IMG/VR virus record: IMGVR_UViG_2778261515_000020
Span: 1 to 10,757 of that record
Direction: 5' to 3' (one strand)
Source of the DNA: a virus
Lineage: Duplodnaviria > Heunggongvirae > Uroviricota > Caudoviricetes
Length of the DNA stretch: 10,757 bases
This document shows positions 1-10,757 of this stretch, piece by piece. Both the position numbers and the translations under genes were made by a program. How positions within the stretch are numbered: position 1 is the first letter of the stretch; every line of letters begins with the position of its first letter. The notes under the pieces were generated by a model. That model was given only the letters and a program-made list of their open reading frames with translations. It had not been told where the DNA came from and did not search any database.

Positions 1-588
1 TTCAGGCCAGATGACATCCGGCGCGGTGCTGGTATCTGTTGCCGTCACCGCGTCAGTGTAATCCAGCACGGCGTTAAGTCGGGTTGTTTCTGCCTGCGTC
101 AGTTTCCGTCCGGCCTGCAATTTCAGTTGAATCAGACTGATGGAAGCCATAGCAGCATCAATCAGTGACTGGCGCTGTGCTTCTGCCGCTTCGACTACGG
201 CGCTATGCTGTGCCTCAGTATCGGTCACCCATTTCTCACCATCCCATTTATCGTATGGAGATAAAGGGGCGATAGTGGTTGTATTTTCAGGGTAATCACC
301 CGGAGCTGTGATTTCTTTTGATTCTCCTGTTTCTGTGCTATAGACGATTTCACCGCGATGGTCTGGCACATATTCCCATGAATTTAAATTCACAGAACGA
401 CAGATTGCATAACCAACCTTATGTATGCCAGGTGCATCAAGACAGGAACATGCTGGAATACCGACCCCCACAGCAAGATATTCAGTTGATGTGGAAATAT
501 ATTCCCGTGTTTCACTATCATAGTTATAGACGGTAATATTCCCCGCCTTCGTGGCAATAAACTCGCTATTTAATACAGCATTATCCAT
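1..588 (-). CDS. Phage tail fiber assembly protein (Tfa/gpG-like), partial; C-terminus lies beyond the window start
   Basis: Hand translation of the minus strand from the ATG at 588-586 gives MDNAVLNSEFIATKAGNITVYNYDSETREYISTSTEYLAVGVGIPACSCLDAPG...APDVIWPE with no stop through position 1 (196 codons). The N-terminal motif and the DVIWPE-type C-terminal region are typical of enterobacterial Tfa proteins. The start overlaps the stop of the upstream cassette (TAATG). This ORF is absent from the supplied track because it is truncated. Confidence 0.8.
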   Translation of the reverse strand, partial: MDNAVLNSEFIATKAGNITVYNYDSETREYISTSTEYLAVGVGIPACSCLDAPGIHKVGYAICRSVNLNSWEYVPDHRGEIVYSTETGESKEITAPGDYPENTTTIAPLSPYDKWDGEKWVTDTEAQHSAVVEAAEAQRQSLIDAAMASISLIQLKLQAGRKLTQAETTRLNAVLDYTDAVTATDTSTAPDVIWPE

Positions 589-1034
589 TATGCAGCCCTC
601 ACGATATAGTTAAATGCAACATTTCGTGGGCGGGTTTCGTTACCGCCAGGGAGCTGAAAAGCGTTGATAATCCCACCGCTTGCCTGACTTATTCCATCCG
701 TGTACAACCCGCCACCGGCACTGTCGCTGAGTGCAAATGTTTTTGATGGTGAACTGTTTGAAGCTGGTCCCCAGTATTTTAATGCGAGCTTTCTGACTTC
801 ATCACTCTGAATACTCAATAAAGCACGCCCTGTATCAATGCTGCGCCCATCATCCCAGCCACGAATAAACTCACCGCGGAGATCAGGTAGTTTCCCTGAT
901 GGATATGCTGTAGCAAGACGGGGATATTTAACCTTATCAAAGGCAGCGCCATTGCATTTCAGCCAGCCTGTTGGCGGCGTAGCTGAAGGCCACGGAACAG
1001 GGACACCAACAGGTAATGCAGAGCCTTCTCCCAA
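588..1034 (-). CDS. Tail fiber C-terminal variable cassette B (tail-collar-like domain); promoterless 3' gene segment
   Basis: The ORF translation contains LPVGVPVPWPSATPPTGWLKCNGAAF...LPDLRGEFIRGWDDGR, which matches the phage tail collar domain pattern as I recall it. The first codon in the track is TTG, not ATG, and there is no RBS, so this is a cassette rather than a free-standing gene. It ends ...NYIVRAA with its stop overlapping the tfa start. Confidence 0.6.
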   Translation of the reverse strand: MGEGSALPVGVPVPWPSATPPTGWLKCNGAAFDKVKYPRLATAYPSGKLPDLRGEFIRGWDDGRSIDTGRALLSIQSDEVRKLALKYWGPASNSSPSKTFALSDSAGGGLYTDGISQASGGIINAFQLPGGNETRPRNVAFNYIVRAA

Positions 1035-1047
1035 ACCAACGTTTTTA
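807..1047. repeat. Direct repeat copy 1 (about 241 bp, roughly 85% identical by eye to 1294..1534); 5' conserved part of cassette B
   Basis: Visual alignment of the plus strand: ctgaatactcaataaa...ccaaaccaacgttttta is shared by both copies, with identity breaking sharply after gttttta. Confidence 0.75.
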
Positions 1048-1051
1048 TGCA
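1026..1051 (-). other. Candidate invertase crossover site (hix/gix/pix-like) at the 5' end of cassette B
   Basis: The minus strand reads TGCATAAAAACG-TT-GGTTTGGGAGAA, resembling the AAAACC-NN-GGTTT core of Hin/Gin-family sites as I remember them. It sits exactly at the homology breakpoint between cassettes A and B. Confidence 0.4.
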
Positions 1052-1563
1052 GCTCTCACAATAAAGTTGAATGCAATATTGCGCGGTCGTGTTTCGCTCC
1101 CGCCTGTGTTACCAATACTCCCTCGTGTATGTAGCGTTGGTGATGGAATCAGGGTTCCGCCTGCACTGGTACCATCCAGTCCCTTGCCCTGTGTATATGC
1201 TCTTCTGAAGATTGCCGCCAGTTCCCATACCTCTTTTGAGTCATACCCATCGTTGGCGACAACAGGATGACGGTGCTTTTCCAGCATTCCGGCCTGAATA
1301 CTCAATAAAACACGTCCAGCATCAATACCGCGCCCATCATCCCAGCCACGAATAAATTCACCGCGTAAATCAGGCAGTTTTCCTGACGGGTACGCTGTGG
1401 CTAGTTTGGGATACTTCAGCTTATCAAAGGCAGCACCATTGCATTTTAGCCAGCCCTCTGGAGGTGTGGCTGAAGGCCACGGAACTGTTACACCAACAGG
1501 CAACGCAGAACCTTCCCCCAAACCAACGTTTTTAACTTCGAAAACAGAGCTATCTAATAGCAT
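1045..1563 (-). CDS. Tail fiber C-terminal variable cassette A (tail-collar-like domain); promoterless 3' gene segment next to the invertase
   Basis: The translation has the same tail-collar-like motif (LPVGVTVPWPSATPPEGWLKCNGAAF...LPDLRGEFIRGWDDGRG), then a divergent middle, then the same C-terminal tail as cassette B (ETRPRNIAFNFIVRAA). There is no RBS upstream of the ATG at 1563. Its position next to the invertase matches the silent S'v-type segment of Mu G / P1 C / e14 P systems. Confidence 0.6.
   Translation of the reverse strand: MLLDSSVFEVKNVGLGEGSALPVGVTVPWPSATPPEGWLKCNGAAFDKLKYPKLATAYPSGKLPDLRGEFIRGWDDGRGIDAGRVLLSIQAGMLEKHRHPVVANDGYDSKEVWELAAIFRRAYTQGKGLDGTSAGGTLIPSPTLHTRGSIGNTGGSETRPRNIAFNFIVRAA
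1294..1534. repeat. Direct repeat copy 2 (about 241 bp); 5' conserved part of cassette A
   Basis: Visual alignment with 807..1047. A second shorter shared block, about 75% identical by eye, lies at the cassette 3' ends (591..648 versus 1048..1105). Confidence 0.75.
1513..1538 (-). other. Candidate invertase crossover site (hix/gix/pix-like) at the 5' end of cassette A
   Basis: The minus strand reads AAGTTAAAAACG-TT-GGTTTGGGGGAA. The right half and centre are shared with the cassette B site and the left half differs, as with hixL versus hixR. It lies about 55 bp upstream of the invertase start. Confidence 0.4.
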
Positions 1564-1591
1564 TTTTACTAACAGAAACAGGATGCTTTTT

Positions 1592-2191
1592 ATGCAAATT
1601 GGCTATATTCGCGTATCAACAAATGACCAGAACACGGATTTGCAACGCAATGCGCTCAATAGCGCAGGATGTGAACTGATTTTTGAAGATAAAATCAGCG
1701 GAACAAAATCAGCCAGACCGGGATTGAAAAAACTGCTCAGAACGTTATCAGCGGGGGATACGCTCGTTGTCTGGAAACTGGACAGGCTGGGCAGAAGCAT
1801 GAAACACCTGATCACACTGATTGAGGAATTGCGGAAAAAAGGTGTCAATTTTCGTAGTCTGACGGATTCAATTGATACCAGTACCCCAATGGGACGATTT
1901 TTCTTCCACGTGATGGGCGCCCTGGCTGAAATGGAACGTGAATTAATTGTAGAGCGTACACTGGCCGGACTGGCAGCAGCCCGCGCACAGGGGCGAATTG
2001 GTGGGCGTCGCCCGAAACTGACAAAAGAGCAACATGAGCAAATAGCGAGGCTGATTAAAAACGGCCACGACAGAAAACAGCTGGCCATAATTTACGACAT
2101 CGGTATATCGACGATTTATCGTTATCACCCTGTAGGTGACACGCAACCCGGAGGAATAATTGAGAATACTCAGGAAACAAAAAACCGCTAA
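1592..2191 (+). CDS. Serine-recombinase DNA invertase, Hin/Gin/Cin/Pin family
   Basis: MQIGYIRVSTNDQNTDLQRNAL...DTLVVWKLDRLGRSMKHL...SLTDSIDTSTPMGRFFFHVMGALAEMERELIVERTLAGLAAARAQGRIGGRRPKLT closely resembles the Hin and Pin sequences as I recall them, including the catalytic Ser in IRVST and a C-terminal HTH. The start was chosen at the ATG at 1592 (AGGA 8 nt upstream). The track ORF from 1397 is an upstream artefact. Confidence 0.9.
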   Translation: MQIGYIRVSTNDQNTDLQRNALNSAGCELIFEDKISGTKSARPGLKKLLRTLSAGDTLVVWKLDRLGRSMKHLITLIEELRKKGVNFRSLTDSIDTSTPMGRFFFHVMGALAEMERELIVERTLAGLAAARAQGRIGGRRPKLTKEQHEQIARLIKNGHDRKQLAIIYDIGISTIYRYHPVGDTQPGGIIENTQETKNR

Positions 2192-2211
2192 TCTGAACAT
2201 TAGCGGTTTTT
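2181..2211. terminator. Bidirectional intrinsic terminator between the convergent invertase and U genes
   Basis: Perfect 12-bp stem AAAACCGCTAAT / ATTAGCGGTTTT around a 6-nt loop (CTGAAC), with A-tract on one side and T-tract on the other. The stem overlaps the invertase stop codon (2189-2191) and lies 9 nt from the U stop. Confidence 0.6.
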
Positions 2212-2219
2212 ACGTTAAA

Positions 2220-2708
2220 TCAGAACACCCCTTTAACTGAGCTGACCACATTGTTAAGGGATGATGTCACCTTATCTTTAAGACCGGACAGCATATCACT
2301 GAACGATGAGGATTGCAGGCGCTCCCGCAAATCCTCATCACAGCGTTCAAGGGTCAGGGAAAACTCTATCTTTTTCGCTTTCCCGTAGCGATCCAGTTCA
2401 GAGCGGGTCGTGCTCGTTTCAGTCAGAACATACATGCCGTAAATCTGCCCGACGCCATCAATCAGAGGCCACGGGCGTCCCGCATACGCCTGCGTGGCCA
2501 GCAGCGACAGCGACACTTCGCCGCCTGTAATCTCAGGATAAAGCACGCCGGAAAGAACGATGCGATCATCACCTGCACCGATATACTGCCAGCTTGCTGA
2601 ACGGTTAACGCGCTCGTTTTTCACATGTCGCCAGCTTTTGTTTTGCTGTAACTGCTGATGCGGTAATGTGCGCAACTCAAAAACAAACATGCCGTAGATC
2701 ATCATCAT
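2220..2708 (-). CDS. U: P2 gpU-like tail protein
   Basis: 162 aa beginning MMMIYGMFVFELRTLPHQQLQ...WPLIDGVGQIYGMYV, resembling P2 gpU as I recall it. AAGGAG lies 7 nt upstream of the ATG and overlaps the T stop. It sits immediately downstream of T, as in P2. Confidence 0.85.
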   Translation of the reverse strand: MMMIYGMFVFELRTLPHQQLQQNKSWRHVKNERVNRSASWQYIGAGDDRIVLSGVLYPEITGGEVSLSLLATQAYAGRPWPLIDGVGQIYGMYVLTETSTTRSELDRYGKAKKIEFSLTLERCDEDLRERLQSSSFSDMLSGLKDKVTSSLNNVVSSVKGVF

Positions 2709-2719
2709 GGCACGACTCC

Positions 2720-5557
2720 TTACTCTTTATCATAAAAGCTACCACGCCCGGCACGGGTACGCCGCTCCAGTTCTGCCCTGACCATTTCGCCGACCAGTTT
2801 CGCCAGTTCGCGGGGATTCTGCGTAACAACGTTATGCAGATGGACATGAATTTCACCACCAAATTCGGGTGCCGCAGTCTCCCGGCTGCGGGAAGATGCG
2901 GAAACGGGCGCAACTGGCGCACGTGCGGCCTCCACGACCGGACGGGAGCTTGCTGCAACAACAGGGGGCAACACCGGAGATAACGGAGCCGGGACCACGG
3001 GTGTGATGTTGATTGCGGAAGCAGGCTTACTGACCTGCGCAATCTTCCGCTCCTGCCACTCCCCGCGAACAGCAAGCGCACGGGGCAGGTTCTTAAAGAC
3101 AATATCACCGGGGCCGATACGCTTTTTCGTCTCATCAACCAGCTTGCCTGTGTTATCTGCAATTTTGCTGAGCCTGCGCAGCGTGCCAGTGTTGTTGTCC
3201 GTGAGCGGCTTGTTGTCTTTAGGCTTATCGCCTCCGGTCCCTGTTTCCGCAGATTTCGGCGGATTGATTTTTGCCAGGTCCCCCTGAAGCAAAGCAACCT
3301 TGTCCTGAAGAATGGCCGCACGCTGCGCGTCTTCGATTTTCTTTCTCGCCCTTTCCGCTTCATCTGGAAGGACGCCAAGTTTTTCCAGTATCCATGCCAG
3401 CGTATCCAGCAGCATTTTTGCAGGCGTCAGGACAAGCTGTAACGCACCGCCAAGAACGTTGCCGAACACCTCGCCAGCACTGGTGCATTTATCCAGCGTT
3501 TCCTTACTGGATTCCATCGGTGACAGCAGCGATGTAAACCAGTTAAAGACCTGAATCACGCCATCACGAACTAGTTCGAAAACAGGGCCAAACCGTTCAA
3601 AGGTTTCGCGTAACGGGGCCAGCCGCTCCATAATCCCGCTGAACACCCCGGCAAAAAATGCCCTGATTGGGTCCCAGTATTTCCAGATGAGAGCGGCAGC
3701 TCCGGCAAGCGCAGCCACGATAAGACCGACCGGGCTGAACAACGCCCCGATAGCGCCTCCAAGTAAAGAGACGGAACCCGCCACCATTCCCCACAGCGCT
3801 GGCAGGACCCTGACAGCATTCATTGATCCGGTCAGGAGGGAAAAACCAAGACGCAGTTTTGCCAGCGGGCCAGCAAGCACCCCAAGAGCCAGTGACAACG
3901 AGCCAACCGTTGCAGTCATTGCCAGCAGCGCACCGCCTGCAATCAGTAGCTGGCGCGTCAGTGCCGGATGGGCCTGCGCCAGCTCCGTCACCTTTGAGAC
4001 CACCCGAGTGAGCCACTGCGTGACAGAGCGCAGCGGACCGTCAATCAGATCCGCAATGCGGATACGCAGCCCCTCCCATGCACTGCCGAGTGATCTCAGG
4101 TCGCCATCAAGGTTATTGGCCATAACCTTTGCCGTGCGTTCAGCCTCACCGCGTGCGCCTTCAAGTTCTTTTCTCAGCTTGGGCAGAGAACCGTCACCTG
4201 CCGCATCAACGAGGGCCATAAATGACGTGAAGGCCTCTTCTCCGGCTATGTCCTTAAAGAACGATACCCGGTCAACTTCCCCGTATTTGCGGGTGGCTTT
4301 ATAAAGGTCGGCCAGCACATCCTCCATCGGGCGCATTTTGCCGTTCGCATCAGAGACAGCCACACCAAGCTCTTTCAGCGCCTCTGCTGCCGCCTTTGGC
4401 GGTGATGCCAGACGAGCAAGGCTGGCACGCATTGCCGTCCCGGCATCACTCCCTCTGATACCCATATTCGCCAGCACGCCCGCCATCGCTGCGGCCTGCT
4501 CCAGCGATATTCCCAGCTTACCCGCCACCGGACCTGCATATTTCATGGTTTCGCCCAGCGCGCGAAGGTCGGTGTTAGTACGGGTAAACGCCGCAGTAAG
4601 TGTGTCGCCGACCCGGTCCATCTGGTCAGCAGAGAGACCGAACTGCGTCAGGATATTTGAGCCAATATCCGCCGTCTCGCCAAGGTCCATACCGCCAGCC
4701 GTTGCCATGCTCAGCACGCCGGGAAGCGCAGCCTGAATGGCTTCTGGTGTGAAGCCAGCCATAGCAAGAAATGCCTGCCCACTGGCGGCATCACTCGCAG
4801 TAAACTGCGTTTCAGAGCCGAGCTTTAGCGCCTGCTCACGCAGCGCCTTAAACTGCGGGCTGTTCTGGTCAATTCGCGTCAGCGCCTGCACACGGGACAT
4901 CTCTTTCCCGAATCCGATAGCGGGCTGCAAAAAACGCCCGGCAGCATAGCCGCCAGCCGCTGCCGCACCAGTTGCCAGCGCACCACCCGTTTTCAGTTTT
5001 CCCGCTGTTTCCTGCGCGCGTGAATACTGCTCACGCGCCCGCGTTACACGCGCAAGCGCCTGTCGTTCGCGTTCAAGCTGGTTGTTGTACTGTTCGGTGC
5101 GTCTGATGGCCTGCTGGATGGTGTTATCGCTGCCTGTCAGGGAAATACCGTGGCGTTTAAGCTCTCCGCCAAGCTCCCGCATTTTCTGAATTTCCCGCGT
5201 GCGCGATTCATTCAGGCGTTCAAGCCGGGTGCTTAACTGCTGCATCAGCCTTTGTTGTTTTTCGCTGAGCACAGTACCCGTGCGTTGTAACTGATGAAGG
5301 GCGTTAAGCTGGCGTCGTGCTTTCACGATGCCAGCATCCGCTTTACTGACAGCATCGCGGGCGCGCTCAAATGAACGCGCCTGACGCTCGAGATTTTTGA
5401 TTGCCCCCTGCGTTTGCTGGATGGAGTCACCAAGCCGCCCCATCAGGCGGCGGGCGTTTTCGGCTGGCCGGGTCAGCCTGTCAACAGCACTGAAGGCGAC
5501 CCGAATGTCAAGAGTCTTCATTGTCTGCATTCCCACTGCGAAGTGCCGCCCGCTCAC
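2720..5557 (-). CDS. T: Tail tape measure protein (P2 gpT-like)
   Basis: ORF of about 945 aa with coiled-coil-like Q/R/E/A-rich N-terminal half, a central hydrophobic glycine/alanine-rich segment, and a position between E/E' and U. The start is uncertain: the longest ORF begins with GTG at 5557, and in-frame ATGs at 5530 and 5521 are alternatives. Confidence 0.8.
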   Translation of the reverse strand: MSGRHFAVGMQTMKTLDIRVAFSAVDRLTRPAENARRLMGRLGDSIQQTQGAIKNLERQARSFERARDAVSKADAGIVKARRQLNALHQLQRTGTVLSEKQQRLMQQLSTRLERLNESRTREIQKMRELGGELKRHGISLTGSDNTIQQAIRRTEQYNNQLERERQALARVTRAREQYSRAQETAGKLKTGGALATGAAAAGGYAAGRFLQPAIGFGKEMSRVQALTRIDQNSPQFKALREQALKLGSETQFTASDAASGQAFLAMAGFTPEAIQAALPGVLSMATAGGMDLGETADIGSNILTQFGLSADQMDRVGDTLTAAFTRTNTDLRALGETMKYAGPVAGKLGISLEQAAAMAGVLANMGIRGSDAGTAMRASLARLASPPKAAAEALKELGVAVSDANGKMRPMEDVLADLYKATRKYGEVDRVSFFKDIAGEEAFTSFMALVDAAGDGSLPKLRKELEGARGEAERTAKVMANNLDGDLRSLGSAWEGLRIRIADLIDGPLRSVTQWLTRVVSKVTELAQAHPALTRQLLIAGGALLAMTATVGSLSLALGVLAGPLAKLRLGFSLLTGSMNAVRVLPALWGMVAGSVSLLGGAIGALFSPVGLIVAALAGAAALIWKYWDPIRAFFAGVFSGIMERLAPLRETFERFGPVFELVRDGVIQVFNWFTSLLSPMESSKETLDKCTSAGEVFGNVLGGALQLVLTPAKMLLDTLAWILEKLGVLPDEAERARKKIEDAQRAAILQDKVALLQGDLAKINPPKSAETGTGGDKPKDNKPLTDNNTGTLRRLSKIADNTGKLVDETKKRIGPGDIVFKNLPRALAVRGEWQERKIAQVSKPASAINITPVVPAPLSPVLPPVVAASSRPVVEAARAPVAPVSASSRSRETAAPEFGGEIHVHLHNVVTQNPRELAKLVGEMVRAELERRTRAGRGSFYDKE

Positions 5558-6040
5558 GCCAGCTAACCACTTCGCCGGGCGTCATCATGAAGATTTCGGC
5601 GGGCGACCAGTTAAAAATAACGGCAATATCTGCCACAAAGTCTTCTATGTGCTCAAAGCACACAACCGTGATCAGGCTTCCGTCGCCTGTTCGTTCTTCC
5701 CGCCAGAGTCCGCACCGCTCAAAAAATTTACGGCAACCACACATAACTGAATAAAGTCACGGGATGCCATTTTTTTGATCGTCACTTCATCCAGTCGCGG
5801 TGATGTCACGCGTGACAACAGCGTAAACATGGATTCCGCTTTCAGACTCAGCACATCAGACAGCGACAGACCACGCAGGGATCCAGCCTGCTCAATAGCC
5901 CCGGTGATCTCCACATACGTGATTTTTTCGTCGCCTCGCTCAATTGGCTGGGTAAGTTTTACGCCGCGCTCGCTGGTTTCTTTCGCAGTATCAGCAACCA
6001 CCACAGCGTTTTCAGTATCGGTATTTTTCGTCTCTTTCAT
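5508..6040 (-). CDS. Tail assembly chaperone E+E' fusion made by programmed -1 ribosomal frameshift
   Basis: Slippery heptamer T TTT TTG in the zero frame of E (minus strand, 5720..5726, codons Asn-Phe-Leu 105-107). The -1 frame continues ...FFERCGLWREERTGDGSLITVVCFEHIEDF...NADNEDS to a stop at 5508, matching the track ORF 5508..5744 and overlapping the T start. This is the same arrangement as P2 E/E' and lambda G/GT. Confidence 0.7.
5672..6040 (-). CDS. E: Tail assembly chaperone gpE-like (zero-frame product)
   Basis: 122-aa ORF between FII and T. GAAAGGAG lies 8 nt upstream of the ATG at 6040. It contains the frameshift heptamer near its 3' end. Confidence 0.8.
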   Translation of the reverse strand: MKETKNTDTENAVVVADTAKETSERGVKLTQPIERGDEKITYVEITGAIEQAGSLRGLSLSDVLSLKAESMFTLLSRVTSPRLDEVTIKKMASRDFIQLCVVAVNFLSGADSGGKNEQATEA

Positions 6041-6094
6041 CAGAAAACTCCTTTCAGTCAGAGGCGACGCACTGCGCCGCCTGCATATTACTTA

Positions 6095-6607
6095 TCAGCC
6101 GAGCCCGAGCGCGGAGCGGATGCGGTCGGGTACAATGTCCTTGCCATCCTTCCGGTAGATGTGGTTCACCAGGTCAATTTCCCACACCGGACGATCGTTA
6201 ATACTCAGCTTGTAGTAGGTGTTTTTGACAGCGTAAGTGTGTGACGTGGCTTCGCCCTGTTTGGCCTCCCCCATATCAATTTCCGTCACACGCCCGCGCA
6301 TCTCGATTTCATACAGGTCGCTTTCTGCATCGGTGTAGTATTCACCCGCAAAACGCAGCAGCGTGCCGTCCATTGTTCCGCCATATTTAAGGAACAGCGC
6401 ACGAACGGCGCCACCCATGACAAAACTCGCATCAAGCGCGGAATCGTCCAGGCCGAGGTCGATACTCACCGCTCCCAGCATGCCACCACCACGATAGCTG
6501 TCGGTTTTACGCGTCAGTTTAGGCGGGGTGACAGACGTCACCTTACCCACTTCATTTTCACCATCCACAAACAGCGTAAAAAAACGAAGATGTTTTGGTA
6601 CGGCCAT
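6095..6607 (-). CDS. FII: Tail tube protein (P2 FII-like)
   Basis: 170 aa at the right size and position for P2 FII. Its start overlaps the FI stop (TAATG). Confidence 0.88.
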   Translation of the reverse strand: MAVPKHLRFFTLFVDGENEVGKVTSVTPPKLTRKTDSYRGGGMLGAVSIDLGLDDSALDASFVMGGAVRALFLKYGGTMDGTLLRFAGEYYTDAESDLYEIEMRGRVTEIDMGEAKQGEATSHTYAVKNTYYKLSINDRPVWEIDLVNHIYRKDGKDIVPDRIRSALGLG

Positions 6608-7791
6608 TAAGCACCTCCAAGCACTGCAAATGCAGGACCAAAGAACTCATCAGTGAACGCCTGGTAAAGCTCCATATCTTCCAGCGGAGGAACGGGCGTA
6701 TATTTATAGCGAATACGCACGCGCCCCTGTCGTAATTCTGTGGTGCTGTTATCCACGATGTCATACCAGCACGATGCGCCAATCAGTTTCCCGGCAGTAA
6801 CCAGCGAATCCAGTTTTGCCCTGATGGCACTGATAACATCCTTCACGTTCGCGGGCGTCAGTGGACTGTCGATGGTTTCAAACTGCGCTTCCGCAATTGA
6901 ATCAGCCAGCACCTGTGCGGTTCGGGTATACACCTCAAAGATGTAGGCATTCGTTTCCGGTGTGCGGTTGCCCCAGAAGCGGAACCCGTTGCGGCGAATG
7001 ATGGTTGTGATTTCTTTGTTGTTGAGGCTGTTGGCATCGCTGTCAGCAGCCTGCAACGACCAGAACACATGCCTGGACATCCCCAGCACATTTTTGACCG
7101 GAACGTTGGACAGCGATTTGTGCCAGCCCTGCTCATGGTCAATGTACGCACGAAGGCCGCACGCATAGGCTGGCGCGGGGAAAACCTCATTCTCGCCACT
7201 TTTCGGGTTGTAAGCGATGAAGTCCGGCCACAGGAGCATCAGCTCGCGTTCGTTGAATTTTTCACGGTATGCAATGGCTTCAGCCATCGTGTTACAGCCA
7301 TGACAGGAGGCATACACAAACGCGCGCAGTTTACCTGCAATCACGCACAGGGATTTTGTCACCGCCTCCGTGTCCAGCCCCGGCGCGGCCAGAATACGCG
7401 GACGGTATCCGATGCTTTCATCCTGCTCTGCAACAAGCAGCGCATACATCCCCGTATAGCTGCCGTCGGATTCAGAACCACCAATAACCAGTTGATCCTG
7501 TGTTTTTCCGTCTTCTTCTTTGTGTTCAGCCACGCGAACGACGATCACCTTTGTGCTCACCTGGTCTGCAATGGGTTTCAGCGCACGGTACAGCGTCCCC
7601 GTTGTCCCGCATTTTCCCAGCACGTCATTGACGCGGGTCACTAATGCAGGCTTGTTCAGCGGGAACAGCTTCGCGTCCGCATCGTCCGCCGTTGCCACGA
7701 TACCGATAACGCTGGAATCAACGTCGTTAATTGCTGTTACCAGGTCGGTACTTTCCGTAACGCGGGCGCCATGAAAACGAGTTTCACTCAT
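6607..7791 (-). CDS. FI: Contractile tail sheath protein (P2 FI-like)
   Basis: 394 aa with motifs I recall from P2 FI (LSNV.V...FW.LQ..., TLIRR.GFRFWGNRT, YTRTAQV.AD, YTPVPPLE). AAGGGG RBS upstream of the ATG at 7791. Confidence 0.9.
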   Translation of the reverse strand: MSETRFHGARVTESTDLVTAINDVDSSVIGIVATADDADAKLFPLNKPALVTRVNDVLGKCGTTGTLYRALKPIADQVSTKVIVVRVAEHKEEDGKTQDQLVIGGSESDGSYTGMYALLVAEQDESIGYRPRILAAPGLDTEAVTKSLCVIAGKLRAFVYASCHGCNTMAEAIAYREKFNERELMLLWPDFIAYNPKSGENEVFPAPAYACGLRAYIDHEQGWHKSLSNVPVKNVLGMSRHVFWSLQAADSDANSLNNKEITTIIRRNGFRFWGNRTPETNAYIFEVYTRTAQVLADSIAEAQFETIDSPLTPANVKDVISAIRAKLDSLVTAGKLIGASCWYDIVDNSTTELRQGRVRIRYKYTPVPPLEDMELYQAFTDEFFGPAFAVLGGA

Positions 7792-7948
7792 AGCTTCAGC
7801 CCCTTGTATCCGTTAAATGATTCGGCAACAATCATCACCCACCACGCGCGTAATCTCACCCCTGCGACGTTCTCCCGCCACGGCGACAACAAAAAGCAGT
7901 AACCCCCTCCGCACGCACATGCGACCATGCCGCACAGGGAGGGAACAG

Positions 7949-9049
7949 ATGACCGACACCACCATGCAATTGCTCAGTCAGGGCACAGACCCCGTGAAAA
8001 TGCCGGATTTTGATATTCTCGCGGAGGGTAAAACGCTGTCAGGCGTGGCAGAGCGCCTGATGAGCCTGTCACTGACCGACAACCGGGGATTTGAGGCGGA
8101 CCAGCTCACCATCACGCTGGATGATGCAGATGGTCAGTTGCAGCTACCGCCACGGGGCGCGCGCCTGACGGTTCTCATTGGCTGGAAAGGAGAACCGCTG
8201 ACAGAAAAAGGCACTTACATTGTTGATGAAATCGCTCACGAAGGACCGCCGGACAGGCTGACTGTTTCAGCCAGAAGCGCAGATTTTCGGGATGAATTTA
8301 ACGTTAAACGTGAGGTGTCCTGGCATGATGTGACCGTTGAGCGTGTGGTATCCGCCATCGCTCATCGGTACGGTCTGAAACCGCAAATCAGCGAAATGCT
8401 GATGGATATCGAAATCGACCACGCCGACCAGACCGAAGAAAGCGACATGTCCTTTCTTACGCGCATGGCGGAAATGCTGGGCGCAATCACCACGGTAAAA
8501 AGCGGTAATCTGTTATTCATTATGCCAGGCGGTGGCGTGAACGCACAGGGCCAGCCGTTGCCATCGTTCGCCATCACGCGCAGCAGTGGCGATCGCCATC
8601 AGTTCCGCATTGCTGACCGCGAAGCGTATACGGGGGTACGCGCTTACTGGCTTGATCTTAATTACGGGAAAAAGAAAAAAGTCAGCGTGAAACGCCGTAA
8701 ACCGAAAATGGAGAAAAGCAGTAGCCGTGAAGGCGACTATATGGAAGGTGCGGAAGGCAACGTGTTTGTGTTACGCAAGACTTATCAGAACGAACAGGCA
8801 GCAAGACGCGCTGCGGCGGCAAAGTGGCAGCAGCTACAACGCGGAGCCGCATCATTCTCCATCACACTGGCACGTGGACGCGCAGAACTCTACCCCGAAA
8901 TGCATGGCACGGTAACAGGATTTAAAAGCGAGATTGATAATCAGGACTGGATTATTGCAAAAGCCGAGCACACCATTGATAACAGCGGCTTTACCACGCA
9001 GCTTGAGCTTGAGGCAAAAATCCCGGAATGGATAGCGGAAACAGAGTGA
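7949..9049 (+). CDS. D: Late control / tail protein gpD-like
   Basis: Long ORF with a lysine-rich patch (GKKKKVSVKRRKPK) and overall gpD-like character. The start was chosen at the ATG at 7949 (GGGAGGG 5 nt upstream), not the alternative-start extension to 7817 in the track. Confidence 0.85.
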   Translation: MTDTTMQLLSQGTDPVKMPDFDILAEGKTLSGVAERLMSLSLTDNRGFEADQLTITLDDADGQLQLPPRGARLTVLIGWKGEPLTEKGTYIVDEIAHEGPPDRLTVSARSADFRDEFNVKREVSWHDVTVERVVSAIAHRYGLKPQISEMLMDIEIDHADQTEESDMSFLTRMAEMLGAITTVKSGNLLFIMPGGGVNAQGQPLPSFAITRSSGDRHQFRIADREAYTGVRAYWLDLNYGKKKKVSVKRRKPKMEKSSSREGDYMEGAEGNVFVLRKTYQNEQAARRAAAAKWQQLQRGAASFSITLARGRAELYPEMHGTVTGFKSEIDNQDWIIAKAEHTIDNSGFTTQLELEAKIPEWIAETE

Positions 9050-9091
9050 GCAACTTAGAATAGCGGCAGCACCACGTTAAGGGAGGTCGCT

Positions 9092-9352
9092 ATGTTCCGT
9101 TGTCCGCTTTGTGGCGCATCTGCCCGTATCCGCACCAGTCGTCCAGAAAATGATTCAAACACCGTGCGGCAAAAGTATTACCAGTGTAACAATCTGGAAT
9201 GCGGCGTATGCTTCTCAACACTGGAAGCTTTCCATAAATTCACATCAAAACACGCCTCCGGCGTTCACTCTTCAGAAGGTATCCCGTGGCATGATCTGCC
9301 AGCTTCACACAGGGGAAACAATCAGATGAGTTTGCCTTTACCTCAGAATTAA
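9092..9352 (+). CDS. ogr: Ogr/Delta-family zinc-finger late transcription activator
   Basis: MFRCPLCGASARIRTSR...YYQCNNLECGVCF is a Cys4 arrangement (C-x2-C ... C-x4-C) with clear N-terminal similarity to P2 Ogr as I recall it (MFHCPLC...ARTSR...YHQCQNVNC). Strong GGGAGG RBS. Located directly after D, as in P2. Confidence 0.85.
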   Translation: MFRCPLCGASARIRTSRPENDSNTVRQKYYQCNNLECGVCFSTLEAFHKFTSKHASGVHSSEGIPWHDLPASHRGNNQMSLPLPQN

Positions 9353-9750
9353 CAGACAGAATTGCCGGAGTAACAAAAAAAGCGATACACCCATTTACCC
9401 GGCAGTACCACTCCCCCGCCCCATAGCTGGCAGTGAGGCGGGATGTTTTGCCTACCCGCCAGCAGGCACCATCGTGGAAATATCCAACATTGAAGGACGC
9501 CCGGATAAGCCTGTTATCAGGCAAATCTTACCCATCGGTCATAACCTGCCTGATGTAAAGCCCGGCGAACAATTGCAACAACAGCGTGCAGAAGTGTTTC
9601 AGCATGTCACGACTGACGGAAGCTGGCGCAGAAAAACCGACCAGCAAATCCAAGAAGAAAAGCGCGTAAAACGATCACTGCTGATGTGGCGTTGCTTTAT
9701 ACAAGCTGCTATTTGCGATATGCTGAACACATCAACCTGTGGAGTGCATT

Positions 9751-10377
9751 ATGAAACAAAAATCAAAGTCTGCTGCCATTGCTGCTATTGCTACAGCTCT
9801 GACAGCATCACTGGCTCCGGTGCCAGCTAAAAGCACGATACTACCAACAACAGTTATTGAATCCGTGACACACGCCAGAGTGGTTTCAATGCTTACATTT
9901 GAGCATCATGATGGTCAGGTGTTTCTGCCTCTTGAAGAAGCTATTGAATATATCAACGGGCTGAATGACAACATGCGTGCCGCGCTCAATGCAGTCATTG
10001 AAGAACGACAGAACAGAGGCAAGGGAGCTCTGTTTGCTGACAAAACCGCAAAAATCATAAAAATATGCGAAGAGTCACTTAAGCAGCACAGCCGTGTTAA
10101 AGAGGCTGTCAAAATTGTAATGGATCCGGATAACCTGGCAAAAATGTATCCGGATAGCATGGAGCAAAGAATCGCCTATCGCAATAAACTGGTTCGTTTT
10201 GGTCGGGCAATTGCGCAGGGAGAGTTTATCGCTCGTGATGCCATCAACGCCATCAAACGAAGCACCGCACCAGACAAAACGACCAGCCTAGGCAATACGC
10301 TGTCTGACGGAAATGTGAAAGCAATGATTATTGCCGAGCATAAAAACATGGGACTCCCGGCACCGGAGTTTTCCTGA
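9751..10377 (+). CDS. Hypothetical protein (208 aa) with a hydrophobic N-terminal segment; first gene of a two-gene cargo operon and candidate partner of the downstream YafO-like protein
   Basis: Start chosen at the ATG at 9751 (GGAG 6 nt upstream); the track begins at an upstream GTG. The N-terminus MKQKSKSAAIAAIATALTASLAPVPA looks like a signal peptide or membrane anchor. I recognise no family. Its stop overlaps the next start (TGATG). Codon usage looks AT-richer than the tail genes. Confidence 0.6.
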   Translation: MKQKSKSAAIAAIATALTASLAPVPAKSTILPTTVIESVTHARVVSMLTFEHHDGQVFLPLEEAIEYINGLNDNMRAALNAVIEERQNRGKGALFADKTAKIIKICEESLKQHSRVKEAVKIVMDPDNLAKMYPDSMEQRIAYRNKLVRFGRAIAQGEFIARDAINAIKRSTAPDKTTSLGNTLSDGNVKAMIIAEHKNMGLPAPEFS

Positions 10378-10757
10378 TGGCAAGCAAAGTAAGCATTCAT
10401 AAAGATGTTGAATACCAGGACATTGCAAAAGTTTACGGAAAGGCTCTGGAAAACTGGTTAAATACCGGTGTTCTCCCTGACAGATTCGGCAATGAAGGGC
10501 AGTGGGAAGATAACGCAAGATTATGTGGTTCGTTTGTATATAAATTACACATAAGACTACCGTCAGAACCACCATGGAAGAAAAGCAAAGCCCAAATAGA
10601 CAGAACTTCAAATATCTATCTGGTTTATACAAGGCACTGGATGGATTATGACAATATACAAATCATCAGCATCATGGCCCCAGATGCTCACGAAAAAGCC
10701 AAAACTTCTTTCATGGCTGAGCTGGAAAGACGGGCAGAAGAATTCCAGAACTCATAA
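10377..10757 (+). CDS. YafO-family toxin-like protein (putative ribosome-dependent mRNA interferase)
   Basis: 126 aa. It shares with E. coli YafO, as I recall its sequence, the motifs GVLPDRFG (YafO GVLPDIFG), HIRL (HIHL), DRTSNIYLVYTRH (RTNDEAHLVYCQG), IISIMAPDAHEKA (LIAILKPEPHKLA) and MAELER (MAEAFR). The assignment is from memory, not from a database search. Confidence 0.5.
   Translation: MASKVSIHKDVEYQDIAKVYGKALENWLNTGVLPDRFGNEGQWEDNARLCGSFVYKLHIRLPSEPPWKKSKAQIDRTSNIYLVYTRHWMDYDNIQIISIMAPDAHEKAKTSFMAELERRAEEFQNS

Follow-up and report, generated by a model that had tools for sequence, protein, structure and literature searches.

The window analysed here (10,757 nucleotides of viral DNA, positions 1 to 10,757 of IMG/VR record IMGVR_UViG_2778261515_000020) very probably represents the invertase-proximal half of a multiple-inversion host-range switch, with three alternative fibre tips and four isomers. 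The anatomy of the locus, in-frame fusions of the fibre gene H to its cassettes and reciprocal half-site exchange are all observed directly among natural isolates. The switch is real and recently active: pig ETEC isolates whose prophages are otherwise identical carry several site-specific differences, indicating that it operates on the timescale of clonal spread. In the window arrangement the expressed tip would be that of a third cassette, C, with cassettes B and A silent, and switching between tips would be expected to change host range.

Anatomy of the invertase-proximal half

The host element is a P88-like E. coli prophage (Xuanwuvirus, Peduoviridae, P2-type) integrated next to serS. Window positions 1598-9387 are collinear with phage P88 at 92.2% identity and in the same annotated order, and membership of Xuanwuvirus is borne out by P2-type late genes and by a FI-to-U tail operon that lies inverted between the invertase gene and gene D. 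An invertase-made rearrangement was considered as the origin of the orientation of this operon (2220-7791) relative to D/ogr and H and was rejected, as no inverted repeat flanks it and its genes are ordered alike in P88 and in the P2-like prophage of EPEC E2348/69. The paper describing P88 (PMC5285337) mentions neither an invertase nor inversion.

Table 1. Positions in the window of the features relevant to fibre-tip switching.
Feature	Position	Strand	Evidence or context
tfaB, tail-fibre assembly chaperone gene	1..588	-	Pfam Caudo_TAP, E 2.8e-31
Cassette B, promoterless 3' part of fibre gene H, collar domain and variable tip	588..1025	-	PF07484, E 8.6e-15
Shared block copy 1 (5' part of cassette B)	807..1047	.	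direct repeat family D1, 241 nt
Crossover site 2, TTCTCCCAAACC-AA-CGTTTTTATGCA, heads cassette B	1026..1051	+	26-mer, hix/gix/pix-like
Cassette A, second promoterless 3' part of H, collar domain and different tip	1045..1512	-	PF07484, E 1e-14
Shared block copy 2 (5' part of cassette A)	1294..1534	.	direct repeat family D1, 241 nt
Crossover site 1, TTCCCCCAAACC-AA-CGTTTTTAACTT, heads cassette A	1513..1538	+	26-mer, hix/gix/pix-like
Serine DNA invertase, Din family (Pin/Min-like), 199 aa	1592..2191	+	Resolvase and HTH_7 domains
Hairpin, 13-pair stem, T runs either side (likely bidirectional terminator)	2180..2211	.	between convergent invertase and gpU genes

As proposed in a preliminary description of this DNA, two promoterless fibre cassettes lie in direct tandem on the minus strand, both silent in the window arrangement, and no sigma-70-like promoter was found upstream of either on that strand. 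The common block of about 240 bp that it had noted in both proves to be a direct repeat of 241 nt (85% identical), and a second direct repeat (60 nt, 82% identical; 588-647 versus 1045-1104) forms the 3' ends of the cassettes. When checked against fibre domains, as that description had advised, both translate to the Phage Tail Collar domain. The elements were correctly placed, but functionally each cassette begins at its crossover site, where GLGE is encoded, and not at the ATG or TTG of the mechanically derived ORFs. Cassette A ends at a stop codon within the right half (R2) of site 2, whilst the start of tfaB overlaps the stop of cassette B (TAATG); tfaB is truncated by the start of the window and contig, with 196 of its 200 codons in the window. 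Cassette A has no tfa of its own. A tfa gene does follow cassette B, as had been described, but it is not the only one, since a second (tfaC) lies beyond the window.

The invertase has the size and domain layout of the Din family (PF00239, E 2.3e-51, residues 3-135; PF02796, E 1.5e-12, residues 138-180), an N-terminus (MQIGYIRVSTNDQ) with the catalytic motif GYIRVSTNDQ intact and Ser9 aligned to Gin and PinE, and clear similarity to characterised members. It matches the Gin structures 3UJ3 and 4M6F over residues 1-181 (E 1e-88). Its identity is 81.5% with PinE, 71.5% with Gin, 94% with the invertase of E2348/69 and 91.6% with the enzyme of the P1/p15B-like phage-plasmids examined. The further family property, inversion with exchange at the core, is evident from comparison of natural isolates and not from an enzyme assay; this particular invertase is the presumed catalyst of recombination at these sites. 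Assignment to the Hin/Gin/Pin family had thus been anticipated correctly, but the distance of about 30 bp given with it applies only between start codons, those of the invertase gene and ORF A being 28 bp apart, whereas site 1 is 53 bp away from the invertase ATG. The 5' 260 nt of the gene align with pinE and gin, and Fis-like matches are centred at gene nt 101, 116, 138 and 185 (degenerate motif, two mismatches each; published sites not placed). In the Din family a recombinational enhancer with two Fis sites lies within this 5' part of the invertase gene, and the present switch may likewise depend on Fis and an enhancer.

The hix/gix-like sequences reported ahead of each cassette are 26-bp sites, each composed of two imperfect inverted 12-bp half-sites about a common 2-bp core, and two such matches occur in the window against 0.00 expected (200 shuffles). 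The left half of each site belongs to the cassette that it heads, and the right half of site 1 (R1) is fixed beside the invertase gene. In sister prophages the H gene carries a further site in inverted orientation, TTCTCGCATACC-TT-GGTTTGGGAGAA, and this and both window sites fit TTCYCCCAAACC-AA-N12. The inverted partner joined to the fibre constant region, for which the preliminary description had suggested looking upstream, is accordingly present, and one adjoining invertase has more than two crossover sites at its disposal (two direct in the window, and one inverted in H of sister or collinear prophages).

In the mechanism that we propose, one serine invertase would act on three 26-bp sites that are alike in left half and AA core, of which the H site (right half R0) is inverted and lies beyond the window, whilst those with right halves R2 (1026) and R1 (1513) are direct and lie within it. 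By inverting the DNA between the H site and one or other of the window sites, the enzyme would place A, B or C in frame behind the constant 5' part of H, joined at the GLGE codons, giving four predicted isomers and three alternative tips: A and B of collar type, and C a gp53-like tip with its own TfaC. The A and B tips probably share the chaperone TfaB. The tfa genes that follow A-type cassettes elsewhere, that of a second P2-like prophage (described below) among them, are 91% identical to tfaB, and a single such tfa is common to all cassettes in P1-like arrays of 5-8 collar cassettes.

Arrangements in sister and collinear prophages

The source contig ends at window position 1, inside the invertible region, so that neither the H site nor cassette C is visible in the genome of origin; in sister genomes cassette C is found beyond the window, together with its own tfaC. 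Described as pairs of cassette and right half-site, the window contains B/R2 and A/R1; ETEC4085 and OkiPb01713 contain B/R0, C/R2 and A/R1; ETEC1749 and rl0044 contain A/R0, B/R2 and C/R1; and UMNK88 contains B/R0 and C/R1, with A deleted. The 100% match to the window begins at position 1025 in ETEC4085, and at 1512 in UMNK88, ETEC1749 and rl0044. Cassette B is fused in frame to H in ETEC4085 and UMNK88, and cassette A in ETEC1749 and rl0044 (1530 bp), although the H-A fusions found are in a hybrid prophage arising from an inter-prophage exchange, not in an unrearranged prophage. An H-C fusion of 465 aa, present at 100% identity on 15 contigs, lies upstream of tfaC, tfaB, B, A and the invertase gene in at least eight assemblies that have the full window arrangement and are collinear with the window at 87-97% identity. 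In these relatives the constant 5' part of the fibre gene lies beyond the window start, where the preliminary description had supposed it to be, and the H-A, H-B and H-C fusions to this one constant part are all open and in frame. Some carriers show damage to the prophage: UMNK88 has an IS3 insertion, also present in ETEC1749, and a frameshift in H.

Three of the four predicted isomers were found, together with one precise deletion of A. The fourth has B beside the invertase gene and would express A, with C and tfaC following; a search of 5,426 complete genomes found no instance of it for this prophage, and a chimeric query for the B/R1 junction returned only unrelated junctions at ~87% identity. 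For tandem junctions across E. coli, sought with a 181-nt junction query in distant mode, the number of places at ≥80% coverage is too high, since BLAST pieces from opposite ends of one cassette are joined, and only single-piece hits labelled 'phage tail protein (x2)' are meaningful. The earlier suggestion of more than one silent alternative in a Min-like switch is upheld by the natural isomers, the inverted partner site and the Min-type relatives of the locus, with the correction that the alternatives number three, including C, and not two.

A polymorphism at site position 4 (C or T) always moves with the cassette, whilst the right half of the site, from position 15, always remains with the flank, which confines exchange to CCCAAACCAA around the AA core. 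All junctions map to the site core, the exchange zone being ~10 bp around AA, and ~30 bp for the inter-prophage event. This pattern bears on whether rearrangement occurred by RecA-dependent homologous recombination between the 241-bp blocks, and not through the invertase. The blocks are long and 85% identical, and Goldberg et al. described the repeats in their system as 215-bp IRs (PMC4272514); homologous exchange would, however, give junctions scattered through the blocks and hybrid cassettes, whereas at each junction the A, B or C block continues intact as far as the site, with the flank of the partner starting immediately beyond it. Furthermore, C undergoes exchange at this point too, although it has no block in common with either of the other cassettes, and we consider the homologous route very unlikely. 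An origin of the differing arrangements in misassembly deserves consideration in a region with repeats, with a second similar prophage present and a source contig that ends within the invertible region. It has next to no chance of being correct, as the five carriers (ETEC4085, ETEC1749, rl0044, UMNK88 and OkiPb01713) are all at the RefSeq 'complete genome' level, the arrangements fit one another as reciprocal products, and ETEC1749 and rl0044, from different countries, agree.

The same isolates make it exceedingly improbable that an old duplication left the tandem cassettes as decayed remnants with no present switching, the alternative named in the preliminary description. The 241-nt and 60-nt blocks common to both cassettes, the lack of a tfa belonging to A, and the absence of A from UMNK88 would all suit such a history, but each cassette is open and continues the reading frame of H, flipping of the homologous E2348/69 module occurs within single colonies (PMC4272514), and prophages that are 100% identical over window 1512-10757 show at least three different arrangements with breakpoints exactly at the sites (1025 and 1512). 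A narrower objection, that the site beside A recombines but A is a non-functional passenger, with working fibres coming only from B and C, draws on A being the only cassette without an adjoining tfa, on its occurrence at ≥99% identity in only 4 of the 5,426 complete genomes, and on its loss in UMNK88. On the other side, the A ORF is intact and 92% identical to A2, whose paired tfa is 91% identical to tfaB; tfaB lies downstream, in the same orientation, in the H-A isomer; and the P1-like arrays manage with one tfa for all of their cassettes. We regard a passenger role for A as unlikely, and favour a three-tip, multiple-inversion switch.

Relation to known inversion systems

The design of this switch has already been published for a homologous prophage, to which the present locus adds another member; the basic principle is established and is not new. 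In the P2-like prophage of EPEC E2348/69, four coexisting variants were identified by PCR and sequencing (Goldberg et al. 2014, Genome Med 6:112; PMC4272514). Comparison with that locus (NC_011601.1, 1891695/1892127-1893703) reveals the same phage type and the same order of H, tandem cassette, tfa, cassette, invertase, inverted U-to-FI operon, D and ogr. The invertases are closely similar, the left half-site and AA core agree, and a tandem cassette of A type is present there too (83.5% protein identity). Both loci have two nested inversions one cassette length apart (~2.0/1.6 kb there, ~2.3/1.8 kb here), four variants and three C-termini. They differ in the cassette tips and right half-sites, and in composition, with three collar-type cassettes and one tfa in E2348/69 but two collar-type cassettes and the gp53-like C with a second tfa here; moreover, switching was demonstrated experimentally there, whereas here it is deduced from comparison of isolates.

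Cassettes of P1-like arrays and of E2348/69 show 82-84% identity to cassette A, and the P1-like plasmids, with 5-8 tandem cassettes, have the same left half-site. Min of plasmid p15B is said, in work by Iida and colleagues in 1990 and by Sandmeier, Iida and Arber (see also reference 61 of PMC6906374), to be a multiple-inversion system. The present locus resembles it in having one Din-family invertase for many crossover sites, and tandem promoterless fibre 3' cassettes with a conserved 5' block and one tfa in common, but has only three sites and four isomers and resides in a chromosomal P2-type prophage instead of a P1-type plasmid. Arrays of 7-8 cassettes indicated in IMG/VR were considered as larger P2-type versions of the switch, but one of them (L009) is a P1-like phage-plasmid, i.e. 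of Min type.

The classic invertible segments, G of Mu with Gin, C of P1 with Cin and P of e14 with Pin, have two sites and two states. Homologous invertases, 26-bp sites and the switching by inversion of a fibre 3' part together with tfa are common to these and to the locus described here, and the likeness to e14 extends to sites with the same left half, TTCTCCCAAACC-AA, and to a TfaE 90% identical to the tfaB product; an extra direct-repeat site and a chaperone-less cassette give four states here in place of two. The R64 shufflon, in which the tyrosine recombinase Rci acts on sfx sites, is alike in function only, its multiple inversions swapping the C-termini of an adhesin-like protein, and a switch of R64 type is ruled out by the adjoining recombinase, which is of the serine (resolvase/invertase) type. 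Enterobacter phage FRphi carries a 'shufflon' in which a gin-type recombinase generates three C-terminal fibre isoforms; the state becomes fixed when gin is deleted, infection of the host tested is confined to one isoform, and related loci have up to six paralogues (Nat Microbiol 2026; PMC13418256). By this description FRphi is, with Min of p15B, a further precedent, alike in gin-type switching among three fibre isoforms but in a different phage.

Exchange between prophages and wider implications

The window-type prophage in ETEC1749 and rl0044 and a second P2-like prophage, which lies 75.8 kb away in inverse orientation, have exchanged partners at their H-gene sites. The 75.8-kb chromosome segment between the two, which includes serS, ftsK, lrp and cydDC, is inverted, and two hybrid prophages result, one with a new fibre gene that combines the constant part of prophage 2 with tip A of prophage 1. 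On balance, we lean towards the explanation that the same 26-bp sites let a Din invertase recombine two co-resident P2-type prophages.

For annotation, short 'phage tail protein' ORFs beside a 'recombinase family protein' in P88-like prophages are to be read as silent alternative tips and not as pseudogenes; because the ORFs at this locus are such tips, draft assemblies break there. A small site-flanked cassette without a chaperone gene can be gained or lost precisely, as the UMNK88 deletion illustrates, which suggests how large Min-type arrays are built. Such a cassette also offers a ready-made framework for exchanging the receptor-binding tips of P2-type phages or tailocins. If the inter-prophage event was indeed invertase-mediated, the host-range switch would, in addition, allow prophages to exchange modules and give rise to large inversions of the chromosome.

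Cassettes, crossover sites and invertase

Two blocks are common to the alternative 3' tail-fibre cassettes A and B, one of 241 nt at the 5' end (807-1047 and 1294-1534, 85% identical) and one of 60 nt at the 3' end (588-647 and 1045-1104, 82% identical). Their proteins are 89% identical over the first 80 residues past the site and 45% identical over the rest. Both tips are of collar type with the conserved end ETRPRN-AFN-IVRAA, and that of a third cassette, C, is gp53-like. Sites of the hix/gix/pix type head cassettes B (site 2) and A (site 1), the 22-nt site consensus having two matches in the window and none in 200 shuffles. The stop codon of cassette A falls within the right half of site 2, and no sigma-70-like promoter was found upstream of A and B on the coding strand. 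Repeats, sites and promoter search together bear out the preliminary description of two promoterless tandem fibre cassettes with a shared block, each headed by a hix/gix-like site; the elements are present as described, with minor reservations as to where the cassettes functionally begin.

Features of the fibre locus and adjoining genes
Feature	Position	Strand	Domain or sequence
Tail-fibre assembly gene	1-588	minus	Caudo_TAP
Cassette B	588-1034	minus	collar-domain ORF
Site 2 (26 bp)	1026-1051		TTCTCCCAAACC-AA-CGTTTTTATGCA
Cassette A	1045-1563	minus	collar-domain ORF
Site 1 (26 bp)	1513-1538		TTCCCCCAAACC-AA-CGTTTTTAACTT
Recombinase gene	1592-2191	plus	resolvase-type
gpU, tape measure, E/E', tube, sheath	2220-7791	minus	
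Gene D, ogr-type zinc-finger gene, 212-aa ORF, YafO-family toxin gene	downstream of tail operon	plus	

The neighbouring enzyme (199 aa) had been placed in the Hin/Gin/Pin family, an assignment upheld by its Resolvase and HTH_7 domains, a catalytic serine within the motif GYIRVSTNDQ and its match to solved Gin structures (E 1e-88). It is 94% identical to the invertase of the E2348/69 P2-like prophage, 91.6% to that of a P1-like phage-plasmid, 81.5% to e14 PinE and 71.5% to Mu Gin. In this invertase family the Fis-dependent enhancer lies inside the 5' part of the gene; here that region is alignable to pinE and gin and may or may not hold the enhancer, the Fis motif being too degenerate for a decision.

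Natural isomers of the locus

Isomers, i.e. arrangements related by inversion, in the E. coli genome collection provide the decisive evidence; each site is written here as a cassette-linked left half joined to a fixed right half (R0 in the fibre gene H, R2 after cassette A, R1 beside the invertase gene). Four complete genomes are 100% identical to the window, but only from 1025 (ETEC4085) or 1512 (UMNK88, ETEC1749, rl0044) onward, positions that coincide exactly with the two sites. In ETEC4085 window 1-1042 is inverted and fused to H, with cassette C and its own tfa in the place of B; the partner site in H, in inverted orientation, is TTCTCGCATACC-TT-GGTTTGGGAGAA. Three of the four predicted isomers are documented, the fourth not being found among complete genomes, and the H-A fusion is in frame, annotated as a CDS of 1530 bp in ETEC1749 and rl0044.

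Arrangements by genome, as cassette/right half-site
Genome	Sites	Fused to H	Remark
Window	B/R2, A/R1	C (inferred)	
ETEC4085, OkiPb01713	B/R0, C/R2, A/R1	B	
ETEC1749, rl0044	A/R0, B/R2, C/R1	A	
UMNK88	B/R0, C/R1	B	exact loss of A plus one site (487 bp)

A C/T polymorphism at site position 4 always travels with the cassette and the sequence from position 15 on always remains with the flank, so every exchange must lie inside CCCAAACCAA around the AA core. As read from the site sequences, this pattern marks conservative site-specific recombination as opposed to homologous exchange inside the 241-bp blocks. In UMNK88 deletion of A leaves a hybrid C/R1 site (locus L002, 12002), as would be expected of recombination between two direct sites. 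This prophage also has a frameshift in H and an IS3 insertion in a virion morphogenesis gene.

The window matches the terminal part of contig NLPZ01000048.1 (GCA_002230995.1) at 100% identity, its position 1 being the contig end. The draft assembly breaks at this point, inside the invertible region, probably owing to mixed orientations or to a second prophage with a similar tfa. The predicted H-C fusion, in frame as built (465 aa), is present in public data at 100% identity and full length in 15 contigs. Among the matches listed for it, seven places span the whole module in the order I, H-C, tfaC, inverted tfaB, B-type cassette, A, invertase gene, gpU, with sites C/R0, B'/R2 and A/R1; over window 1-5000 they are collinear and 87-97% identical. 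The inverted site joined to the fibre constant region, which had been proposed as a check upstream, is found in these collinear genomes (H-C, C/R0), and H lies upstream in sister and collinear prophages, consistent with an expressed constant part beyond the window start. The multi-cassette switch put forward at the outset is supported by the natural isomers with in-frame fusions to H.

Prophage context and exchange between prophages

The prophage is of P2 type and the window is its right arm: phage P88 (Xuanwuvirus, Peduoviridae) is collinear with 1598-9387 at 92% identity and alike in gene order, and serS adjoins the element in E. coli genomes. The FI-FII-E-E'-T-U tail operon runs opposite to H/tfa and D/ogr, which departs from canonical P2; this order recurs in P88 and in the E2348/69 prophage and is hence characteristic of the P88-like group, not the result of a local rearrangement. 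Between the convergent invertase and gpU genes, a hairpin (2180-2211, 13-pair stem, T runs on both sides) is likely a bidirectional terminator. Gene D (7817-9049, Phage_GPD) is an intact ORF of 366-410 aa in the window; for the identical sequence in ETEC4085, UMNK88 and ETEC1749, RefSeq has only a 263-aa product and a small opposite-strand pseudogene. At the right end by serS (9739-10757), a 212-aa ORF with no match in Pfam directly precedes a YafO-family toxin gene (PF13957, E 1e-27), their stop and start codons overlapping (ATGA), and the two may be cargo in the form of an unusual antitoxin-toxin pair.

A second P2-like prophage, whose layout is that of canonical P2, lies 75.8 kb away in ETEC4085 and is oriented inversely. 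In ETEC1749 and rl0044 arms have been swapped between the two prophages at their H-gene sites: the H constant part of the window-type prophage is joined to the arm of the second (A-type cassette A2, tfa, invertase, tail), that of the second to the arm of the first (A, B, tfaB, tfaC, C, invertase), and the segment between the two H sites is inverted. Judged by the closest bases that tell the two apart, the exchange is confined to ~30 bp around the site, and since four half-sites are permuted in a cycle, getting from the ETEC4085 arrangement to that of ETEC1749 takes three or more site-specific events. This 75.8-kb chromosomal inversion, which the invertase may have made, extends from the H-gene crossover site of one prophage to that of the other. 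Its products are two hybrid prophages together with a chimeric fibre gene (constant part of the second prophage, tip A of the first). Its endpoints in ETEC1749 are L004 2722 and L035 7062 (record ~3447772 and ~3523548; compare L001 10209 and L034 7405), and rl0044 has the same. Such inter-prophage exchange was not found described in the searched literature.

Known systems and proposed mechanism

The design is already published, and the window is another example of it. In the P2-like prophage of EPEC E2348/69, Goldberg et al. 2014 (PMC4272514) described three repeats, two nested inversions, three different C-termini and four variants that coexist, with PCR as confirmation; phage type, layout and left half-site are the same, and an A-type tandem cassette occurs there too. 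In Enterobacter phage FRphi (2026), deletion of gin locks a three-isoform fibre locus of which only one isoform infected the tested host, and loci with up to six paralogues were noted (PMC13418256). The Min/p15B type is represented here by P1-like phage-plasmids, with the same site consensus, a 91.6% identical enzyme, 5-8 tandem collar cassettes and a single tfa of TfaB type. Arrays of five to eight tandem collar-type cassettes lie at L009 1478-4824, L024 8987-11891 and L039 5649-7528 (the last a P1-like plasmid), each cassette headed by the same left half-site beside that invertase; L009 and L039 have one tfa each, after the array, and are 98.9% identical downstream of the invertase gene. The window module differs from known ones in combining two collar tips that probably share one chaperone with a gp53-like tip that has its own.

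In the proposed mechanism the invertase would synapse one or other of the window sites with that in H and invert the intervening DNA (~1.8 kb via site 2, ~2.3 kb via site 1), swapping the last 110-160 codons of H. TfaB and TfaC, encoded after cassettes B and C, respectively, are 33% identical; TfaB shares 90-91% identity with e14 TfaE and with the tfa product encoded after the A-type cassette of the second prophage (a cassette 92% identical to A), and in the H-A isomer the TfaB gene lies downstream in the same orientation. TfaB is most likely the chaperone on which A depends, given that a TfaB-like tfa follows the A-type cassette and that the cassettes of P1-like arrays have one such tfa in common. 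By analogy with Mu, P1 and FRphi, inversion would be expected to change host range.

Follow-up and report, generated by a model that had tools for sequence, protein, structure and literature searches.

A three-site inversion switch in a P88-like E. coli prophage, in which two stacked collar tips of the tail fibre probably share one tfa gene

The left end of the window (the whole stretch of DNA analysed, 10,757 nt, positions 1 to 10,757 of IMG/VR virus record IMGVR_UViG_2778261515_000020) carries part of a DNA inversion switch in tail-fibre gene H of a P88-like (Xuanwuvirus, P2-related) E. coli prophage. Taken as a whole, the locus is very likely a switch with three tips and three crossover sites, two of the tips, A and B, being stacked and sharing one tfa. 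Under this explanation the invertase (1592-2191) would exchange DNA at 26-bp sites between the constant part of H and alternative 3′ ends; the collar-type tips A and B would lie head to tail, the stop codon of A falling within the outer half of the site that opens B; and tfa would stand behind B only, the third tip, C, bringing tfaC with it. A TfaE-type chaperone would recognise the collar region, which is conserved, and not the variable insert, so that a single tfa could serve both stacked tips, and when A is expressed tfaB would be supplied from the same transcript via its own ribosome-binding site.

Gene content of the switch

The left end of the window is a contig end (NLPZ01000048.1). The window contains the following features of the switch.

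1..588 (−): tfaB, TfaE-type tail fibre assembly protein (Pfam Caudo_TAP, E 2.8e-31)
588..1034 (−): cassette B, silent collar-type fibre tip (Pfam Collar, E 8.6e-15)
591..638 (−): tail of B, ETRPRNVAFNYIVRAA, closing segment of the collar domain
1026..1051: crossover site s2, TTCTCCCAAACC AA CGTTTTTATGCA, 26 bp, half-sites b-X
1045..1563 (−): cassette A, silent collar-type fibre tip without its own tfa (Pfam Collar, E 1e-14)
1048..1095 (−): tail of A, ETRPRNIAFNFIVRAA
1513..1538: crossover site, TTCCCCCAAACC AA CGTTTTTAACTT, half-sites a-I, between cassette A and the invertase
1592..2191 (+): serine DNA invertase of Pin/Hin/Gin type, 199 aa (Pfam Resolvase, E 2.3e-51; HTH_7, E 1.5e-12)
2180..2211: hairpin terminator in the gap between the invertase and gpU

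The contig end cuts tfaB, leaving its first 196/200 codons inside the window, and tip C (gp53-like, unrelated to A and B) lies with its own tfaC immediately beyond the left end. Counted from the crossover site, the ORF of cassette B has 148 codons (1034→588); that of cassette A encodes 172 aa (1563→1045) and, in the isomer present in the window, starts in the invertase-side flank. Profile matches to the invertase (N-terminal resolvase and C-terminal HTH) span 1592-2188, adjoining the invertible segment. The divergent FI-U block versus D-ogr was considered as a possible rearrangement artefact; this was rejected, the block being collinear with phage P88.

Crossover sites and isomers

The crossover sites are 26-bp imperfect dyads with an identical AA core (1026-1051, 1513-1538 and, in relatives, the H site), placed where the constant part of the fibre ORF meets its variable part. 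Three arrangements were found among 99.9%-identical copies of the prophage: the window combines half-sites b-X and a-I; ETEC1749 and rl0044 have a-H, b-X and c-I; ETEC4085 and OkiPb01713, the latter with a variant B allele, have b-H, c-X and a-I. Across copies the combinations are fully reciprocal at the AA core (b-X versus c-X). The window differs by an inversion both from ETEC1749 (BLAST breakpoint overlap 1512-1529) and from ETEC4085 (overlap 1025-1042). Since in both window sites these breakpoints coincide exactly with the AA core, the A/B junction, which a prior reading of the sequence alone (hereafter the sequence-only reading) had proposed to examine for recombination footprints, is a functional crossover site.

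In ETEC1749 and rl0044, A is fused in frame to H (an intact 509-aa ORF), followed by silent B and then tfaB; in ETEC4085 (an intact 499-aa ORF) and likewise OkiPb01713 the fusion is to B, followed by tfaB. By elimination the window, whose left flank lies beyond the contig end, should be the isomer with H-C followed by tfaC, and a fourth isomer is predicted, in which H-A is followed by silent C and tfaC and tfaB lies on the other strand. Sampled as they are from different strains, the isomers show past use of the sites rather than present activity. By its invertase, sites and isomers the locus is a serine-invertase tail-fibre switch (Gin/Cin/Pin/Min, the ‘Din’ family), and its three sites, each of them used, give it the Min-type trait of more than two crossover sites with overlapping invertible segments. 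A crude Fis-consensus scan of the 5′ part of the invertase gene gave candidate sites, with no pair at the canonical spacing of ~48 bp.

Two tips built on one collar

According to the sequence-only reading, cassettes A and B end in nearly the same 16 residues, and 14/16 are indeed identical (ETRPRN[V/I]AFN[Y/F]IVRAA). The accompanying DNA repeat, put at about 75% identity, is real: 46/58 positions (79%) match between 591..648 and 1048..1105, identity is 82% over the 60 nt of 588-647 versus 1045-1104, and directly outside the repeat it drops to chance level (20–33%). Between the two sets of 16 codons there are nine nucleotide differences, 7/9 of them synonymous. What follows each tail was also read correctly: that of B runs straight into the tfa start through an overlap of stop and start codons (GCA TAATG G, ATG at 588-586), and that of A into the 26-bp site at 1026-1051, whose outer half-site holds the stop codon TAA (1047-1045).

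A further stretch of homology between A and B, absent from that reading, lies at the cassette start, where the first ~80 residues are encoded by DNA 85% identical over 241 nt (807-1047 versus 1294-1534); the whole proteins are 59% identical. As A and B have both this start and the tail in common, the tail is one end of a general homology with a variable middle.

Fibre tips are intertwined trimers. The 16-residue tail forms the closing part of the phage tail-collar domain (Pfam PF07484) and is not special to the A/B pair. In cassette A it can be aligned with the last residues of T4 gp37 and T4 gp12, and it is also found in PDB entry 9CUY; residues 19-104 of the cassette match the 2XGF chain over the segment equivalent to gp37 811-890. 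Domain D10 of gp37 is made up of residues 811-881 and 1010-1026, which flank the inserted D11 (PMC6957217). Judged from sequence, tips A and B appear to follow the same scheme, in which a returning C-terminal segment closes the collar and the receptor-binding part is inserted.

Family-wide conservation was judged on a search of 50%-identity clusters, the initial protein search having given close A-type relatives only. The tail was present in 120/150 cluster representatives, and among these 120 column conservation was 0.91 in the tail, 0.73 in the N-terminal collar and 0.19 in the middle, making the tail the most conserved segment of a family with >14,000 cluster representatives. A collar split into an N-terminal part of ~80 residues and a tail, around a variable receptor-binding insert, accounts for this conservation. 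Two observations had been foreseen as counting against the sequence-only reading, and together they hold in part: the tail does reflect ordinary family-wide conservation, and a second tfa does exist, in the form of tfaC, but it belongs to the unrelated tip C. The ‘collar’ of the Ur-lambda structure paper is a different structure.

A single tfa behind two tips

One TfaE-type chaperone probably serves both A and B, as the sequence-only reading had supposed; comparison points this way through coupled A-type tips, the co-oriented tfaB and the finding of no more than one TfaE-type gene in any stacked locus. By its Caudo_TAP (PF02413) profile and its position directly downstream of a tip, tfaB is coupled to B (TAATG) and not to A. 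Among the other E. coli records listed, an A-type cassette was translationally coupled to a TfaE-type gene in 36/36. The Tfa directly coupled to an A-type tip (L001) is 92% identical to the tfaB product, and that beside a B-type tip (L002) 99% identical. Across tips with middles only ~20% identical, the N-terminal halves of the Tfa proteins are 79–90% identical, and it is by the N-terminal domain that members of the Tfa family bind the fibre tip, according to the summary of North et al. 2019 given in PMC9608196. Lambda Tfa can substitute for T4 gp38 in the folding of gp37, as stated in PMC9659904 where it cites Montag 1989. In ETEC1749, where A is expressed, tfaB follows it on the same strand after 457 nt; GAGG stands ~8 nt 5′ of the tfaB ATG, and a look at the minus strand from A to tfaB revealed no terminator-like site. 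A PDB sequence search with TfaB gave no useful match.

It is unlikely that tip A is instead independent of TfaB, whether by folding without any Tfa or by relying, via the C-terminal domain conserved among Tfa proteins, on whichever Tfa lies downstream (TfaB or TfaC). Such independence would suit a cassette without a coupled tfa, and TfaB and TfaC do have a C-terminal domain in common (36% identical); their N-terminal domains, the tip-binding part in the family, are however unrelated, and the coupling of every other listed A-type cassette to a TfaE-type gene is likewise hard to reconcile with a tip that needs none. In favour of independence, T4 gp12, with the same collar and tail, uses only gp57A (established knowledge; PMC3004832). 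Independence would also suit two isomers that express a tip without a co-oriented TfaE, namely the predicted fourth isomer and a p15B-like isomer in which the single tfaE lies on the strand opposite the expressed gene. Whatever chaperone A uses, these two isomers mean that simple co-transcription cannot be the whole story.

To return to a chaperone shared by A and B, it is possible, though we would put it at somewhat less than an even chance, that the TfaE-type protein reads only the invariant collar closure, that is the N-terminal collar and the 16-residue tail. Were this so, one chaperone gene could suffice for a stack of unrelated receptor-binding inserts, however many, and the tips of engineered phages and tailocins could be exchanged or stacked with no need to match the chaperone anew. 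Some isomers, such as H-A/C/tfaC and the p15B-like isomer, would then express a tip without a co-oriented cognate chaperone; these would be built-in non-infective states, or else tfaE would be expressed independently of segment orientation.

Origin of the A-B stack

The shared tail had also been taken to suggest that cassette A was inserted or duplicated at the fibre/tfa junction. A recent event of this kind, with the tail as a docking motif specific to the pair and their Tfa, is very unlikely. Both cassettes do end in the 60-nt direct repeat, and beside single-cassette relatives the stack does have the look of 457 nt inserted precisely where the stop codon meets the tfa ATG, a 3-nt TTA microhomology being the only mark at the joint; but the same joint is found elsewhere. 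The mostly synonymous differences in the tail (7 positions in 16 codons), together with the 82–85% identity of the conserved parts, indicate that A and B are not a recent duplication. Nor does a pair-specific docking motif sit well with a tail that is the most conserved segment of so large a family and that is borne by T4 gp12, which uses no Caudo_TAP chaperone.

In the window the joint reads GCTGCA TAA AAACGTTGG. The whole A-site-B-tfa stack recurs at ~87% identity (about 13% diverged) on an unrelated replicon, the phage-plasmid pGMI14-004_3, and other collar tips are stacked likewise on ~90-kb phage-plasmids. A p15B-Min-like region with nine sites, nine cassettes and one annotated tfaE contains the joint seven times. 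A scan of IMG/VR for the joint sequence recovered 19 viral contigs, each with at most one TfaE-type gene: 14/19 had exactly one, with 1–8 collar-cassette matches (at least two in 12/14), and the remaining 5/19 loci, mostly cut by contig ends, had none. Scans of metagenomes and of species-representative genomes added two loci each, which serve as independent examples but not for a tally of isomers. None of the stacked-cassette loci examined (phage-plasmids, p15B-like region and 19 IMG/VR contigs) carried more than one TfaE-type gene. A stop codon within the next half-site is the standard joint of p15B-Min-type stacks.

Rather than a local insertion of A, the matches suggest a meeting of blocks of different ancestry: directly next to the B-tfa module, 99.7% identical to a two-arm Mu-like prophage carrying pinE/tfaE, stands an A-invertase-tail block with 89.5% identity to a different prophage.

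It is scarcely credible that rearrangement left cassette A, or the A/B site, behind as a dead relic that is no longer used. In favour of this, RefSeq treats B, where it is silent in ETEC1749, as a pseudogene without an N-terminus (the annotation outcome for a promoterless cassette), and exact A was found in only 4/5426 complete E. coli genomes. Yet no copy has a broken A or B ORF, natural isomers contain in-frame fusions of H with each of the two, and the exchange of partners by s2 exactly at its core already contradicts such a reading.

Relation to known inversion systems

The Min multiple DNA inversion system of plasmid p15B was reportedly described by Sandmeier, Iida and Arber in 1990-92, and the prophage switch is an ordinary small version of this long-known design, known since about 1990. 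The comparison was made through the Min-like region of pMCR_SCKP-LL83, for which its authors gave 99% identity over 92% of the p15B min region (PMC5786510). Both systems have a serine invertase of Pin/Cin type, more than two crossover sites and collar-type 3′ cassettes arranged head to tail, each with its stop codon in the outer half of the site that follows (CGTTTTTATGC...), with a single tfaE behind the last cassette of the stack and an A-type cassette in the repertoire. They differ in scale and setting, with three sites and three tips in a P2-like integrated prophage as against nine sites and nine cassettes in a P1-like plasmid, and in the non-collar (gp53-like) tip with its own tfa that the prophage adds.

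As a discovery this is modest. It adds a compact three-tip switch in a P2-like prophage, with 3/4 possible isomers caught in sequenced strains, and makes a rule visible: collar tips consist of conserved collar, variable insert and conserved tail, and whole stacks of them go with one TfaE gene.

The Mu G segment (Gin), P1 C segment (Cin) and e14 P segment (Pin) likewise keep a constant 5′ fibre part and swap 3′ ends at 26-bp sites by a serine invertase, with a tfa (U/U′, tfaE) downstream on each arm; these have two sites and two tip-tfa pairs, whereas here there is a third site and an extra, tfa-less tip on one arm. T4 gp37/gp38 and lambda Stf/Tfa resemble the prophage tips in their split collar (an N-terminal part and the last ~17 residues) around an inserted receptor-binding part, in a chaperone gene immediately downstream and in a chaperone that can act across tips, but they involve no DNA inversion and the T4 insertion (the needle) is much longer. 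In the R64 shufflon (Rci, pilV), as is well established (cited in PMC9881135), multiple inversions also choose among alternative 3′ ends; with its tyrosine recombinase, its pilus adhesin as target and no chaperone, it is by established knowledge a functional analogue of the prophage switch and not a relative.

Cassettes A and B share their ends

Cassettes A and B are the collar-type fibre-tip cassettes of the window, and tfaB is the TfaE-type gene behind B. Features are listed below.

588→1, minus strand: tfaB, Pfam Caudo_TAP (E 2.8e-31), extending past the window's left end
1034→588, minus strand: cassette B, Pfam Collar (E ~1e-14)
1026–1051: crossover site s2 at the A/B junction, TTCTCCCAAACC AA CGTTTTTATGCA, outer half holding A's stop codon
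1563→1045, minus strand: cassette A, Pfam Collar (E ~1e-14)
1513–1538: invertase-side crossover site, TTCCCCCAAACC AA CGTTTTTAACTT, adjoining the invertase
1592–2191, plus strand: serine invertase, 199 aa, Pfam Resolvase and HTH_7 domains
remainder of window: P2-type tail genes U, T, E, FII and FI (minus strand), with D and ogr (plus strand)
9739–10377: 212-aa ORF, no Pfam match, ATGA overlap with the next ORF
10377 to window end: YafO-toxin family ORF (PF13957, E 1e-27)

As the sequence-only reading had noted, A and B have nearly identical tails, and coordinates and identities confirm it: that of B (...ETRPRNVAFNYIVRAA) runs into tfaB, its stop overlapping the tfa ATG (TAATG), and that of A (...ETRPRNIAFNFIVRAA) runs into the crossover site, with AAACGTTGGTTTGGGAGAAGG directly after its TAA. 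Tail DNA identity was 46/58 between 591–648 and 1048–1105, and 82% between 588–647 and 1045–1104, with chance level directly outside. The cassettes are also alike over their first ~80 residues (241 nt, 85% identity), and whole-cassette protein identity is 59%. Between the 16 tail codons there are 9 nucleotide differences and, because 7/9 are synonymous, they indicate long-standing purifying selection rather than a fresh duplication.

Three relevant alignments came from searching PDB sequences with A as query: the N-terminal part of A aligned where the T4 gp37 tip fragment 2XGF begins and its last 24 residues at the extreme gp37 C-terminus (...NTVKNIAFNYIVRLA), and the tail motif aligned also to T4 gp12 (ETRPWNISLNYIIK) and to a short tail fibre of PDB entry 9CUY (ENRPKNIAVMYIIK), both times in the C-terminal region. 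The collar-fold domain of gp37, D10, comprises residues 811–881 and 1010–1026, with the receptor-binding domain D11 inserted between the two pieces (PMC6957217); by homology, A and B would be ordered as collar N-terminal part, variable insert and collar closing segment. Of the 150 best cluster representatives at 50% identity, 120 ended in the tail motif, and across those 120 mean column conservation was 0.91 in the tail, 0.73 in the N-terminal collar and 0.19 in the middle. The shared tail is therefore ordinary family-wide conservation, an outcome that the sequence-only reading had itself named as counting against its interpretation.

A-type tips carry an HxH motif, and that of cassette A (EKHRHP, window 1270–1290) lines up with the first HxH in the needle of T4 gp37, which binds iron; D-type tips of other loci carry one too (SHYHN), and B-type tips lack it.

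The A/B junction is a working crossover site

Each cassette starts within a 26-bp site, and the same element was present in four complete E. coli genomes at 99.6–99.9% identity. In ETEC1749 and rl0044, A is fused in frame to the constant part of the fibre gene H (509-aa ORF), with silent B and tfaB behind it, and tfaC, the gp53-like tip C and the invertase are on the opposite strand; comparison of ETEC1749 with the window gave a breakpoint overlap at 1512–1529. In ETEC4085 and OkiPb01713, the tip joined to H is B (499 aa), with tfaB behind it, and on the opposite strand A lies directly before C-tfaC, adjoining the invertase (breakpoint overlap for ETEC4085, 1025–1042). Half-sites were named a, b and c on the cassette side and H, I (invertase side) and X (A's end) on the outer side.

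Half-site combinations
Window: b-X, a-I
ETEC1749 and rl0044: a-H, b-X, c-I
ETEC4085 and OkiPb01713: b-H, c-X, a-I

Over the window and the four genomes these combinations were fully reciprocal at the AA core, and the A/B junction site is therefore a working crossover site. Judged from these arrangements, the element is a multiple-inversion switch with three sites and three tips. It is a Min-type tail-fibre switch, of a kind already known; the one useful addition is that three of its isomers are documented among sequenced strains. By elimination, the window isomer should express H-C, that part lying beyond the contig end. The scheme also predicts a fourth isomer (a-H, c-X, b-I); it was absent from the five copies compared, a number too small for inference. 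The window is the terminal part of contig NLPZ01000048.1 (assembly GCA_002230995.1), which breaks within tfaB, that is, within the invertible segment, as short-read assembly from a mixed-isomer culture would be expected to give.

In OkiPb01713 (locus L008, 2128–4229), A, C and the invertase matched the other copies at 99.9%; its expressed B tip and tfaB were a different allele (Tfa N-terminal half 81% identical), with a B collar flank resembling that of A, which suggests module exchange by homologous recombination inside the segment. ETEC4085 and ETEC1749 carry a 99.9% identical invertible segment and tail block on two different baseplate/H-constant modules (<97% identity upstream of the H site), which shows mosaic exchange at the fibre gene.

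Origin and recurrence of the stack

Up to window position 1044, B and tfaB matched a two-arm Mu-like prophage with pinE and tfaE at 99.7% identity. From 1045 the match, at 89.5%, was to another prophage of the P88-like type, which has tfa directly behind an A-type cassette and coupled to it, and it took in A, the invertase gene and the tail genes. The s2 outer half-site and the element's own invertase-side half-site have CGTTTTTA in common, past which the former runs on into A's TTATGCAGC, so that the joint overlap is at most a 3-nt TTA. These footprints at the junction, the identity switch and the short overlap, give no sign that A was inserted recently. The proposal that A was inserted or duplicated there is unsupported for any recent event, given also the synonymous tail differences and the presence of the stack on an unrelated phage-plasmid. 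The joint is compatible with an old illegitimate event whose product was inherited and then reshuffled, the conserved collar and tail serving for homologous exchange.

The A-site-B-tfa stack with adjoining invertase occurred at ~87% identity on the unrelated 48.7-kb phage-plasmid pGMI14-004_3; ~90-kb phage-plasmids stack two different collar tips likewise, and Escherichia sp. MOD1-EC7003 and one metagenome contig had the same joint type. The inversion region of pMCR_SCKP-LL83 (locus L015, 1700–6800), 99% identical over 92% of p15B min according to its authors (PMC5786510), has nine crossover sites, in 7/9 of which the outer half-site takes in the stop codon that precedes (CGTTTTTATGCC). Its collar cassettes, stacked and likewise nine in number, include one of A type, and a single tfaE is annotated for them all. 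Scanning IMG/VR for the joint sequence returned 19 contigs with 1–5 joints apiece. Exactly one TfaE-type N-terminal domain match was present in 14/19 loci, together with 1–8 collar-cassette matches (at least two in 12/14); the other five, mostly cut by contig ends, had none, and a second such match was found in 0/19. The A/B stack is not, on these comparisons, a local accident. Its recurrence on phage-plasmids, pMCR_SCKP-LL83 and IMG/VR contigs thus makes the window arrangement the minimal, two-cassette form of the stacking design of p15B Min.

A probable shared Tfa for two tips

An A-type cassette ended directly on tfa in 36/36 other listed E. coli records. The Tfa of the A-type tip in locus L001 was 92% identical to the window Tfa, and that beside a B-type tip 99%. 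Among tip types A, B, B' and D, variable middles were ~20% identical, tails 94–100% and the N-terminal halves of the adjacent Tfas 79–90%; what the chaperone follows is therefore the conserved frame of the tip and not its insert. The N-terminal domain of Tfa proteins, which is not conserved, binds the distal fibre, and trimerisation is driven by their conserved C-terminal domain (PMC9608196, summarising North et al. 2019), and lambda Tfa can substitute for T4 gp38 on gp37 (PMC9659904). In the A-on isomer tfaB lies on the same strand 457 nt downstream, with no terminator-like site found between A and tfaB, and GAGG stands ~8 nt ahead of the tfaB ATG, so independent initiation is plausible.

Against a simple shared-Tfa picture, TfaC (encoded behind tip C) and TfaB have only their C-terminal 80 residues in common (36% identity), tfaC would be the sole tfa co-oriented with expressed A in the predicted fourth isomer, and the one tfaE and the expressed fibre gene are on opposite strands in the p15B-like isomer of pMCR_SCKP-LL83 that was examined. 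From the tip and Tfa comparisons we infer, with fairly good support, that one Tfa serves both tips, as had been proposed; a chaperone shared by A and B is likely.

Neighbouring genes

P88 and other Xuanwuvirus members are 93% identical to the window tail genes and collinear in gene order, and the layout is therefore normal for the genus: FI-FII-E-T-U (minus strand) diverge from D and ogr (plus strand) over 2220–9352, where P2 instead has a single operon. Between the convergent invertase and gpU, a hairpin with a 13-bp stem and T runs on both sides (2180–2211) is probably a bidirectional terminator. Homology to P88 ends past ogr (9388–10757), and the two overlapping ORFs from 9739 to the window end may form, at this end of the prophage, an accessory (moron) gene pair of toxin-antitoxin-like type.

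Follow-up and report, generated by a model that had tools for sequence, protein, structure and literature searches.

The question raised by this locus is whether two closely similar 26-bp sequences, which stand at the heads of two tail-fibre cassettes next to an invertase gene, are crossover sites of a DNA-inversion switch and, if so, with which partner each of them would recombine. The stretch of DNA analyzed here (10,757 nt; hereafter, the window) corresponds to the tail region of a P2-like prophage in E. coli. Our analysis supports the identification of the sequences at 1026-1051 (site A) and 1513-1538 (site B) as crossover sites of a well-known type of phage DNA-inversion switch. We are, moreover, highly confident that they serve as crossover points of a three-site Min/Pin-type inversion switch by which the tail fibre exchanges its receptor-binding tip, a reading that draws on site anatomy, a family match, combinatorial junctions in natural isomers, a partner site and an intact invertase, all of which were observed directly.

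Locus layout and anatomy of the two sites

The features considered in the analysis are collected in Table 1. The chaperone gene at the left edge would encode 200 amino acids when complete, its final four codons being lost at the end of the window and contig, and its start overlaps the stop of cassette B. For cassette A, the mechanically called open reading frame extends to an ATG at 1563. The exact invertase protein was found in 988 blocks of the public assembly collection, and all eight of the loci listed are P2-like prophages with the same layout. Insertion sequences (IS) and truncated D genes are present in related prophages. A scan of positions 900-2300 for sigma-70 promoters found none, and hence no promoter for the invertase was located. 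The P2 late-promoter motif TGT-N12-ACA, sought in the FI-D intergenic region, gave two hits, both elsewhere in the window and at chance level.

Table 1 Features of the inversion locus and of the adjoining tail genes. Coordinates refer to the window, unless stated otherwise.
Feature	Coordinates	Strand	Remarks
Partner site	L042 2061-2086, about window -792..-767		Inside gene H, ~770-790 bp beyond the left edge
Tail-fibre assembly chaperone gene	1..588	-	PF02413, E=2.8e-31
Silent tail-fibre C-terminal cassette B	588..1037	-	Collar domain, 148 aa; PF07484, E=8.6e-15
Crossover site A	1026..1051	+	TTCTCCCAAACC AA CGTTTTTATGCA; end of cassette A/start of cassette B
Central AA/TT dinucleotide, site A	1038..1039		12-2-12 layout; isomer exchange interval 1030-1039
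Silent tail-fibre C-terminal cassette A	1045..1524	-	Collar domain, 172 aa; PF07484, E=1e-14
Crossover site B	1513..1538	+	TTCCCCCAAACC AA CGTTTTTAACTT; invertase-proximal, start of cassette A
Central AA/TT dinucleotide, site B	1525..1526
Serine DNA invertase, Din family	1592..2191	+	199 aa; PF00239 (Resolvase) and PF02796 (HTH_7)
Candidate Fis-dependent recombinational enhancer	1613..1676		5' part of the invertase gene; G-N13-C scan
Stem-loop terminator	2180..2211		Between the convergent invertase and gpU genes
gpU, tape measure, gpE, tube (FII), sheath (FI)	Downstream of the invertase	-
gpD, Ogr	After FI	+

Each site is composed of 12 + 2 + 12 bp with AA as the core. The inner half, TTCYCCCAAACC, faces the cassette, whose first residues, G-L-G-E, it encodes on the minus strand. 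In site A, this conserved half (1026-1037) begins cassette B and the divergent half (1040-1051) includes the TAA codon (1045-1047) that terminates cassette A, while the outer half of site B is non-coding DNA located 53 bp upstream of the invertase ATG. In coding orientation, the outer halves read TGCATAAAAACG at the end of cassette A and AAGTTAAAAACG at the invertase-proximal position. Both contain TAAAAACG, lack the outer TTnTC of the family half-site (consensus TTTTCATAAACC) and match only five of nine consensus positions; site B also lacks the terminal GAA of the consensus.

The first-pass annotation had pointed to a minus-strand sequence shared by the two cassettes, with homology ending sharply just upstream of it, and pairwise alignment confirmed both points. 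The sequence TAAAAACGTTGGTTTGGG is present on the minus strand of both sites, and the 22-mer TTCYCCCAAACCAACGTTTTTA common to them occurs exactly twice in the window, both times on the plus strand, as compared to no occurrence in 200 dinucleotide shuffles. Between cassettes A and B, a stretch of 241 nt (807-1047 vs 1294-1534) shows 85% identity, at a spacing of 487. Upstream on the minus strand, the similarity stops abruptly at TAAAAACG, which is preceded by GAGAGCTGCA in one copy and by TTCGAAGT in the other, thus placing the homology boundary 4 nt inside the outer edge of each 26-bp site.

When the whole window was scanned with a generic half-site score (TTNTCNNAAACC on both arms), the positions of sites A and B ranked first and second (14 and 13), followed by a next best of 11; the score is only moderately specific, as mononucleotide shuffles yield 0.3 positions of at least 13 per window. 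For comparison with defined sites, hix, cix, mix and bix sequences were taken from Table 3 of PMC3241671, and the gix (Mu), pix (e14) and Fels-2 sites were recovered from their sequences by the same half-site scan. Of the 15 specified positions of the 26-bp Din consensus, site A matches 14 and site B matches 12. Site A is identical at 23 of 26 positions to p15B mixMr''N' and mixN''O', at 21 to pixR and at 18 to hixL, and site B is likewise identical at 23 of 26 to p15B mixMI''L' and mixN''O'; against e14 pixR, the range for the two sites is 20-21 of 26. The proposed membership in the Hin/Gin family thus stands on alignment to defined sites. So does the pairing of a conserved with a divergent half that had been ascribed to such sites: the inner halves fit the consensus perfectly or nearly so and the outer halves are degenerate, as is also the case in the published mix and pixR sites. 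By analogy with the role of the core dinucleotide in the family (Table 3 of PMC3241671), cleavage would take place at the core, and 1038..1039 in site A is the predicted position of the 2-nt staggered cut.

Off-window partner and natural isomers

The two sites are in direct orientation, and the first-pass annotation had predicted that each would recombine with an inverted site outside the window. Such a site is indeed found. The source contig NLPZ01000048.1 (L010), the only one with the exact cassette-A protein, stops at window base 1, and the partner was, therefore, taken from the near-identical contigs L042, L002 and L006. Contig L042, which matches the window at 99.92% over 1-1293, extends further to the left, where it carries the remainder of the chaperone gene, a second, convergent chaperone gene (147 aa) and a tail-fibre gene H (465 aa) that ends in a third cassette, C. 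The partner lies in gene H, reads TTCTCGCATACC TT GGTTTGGGAGAA on the plus strand of the window and is inverted relative to sites A and B; the central dinucleotide is accordingly TT, against AA on the same strand in both window sites. Partner sites of the Din type have the same dinucleotide at their centre, and site polarity follows from its asymmetry. Measured from centre to centre, it is 1818 bp from site A and 2305 bp from site B. The arrangement in L042 indicates that, in the state captured by the window, H is fused to cassette C and cassettes A and B are silent. The H/C junction was found in 38 viral contigs.

To follow the junctions, we compared loci that encode the identical invertase protein at ~99.9% DNA identity; these loci come from assemblies of different strains and not from one clone. 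In L002 and L009, window 1-1042 is inverted and 1025-2300 is direct, such that the break falls inside site A. In L006, window 1-1529 is inverted and 1512-2300 is direct (99.9%), with the break inside site B. L007 is inverted exactly at site B as well, as are L016 and L017 (the complete genomes ETEC1749 and rl0044), which align over window 1-1526 at 99.9% and present the gene order of L006. In each arrangement, the H fusion forms a single open reading frame, namely H-A of 509 aa (L006 type), H-B of 499 aa (L002 type) and H-C of 465 aa. Three of the four predicted isomers were thus observed (the window/L042, L002 and L006 types). For the fourth (H/A, Aend/C, inv/B), a search of the viral contigs for the inv/B junction gave no exact match.

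The junctions themselves are combinatorial. Three left halves occur in coding orientation (TTCTCGCATACC in gene H, and the two outer halves given above, at the end of cassette A and next to the invertase), and each is followed by a cassette module, with A beginning GGTTTGGGGGAA ggttctgcg..., B beginning GGTTTGGGAGAA ggctctgc... and C beginning GGTTTGGGAGAA gcggcaaaac.... Six combinations of left half and cassette were recorded across the window, L002, L004, L006 and L042, with the junctions named being H/A, H/B, H/C, Aend/B, Aend/C, inv/A and inv/C. Cassette A differs in one base (G for A), and in every case this base moves together with the cassette and the left half stays in place, which confines the exchange to TT+GGTTTGGG, an interval of 10 bp that includes the core dinucleotide; the comparison resolves the exchange to these 10 bp and not to the exact phosphodiester bond. 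Natural isomers of ~99.9% identity hence break inside both 26-bp sites, where strand exchange had been placed in the first-pass annotation. Outside the site, cassette C resembles neither A nor B. Among the left flanks, the longest stretch in common is the 8-nt TAAAAACG (cassette A end and invertase-proximal), and the H flank has no sequence in common with the other two. Given that neither cassette C nor the H flank has homology beyond the site, homologous recombination is not a plausible source of these junctions. The locus thus contains three compatible sites, one in the constant part of H and the others heading C-terminal cassettes, as in multiple-inversion systems.

Invertase, proposed switch and alternative readings

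The gene next to site B encodes an invertase-type serine recombinase that has both the catalytic serine and a C-terminal HTH. Residues 1-181 of the protein match the solved structures of Mu Gin (4m6f/3uj3) at E=1e-88. In tblastn comparisons, identity amounts to 72.6% for Mu Gin, 74.6% for P1 Cin and 77.3% for the Fels-2 invertase. Both the catalytic motif RVSTNDQ (Ser9) and WKLDRLGRS are conserved. Basic residues of helix B, together with Hin Q151, R154 and L155, are uniquely conserved in Fis/enhancer-dependent invertases (McLean et al. 2013). The protein of the window keeps the helix-B basic residues as KKLLR, with the equivalents of Hin K47/R48/K51 conserved, and the equivalents of the Fis-contacting Q151/R154/L155 as Q..RL. 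Invertases of this family act with an enhancer that is located in cis, in the 5' part of their own gene, and is bound by Fis. Within the candidate enhancer, two G-N13-C 15-mers, GTATCAACAAATGAC (1613-1627) and GCGCAGGATGTGAAC (1662-1676), are identical and 14/15 identical, respectively, to the same codons of Mu gin, at distances of ~95 and ~144 bp to the site B centre. As judged from these sequence features, the invertase would be expected to depend on Fis and an enhancer.

We propose that the invertase would bind each 26-bp site as a dimer and that one of the window sites would pair with the single inverted site in gene H, ~0.8 kb to the left of the window. All four strands would then be cut at the central AA/TT dinucleotide, rotated and religated. 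Cleavage by invertases of this family leaves a 2-nt 3' stagger and proceeds through a phosphoserine link. Exchange at site A would invert ~1.8 kb and fuse H to cassette B, and exchange at site B would invert ~2.3 kb and fuse H to cassette A. Because the isomers originate from assemblies of different strains rather than from one clone, activity of the switch in the source strain today is something we infer. The presence of the switch explains why assemblies break here, as the source contig does in ending inside the invertible segment.

The cassette heads do form a long imperfect repeat (807-1047 vs 1294-1534), and the motif encodes the conserved fibre residues G-L-G-E, as would be the case if general (RecA-type) homologous recombination acted between these 241-nt, 85% identical heads and the 26-bp motifs were simply the edge of a duplicated coding segment. 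However, cassette C and the constant part of H recombine as well, yet share only ~12-14 nt (a half-site and the core) with A and B. Moreover, the breakpoints always fall in the same 10 bp, no hybrid cassettes were seen, and at both sites the motif runs 8 nt upstream of the coding region (TAAAAACG) and matches defined invertase sites. We thus find this explanation hardly credible. A different doubt is whether genuine Din-family sites have here become fossils, with the switch turned off in the source strain by degenerate outer halves or a defective prophage and the isomers recording past events. The weak consensus match of the outer half-sites (5/9) and the IS insertions and truncated D genes of related prophages would fit such decay. 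The invertase reading frame is, nonetheless, of full length and retains the catalytic and Fis-contact residues, the isomers are only ~0.1% apart in flanking DNA, which makes the events recent, and outer halves just as degenerate are found in p15B mix sites that function and in EPEC sites with experimentally demonstrated activity. A source contig that ends inside the invertible segment is, furthermore, what a mixed population would be expected to yield. We, therefore, hold the fossil reading to be unlikely.

The direct orientation of sites A and B raises one more alternative, as well as a refinement of the three-site switch. Din-family sites in direct orientation should not recombine with each other, and on these grounds the first-pass annotation had expected no exchange between the two. 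As a family rule this stands, but in this lineage it probably has exceptions. In L004 and L008 (99.7-99.9% identity to the window), precisely the 487 bp between sites A and B are absent, and the only site next to the invertase combines the cassette-C inner half with the site B outer half, as would be expected of a hybrid. Such sequences point to a rare deletion between the direct sites or to the reverse insertion, with the two directions not being distinguishable. That the direct sites would serve mainly for excision or capture of cassette A, in a resolvase- or integron-like manner instead of by inversion, draws on this same precise absence from an otherwise 99.7-99.9% identical background. 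The recombinase is, however, of the invertase type with features of enhancer dependence, inversion isomers are common at both sites, and a presence/absence polymorphism needs one event only; we accordingly judge this use of the sites to be very improbable. As an occasional side reaction of the inversion switch, recombination between sites A and B that excises cassette A as a 487-bp one-site circle, to be lost or recaptured at a compatible site, is conceivable, although we would sooner doubt it than rely on it. If true, Din-type inversion switches would double as a cassette gain-and-loss system, which would explain how ~99.9%-identical prophages come to differ by exactly a 487-bp unit.

Two further candidates were considered and rejected. 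That the invertase also accounts for the inverted FI-U tail block is unsupported, as no Din-like site is found at either edge of the block (best scores 9-10 vs 13-14 for sites A and B). Nor is the locus a shufflon of the Rci/R64 type, which relies on a tyrosine recombinase and 19-bp sfx repeats, as the recombinase is of the serine type and the sites are 26-bp Din sites; the term 'shufflon' is only loosely apt here.

Comparison with known inversion systems

The window carries a host-range switch of a working type, and the exact coordinates given here for sites, cores, cassettes and off-window partner should aid annotation. The locus is an ordinary member of a known system, as Din sites, Min-type multi-site switches and the three-site layout in P2-like prophages of E. 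coli have all been documented. Mild interest attaches only to the presence/absence polymorphism of cassette A and to the outer half-sites, which apparently support exchange despite being very degenerate.

The two-site systems Gin (Mu), Cin (P1), Hin (Salmonella) and Fels-2 share with the window the recombinase family, 26-bp sites of 12-2-12 layout and an invertase gene beside one site. In Gin, Cin and Fels-2, the crossover also lies where the constant part of a fibre gene meets the variable part, and invertase identity is 73-77% (tblastn). These systems differ from the window in having two sites only, with both halves well conserved, and in the core, which is GA/TC in gix and Fels-2; Hin, in addition, controls a promoter and not a fibre gene. 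The Pin/P-segment of e14 in E. coli K-12 (pixL, pixR) has the same conserved half and core as the window (TTCTCCCAAACC AA). Over its first 19 nt, pixR is the same as site A, and the stfE/tfaE-type cassettes, which pinE adjoins, are homologous (91% over the aligned parts of window 1-2032, 78% of the query). Yet the e14 element is limited to two sites and two states, and pixR has an outer half, TTTTCATAAACG, that fits the family half-site well, unlike those of the window.

Min of p15B resembles the window in having several C-terminal tail-fibre cassettes, each headed by a 26-bp site with the half TTCCCC(C/T)AAACC and an AA core, and in that the last part of the cassette before it falls in the divergent half (CGTTTTTATGCC/TG). 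P1/p15B-like phage-plasmids are 81-84% identical in DNA to the module of the window. Min, however, has six sites and many more isomers on a P1-like plasmid, whereas the switch described here, carried by a P2-like prophage in the chromosome, has three sites and four predicted isomers.

An orthologous three-site switch is that of the P2-like prophage of EPEC E2348/69. Goldberg et al. (2014, PMC4272514) described there three homologous inverted repeats, two overlapping inversions of ~2.2 and 1.8 kb and three alternative C-termini, and confirmed by PCR that four variants coexist. The inversions here span 2305 and 1818 bp, and the site positions are equivalent. Synteny is the same, with H, the cassettes, tfa and the invertase, gpU-T-E-FII-FI on the opposite strand, then D and ogr, and the invertases are identical at 187 of 199 residues (94%). 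The sequence of the EPEC locus contains a Din-type site at each of the three published positions, and one of these sites matches p15B mixQ''R' in full (26/26). The two loci differ in their cassette alleles (75-81% identical), in the outer half-sites, which in EPEC are AGCATGAAAACG and AAAACGAAAACG, and in the number of chaperone genes in the segment, with one in EPEC and two in the lineage of the window. The window is, therefore, an allelic relative of the experimentally documented EPEC switch, which is itself a small version of p15B Min.

Variation of the cassette-A unit

A unit of 487 bp, which comprises silent tail-fibre cassette A and one crossover site (positions 1043-1511), is present in the window and absent from two related prophages, L004 and L008. 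Outside this unit, the prophages that differ in it are 99.7-99.9% identical, and its edges coincide exactly with the two direct sites. This pattern of presence and absence, as read from the compared sequences, fits a site-specific deletion or insertion. Two independent assemblies are broken inside the invertible segment: NLPZ01000048.1, a contig encoding the exact cassette-A protein, terminates at window base 1, while IMG/VR contig L042 begins within cassette A (its base 1 corresponds to window 1293). Such breaks are what a population of mixed orientation, or internal repeats, would cause.

Site variants and the chaperone gene

Site variants were compared in the IMG/VR contigs L023, L020, L053 and L052. 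In some related prophages, the outer half of the invertase-proximal site is identical to that of the site in H, the tail-fibre gene to the left of the window, making the pair of sites more symmetric; these sites were classified on the opposite strand as Hc|B or Hc|C (Hc being the left half from H). Other related prophages carry pixR-like outer halves, TTTTCATAAACG or TTTTCTTAAACG.

Cassette A (1045-1563) is not accompanied by a dedicated chaperone gene. In the L006 type, where H is fused to this cassette, the nearest downstream chaperone gene lies about 450 nt away, past silent cassette B (588-1037). As the two cassettes resemble each other at the head (85%) and at the tail (82% across the final 60 nt) and differ in their middles, a single 200-aa chaperone may serve both.

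IS insertions and the prophage end

The gpS/gpV region of several near-identical prophages is interrupted by an IS element, and these copies are therefore probably defective as phages; their inversion modules are intact. The region downstream of ogr is the end of the prophage, adjoining serS in related loci. The 208-212-aa ORF found there has no Pfam match. A second ORF overlaps it; the L002 counterpart of this second ORF matches YafO_toxin, and the pair may thus represent toxin-antitoxin or defence cargo.

Coordinates of features in the window and in related prophages
Feature	Coordinates	Strand	Remarks
IS element	L002 2729-3942; L004 3216-4429; L008 3213-4427		gpS/gpV region; HTH_Tnp_1 and rve transposase genes
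gpU, T, E, FII, FI	2220-7791	minus	
D, ogr	7817-9352	plus	
208-212-aa ORF and overlapping second ORF	9739-10757; L002 18160-19166		downstream of ogr

Orientation of the tail block

Gene-order comparison with Fels-2 and Peduovirus magyaro revealed that, measured against the canonical P2 order, the entire FI-FII-E-T-U tail block of the window is inverted, setting D apart from the F operon. A half-site scan of the window found no Din-like site at either edge of the block. Every related E. coli locus, EPEC E2348/69 among them, has this inverted layout. FI, FII, E and T come after the invertase in Fels-2 and share its strand, whereas in the window the invertase adjoins the end of gpU; in Peduovirus magyaro, U, D and ogr come next in the canonical order, while in the window FI is divergent from D.

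Follow-up and report, generated by a model that had tools for sequence, protein, structure and literature searches.

Inherited inversion of the FI-to-U tail block in P88-like relatives of phage P2, with a putative bidirectional late promoter at its divergent junction

Phage P2 carries its tail genes FI, FII, E, E', T, U and D in a collinear array under the promoter PF, followed by ogr, an arrangement that the P2 record confirms as one operon. A tailed-phage contig (IMG/VR record IMGVR_UViG_2778261515_000020; the window, i.e. the whole stretch of 10,757 nucleotides analyzed here) departs from this order and raises the question of how the block from FI to U came to face the other way. An earlier note on this DNA had read it as a roughly 5.7-kb inversion, arising by an ancient rearrangement, a large invertible segment, a modular replacement or a misassembly. 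Gene calls based on the ORF listing and Pfam recovered the complete late tail set of P2-like phages (Peduoviridae), namely FI, FII, E/E', T, U, D and Ogr (Table 1), with the same genes and internal order as the P2 F operon and 31-50% identity to P2 in tblastn. In these searches the P2 proteins FI, FII, E and T, as well as U, matched the minus strand and D and ogr the plus strand; hence the canonical order, with FI to U and D in one collinear operon, is not found. The layout of an invertase (+), FI to U (-) and D-ogr (+) described in that note was thus upheld by ORFs, Pfam and tblastn alike. At the left junction the invertase and U converge, with 28 bp between their stops (2192-2219), and at the right one FI and D diverge, with 157 bp between their starts (7792-7948). 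The separation of D from the FI-operon promoter that the note had foreseen follows from this, as the transcript from that promoter runs away from D, which in the window heads a transcription unit of its own. The frame overlapping the end of E corresponds to the E+E' pair with a -1 frameshift annotated in the P2 record. Between the convergent genes lies a hairpin that folds on either strand (-15.6 and -18.4 kcal/mol; z -4.4 and -5.0), and as a two-way terminator it would end the invertase transcript on one side and the FI-U transcript on the other.

Table 1. Genes, junction elements and crossover sites of the window
Feature	Position	Strand	Evidence or remark
cix/gix-like crossover site, copy 1	1030-1049	.	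outside FI-U block; pattern search; ETEC4085 match breaks at 1025
cix/gix-like crossover site, copy 2	1517-1536	.	just 5' of invertase; pattern search; UMNK88, ETEC1749 and rl0044 matches break at 1512
Serine DNA invertase	1592-2191	+	Pfam Resolvase 5.6e-51 and HTH_7 2.6e-12; named DNA invertase in P88 and phiSM records
Two-way intrinsic terminator hairpin (A5-stem-T5/6)	2180-2211	both	between convergent invertase and U; terminator scan score on minus strand; fold
gpU, tail protein	2220-2708	-	final gene of inverted operon; Pfam Phage_P2_GpU 6.4e-39; 46% identity to P2 U
gpT, tape measure protein	2720-5557 (PGAP start 5521, UMNK88 annotation)	-	Pfam PhageMin_Tail 4.9e-59; 33% identity to P2 T
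E' frame	5508-5744	-	overlaps E at its 3' end; presumably made by -1 frameshifting, as in P2; Pfam Phage_P2_GpE 1.7e-12
gpE, tail assembly chaperone	5672-6040	-	31-32% identity to P2 E
gpFII, tail tube	6095-6607	-	Pfam Phage_tube 1.6e-45; 41% identity to P2 FII
gpFI, tail sheath	6607-7791	-	opening gene of inverted operon; three sheath Pfam domains; 45% identity to P2 FI
FI|D divergent spacer, 157 bp	7792-7948	.	putative bidirectional Ogr-dependent late promoter; without sigma-70 consensus promoter; elements conserved across clade
Predicted PF -10, GATGAT	7831-7836	-	conserved columns -38..-33 from box start; predicted start near 7824
Ogr-box dyad GTTCT-N12-ACAAC	7869-7890	.	centre 7879.5; TGT-N12-ACA with one mismatch (TCT for TGT)
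Predicted extended -10 of D promoter, TG-C-GACCAT	7920-7928	+	conserved 'tg.aA.cat', +51..+59 from box start; predicted start near 7935
Shine-Dalgarno GGGAGGG for D	7938-7944	+	
gpD, tail/baseplate hub protein	7949-9049	+	Pfam Phage_GPD 3.1e-17; 50% identity to P2 D; 99.7% to P88 D
ogr, zinc-finger late activator	9092-9352	+	Pfam Ogr_Delta 5.2e-14; 42% identity to P2 Ogr

The window constitutes the tail end of an E. coli prophage that belongs to the P2 family and is P88-like (Xuanwuvirus-type), and a prophage remnant beside serS in the ETEC strain UMNK88 is 100% identical to it. Its gene order is that of P88 (NC_026014; Peduoviridae, Xuanwuvirus), P884B11, Citrobacter phiSM, 520873, 500465-2, 503458, Chuche and PhiR44_2, and it shows the Xuanwuvirus-type succession of invertase(+), U-T-E'-E-FII-FI(-) and D(+) seen in the P88 and phiSM annotations. 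Positions 1598-9387 match P88, P884B11, Shae_phiSM, 520873 and 500465-2 as one collinear megablast piece at 90-93% DNA identity, with the single alignment to P88, limited to the part of its genome inside the window, at 92.2%; in 503458, Chuche and PhiR44_2 the collinear matches are shorter and still cross both junctions. P88 is a functional phage: it is plaque-forming, with a contractile tail and a burst size of ~65 (PMC5285337). The inverted order is further present in the Salmonella phage SEN5 (Senquatrovirus), in all 80 IMG/VR viral contigs whose D is 64-99% identical to that of the window and in 48 of 48 genome loci with a D at least 61% identical; together these loci and contigs span more than 20 genera of Enterobacterales. 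Loci with a D at most 54% identical comprised 21 collinear ones like P2 and 11 with U(+) adjoining D, this comparison set being confined to loci bearing both peptide motifs used in the scan. A misassembly of the contig, for which nothing speaks besides its difference from P2, is next to inconceivable: four complete E. coli chromosomes, each the product of a separate assembly, are 100% identical to it over at least 9.2 kb including both junctions, and phage isolates sequenced independently show the same inverted order, whether they come from E. coli, Citrobacter or Salmonella. The order itself is known solely through deposited annotations; we found no explicit description of the inverted block in the literature on P88, phiSM, SEN4/5, a Xenorhabdus prophage or Xuanwuvirus.

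The 5.7-kb FI-U segment might be taken to flip still, through the serine invertase that directly adjoins it or through another recombinase, the more so as this invertase is evidently active, given that genomes otherwise 100% identical to the window (ETEC4085, UMNK88, ETEC1749 and rl0044) differ in their fibre cassettes. However, their identity breaks near the two cix/gix-like crossover sites, both of which lie left of the invertase and are the only occurrences of the pattern in the window, against none expected by chance. Such sites are absent from both junctions (2192-2219 and 7792-7948) even with three mismatches allowed, and a whole-window search yielded no inverted repeat linking the junctions, only scattered short pairs of chance-like character away from them; the by-eye impression that the junctions lack inverted repeats thus held. 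The invertase therefore works leftward on the fibre cassettes (~1-1590) and not on the FI-U block. In this it resembles the Gin/Cin/Hin/Pin/Min systems, where a serine invertase lies beside alternative C-terminal fibre cassettes with short crossover sites, and sequenced isolates of the window's lineage likewise diverge exactly at these sites; the block is outside the part of the window that corresponds to such a system. A flipping block is also at odds with the single orientation found throughout the 80 viral contigs, the 48 genome loci and 1357 E. coli genomes, and with the maintenance of the order in SEN5 and other members that have no invertase at all; in SEN4/SEN5 it is consequently gene G that is the convergent neighbor of U. 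Moreover, turning the block back would place U 5' of D, yet would fail to restore the overlapping U/D junction. We hence regard continued flipping as extremely improbable. Some relatives do have the invertase directly 5' of a collinear FI, as the earlier note stated, and two loci of this kind (L139 and L150) were recovered here.

How, then, did the inverted order originate? The divergence from P2 is even across the block and its flanks (tblastn identities of 45% for FI, 41% for FII, 31% for E, 33% for T, 46% for U, 50% for D, 42% for ogr, 47% for Q, 44% for P and 41% for N), and for each of D, FI and U the unrooted neighbor-joining tree contains one branch, of length 0.21-0.24, that parts all divergent from all collinear loci. 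With a single split in all three trees, and with a block that has diverged from P2 no further than the genes beside it, the sequence comparisons point to one inversion event in situ, although at such depth the alternative of an equally diverged replacement block is formally indistinguishable. Under this proposal the segment comprising the PF promoter, FI, FII, E/E', T and U would have inverted once, in place, in a progenitor of an extensive Enterobacterales sublineage within the P2-like phages, between a breakpoint 5' of the activator box of PF and another where U meets D. Mosaicism of phage genomes invites the alternative that the sheath-to-U module was brought in from another phage lineage and inserted in the opposite orientation, and indeed the fibre genes H and G have clearly been exchanged with P2 types (G is 95% identical to P2 G). 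Nevertheless, such a replacement is very unlikely, in that identity to P2 is 31-50% throughout, for the block genes just as for D, ogr and the head genes, the trees of FI and U repeat the divergent/collinear split of the flanking gene D with a similar branch length, and the distance from the PF box to the FI start (78-89 nt) brackets the 82.5 nt of P2. The unrooted trees give no direction, and the divergent order might in principle be ancestral, with the P2-type operon derived by a reverse inversion. This polarity is very unlikely: P2 and RE-2010 have the collinear order, and so do the distant outgroups Ralstonia RSA1 (D 43.5% identical) and Xanthomonas FoX5 (outside Peduoviridae; D 28.5% identical), in both of which U adjoins D, while the divergent order is restricted to one Enterobacterales clade.

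The inverted block is, almost certainly, an old, fixed and inherited feature of P88, SEN4/5 and their relatives, which make up a large branch among the P2-like phages, and, having been inherited ever since, it constitutes the normal gene order of that lineage. Thus, of the readings put forward in the earlier note, an inversion relative to P2 by ancient rearrangement stood, while the evidence contradicts an invertible segment, modular replacement and misassembly; a recent or active inversion is refuted by the stable, lineage-wide orientation shared by eight isolates, SEN5 and the contigs, loci and E. coli genomes counted above. Comparisons of P2-like prophages accordingly have to reckon with two stable tail-gene orders, and with the divergent one so widespread, it calls for no warning of faulty assembly or of a segment that still switches. 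As a marker the divergent FI|D junction cleanly identifies a large Enterobacterales clade to which Xuanwuvirus, Senquatrovirus and numerous unnamed prophages belong; among complete E. coli genomes an unbroken match crosses it in 1357 of 5426, roughly one in four. The finding is an ordinary one, mainly of housekeeping value.

There remains the question of how D is expressed. A consensus scan of the 157-bp spacer detected no sigma-70 promoter, and in the absence of a good -35 element any promoter here would be activator-dependent. Late promoters of P2 bear an Ogr-binding dyad with the consensus TGT-N12-ACA (PMC3931495; P2 record), and while a search of the window gave no exact match to this consensus in the FI|D spacer, a dyad with one mismatch is present. 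Across 75 of 75 distinct FI|D spacers a single box scoring at least 8/10 occurs at the same place, and scores of at least 9 were obtained in 59% of spacers as against 0.4% of shuffles. In aligned diverged spacers the half-sites are conserved and the N12 between them varies, the conserved element being the canonical GTTGT-N12-ACAAC, from which the window copy differs by its one mismatch and which many relatives possess in perfect form at this very place. The SEN4/SEN5 spacer, which likewise separates an inverted U-to-FI block from a D facing it, contains GTTGT-N12-ACAAT; their D is only ~63% identical to that of the window. The variant GTTCT-N12-ACAAC of the window recurs in the P-O spacer of P88. 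On the PF side 32 of 54 non-redundant spacers have the predicted -10 hexamer at offset -38. On the D side 26 of these 54 divergent spacers show the pattern in its strict form, as opposed to none of 16 collinear relatives, with the proposed hexamer of the window, GACCAT, being weak. As in the P2 Ogr/Delta late promoters, the dyad is centred ~55 nt upstream of the predicted start, a distance that in the window rests on the predicted -10s.

P2 itself offers two points of comparison. Its F operon has a late promoter box of the same type at the same distance 5' of FI, but there FI to U run in the same direction as D, the U and D genes overlap, and D lacks a separate promoter. The PP/PO pair of P2 has one dyad box, GTTGT-N12-CCATC (centre 3071.5), between divergent operons and annotated starts 55.5 nt to each side (3016 and 3127, 111 bp apart); the predicted starts at the FI|D junction, at -45 and +66 from the box start, are likewise 111 bp apart. 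The P2 starts are experimentally annotated, whereas those at FI|D are predicted, and PP/PO serves packaging and head genes, in contrast to the tail genes served by the FI|D spacer. We therefore consider it more likely than not, from sequence geometry and analogy, that the spacer is a bidirectional late promoter with one shared Ogr box, its starts, Ogr dependence and box sharing all being inferred. On this model the inversion would have carried the dyad-symmetric PF box next to D, where it may activate PF leftward and also a lineage-specific D promoter rightward, probably with read-through into ogr, each predicted start ~55 nt from the box centre in the geometry of PP/PO. The explanation as a whole, an ancient fixed inversion with a putative shared-box promoter, is in our judgement very probable. 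On balance we lean slightly toward the further view that the two-way firing of the symmetric box let the inversion be tolerated and become a hallmark of the clade, with a single box for FI-U and the new D(-ogr) promoter forming a second promoter of the PP/PO type, and D freed from translational coupling with U. That a symmetric Ogr box may permit an operon to be inverted without losing late control is a modest mechanistic point. No description of a second PP/PO-type promoter at FI|D was found in the P88, phiSM and SEN4/5 literature searched.

Outside the conserved stretch the window and the P88-like isolates differ in their fibre cassettes and in the cargo to the right of ogr, where P88 has hok/gef and the window an ORF of unknown function along with a YafO-type toxin. 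A further GTTCT-N12-ACAAC copy within the T gene of P88 (28823-28844) was treated as a chance occurrence and is absent from the window. In UMNK88 an IS3 element interrupts the copy of the window, whose H gene carries a frameshift.

The gene layout of the window was derived from a six-frame ORF list and Pfam scans, and the identity and strand of its tail genes agree with tblastn matches of P2 proteins (table). ORFs, Pfam and tblastn concur in placing the block FI to U on the minus strand between the plus-strand invertase and D-ogr, and the gaps claimed by the earlier note are exact: 28 bp from stop to stop between invertase and U, and 157 bp from start to start between FI and D. In the P2 reference record FI-FII-E-E'-T-U-D form one collinear operon read from the promoter PF, with ogr after D, which bears out the P2 collinearity stated in the earlier note. 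The observation of a block running opposite to D is therefore correct, and its explanation is ordinary.

Features of the window, with the basis of each assignment or the detail noted
Feature	Position	Strand	Basis or detail
Fibre C-terminal cassette, Collar domain	588-1034	-	ORF list, Pfam
Fibre C-terminal cassette, Collar domain	1045-1563	-	ORF list, Pfam
Serine invertase	1592-2191	+	ORF list, Pfam
Two-way terminator hairpin	2180-2211	both	at invertase|U boundary
U	2220-2708	-	ORF list, Pfam, tblastn with P2 proteins
T	2720-5557	-	ORF list, Pfam, tblastn with P2 proteins
E'	5508-5744	-	ORF list, Pfam
E	5672-6040	-	ORF list, tblastn with P2 proteins
FII	6095-6607	-	ORF list, Pfam, tblastn with P2 proteins
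FI	6607-7791	-	ORF list, Pfam, tblastn with P2 proteins
PF predicted -10	7836-7831	-	predicted start ~7824
Ogr box	7869-7890		GTTCT-N12-ACAAC, one mismatch
D promoter, predicted	TG 7920-7921, -10 7923-7928	+	start ~7935
D Shine-Dalgarno	7938-7944	+	D ATG at 7949
D	7949-9049	+	ORF list, Pfam, tblastn with P2 proteins
ogr	9092-9352	+	ORF list, Pfam, tblastn with P2 proteins

Megablast against phage genomes recovered window 1598-9387 as a single collinear piece, at 90-93% identity, in Escherichia phage P88, P884B11, Citrobacter phage Shae_phiSM, 520873 and 500465-2, and somewhat shorter pieces crossing both junctions in 503458, Chuche and PhiR44_2; the annotated strand pattern of P88 and phiSM is that of the window. 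As P88 is a contractile-tailed myovirus that produces plaques, with bursts of ~65 (PMC5285337), the divergent order is functional. Four porcine ETEC strains, UMNK88 among them, also carry the window at 100% identity in their chromosomes; in UMNK88 it lies at the right-hand end of a prophage truncated by IS3 and adjoining serS. The misassembly considered in the earlier note is contradicted by these four chromosomes and by the same order in P88 and phiSM. A query across the FI|D junction (7400-8350) matched 1380 of 5426 complete E. coli genomes, 1357 of which covered at least 80% of it in one piece, and no match pattern in this search pointed to the opposite orientation. In the UMNK88 copy (997525-1018770) the IS3 element cuts just upstream of gpV and the fibre gene H is frameshifted; this copy may be defective, a remnant with the tail part only. 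PGAP there sets the start of D ~310 nt too far downstream (window ~8258), the full ORF being intact.

To gauge the depth of the divergent order, IMG/VR was scanned with a D-protein alignment and 80 loci were classified by tblastn. All 80 (D 64-99% identical) carry U-T-E-FII-FI opposite to D-ogr, as does Salmonella phage SEN5 (Senquatrovirus), which differs from the window in lacking an invertase and whose D is only ~63% identical. Among one-genome-per-species bacterial contigs, the order is divergent in 48/48 loci with D at least 61% identical, from hosts including Salmonella, Serratia, Edwardsiella, Enterobacter, Pantoea, Erwinia, Kosakonia, Citrobacter, Pectobacterium, Brenneria, Klebsiella, Providencia, Xenorhabdus, Photorhabdus, Morganella, Hafnia and Yersinia. 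With D at most 54% identical, the 21 complete loci are collinear, and 11 more, truncated or partly matched, have U(+) beside D or no sign of the divergent order. An E. coli-type prophage with D 99% identical lies in an assembly labelled Vagococcus sp. WN89Y, a Firmicute (NZ_JBQPOM010000071.1); this label is probably due to contamination or mislabelling.

Neighbour-joining trees built for the flank gene D and for the block genes FI and U each show a single branch, 0.21-0.24 substitutions per site long, that parts all divergent from all collinear loci. The block genes are no more diverged from P2 (tblastn identity: FI 45, FII 41, E 31, T 33, U 46%) than the flank and head genes (D 50, ogr 42, portal 47, terminase 44, capsid 41%), and the outgroups Felsduovirus RE-2010, Ralstonia RSA1 and Xanthomonas FoX5 are collinear. 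Because surveys, trees, even block and flank identity and collinear outgroups concur, these sequence comparisons indicate one ancient in-place inversion, which came to characterise a large clade of P2-like phages in Enterobacterales. In two collinear P2-type loci, from Mixta sp. and Citrobacter sp. NCU1, an invertase homologue lies directly upstream of plus-strand FI, an arrangement differing from the divergent order by simple inversion of the PF-FI..U segment. A recent or active inversion, also entertained earlier, is at odds with the same order across phage isolates, both locus surveys and the E. coli genomes; such a stable lineage-wide arrangement, seen too in SEN5, is what the earlier note had named as refuting it. 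The feature fits P88-like phages fully and fails the tests that define an invertible segment. RefSeq and GenBank entries for named phages from two ICTV genera already show the divergent order in their annotation; no comment on it was found in the literature searched on phages carrying such annotations.

The invertase is not involved in the block inversion: many clade members lack it, and no inverted repeats linking the two junctions were found in the window. Its only two cix/gix-like sites (1030-1049 and 1517-1536), both left of the invertase, are direct copies adjoining two or more fibre C-terminal cassettes (window 1-1590). In otherwise 100%-identical genomes the match to the window breaks exactly at 1025 or 1512, near these sites, and the invertase therefore appears actively to shuffle the multi-cassette fibre region to its left. 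The invertase|U junction is spanned in only 620 E. coli genomes; others match only from ~2211 onward, a boundary formed by the two-way terminator hairpin (2180-2211).

Since D is an essential tail gene and nothing on its strand lies ahead of it, the FI|D spacer (7792-7948) must hold a promoter, yet a consensus scan found no sigma-70 promoter there. Alignment of diverged spacers revealed one conserved dyad, GTTGT-N12-ACAAC, which on sequence grounds is the P2-family Ogr box (consensus TGT-N12-ACA; PMC3931495, and the P2 record); the window's variant recurs in the P-O spacer of P88. A box scoring at least 8/10 occurs in 75/75 distinct spacers at constant distance from FI, its N12 varying freely, and scores of at least 9 are reached by 59% of real versus 0.4% of shuffled spacers. 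A third exact GTTCT-N12-ACAAC in P88 (28823-28844, minus strand), inside the tape-measure gene, has no counterpart in the window and probably arose by chance.

We anchored 54 non-redundant divergent spacers and 16 collinear relatives on the box, counting offsets from its start. On the FI strand a -10-like GATnAT lies at -38..-33 in 32/54 spacers; on the D strand an extended -10-like TGnAAnCAT lies at +51..+59, its strict pattern present in 26/54 divergent spacers versus 0/16 collinear relatives. The D half of this predicted promoter is clade-specific; the PF half, at the P2 distance from FI, would therefore have moved with the block. The predicted starts, at -45 and +66, are 111 bp apart, 55.5 nt to either side of the box centre. 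This predicted geometry would match that of the divergent P2 late promoters PP and PO, which have one annotated activator site in common and whose annotated starts, 3016 and 3127, are likewise separated by 111 bp, each 55.5 nt from the centre of the box (its GTTGT beginning at 3061). By this analogy D is probably expressed from a spacer promoter at the Ogr box, where one box would serve PF leftward and D rightward. Such a bidirectional promoter would be a by-product of the inversion, plausible and of modest interest.

The D-ogr gap, empty in the window (9050-9091), is an insertion hotspot in relatives: one locus (L023, 9335-12843) carries a SIR2+HerA defence pair (PADLOC 3e-155 and 3e-252), another (L014, 11359-14478) a 1039-aa ORF to which neither Pfam nor PADLOC gave a match, and an APEC genome a TIR-domain protein. 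Between ogr and host serS the window holds further cargo (9739-10757), in which no recognisable antitoxin family was found: an unknown 212-aa ORF and an abutting YafO-family type II toxin (Pfam 1.1e-27), whereas P88 carries hok/gef at this position.

Follow-up and report, generated by a model that had tools for sequence, protein, structure and literature searches.

The closest described counterpart of the locus studied here is the late promoter system of phage P2. In the P2 record (NC_001895), a single activator site is annotated for the two promoters pP and pO, whose start sites (3016 and 3127) lie 111 bp apart, and the TGT-N12-CCA dyad at this site is centered 55.5 bp from each start. The site of a further late promoter, pF, is likewise TGT-N12-CCA, so that the shared pP/pO site and the pF site each match five of the six bases of the consensus TGT-N12-ACA, while the pV site yields no N12 match with up to one mismatch. 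The tail genes of P2 follow one another on one strand in the order FI FII E T U D ogr, and P2 late transcription is blocked in hosts with an rpoA109-type mutation. A literature search yielded neither usable data on Ogr sites at base level nor usable studies of promoters in P88 or Xuanwuvirus; no reporter, EMSA, footprinting or 5’-end data were found for P88-type phages, and the papers found on P88 and phiSM mention neither promoters nor Ogr. P88 itself is inducible and forms plaques, with a burst of about 65 (PMC5285337).

The stretch of DNA that we analyzed (10,757 nt, hereafter the window) comes from an E. coli prophage of the P88-like type (Xuanwuvirus, Peduoviridae), of which it forms the right end. 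Positions 6500-9400 are about 95% identical to phage P88, and from about position 1520 to the end of the window every base is the same as in the prophage of E. coli UMNK88. As compared with P2, the block from FI to U is inverted and the D-ogr segment is not, resulting in the following arrangement:

2180-2211, minus strand: intrinsic terminator just after U, with a 13-bp stem and a T tract (from a terminator scan), which ends the leftward operon
2220-2708, minus strand: U (GpU), by Pfam
2720-5557, minus strand: T, tape measure, by Pfam
6095-6607, minus strand: FII, by Pfam
6607-7791, minus strand: FI, tail sheath gene (Pfam Phage_sheath_1 and related domains), first gene of the leftward late operon
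7949-9049, plus strand: D, late control/baseplate hub gene (Pfam Phage_GPD), running rightward from the gap
9056-9061, plus strand: TAGAAT, probable -10 element of an ogr promoter, in the 42-bp D-ogr gap (9050-9091) and 30 nt upstream of the ogr ATG
9092-9352, plus strand: ogr-like gene encoding an 86-aa protein with an Ogr/Delta zinc finger (Pfam Ogr_Delta, E = 5e-14)

The leftward late operon FI-FII-E/E’-T-U runs down to position 2220, and the terminator behind it folds with a z score of -3.6, a stability reached by none of 200 shuffled sequences. This terminator overlaps the 3’ end of a convergent invertase gene (ending at 2191) and is flanked by A and T runs on both sides; it may terminate in both directions. 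The Ogr_Delta match scores 52 bits (cut-off, 26.3), the protein shows the CX2C...CX4C pattern, and identity to Ogr of the P2 group is about 41% over the first 53 residues.

Several features flank this locus. Positions 1-1042 are 99.7% identical to the UMNK88 prophage in reverse orientation, and 1043-1511 have no match there. Two tail-collar-domain ORFs (588-1034 and 1045-1563) lie on the minus strand in this part, next to a serine recombinase/DNA invertase gene at 1592-2191 on the plus strand (inside ORF 1397-2191; Pfam Resolvase and HTH_7). Together, the segment 1-1042 and the adjacent invertase have the look of a Gin/Cin-type invertible segment for tail fibres, present here in the other orientation or with other cassettes. 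At the opposite end, a YafO-family type II toxin gene (10377-10757, plus strand; Pfam YafO_toxin, E = 1e-27) lies at the prophage end, next to serS in UMNK88, and extends to the last base of the window, and it is abutted by a 212-aa ORF without a Pfam match (9739-10377, plus strand), the two possibly forming a toxin-antitoxin cargo module. An Rfam scan of the window gave no match. The prophage copy in UMNK88 looks defective, with an IS3 transposase interrupting the virion morphogenesis gene S and a frameshifted tail-fibre gene; its D is called by PGAP from an internal start (263 aa), and the full 366-aa frame is open.

The inverted layout is widespread. Among 80 loci with a D homologue in species-representative genomes, FI and D were divergent in 59, and the layout occurs in at least five genera of Peduoviridae (Xuanwuvirus, Reginaelenavirus, Novemvirus, Senquatrovirus and Reipivirus). 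Sorted by identity of D, every locus at 61% or above is divergent, and the 21 at 53% or below all show the P2 order U-D-ogr. The gap between the two genes measures 140-162 bp in all 59 divergent loci. A search of 5426 complete E. coli genomes with the FI-D region (window positions 7742-7998) gave matches at 95%-99% identity in 1370, among them O157:H7 and EC958 (ST131), with up to three copies in some; on this count, the prophage family is carried by about a quarter of the genomes.

An earlier note on this DNA had read FI and D as starting back to back 157 bp apart, and this reading holds: the FI start codon is the complement of 7789-7791, the D ATG is at 7949 and the gap spans 7792-7948. It is also correct that, unlike in P2, transcription from the FI promoter cannot include D, as D lies on the strand opposite FI-FII-E-T-U and so needs a promoter of its own. 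The start of D defines what counts as intergenic here. An in-frame ATG at 7817 opens a longer frame in the ORF list (7817-9049, 410 aa), and if D began there the gap would be mostly coding, with its conserved blocks reflecting protein constraint. We consider this hardly credible: the start at 7949 is preceded by a strong Shine-Dalgarno sequence (GGGAGGG, 7937-7943), agrees with the P88 record, in which D starts at the matching position 33333, and places M1 in register with the D proteins of three other genera and of P2, and conservation in the gap falls into discrete blocks separated by free spacers and indels rather than following codons. Also annotated in the P88 record is a “hypothetical protein” of 43 aa; its coordinates (33155-33286) overlap both the start of FI and the dyad described below, and it is probably spurious.

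From the absence of TGT-N12-ACA in this gap, the earlier note had gone on to suggest that D expression and late activation may differ from P2. The observation itself stands: both exact matches in the window (5256 and 9554) lie elsewhere, and the only TGT in the gap (7805) has its nearest ACA at 7828, giving TGT-N20-ACA. The absence is uninformative, however, because an exact search misses P2’s own annotated activator sites. The P2 genome contains five exact matches, none at an annotated late promoter or activator site, the P88 genome contains two, none in a late gap, and the two in the window compare with 2.7 expected. With matches at chance level in all three and none at late promoters, the exact pattern was dropped as a criterion. 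Two further candidates were set aside. The TGT-N20-ACA element (7805-7830) overlaps the ribosome-binding region of FI and the predicted FI start, and its triplets are not conserved in an unanchored MAFFT alignment of 21 lineages (hereafter A3), so we regard it as coincidental. The string CGCGCGTAATCT at 7847-7858 resembles the -10 region of pP in P88, but is not conserved across genera.

When up to one mismatch was allowed, the gap contained a sole match, TCT-N12-ACA at 7871. Such a match is not significant by itself, with 0.7 expected in a gap of this size, and the case therefore rests on comparison with relatives. The elements that this comparison points to are:

7871-7888, no strand: putative Ogr-type activator site, TCT-N12-ACA (gTTCTcccgccacggcgACAACAAAAAGC; TCTcccgccacggcgACA), dyad centre 7879.5, proposed for both promoters
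7886-7897, plus strand: right half-site, extended toward D by a conserved A-rich stretch (together ACAACAAAAAGC); the P/O site has the same extension toward O
7836-7831, minus strand: GATGAT, predicted -10 of the FI (F-operon) late promoter; A43, T44 and T47 are invariant in A3
7854-7859, minus strand: GTGAGA, predicted weak -35 for FI, assigned from its 17-bp spacing to the -10 hexamer
7900-7905, plus strand: TAACCC, predicted -35 position of the D promoter, a poor match
7920-7928, plus strand: TGcGACCAT, predicted extended -10 of the D late promoter; relatives have tG.aA..aT at +49..+57

The site at 7871-7888 matches five of the six consensus bases, and lies in the gap in the context acgTTCTcccgccacggcgACAACAAAAAGC. 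At the aligned position, the consensus TGT-N12-ACA is perfect in two phages, 3LV2017 of Klebsiella and SEN4 of Salmonella, and Enterobacter phage T5282H has TCT-N12-ACA, as the window does; this comparison spans four genera with the divergent layout. A census of 60 gaps (the 59 species-level divergent loci and the window) found T[G/C]T-N12-ACA at the dyad position in 55, as TGT-N12-ACA in 35 and as TCT-N12-ACA in 20; the remaining five have CCT-N12-ACA (three gaps) or TCT-N12-AGA (two gaps, both in Providencia prophages). The N12 spacer is essentially unconserved across the 60. Among the variants, the two Providencia prophages have a fully switched palindrome, GTTCTC-N10-GAGAAC, and the CCT half-site occurs in Erwinia psidii and Symbiopectobacterium.

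In A3, the invariant positions of the dyad are T85, A98 and A100 (T7873, A7886 and A7888). Outside it, the gap has five invariant positions: A7831, T7832 and T7835 in the FI -10, C7857 in the -35, and C7910 (C122), which sits in a G+C-rich run upstream of the D -10. T7871, C7887, A7889 and T7920/G7921 are nearly invariant. An anchored alignment of 33 representatives (less than 85% mutual identity), fixed on the dyad and without gaps, gave the consensus ACAAcaaa for the A-rich extension; the extension recurs at three P/O sites, those of P88 (ACAACAAAAGC), T5282H and 3LV2017. This extension may reflect extended recognition, or a contact resembling that of an UP element. The 33 representatives are related by descent and their conservation is partly inherited; the randomised spacer, though, argues for selection on the triplets.

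We then scored whole sequences with a weight matrix of 26 columns, built from the FI/D sites of 32 relatives with the window and its near-identical relatives left out. This relatives-only search did turn up a matching activator site in the gap, ranking 7868-7893 first in the window with 20.6 bits, as compared with 13.0 bits for the next match. The maximum scores of 200 shuffled windows had a median of 9.6 bits, a 95th percentile of 15.3 and a largest value of 22.3. Across the whole P88 genome, the two best matches were the FI/D gap and the P/O gap, and because the P/O gap had contributed nothing to the matrix, the match there is independent. The same two gaps gave the two best genome-wide matches in 3LV2017, T5282H, Kp4847-1 and CP052639, and SEN4 showed an additional match between S and V, the place of P2’s pV. 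When 477,748 positions of seven phage genomes were scanned, a score of at least 16 bits was reached at 17, every one of them a late-gap dyad of the FI/D, P/O or S/V type. On P2, the matrix of this clade placed pP/pO only fifth (8.6 bits) and found P2’s own sites poorly; judging from these scores, the activator sites of the clade and of P2 have diverged, and cross-activation cannot be assumed. The P88-like phages, 3LV2017, T5282H, Kp4847-1 and CP052639 each have only two strong dyads, with none ahead of V or R. In such genomes R-S-V-W-J-I-H-G are probably read through from pO, and all late genes appear to be run from two shared sites.

On both sides of the dyad, conserved blocks occur at fixed distances. 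In the anchored alignment, the columns with the most information outside the dyad are -40, -39 and -36 (A, T and T), which read nAnnAT on the minus strand and correspond to the predicted FI -10. The -35 of this promoter was placed by a conserved tCAcGc at -15..-10 (minus-strand gTGAnn), in which C69 is invariant in A3. On the D side, T132 and G133 of the extended -10 are nearly invariant in A3; in the -35 region, relatives conserve gTT at +28..+30 (e.g., TTGTCT) and T112 is nearly invariant in A3. Assuming the usual 7 nt from -10 to start, which fits the -10s inferred for P2 pO and pF, the FI promoter is predicted to start near 7824, with a 33-nt leader to the FI ATG, and the D promoter near 7935, with a leader of about 14 nt that contains GGGAGGG. 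The activator centre would then lie at -55.5 of both, with 111 bp between the predicted starts at 7824 (minus strand) and 7935 (plus strand) and the dyad centre halfway. By hand count, the P/O gap of P88 has the same arrangement, with TAATCT and CATCAT hexamers flanking a dyad at 14216-14233. All these -35 and -10 assignments are predictions from conservation and spacing.

As sigma-70 promoters, both candidates are weak. Their -35 hexamers match the consensus at four (GTGAGA) and two (TAACCC) of six positions, a poor -35 such as that of D being expected of an activator-dependent promoter. A sigma-70 consensus scan found no match of at least 9/12 in the gap 7792-7948, in agreement with activator dependence, and its one plus-strand match (8912-8941) lies inside D.

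Taken together, it is likely, as judged from comparative sequence data, that one shared Ogr-type site drives divergent late promoters of FI and D in the two-way design known from P2. What the sequences show is a conserved motif that recurs at the P/O gap and stands at a constant distance from conserved -10-like elements; we infer where transcription starts, that Ogr binds and that the promoters depend on it. In the proposed mechanism, the first supply of the Ogr homologue (9092-9352) would come from a promoter of its own between D and ogr. This protein would then bind the dyad TCT-N12-ACA (7871-7888), midway between the two weak outward-facing sigma-70 promoters and at about -55 of both, and recruit RNA polymerase, as P2 Ogr does at pP/pO. 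The leftward promoter (GTGAGA/GATGAT, start near 7824) would transcribe FI-FII-E/E’-T-U until the terminator at 2211-2180, and the rightward one (extended -10 TGcGACCAT, start near 7935) would transcribe D and probably continue into ogr. The gap of P88 differs from that of the window by a single base, outside the motif, and P88 is productive, which implies that late genes are expressed with this site. Contrary to the divergence from P2 proposed earlier, the gap thus holds a near-consensus Ogr-type site, at a P2-like distance from the predicted starts; most likely, to the extent that these alignments can tell, late activation works as in P2 and only the operon wiring of D differs.

The site could, alternatively, be a decayed or very weak relic, with FI and D transcribed from activator-independent sigma-70 promoters or under another regulator, and late control truly unlike that of P2. 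The departure of the left half-site from TGT is compatible with such decay, and basal activity could come from either the TGn extended -10 of D or the FI promoter, which matches the sigma-70 consensus at 8 of 12 positions (GTGAGA-N17-GATGAT). We nevertheless find this unlikely, because the half-site triplets have been kept over many genera and the spacer has not, TCT recurs at the P/O site of the same phages, an intact ogr has been kept next to D in all 59 divergent loci, and the promoter scan had no match in the gap. Some activator-independent activity of the D promoter, through its extended -10, could exist alongside activation at a shared site.

The region between D and ogr bears on a second alternative, in which the dyad serves FI only, and D and ogr are transcribed from a different promoter that is early or constitutive; D would then not be strictly late. 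In its favor, only 42 bp separate D from ogr, a gene whose expression has to precede that of the late genes, and the predicted leader of D, at about 14 nt, is very short. However, in 29 of 30 lineages the D-ogr gap, otherwise dissimilar in sequence, has a match of at least 5/6 to TATAAT at 30-38 nt upstream of ogr, so that ogr has a conserved -10-like element of its own and D need not be early; in addition, the D-side -10 and its TG stand at a fixed distance from the dyad, mirroring the FI side and P2 pO. Restriction of the site to FI is accordingly a reading to which we give even less weight than to a relic, and we retain the shared site as the preferred one. Of 58 D-ogr gaps that were measured, 56 are 36-70 bp long and two hold an insertion of about 1.4 kb, and in several relatives the ogr -10 hexamer overlaps the D stop codon (TAG-AAT, TAA-AAT). 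Most likely, ogr keeps its own promoter. It may in addition receive late read-through from D, by analogy with the P2 record, in which the terminator after ogr is annotated for both the ogr transcript and the F operon; a search after ogr in the window found no convincing intrinsic terminator. The ogr gene of P88 (34476-34733) is unannotated in both the GenBank and the RefSeq records, and the ogr region of SEN4 (4113-4232) carries a small wrong-strand CDS with the note “late control protein ogr”.

The base by which the window departs from the consensus is shared within its regulon. P88, the near-identical UMNK88 prophage, T5282H and Kp4847-1 have TCT at both the P/O and the FI/D sites, and phages with TGT at FI/D have TGT also at their other late sites. 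Since the same variant is found at the P/O sites of the same phages, TCT is not a lesion of one site, and on this comparison the half-site is probably not a defect. Counted by lineage, three (P88-like, T5282H and Kp4847-1) have TCT at both late sites and three others have TGT at all. Whether this reflects a lineage-specific shift in Ogr recognition rather than tolerated sloppiness is doubtful, and we advance such a shift only tentatively. When closely related Ogr proteins that share the motif E-C-S-x-[ST]-F are compared, residue x (two after the fourth zinc cysteine) is R or E in phages with TCT and I or L in those with TGT. As a simple residue tracking TGT versus TCT, this was rejected, as it holds in one subgroup only and is broken by the Ogr of the window, which has Val there. 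A structure search for the Ogr/Delta family found no homologous solved structure.

The overall result is reassuring rather than surprising, in that late gene control in these prophages looks ordinary; the possible shift in half-site specificity is the only less ordinary lead, and, if true, would offer a natural co-variation series to help read the DNA-recognition code of Ogr/Delta. The positions of the predicted late promoters can aid annotation of P88-type phages, the reading of induction transcriptomes and phage engineering. A word of caution also follows for motif searches, as a literal regular-expression search for the published consensus fails even on the reference phage P2.

Compared with the shared pP/pO site of P2, the site in the window is similarly a partial dyad, one base off TGT-N12-ACA, midway between two outward-facing promoters with weak -35s, -10s that fit nAnnAT and, going by the starts predicted here, the 55.5/111 bp geometry, in a genome that also encodes an ogr-family gene. 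It differs in lying between FI and D rather than P and O, in having its deviating base in the left half (TCT), where the P2 site deviates in the right (CCA), and in the conserved A-rich extension on one side; its starts are predicted, whereas those of P2 are annotated in the record. The resemblance to P2 pF, the promoter of the FI-FII-E-T-U-D operon, lies in the transcription of the same tail genes from FI, an Ogr-type site at about -55 to -57 and a leader of 25-33 nt. Unlike pF, which is one-directional with D as the last gene, the window has D split off and placed on the opposite face of the same site. For ogr, P2 has an annotated promoter at the same place as the one predicted here. A likeness is also seen to candidate sites at other loci of the same regulon, the P/O gaps of Xuanwuvirus (P88-like), Novemvirus, Reipivirus, Reginaelenavirus and Senquatrovirus, which share the extended motif [T/G]T[G/C]T-N12-ACAAC(A)AAA (GTTCT-N12-ACAACAAAAGC in P88 and the UMNK88 prophage); they also agree with FI/D in half-site variant, genome by genome, and in their distance to the -10s on either side. 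After inversion of the FI-U block, the clade would have retained late control of the P2 type, with the two-way single-site design already present at P/O employed a second time between FI and D.

Follow-up and report, generated by a model that had tools for sequence, protein, structure and literature searches.

A putative YafO-family toxin and its unrecognised partner encoded as cargo beside ogr in a P2-like prophage of Escherichia coli

Introduction

What is the pair of coupled genes that lies just beyond the last recognisable phage gene of a P2-like prophage, and what does the larger of the two do? The window, i.e., the whole stretch of 10,757 nucleotides that was analysed, lies within such a prophage, whose host is a pig-associated E. 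coli. At its right end it encodes a 208-aa protein (ORF-A) followed by a 126-aa protein (ORF-B). An earlier note made from the letters alone took the pair for a non-canonical toxin-antitoxin (TA) or abortive-infection module carried as prophage cargo, or for host flank. Published YafO activity is limited to K-12 YafO (PMC8546651), and known antitoxins make up 8% of the YafO partner clusters in E. coli (PMC10790755).

Results

Gene structure, promoter and junction

The cassette and its left surroundings contain the following features.

9092-9352, plus strand: gene of the ogr/Delta-type zinc-finger late-gene activator (Pfam Ogr_Delta, E = 5e-14; RefSeq annotation)
9372-9650, plus strand: left edge of the imported cassette, a pseudogene remnant; 279-bp internal fragment of a 565-aa tail-fibre/spike-like gene
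9696-9724, plus strand: candidate sigma-70 promoter; -35 TTTATA at 9696-9701, 17-nt spacer, -10 TATGCT at 9719-9724
9751-10377, plus strand: ORF-A, ATG at 9751, TGA at 10375-10377; 208 aa, putative antitoxin/partner
10365-10379, plus strand: translational-coupling junction; GGAG at 10365-10368, TGATG stop/start overlap at 10375-10379
10377-10757, plus strand: ORF-B, ATG at 10377, TAA at 10755-10757; 126 aa, YafO-family (RelE/BECR-type) toxin of a distinct subclade

The TGATG overlap from which coupling of the two genes had been proposed is present at the junction, where the Shine-Dalgarno sequence of ORF-B falls within the final Pro-Glu codons of ORF-A; this tight arrangement is conserved in nearly all loci. 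ORF-A has a Shine-Dalgarno sequence of its own, GGAG at 9741-9744, 6 nt upstream of its ATG. The promoter put forward in the earlier note does exist as a sequence, but it matches 8 of 12 consensus positions, which is under the scan tool's threshold of 9. Its -35 and -10 blocks are unchanged in three E. coli variants, one of which is 76% identical and has its spacer changed at 6 of 10 positions with both hexamers intact; the candidate promoter has phylogenetic support. No operator-like palindrome or inverted repeat was found in 9640-9770. An intrinsic terminator lies 3' of the cassette, just beyond the window (L001 16778-16807), and the size of the cassette is about 1.1 kb.

ORF-B is a YafO-family protein of a separate subclade

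The likeness of the downstream product to YafO toxins, first noticed in its translation, became a significant profile match: Pfam YafO_toxin (PF13957) aligned with ORF-B from model position 2 to 101 of 101, with 96.5 bits (cutoff 25) and E = 1.1e-27. ORF-B also matched phrog_1651. Its identity with K-12 YafO is 31% (BLASTP, E = 3e-9), and its score against the NCBIfam YafO equivalog PRK09885, 42.7 bits, is below the cutoff of 153. Eight residues, including the candidate catalytic His/Arg, are invariant in an alignment of K-12 YafO, subclade members and phage homologues, and ORF-B retains all of them (G38, H58, R76, L82, I99, P102, H105 and F123). The subclade, of the 126-aa type, comprises 46 clusters. 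A sequence profile search of the PDB returned no solved structural relative. As judged from these profiles and alignments, ORF-B belongs to the YafO family but is separate from the K-12 YafO orthologues. It stands alone at 126 aa, with neither a leader nor a delivery domain.

ORF-A belongs to a very small protein family

The upstream protein had been described as unrecognised and not resembling YafN, and both statements held. ORF-A had no match in the Pfam, NCBIfam, PADLOC and PHROGs HMM libraries, and hhalign of its profile with K-12 YafN gave a probability of 0.6%, i.e., it does not have the Phd/YefM (YafN) fold. None of the HTH, RHH, AbrB or Phd domains of Pfam was found in it at E ≤ 1, although it may have a cryptic DNA-binding surface. 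The best match in a sequence profile search of the PDB had E = 0.97, and a structure search with the AF2 models revealed no informative relative. Searches of 5.8 billion and of 1.84 billion proteins gave 38 clusters and 32 representative clusters of its homologues, respectively. By these searches, ORF-A represents a new, very small protein family. The protein was modelled in two AF2 runs with pLDDT of 74 and 80, and has the following parts.

Residues 1-26: signal-peptide-like leader ending in the invariant LAPVPA
Residues 27-55: linker, variable and of low model confidence
Residues 56-171: strand and long-helix bundle (AF2)
Residues 186-208: conserved C-terminal helix and tail (VKAMIIAEHKNMGLPAPEFS)

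The conserved C-terminal motif is AEH-x2-LG-x2-P-x-F; the final four residues are partly constrained by the Shine-Dalgarno sequence of ORF-B. ORF-A contains one Cys and is larger than its toxin (208 vs 126 aa).

Many homologues of ORF-A carry the NCBI name SufA/HesB, an Fe-S scaffold. However, no Fe-S biosynthesis domain was detected in Pfam or NCBIfam at E ≤ 1, and hhalign of ORF-A with K-12 SufA gave a probability of 0.8%, over a 25-residue patch only. The 'SufA' label is a misannotation. A ribbon-helix-helix in residues 55-90 (strand VFLPL and two helices) was also considered and rejected: both AF2 runs have a continuous helix at 61-89, the Gly of the supposed turn is unconserved, and the RHH families were unmatched.

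The two genes are inherited as a pair

A YafO homologue was found 0-40 nt 3' of the ORF-A homologue in 21 of the 22 loci first examined, the sole exception being a truncated ORF-A, and the same pairing was seen in further loci from Salmonella, Dickeya, Yersinia and metagenomes. ORF-A essentially always precedes this YafO subtype, and the association is far above chance. Loss of the toxin is accompanied by a truncated partner (L023, L036/37). No third conserved gene is co-inherited with the pair across the compared loci. Identity across loci is 49-86% for the toxin and 28-70% for the partner, a contrast that is typical of TA pairs. Protein-level selection acts on both ORFs, which are conserved across Enterobacterales, and the pair is present in 24 of 5,426 E. 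coli genomes, at three different sites.

The pair is prophage cargo

In the backbone of the P2-like (P88/Xuanwuvirus-type) prophage ogr is the last gene, and backbone homology to P88-like phages ends at about 9387 (megablast, query position 388). The fragment at 9372-9650 is 90-93% identical to positions 4648-4926 of L002/L004 (blastn) and 88% identical to residues 299-395 of the 565-aa protein (tblastn), and RefSeq labels it a partial pseudogene. Relative to other E. coli islands that carry the 565-aa gene together with the pair, about 1 kb is missing between 9650 and 9651. The GC content is 41-47% in the cassette vs 51-57% in the phage genes. The cassette is AT-rich and was imported together with a fragment of its former neighbour gene.

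The attR site lies about 190 bp beyond the end of the window. The 20-bp att core maps to L005 20759-20778 and L001 16950-16969, and K-12 homology begins exactly at the L001 core. The prophage end with the pair adjoins serS, and K-12 does not have the pair region. The prophage carries the pair as cargo that is foreign to its backbone. Of the two origins that the earlier note had left side by side, cargo is thus the one that stands; host flank is refuted because the att core maps beyond the pair. The slot between ogr and attR holds other cargo elsewhere, a hok/gef addiction-type gene in P88 and other genes in Shae_phiSM, and the ogr-att interval represents an additional cargo slot of Xuanwuvirus-type prophages.

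Relatives of the pair occupy defence and cargo slots

In prophages of Symbiopectobacterium, Erwinia, Serratia and Salmonella, and also in E. coli, the pair is located between gpA and the portal gene. This gpA-portal (gpA-gpQ) locus of P2-like prophages is a validated antiviral hotspot (Rousset et al. 2022, PMC9122126). An ATP-dependent nuclease of the OLD/AAA_15 type and a methyltransferase remnant neighbour the pair in two E. coli loci, and five loci have a baseplate gene (Pfam HP1_ORF34) and the 565-aa fibre/spike-like gene upstream of it. Elsewhere it also stands at the edges of mobile elements, next to int, at island ends and in plain chromosomal islets. Judging by this distribution, the module is mobile between the cargo/defence slots of P2/HP1-type prophages. 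Neither protein matched a model of PADLOC-DB v2.0.0, and in the literature searched no YafO module was reported to confer resistance to phages. The main text of a 2026 survey of P2 hotspots does not mention YafO.

The leader of ORF-A resembles a signal peptide and is under selection

The hydrophobic N-terminus that had been pointed out in the 208-aa protein was confirmed as a basic and then hydrophobic stretch, MKQKSKS followed by AAIAAIATALTASLAPVPA and, past the putative cleavage point A26|K27, KS. By a heuristic requiring a basic n-region, an uncharged h-region and small residues at -3 and -1 (with P0005 and P0110 assigned by eye), 38 of 43 clusters of the ORF-A family have a signal-peptide-like leader. 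It typically consists of 2-4 basic residues, then 12-22 uncharged Ala/Ser/Thr-rich residues with Pro helix-breakers, V/I at -3 and A at -1; in distant members the hydrophobic core varies and the -3/-1 positions persist. The ORF-A leader has all the features that this heuristic associates with a cleavable Sec (SPase I) signal peptide.

The leader is also conserved in other respects. According to the codon analysis, A22-P23-V24-P25, in the APVPA core, and S28 are invariant and under protein-level selection, to a degree that exceeds the needs of signal peptidase. An overlapping DNA/RNA element behind the leader conservation was ruled out, since the same analysis found every synonymous codon used at the invariant residues. 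Residues 21-25 are placed within the fold in both AF2 runs. Furthermore, two leaderless lineages, the Salmonella type P0086 (MGSVAIDIVTALNARLAPVPAAS), with a well-supported start, and P0092, keep an intact toxin 3' of the partner gene, and their N-termini cannot be Sec leaders. We conclude that the leader is a real, selected feature. It may tether ORF-A to the membrane, serve as a degron, or shorten the life of the partner by routing it to export.

Discussion

We consider it fairly probable (roughly 0.6) that the pair is a self-contained mobile cassette and forms a non-canonical type II-like TA or abortive-infection module, in which ORF-A neutralises the YafO toxin. The unit would comprise its own promoter, ORF-A, ORF-B and the terminator just past the window, placed as cargo between ogr and attR. 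ORF-B would be an intact YafO-family endoribonuclease that cuts mRNA and arrests translation, and ORF-A, the partner dedicated to it, would most probably act as a proteic antitoxin from a new family and bind YafO directly in the cytoplasm, probably via its conserved C-terminal helix and tail. The most likely role would be abortive infection or superinfection exclusion, with stabilisation of the prophage besides: an infecting phage would halt the supply of the shorter-lived ORF-A, and the toxin would be released. The TA/abortive-infection reading is plausible because of the obligate synteny, the conservation pattern and the residence in a defence hotspot, and the likely defence role is drawn from the repeated residence in cargo/defence slots of P2/HP1-type prophages. 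The leader speaks against the antitoxin reading, since an efficiently exported ORF-A would be unable to restrain a toxin in the cytoplasm, and so do the departures of ORF-A from textbook type II antitoxins (see below). The leaderless lineages that still precede an intact toxin speak for it, as does the C-terminal motif, a short and weakly significant similarity, that ORF-A shares with leaderless YafO partners of phages. What the sequences show is the gene structure, the family of the toxin, the obligate pairing, selection at the protein level, the place within the prophage and the movement between hotspots; toxicity, neutralisation by ORF-A, the binding region and the defence role are inferred.

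It is possible, but on balance unlikely, that the same TA pair serves addiction alone, stabilising the prophage or island by post-segregational killing with no protection against other phages. The pair does lie at the very edge of mobile elements (attR here, int or island ends elsewhere), where stabilising modules are common, and the equivalent slot of P88 contains the hok/gef addiction-type gene; the lack of a match in the PADLOC defence library and of any link between YafO and defence in the literature searched is also consistent with addiction. However, the module recurs in the gpA-gpQ hotspot, which is experimentally enriched for antiviral systems, and the OLD/AAA_15-type nuclease and the methyltransferase remnant are its neighbours in two E. 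coli loci. Addiction and defence roles of the cassette are not mutually exclusive.

Rather doubtful is the idea that ORF-A is no direct antitoxin but is exported, or anchored in the membrane with a periplasmic body, and acts in exclusion or as a sensor of the envelope; the YafO-like protein would then be under some other control or non-toxic alone. The Sec-like leader of most clusters, the maintained -3/-1 residues beside a variable core in distant members, the signal peptide that Phobius predicts in the homologue of system #123 (see below) and the variable, low-confidence linker at 27-55 all favour export. YafO toxins, on the other hand, target cytoplasmic mRNA or ribosomes, and ORF-B is leaderless. 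Translational coupling joins the two genes, which are inherited together with no third conserved gene, and the Salmonella type and P0092, with no possible Sec leader, still precede intact toxins. The invariance of A22-P23-V24-P25 and S28 beyond signal peptidase needs and the folding of residues 21-25 into the structure by AF2 in both runs point the same way. An RNA antitoxin that might control ORF-B in place of ORF-A has no candidate either, as no Rfam family at gathering score and no repeat array was found.

Another tentative proposal keeps ORF-A as the antitoxin and lets the protein-export machinery set its lifetime, so that release of the toxin would be timed by secretion and not by Lon/Clp proteolysis; we hold this to be improbable as well. 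YafO would be kept in check by the uncleaved ORF-A precursor, either in the cytoplasm or at the inner membrane, and Sec export with cleavage between APVPA and the following xS would continuously drain ORF-A. Shut-off of host expression by a phage, or a disturbance of translocation or the membrane, would then free the toxin. If this proposal is true, the C-terminus is a portable toxin-binding module that the members of a small family of YafO partners have in common.

It is very improbable that the genes encode an effector and an adaptor for a contractile tail or spike (T6SS/tailocin-like). Five loci do have the HP1_ORF34 baseplate gene and the 565-aa fibre/spike gene upstream of the pair, and the 9372-9650 fragment that precedes the pair here contains a weak VgrG-type match (E = 1e-4). 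This match reaches 20.9 bits, however, far under the cutoff of 121.8, and at least five other genera hold the pair between gpA and the portal gene, far from tail genes, or in chromosomal islets. There is no downstream immunity gene, and ORF-B has no delivery domain. The effector/adaptor reading was rejected, as the tail-gene neighbourhood is unconserved. Finally, although the recognisable phage genes end before the pair, which adjoins serS, we give practically no credence to host flank or functionless chance ORFs: attR is beyond the pair, K-12 does not have the region, the pair occurs in few E. coli genomes (24 of 5,426) at three sites, and the two ORFs show conservation and protein-level selection across Enterobacterales.

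Few RelE-type toxins are as poorly understood as YafO, most of whose partners are unassigned, and the module defines a discrete, rare partner family that goes with one YafO subclade. The cassette is a compact candidate defence system, a homologue of which was listed in the census of Rousset et al. 2022. It is anomalous for an antitoxin that presumably acts in the cytoplasm to have a signal-peptide-like leader, and this leader could show a new route to a short-lived antitoxin or an envelope-tied release of the toxin. The annotation is also corrected, both for the 'SufA' name of the ORF-A family and for 'hypothetical' as the description of the partner.

Comparison with known systems

The K-12 YafN-YafO system (dinB-yafN-yafO-yafP) shares PF13957 and the invariant residues of the toxin with ORF-B. 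In both systems the partner comes first and the toxin second, tightly coupled; yafN ends at 252298 and yafO starts at 252301. However, K-12 YafN has 97 aa and is of the Phd/YefM type, whereas ORF-A has 208 aa, no recognisable DNA-binding domain and a signal-peptide-like leader. The K-12 genes are part of the SOS-regulated dinB operon, whereas ORF-A and ORF-B are prophage cargo. ORF-A also departs from textbook type II antitoxins in being larger than the toxin and in lacking both a recognisable DNA-binding domain and an operator palindrome.

A catalogued relative is system #123, 'YafO_toxin', in the P2 gpA-gpQ census, with 24 occurrences and no accompanying note (Rousset et al. 2022, PMC9122126, Table S5B). 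Its protein 1 has 197 aa (MSSKKNKITSMAAALAVALAPVPASS...) and is the member P0094 of the ORF-A family, with a signal peptide predicted by Phobius (PMC9122126), and its protein 2, a YafO of 126 aa, has about 58% identity with ORF-B. Like the pair described here, the system resides in P2-like prophages of E. coli. Its subtype is divergent, as P0094 is about 24% identical to ORF-A and its slot is gpA-portal, vs ogr-attR here.

CUS-3 (P22-like) and the siphovirus Flyfo have a helical partner of about 190-200 aa directly 5' of, or overlapping, a YafO-family gene. These partners end in (S/E)H-x2-(L/F)G-x2-(A/P)P-x-(W/F), which is of the same type as the C-terminus of ORF-A, but they have no hydrophobic leader and no APVPA, and their toxins are 25-33% identical to ORF-B. 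In hhalign, the last ~27 residues of ORF-A align with the partners of this type (E = 9e-4, probability 23%). The alignment covers the C-terminal motif alone and does not support homology of the whole of ORF-A with the CUS-3-type partners.

TAC systems (HigBA-SecB), in which a SecB-like export chaperone governs the stability of the antitoxin, are a precedent for linking the fate of an antitoxin to the export machinery. The third gene is absent here, and the antitoxin would be tied to export by a Sec-type leader of its own, which is entirely hypothetical. P2 Old/Tin and other antiviral cargo of the P2 hotspots resemble the cassette in layout, as AT-rich accessory cargo placed in a variable slot that conserved phage landmarks enclose, with no sequence relation. 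The logic of abortive-infection TA systems, in which a stable toxin is held by a continuously supplied labile antitoxin, would also fit the pair, and here the likeness is positional and conceptual.

Gene layout at the end of the prophage

The window sequence is identical in the porcine ETEC strain E. coli UMNK88 (NC_017641.1). It spans the tail end of a prophage that is P2-like and belongs to the P88/Xuanwuvirus type, with backbone genes for the tail-fibre switch, gpU, tape measure, tube, sheath, gpD and ogr. Two co-oriented reading frames, ORF-A and ORF-B, lie downstream of ogr.

Features of the cassette and its surroundings (window coordinates unless stated)
9092-9352: ogr
9372-9650: 279-bp internal fragment, 90-93% identical to a 565-aa tail-fibre or spike-like gene; partial pseudogene in RefSeq
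9696-9701 and 9719-9724: candidate promoter, TTTATA and TATGCT with a 17-nt spacer
9751-10377: ORF-A, 208 aa, with GGAG 6 nt 5' of the start
10365-10368: GGAG of ORF-B, within the last ORF-A codons
10375-10379: TGATG, overlap of the ORF-A stop and ORF-B start
10377-10757: ORF-B, 126 aa, its stop codon being the exact last nucleotides of the window
16778-16807 of L001 (a segment of the same prophage reaching outside the window): intrinsic terminator of the cassette, 20 nt past the ORF-B stop

An earlier note, made from the sequence alone, had described both frames, their overlap and the promoter, and its observation as a whole was confirmed, with every element at the position it had given. The candidate promoter matches the consensus at 8 of 12 positions and was not called by a promoter scan. 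A 76%-identical cassette variant keeps both hexamers unchanged although its spacer differs at 6 of 10 positions, and this conservation may be taken as a reasonable phylogenetic footprint. No operator-like inverted repeat was found at 9640-9770.

Elsewhere in the window, a Gin/Cin-type serine recombinase gene (1592-2191) adjoins genes for the tail-fibre C-terminus and tail-fibre assembly that lie in opposite orientations (158-760, plus strand; 732-1175 and 1177-1563, minus strand), and the minus-strand ORFs 588-1034 and 1045-1563 have similar N-terminal sequences; region 158-2191 looks like an invertible host-range switch. For gpD (7817-9049), the RefSeq call is a short "VgrG/Pvc8 family" protein of 263 aa (8258-9049), preceded by a small pseudogene that overlaps it. 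The frame is nevertheless open back to 7817 (410 aa), with an odd N-terminus, and either the start of gpD or its integrity may be affected. Outside the window (L001 284-2235 and 4658-6159), an IS3-family element splits a virion morphogenesis gene and a tail-fibre gene carries a frameshift. Although probably defective, the prophage still has intact cargo genes.

ORF-B belongs to a distinct subclade of the YafO family

The downstream product had been proposed to be YafO-like, and ORF-B indeed matched Pfam YafO_toxin over the entire model with 96.5 bits (cutoff 25); it also matched phrog_1651. It shares 31% identity with K-12 YafO (E = 3e-9), but its score against the NCBI YafO equivalog was 42.7 bits, far under the cutoff of 153, which makes ORF-B a family member of a distinct subclade rather than an orthologue. 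At 90% identity this subclade forms 46 clusters, almost all of Enterobacterales origin. In an alignment of K-12 YafO, subclade members and phage-borne homologues, G38, H58, R76, L82, I99, P102, H105 and F123 are invariant; all are kept in ORF-B, and the protein looks intact. No solved structure of any YafO-family protein was found in the PDB. K-12 YafO is an mRNA endoribonuclease whose ribosome dependence is debated (PMC8546651, PMC11980606).

ORF-A represents a new partner family

ORF-A had no match in Pfam, NCBIfam, PADLOC or PHROGs or among PDB sequences, and hhalign revealed no similarity to YafN (0.6%), so the earlier view of an unrecognised, non-YafN partner holds. In the ORF-A family (window 9751-10377 and proteins P0003-P0035), many members carry the NCBI name "iron-sulfur cluster assembly scaffold protein SufA". 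We rejected this identity: hhalign against K-12 SufA gave 0.8% probability, there is no HesB/SufA domain, and ORF-A has one Cys. The resemblance is limited to a 25-residue patch (LTFEHHDGQVFLPL versus LLFEHDGAKLFVPL in the hhalign comparison with authentic K-12 SufA), and on these comparisons the label is a misannotation. The family is very small, with 38 clusters in a search of 5.8 billion proteins, 32 representatives in 1.84 billion proteins by exhaustive HMMER search, and 18 loci in 185,579 species-representative genomes. Two AlphaFold runs predicted the same topology, with pLDDT 74 from 22 sequences and 80 from 25 more diverse ones.

Predicted secondary structure of ORF-A (AlphaFold; residue numbers)
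5-18: helix
21-25: strand
31-50: loop, low confidence
56-60: strand
61-89: long helix
99-132: long helix, split at 124/126
137-171: long helix
186-199: C-terminal helix

The N-terminus of ORF-A reads MKQKSKS-AAIAAIATALTASLAPVPA-KS. In 38 of 43 family clusters the start is net-basic, 12 or more uncharged residues are present, and V/I and A occupy positions -3 and -1 (counted by a regex heuristic, with two artefacts corrected by eye). The most distant members keep the V-x-A position but vary freely in their hydrophobic core. The leader thus looks like a cleavable Sec signal peptide, in agreement with a published Phobius call. A mere export signal, however, does not fit four observations. First, A22-P23-V24-P25 and S28 are invariant in 20 loci, yet each of the four positions shows every one of four synonymous codons, indicating strong selection on the protein rather than a DNA constraint. 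Second, two lineages without a possible Sec leader precede intact YafO genes inside P2 hotspots: a Salmonella type with the N-terminus MGSVAIDIVTALNARLAPVPAAS, whose start is backed by GAGG and has no in-frame extension, and P0092 (MRVAQINKSRIISELSASMAPAPEA). Third, in both AlphaFold runs strand 21-25 pairs with strand 56-60 (VFLPL), the other segment of highest conservation. Fourth, the toxin ORF-B has no leader and is predicted to be a cytoplasmic RNase. From sequence and model we conclude that the neutralising function of ORF-A would not require export. The leader would add a further role, perhaps by tethering the protein to the membrane, by serving as a degron, or by export that limits the lifetime of the partner.

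The remaining conserved block, VKAMIIAEHKNMGLPAPEFS, lies at the extreme C-terminus. In a diverse alignment E196 and H197 never vary and I193, L200 and G201 hardly do, and the last four residues are partly constrained by the Shine-Dalgarno sequence of the toxin. The P22-like phage CUS-3 and a Flyfo siphovirus encode 190-200-aa proteins directly 5' of distant YafO homologues. Unlike ORF-A, these lack a leader, but their C-termini (SHKRFGMEAPKW and SHILLGAEPPNW) carry a motif of the same kind. In a profile-profile comparison of the two partner families only the last ~27 columns aligned (E = 9e-4, probability 23%), a likeness that is suggestive but short of proof. The ORF-A C-terminus is the likeliest site of a putative toxin contact.

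The two genes occur together

A YafO homologue lies 0-40 nt 3' of the ORF-A homologue on the same strand in 21 of the first 22 loci, the sole exception being Photorhabdus caribbeanensis, where ORF-A is truncated. When the search was started from the toxin in taxa missing from the ORF-A hit list (Salmonella, Dickeya, Yersinia and one metagenome), the upstream gene was each time a 199-206-aa ORF-A homologue. Identity to the window proteins across loci is 49-86% for the toxin and 28-70% for the partner; better conservation of the toxin is usual for toxin-antitoxin pairs. Copies with a truncated ORF-A and no toxin gene are found in P. caribbeanensis (L023 6001-6474) and two metagenomic contigs (L036 106-585; L037 86-565; truncated partner P0108), consistent with decay of the partner after toxin loss. 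No consistently linked third gene was found across the loci examined. Neither an RNA family above threshold nor a repeat array was found, which counts against an RNA antitoxin. Judged by these neighbourhoods, the ORF-A and YafO genes are an obligate pair.

The cassette occupies a variable cargo slot

The prophage is integrated between dmsA and serS. Its att core is a 20-bp palindrome, AAAGCGCCCGCAGGCGCTTT, the serS terminator, with one copy beside int (20759-20778 of L005, another segment of the prophage) and a second at L001 16950-16969 (window-equivalent 10949-10968), exactly where K-12 homology starts. This places attR ~190 bp past the window end and the pair within the prophage, as cargo, so that a host flank, the alternative raised earlier, is refuted. 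Homology to the P88-like backbone ends at 9387. The interval between ogr and att holds a hok/gef gene in P88 (L006 2045-2305) and two unrelated genes, one "TagO-like" and one hypothetical, in Shae_phiSM (L007 3449-4679); by this comparison the cargo of the slot varies among Xuanwuvirus-type phages. P88 and the cassette have an identical 35-bp terminator (window-equivalent 10778-10812). A Hok/Gef gene also lies just 3' of the pair in E. coli E7-1N7 (L003 7403-7543).

The GC content is 41-47% in the cassette and 51-57% in the phage structural genes. In E. coli islands beside raiA and ytfP the pair is preceded by the 565-aa gene whose fragment is found at 9372-9650. Window 9651-10831 matches these islands at 98%, and ~1 kb is deleted between the two segments relative to them, which shows that the cassette was brought in with a piece of its former neighbour before ~1 kb was lost. 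Among 5,426 complete E. coli genomes, 24 carry the pair (16 adjacent to ogr; 7 with a second variant, of which the 2 inspected lie by raiA; 1 by ytfP). The 191-bp phage arm from cassette terminator to att core stands beside serS in 347 E. coli genomes, implying that prophages at this site usually carry other cargo or none.

Related loci and comparison with known systems

In P2-like prophages of Symbiopectobacterium, Erwinia tracheiphila, Serratia symbiotica and Salmonella, the pair lies between gpA, a replication gene, and the portal/terminase genes, as do two more E. coli subtypes, next to StbA/ParM cargo. Rousset et al. 2022 (PMC9122126) defined the gpA-gpQ interval as the P2 antiviral hotspot and validated it in part. 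At five loci the pair follows an HP1_ORF34 baseplate gene and the 565-aa gene; one locus adjoins an integrase, and the Dickeya pair follows lysis genes. In the raiA-island version (L002 7533-9002; L004 7501-8970), the genes downstream are an "ATP-dependent nuclease" (489 aa, AAA_15/AAA_21, an ATPase of OLD or Gabija-like type) and what remains of a DNA methyltransferase gene, a neighbourhood like a small defence island. The classical gpA-portal hotspot of the prophage studied here (L005 8718-12088) holds an S8-family peptidase (741 aa) and an AAA ATPase (373 aa), a probable second accessory or defence module.

We propose that the pair would be a YafO toxin-antitoxin cassette of a non-canonical, type II-like kind, its partner belonging to a new family, residing in prophage cargo or defence slots; we put the toxin-antitoxin core of this explanation at a probability of about 0.6. 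Its likely role would be abortive infection or exclusion, plus prophage stabilisation, although the defence role taken alone is tentative, at somewhat below even odds. The leader-bearing partner and the presence of so compact and rare a system in a defence hotspot are the points of note.

YafO partners are largely unknown in the wider literature: Leplae 2011 described them as Phd-type or unclassified, and in a 2023 E. coli survey known antitoxins account for only 8% of YafO partner clusters. Table S5B of Rousset et al. lists system #123, "YafO_toxin", with 24 occurrences, no note, and "protein 1" in the "signal peptide" column (Phobius); the system is absent from the main text and outside the tested set (PMC9122126). 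The module type is thus known as a catalogue entry only. Protein 1 of system #123 belongs to the ORF-A family and is almost identical to P0094, and protein 2 is a 126-aa YafO; compared with this system, the pair in the window is a divergent subtype in a different slot.
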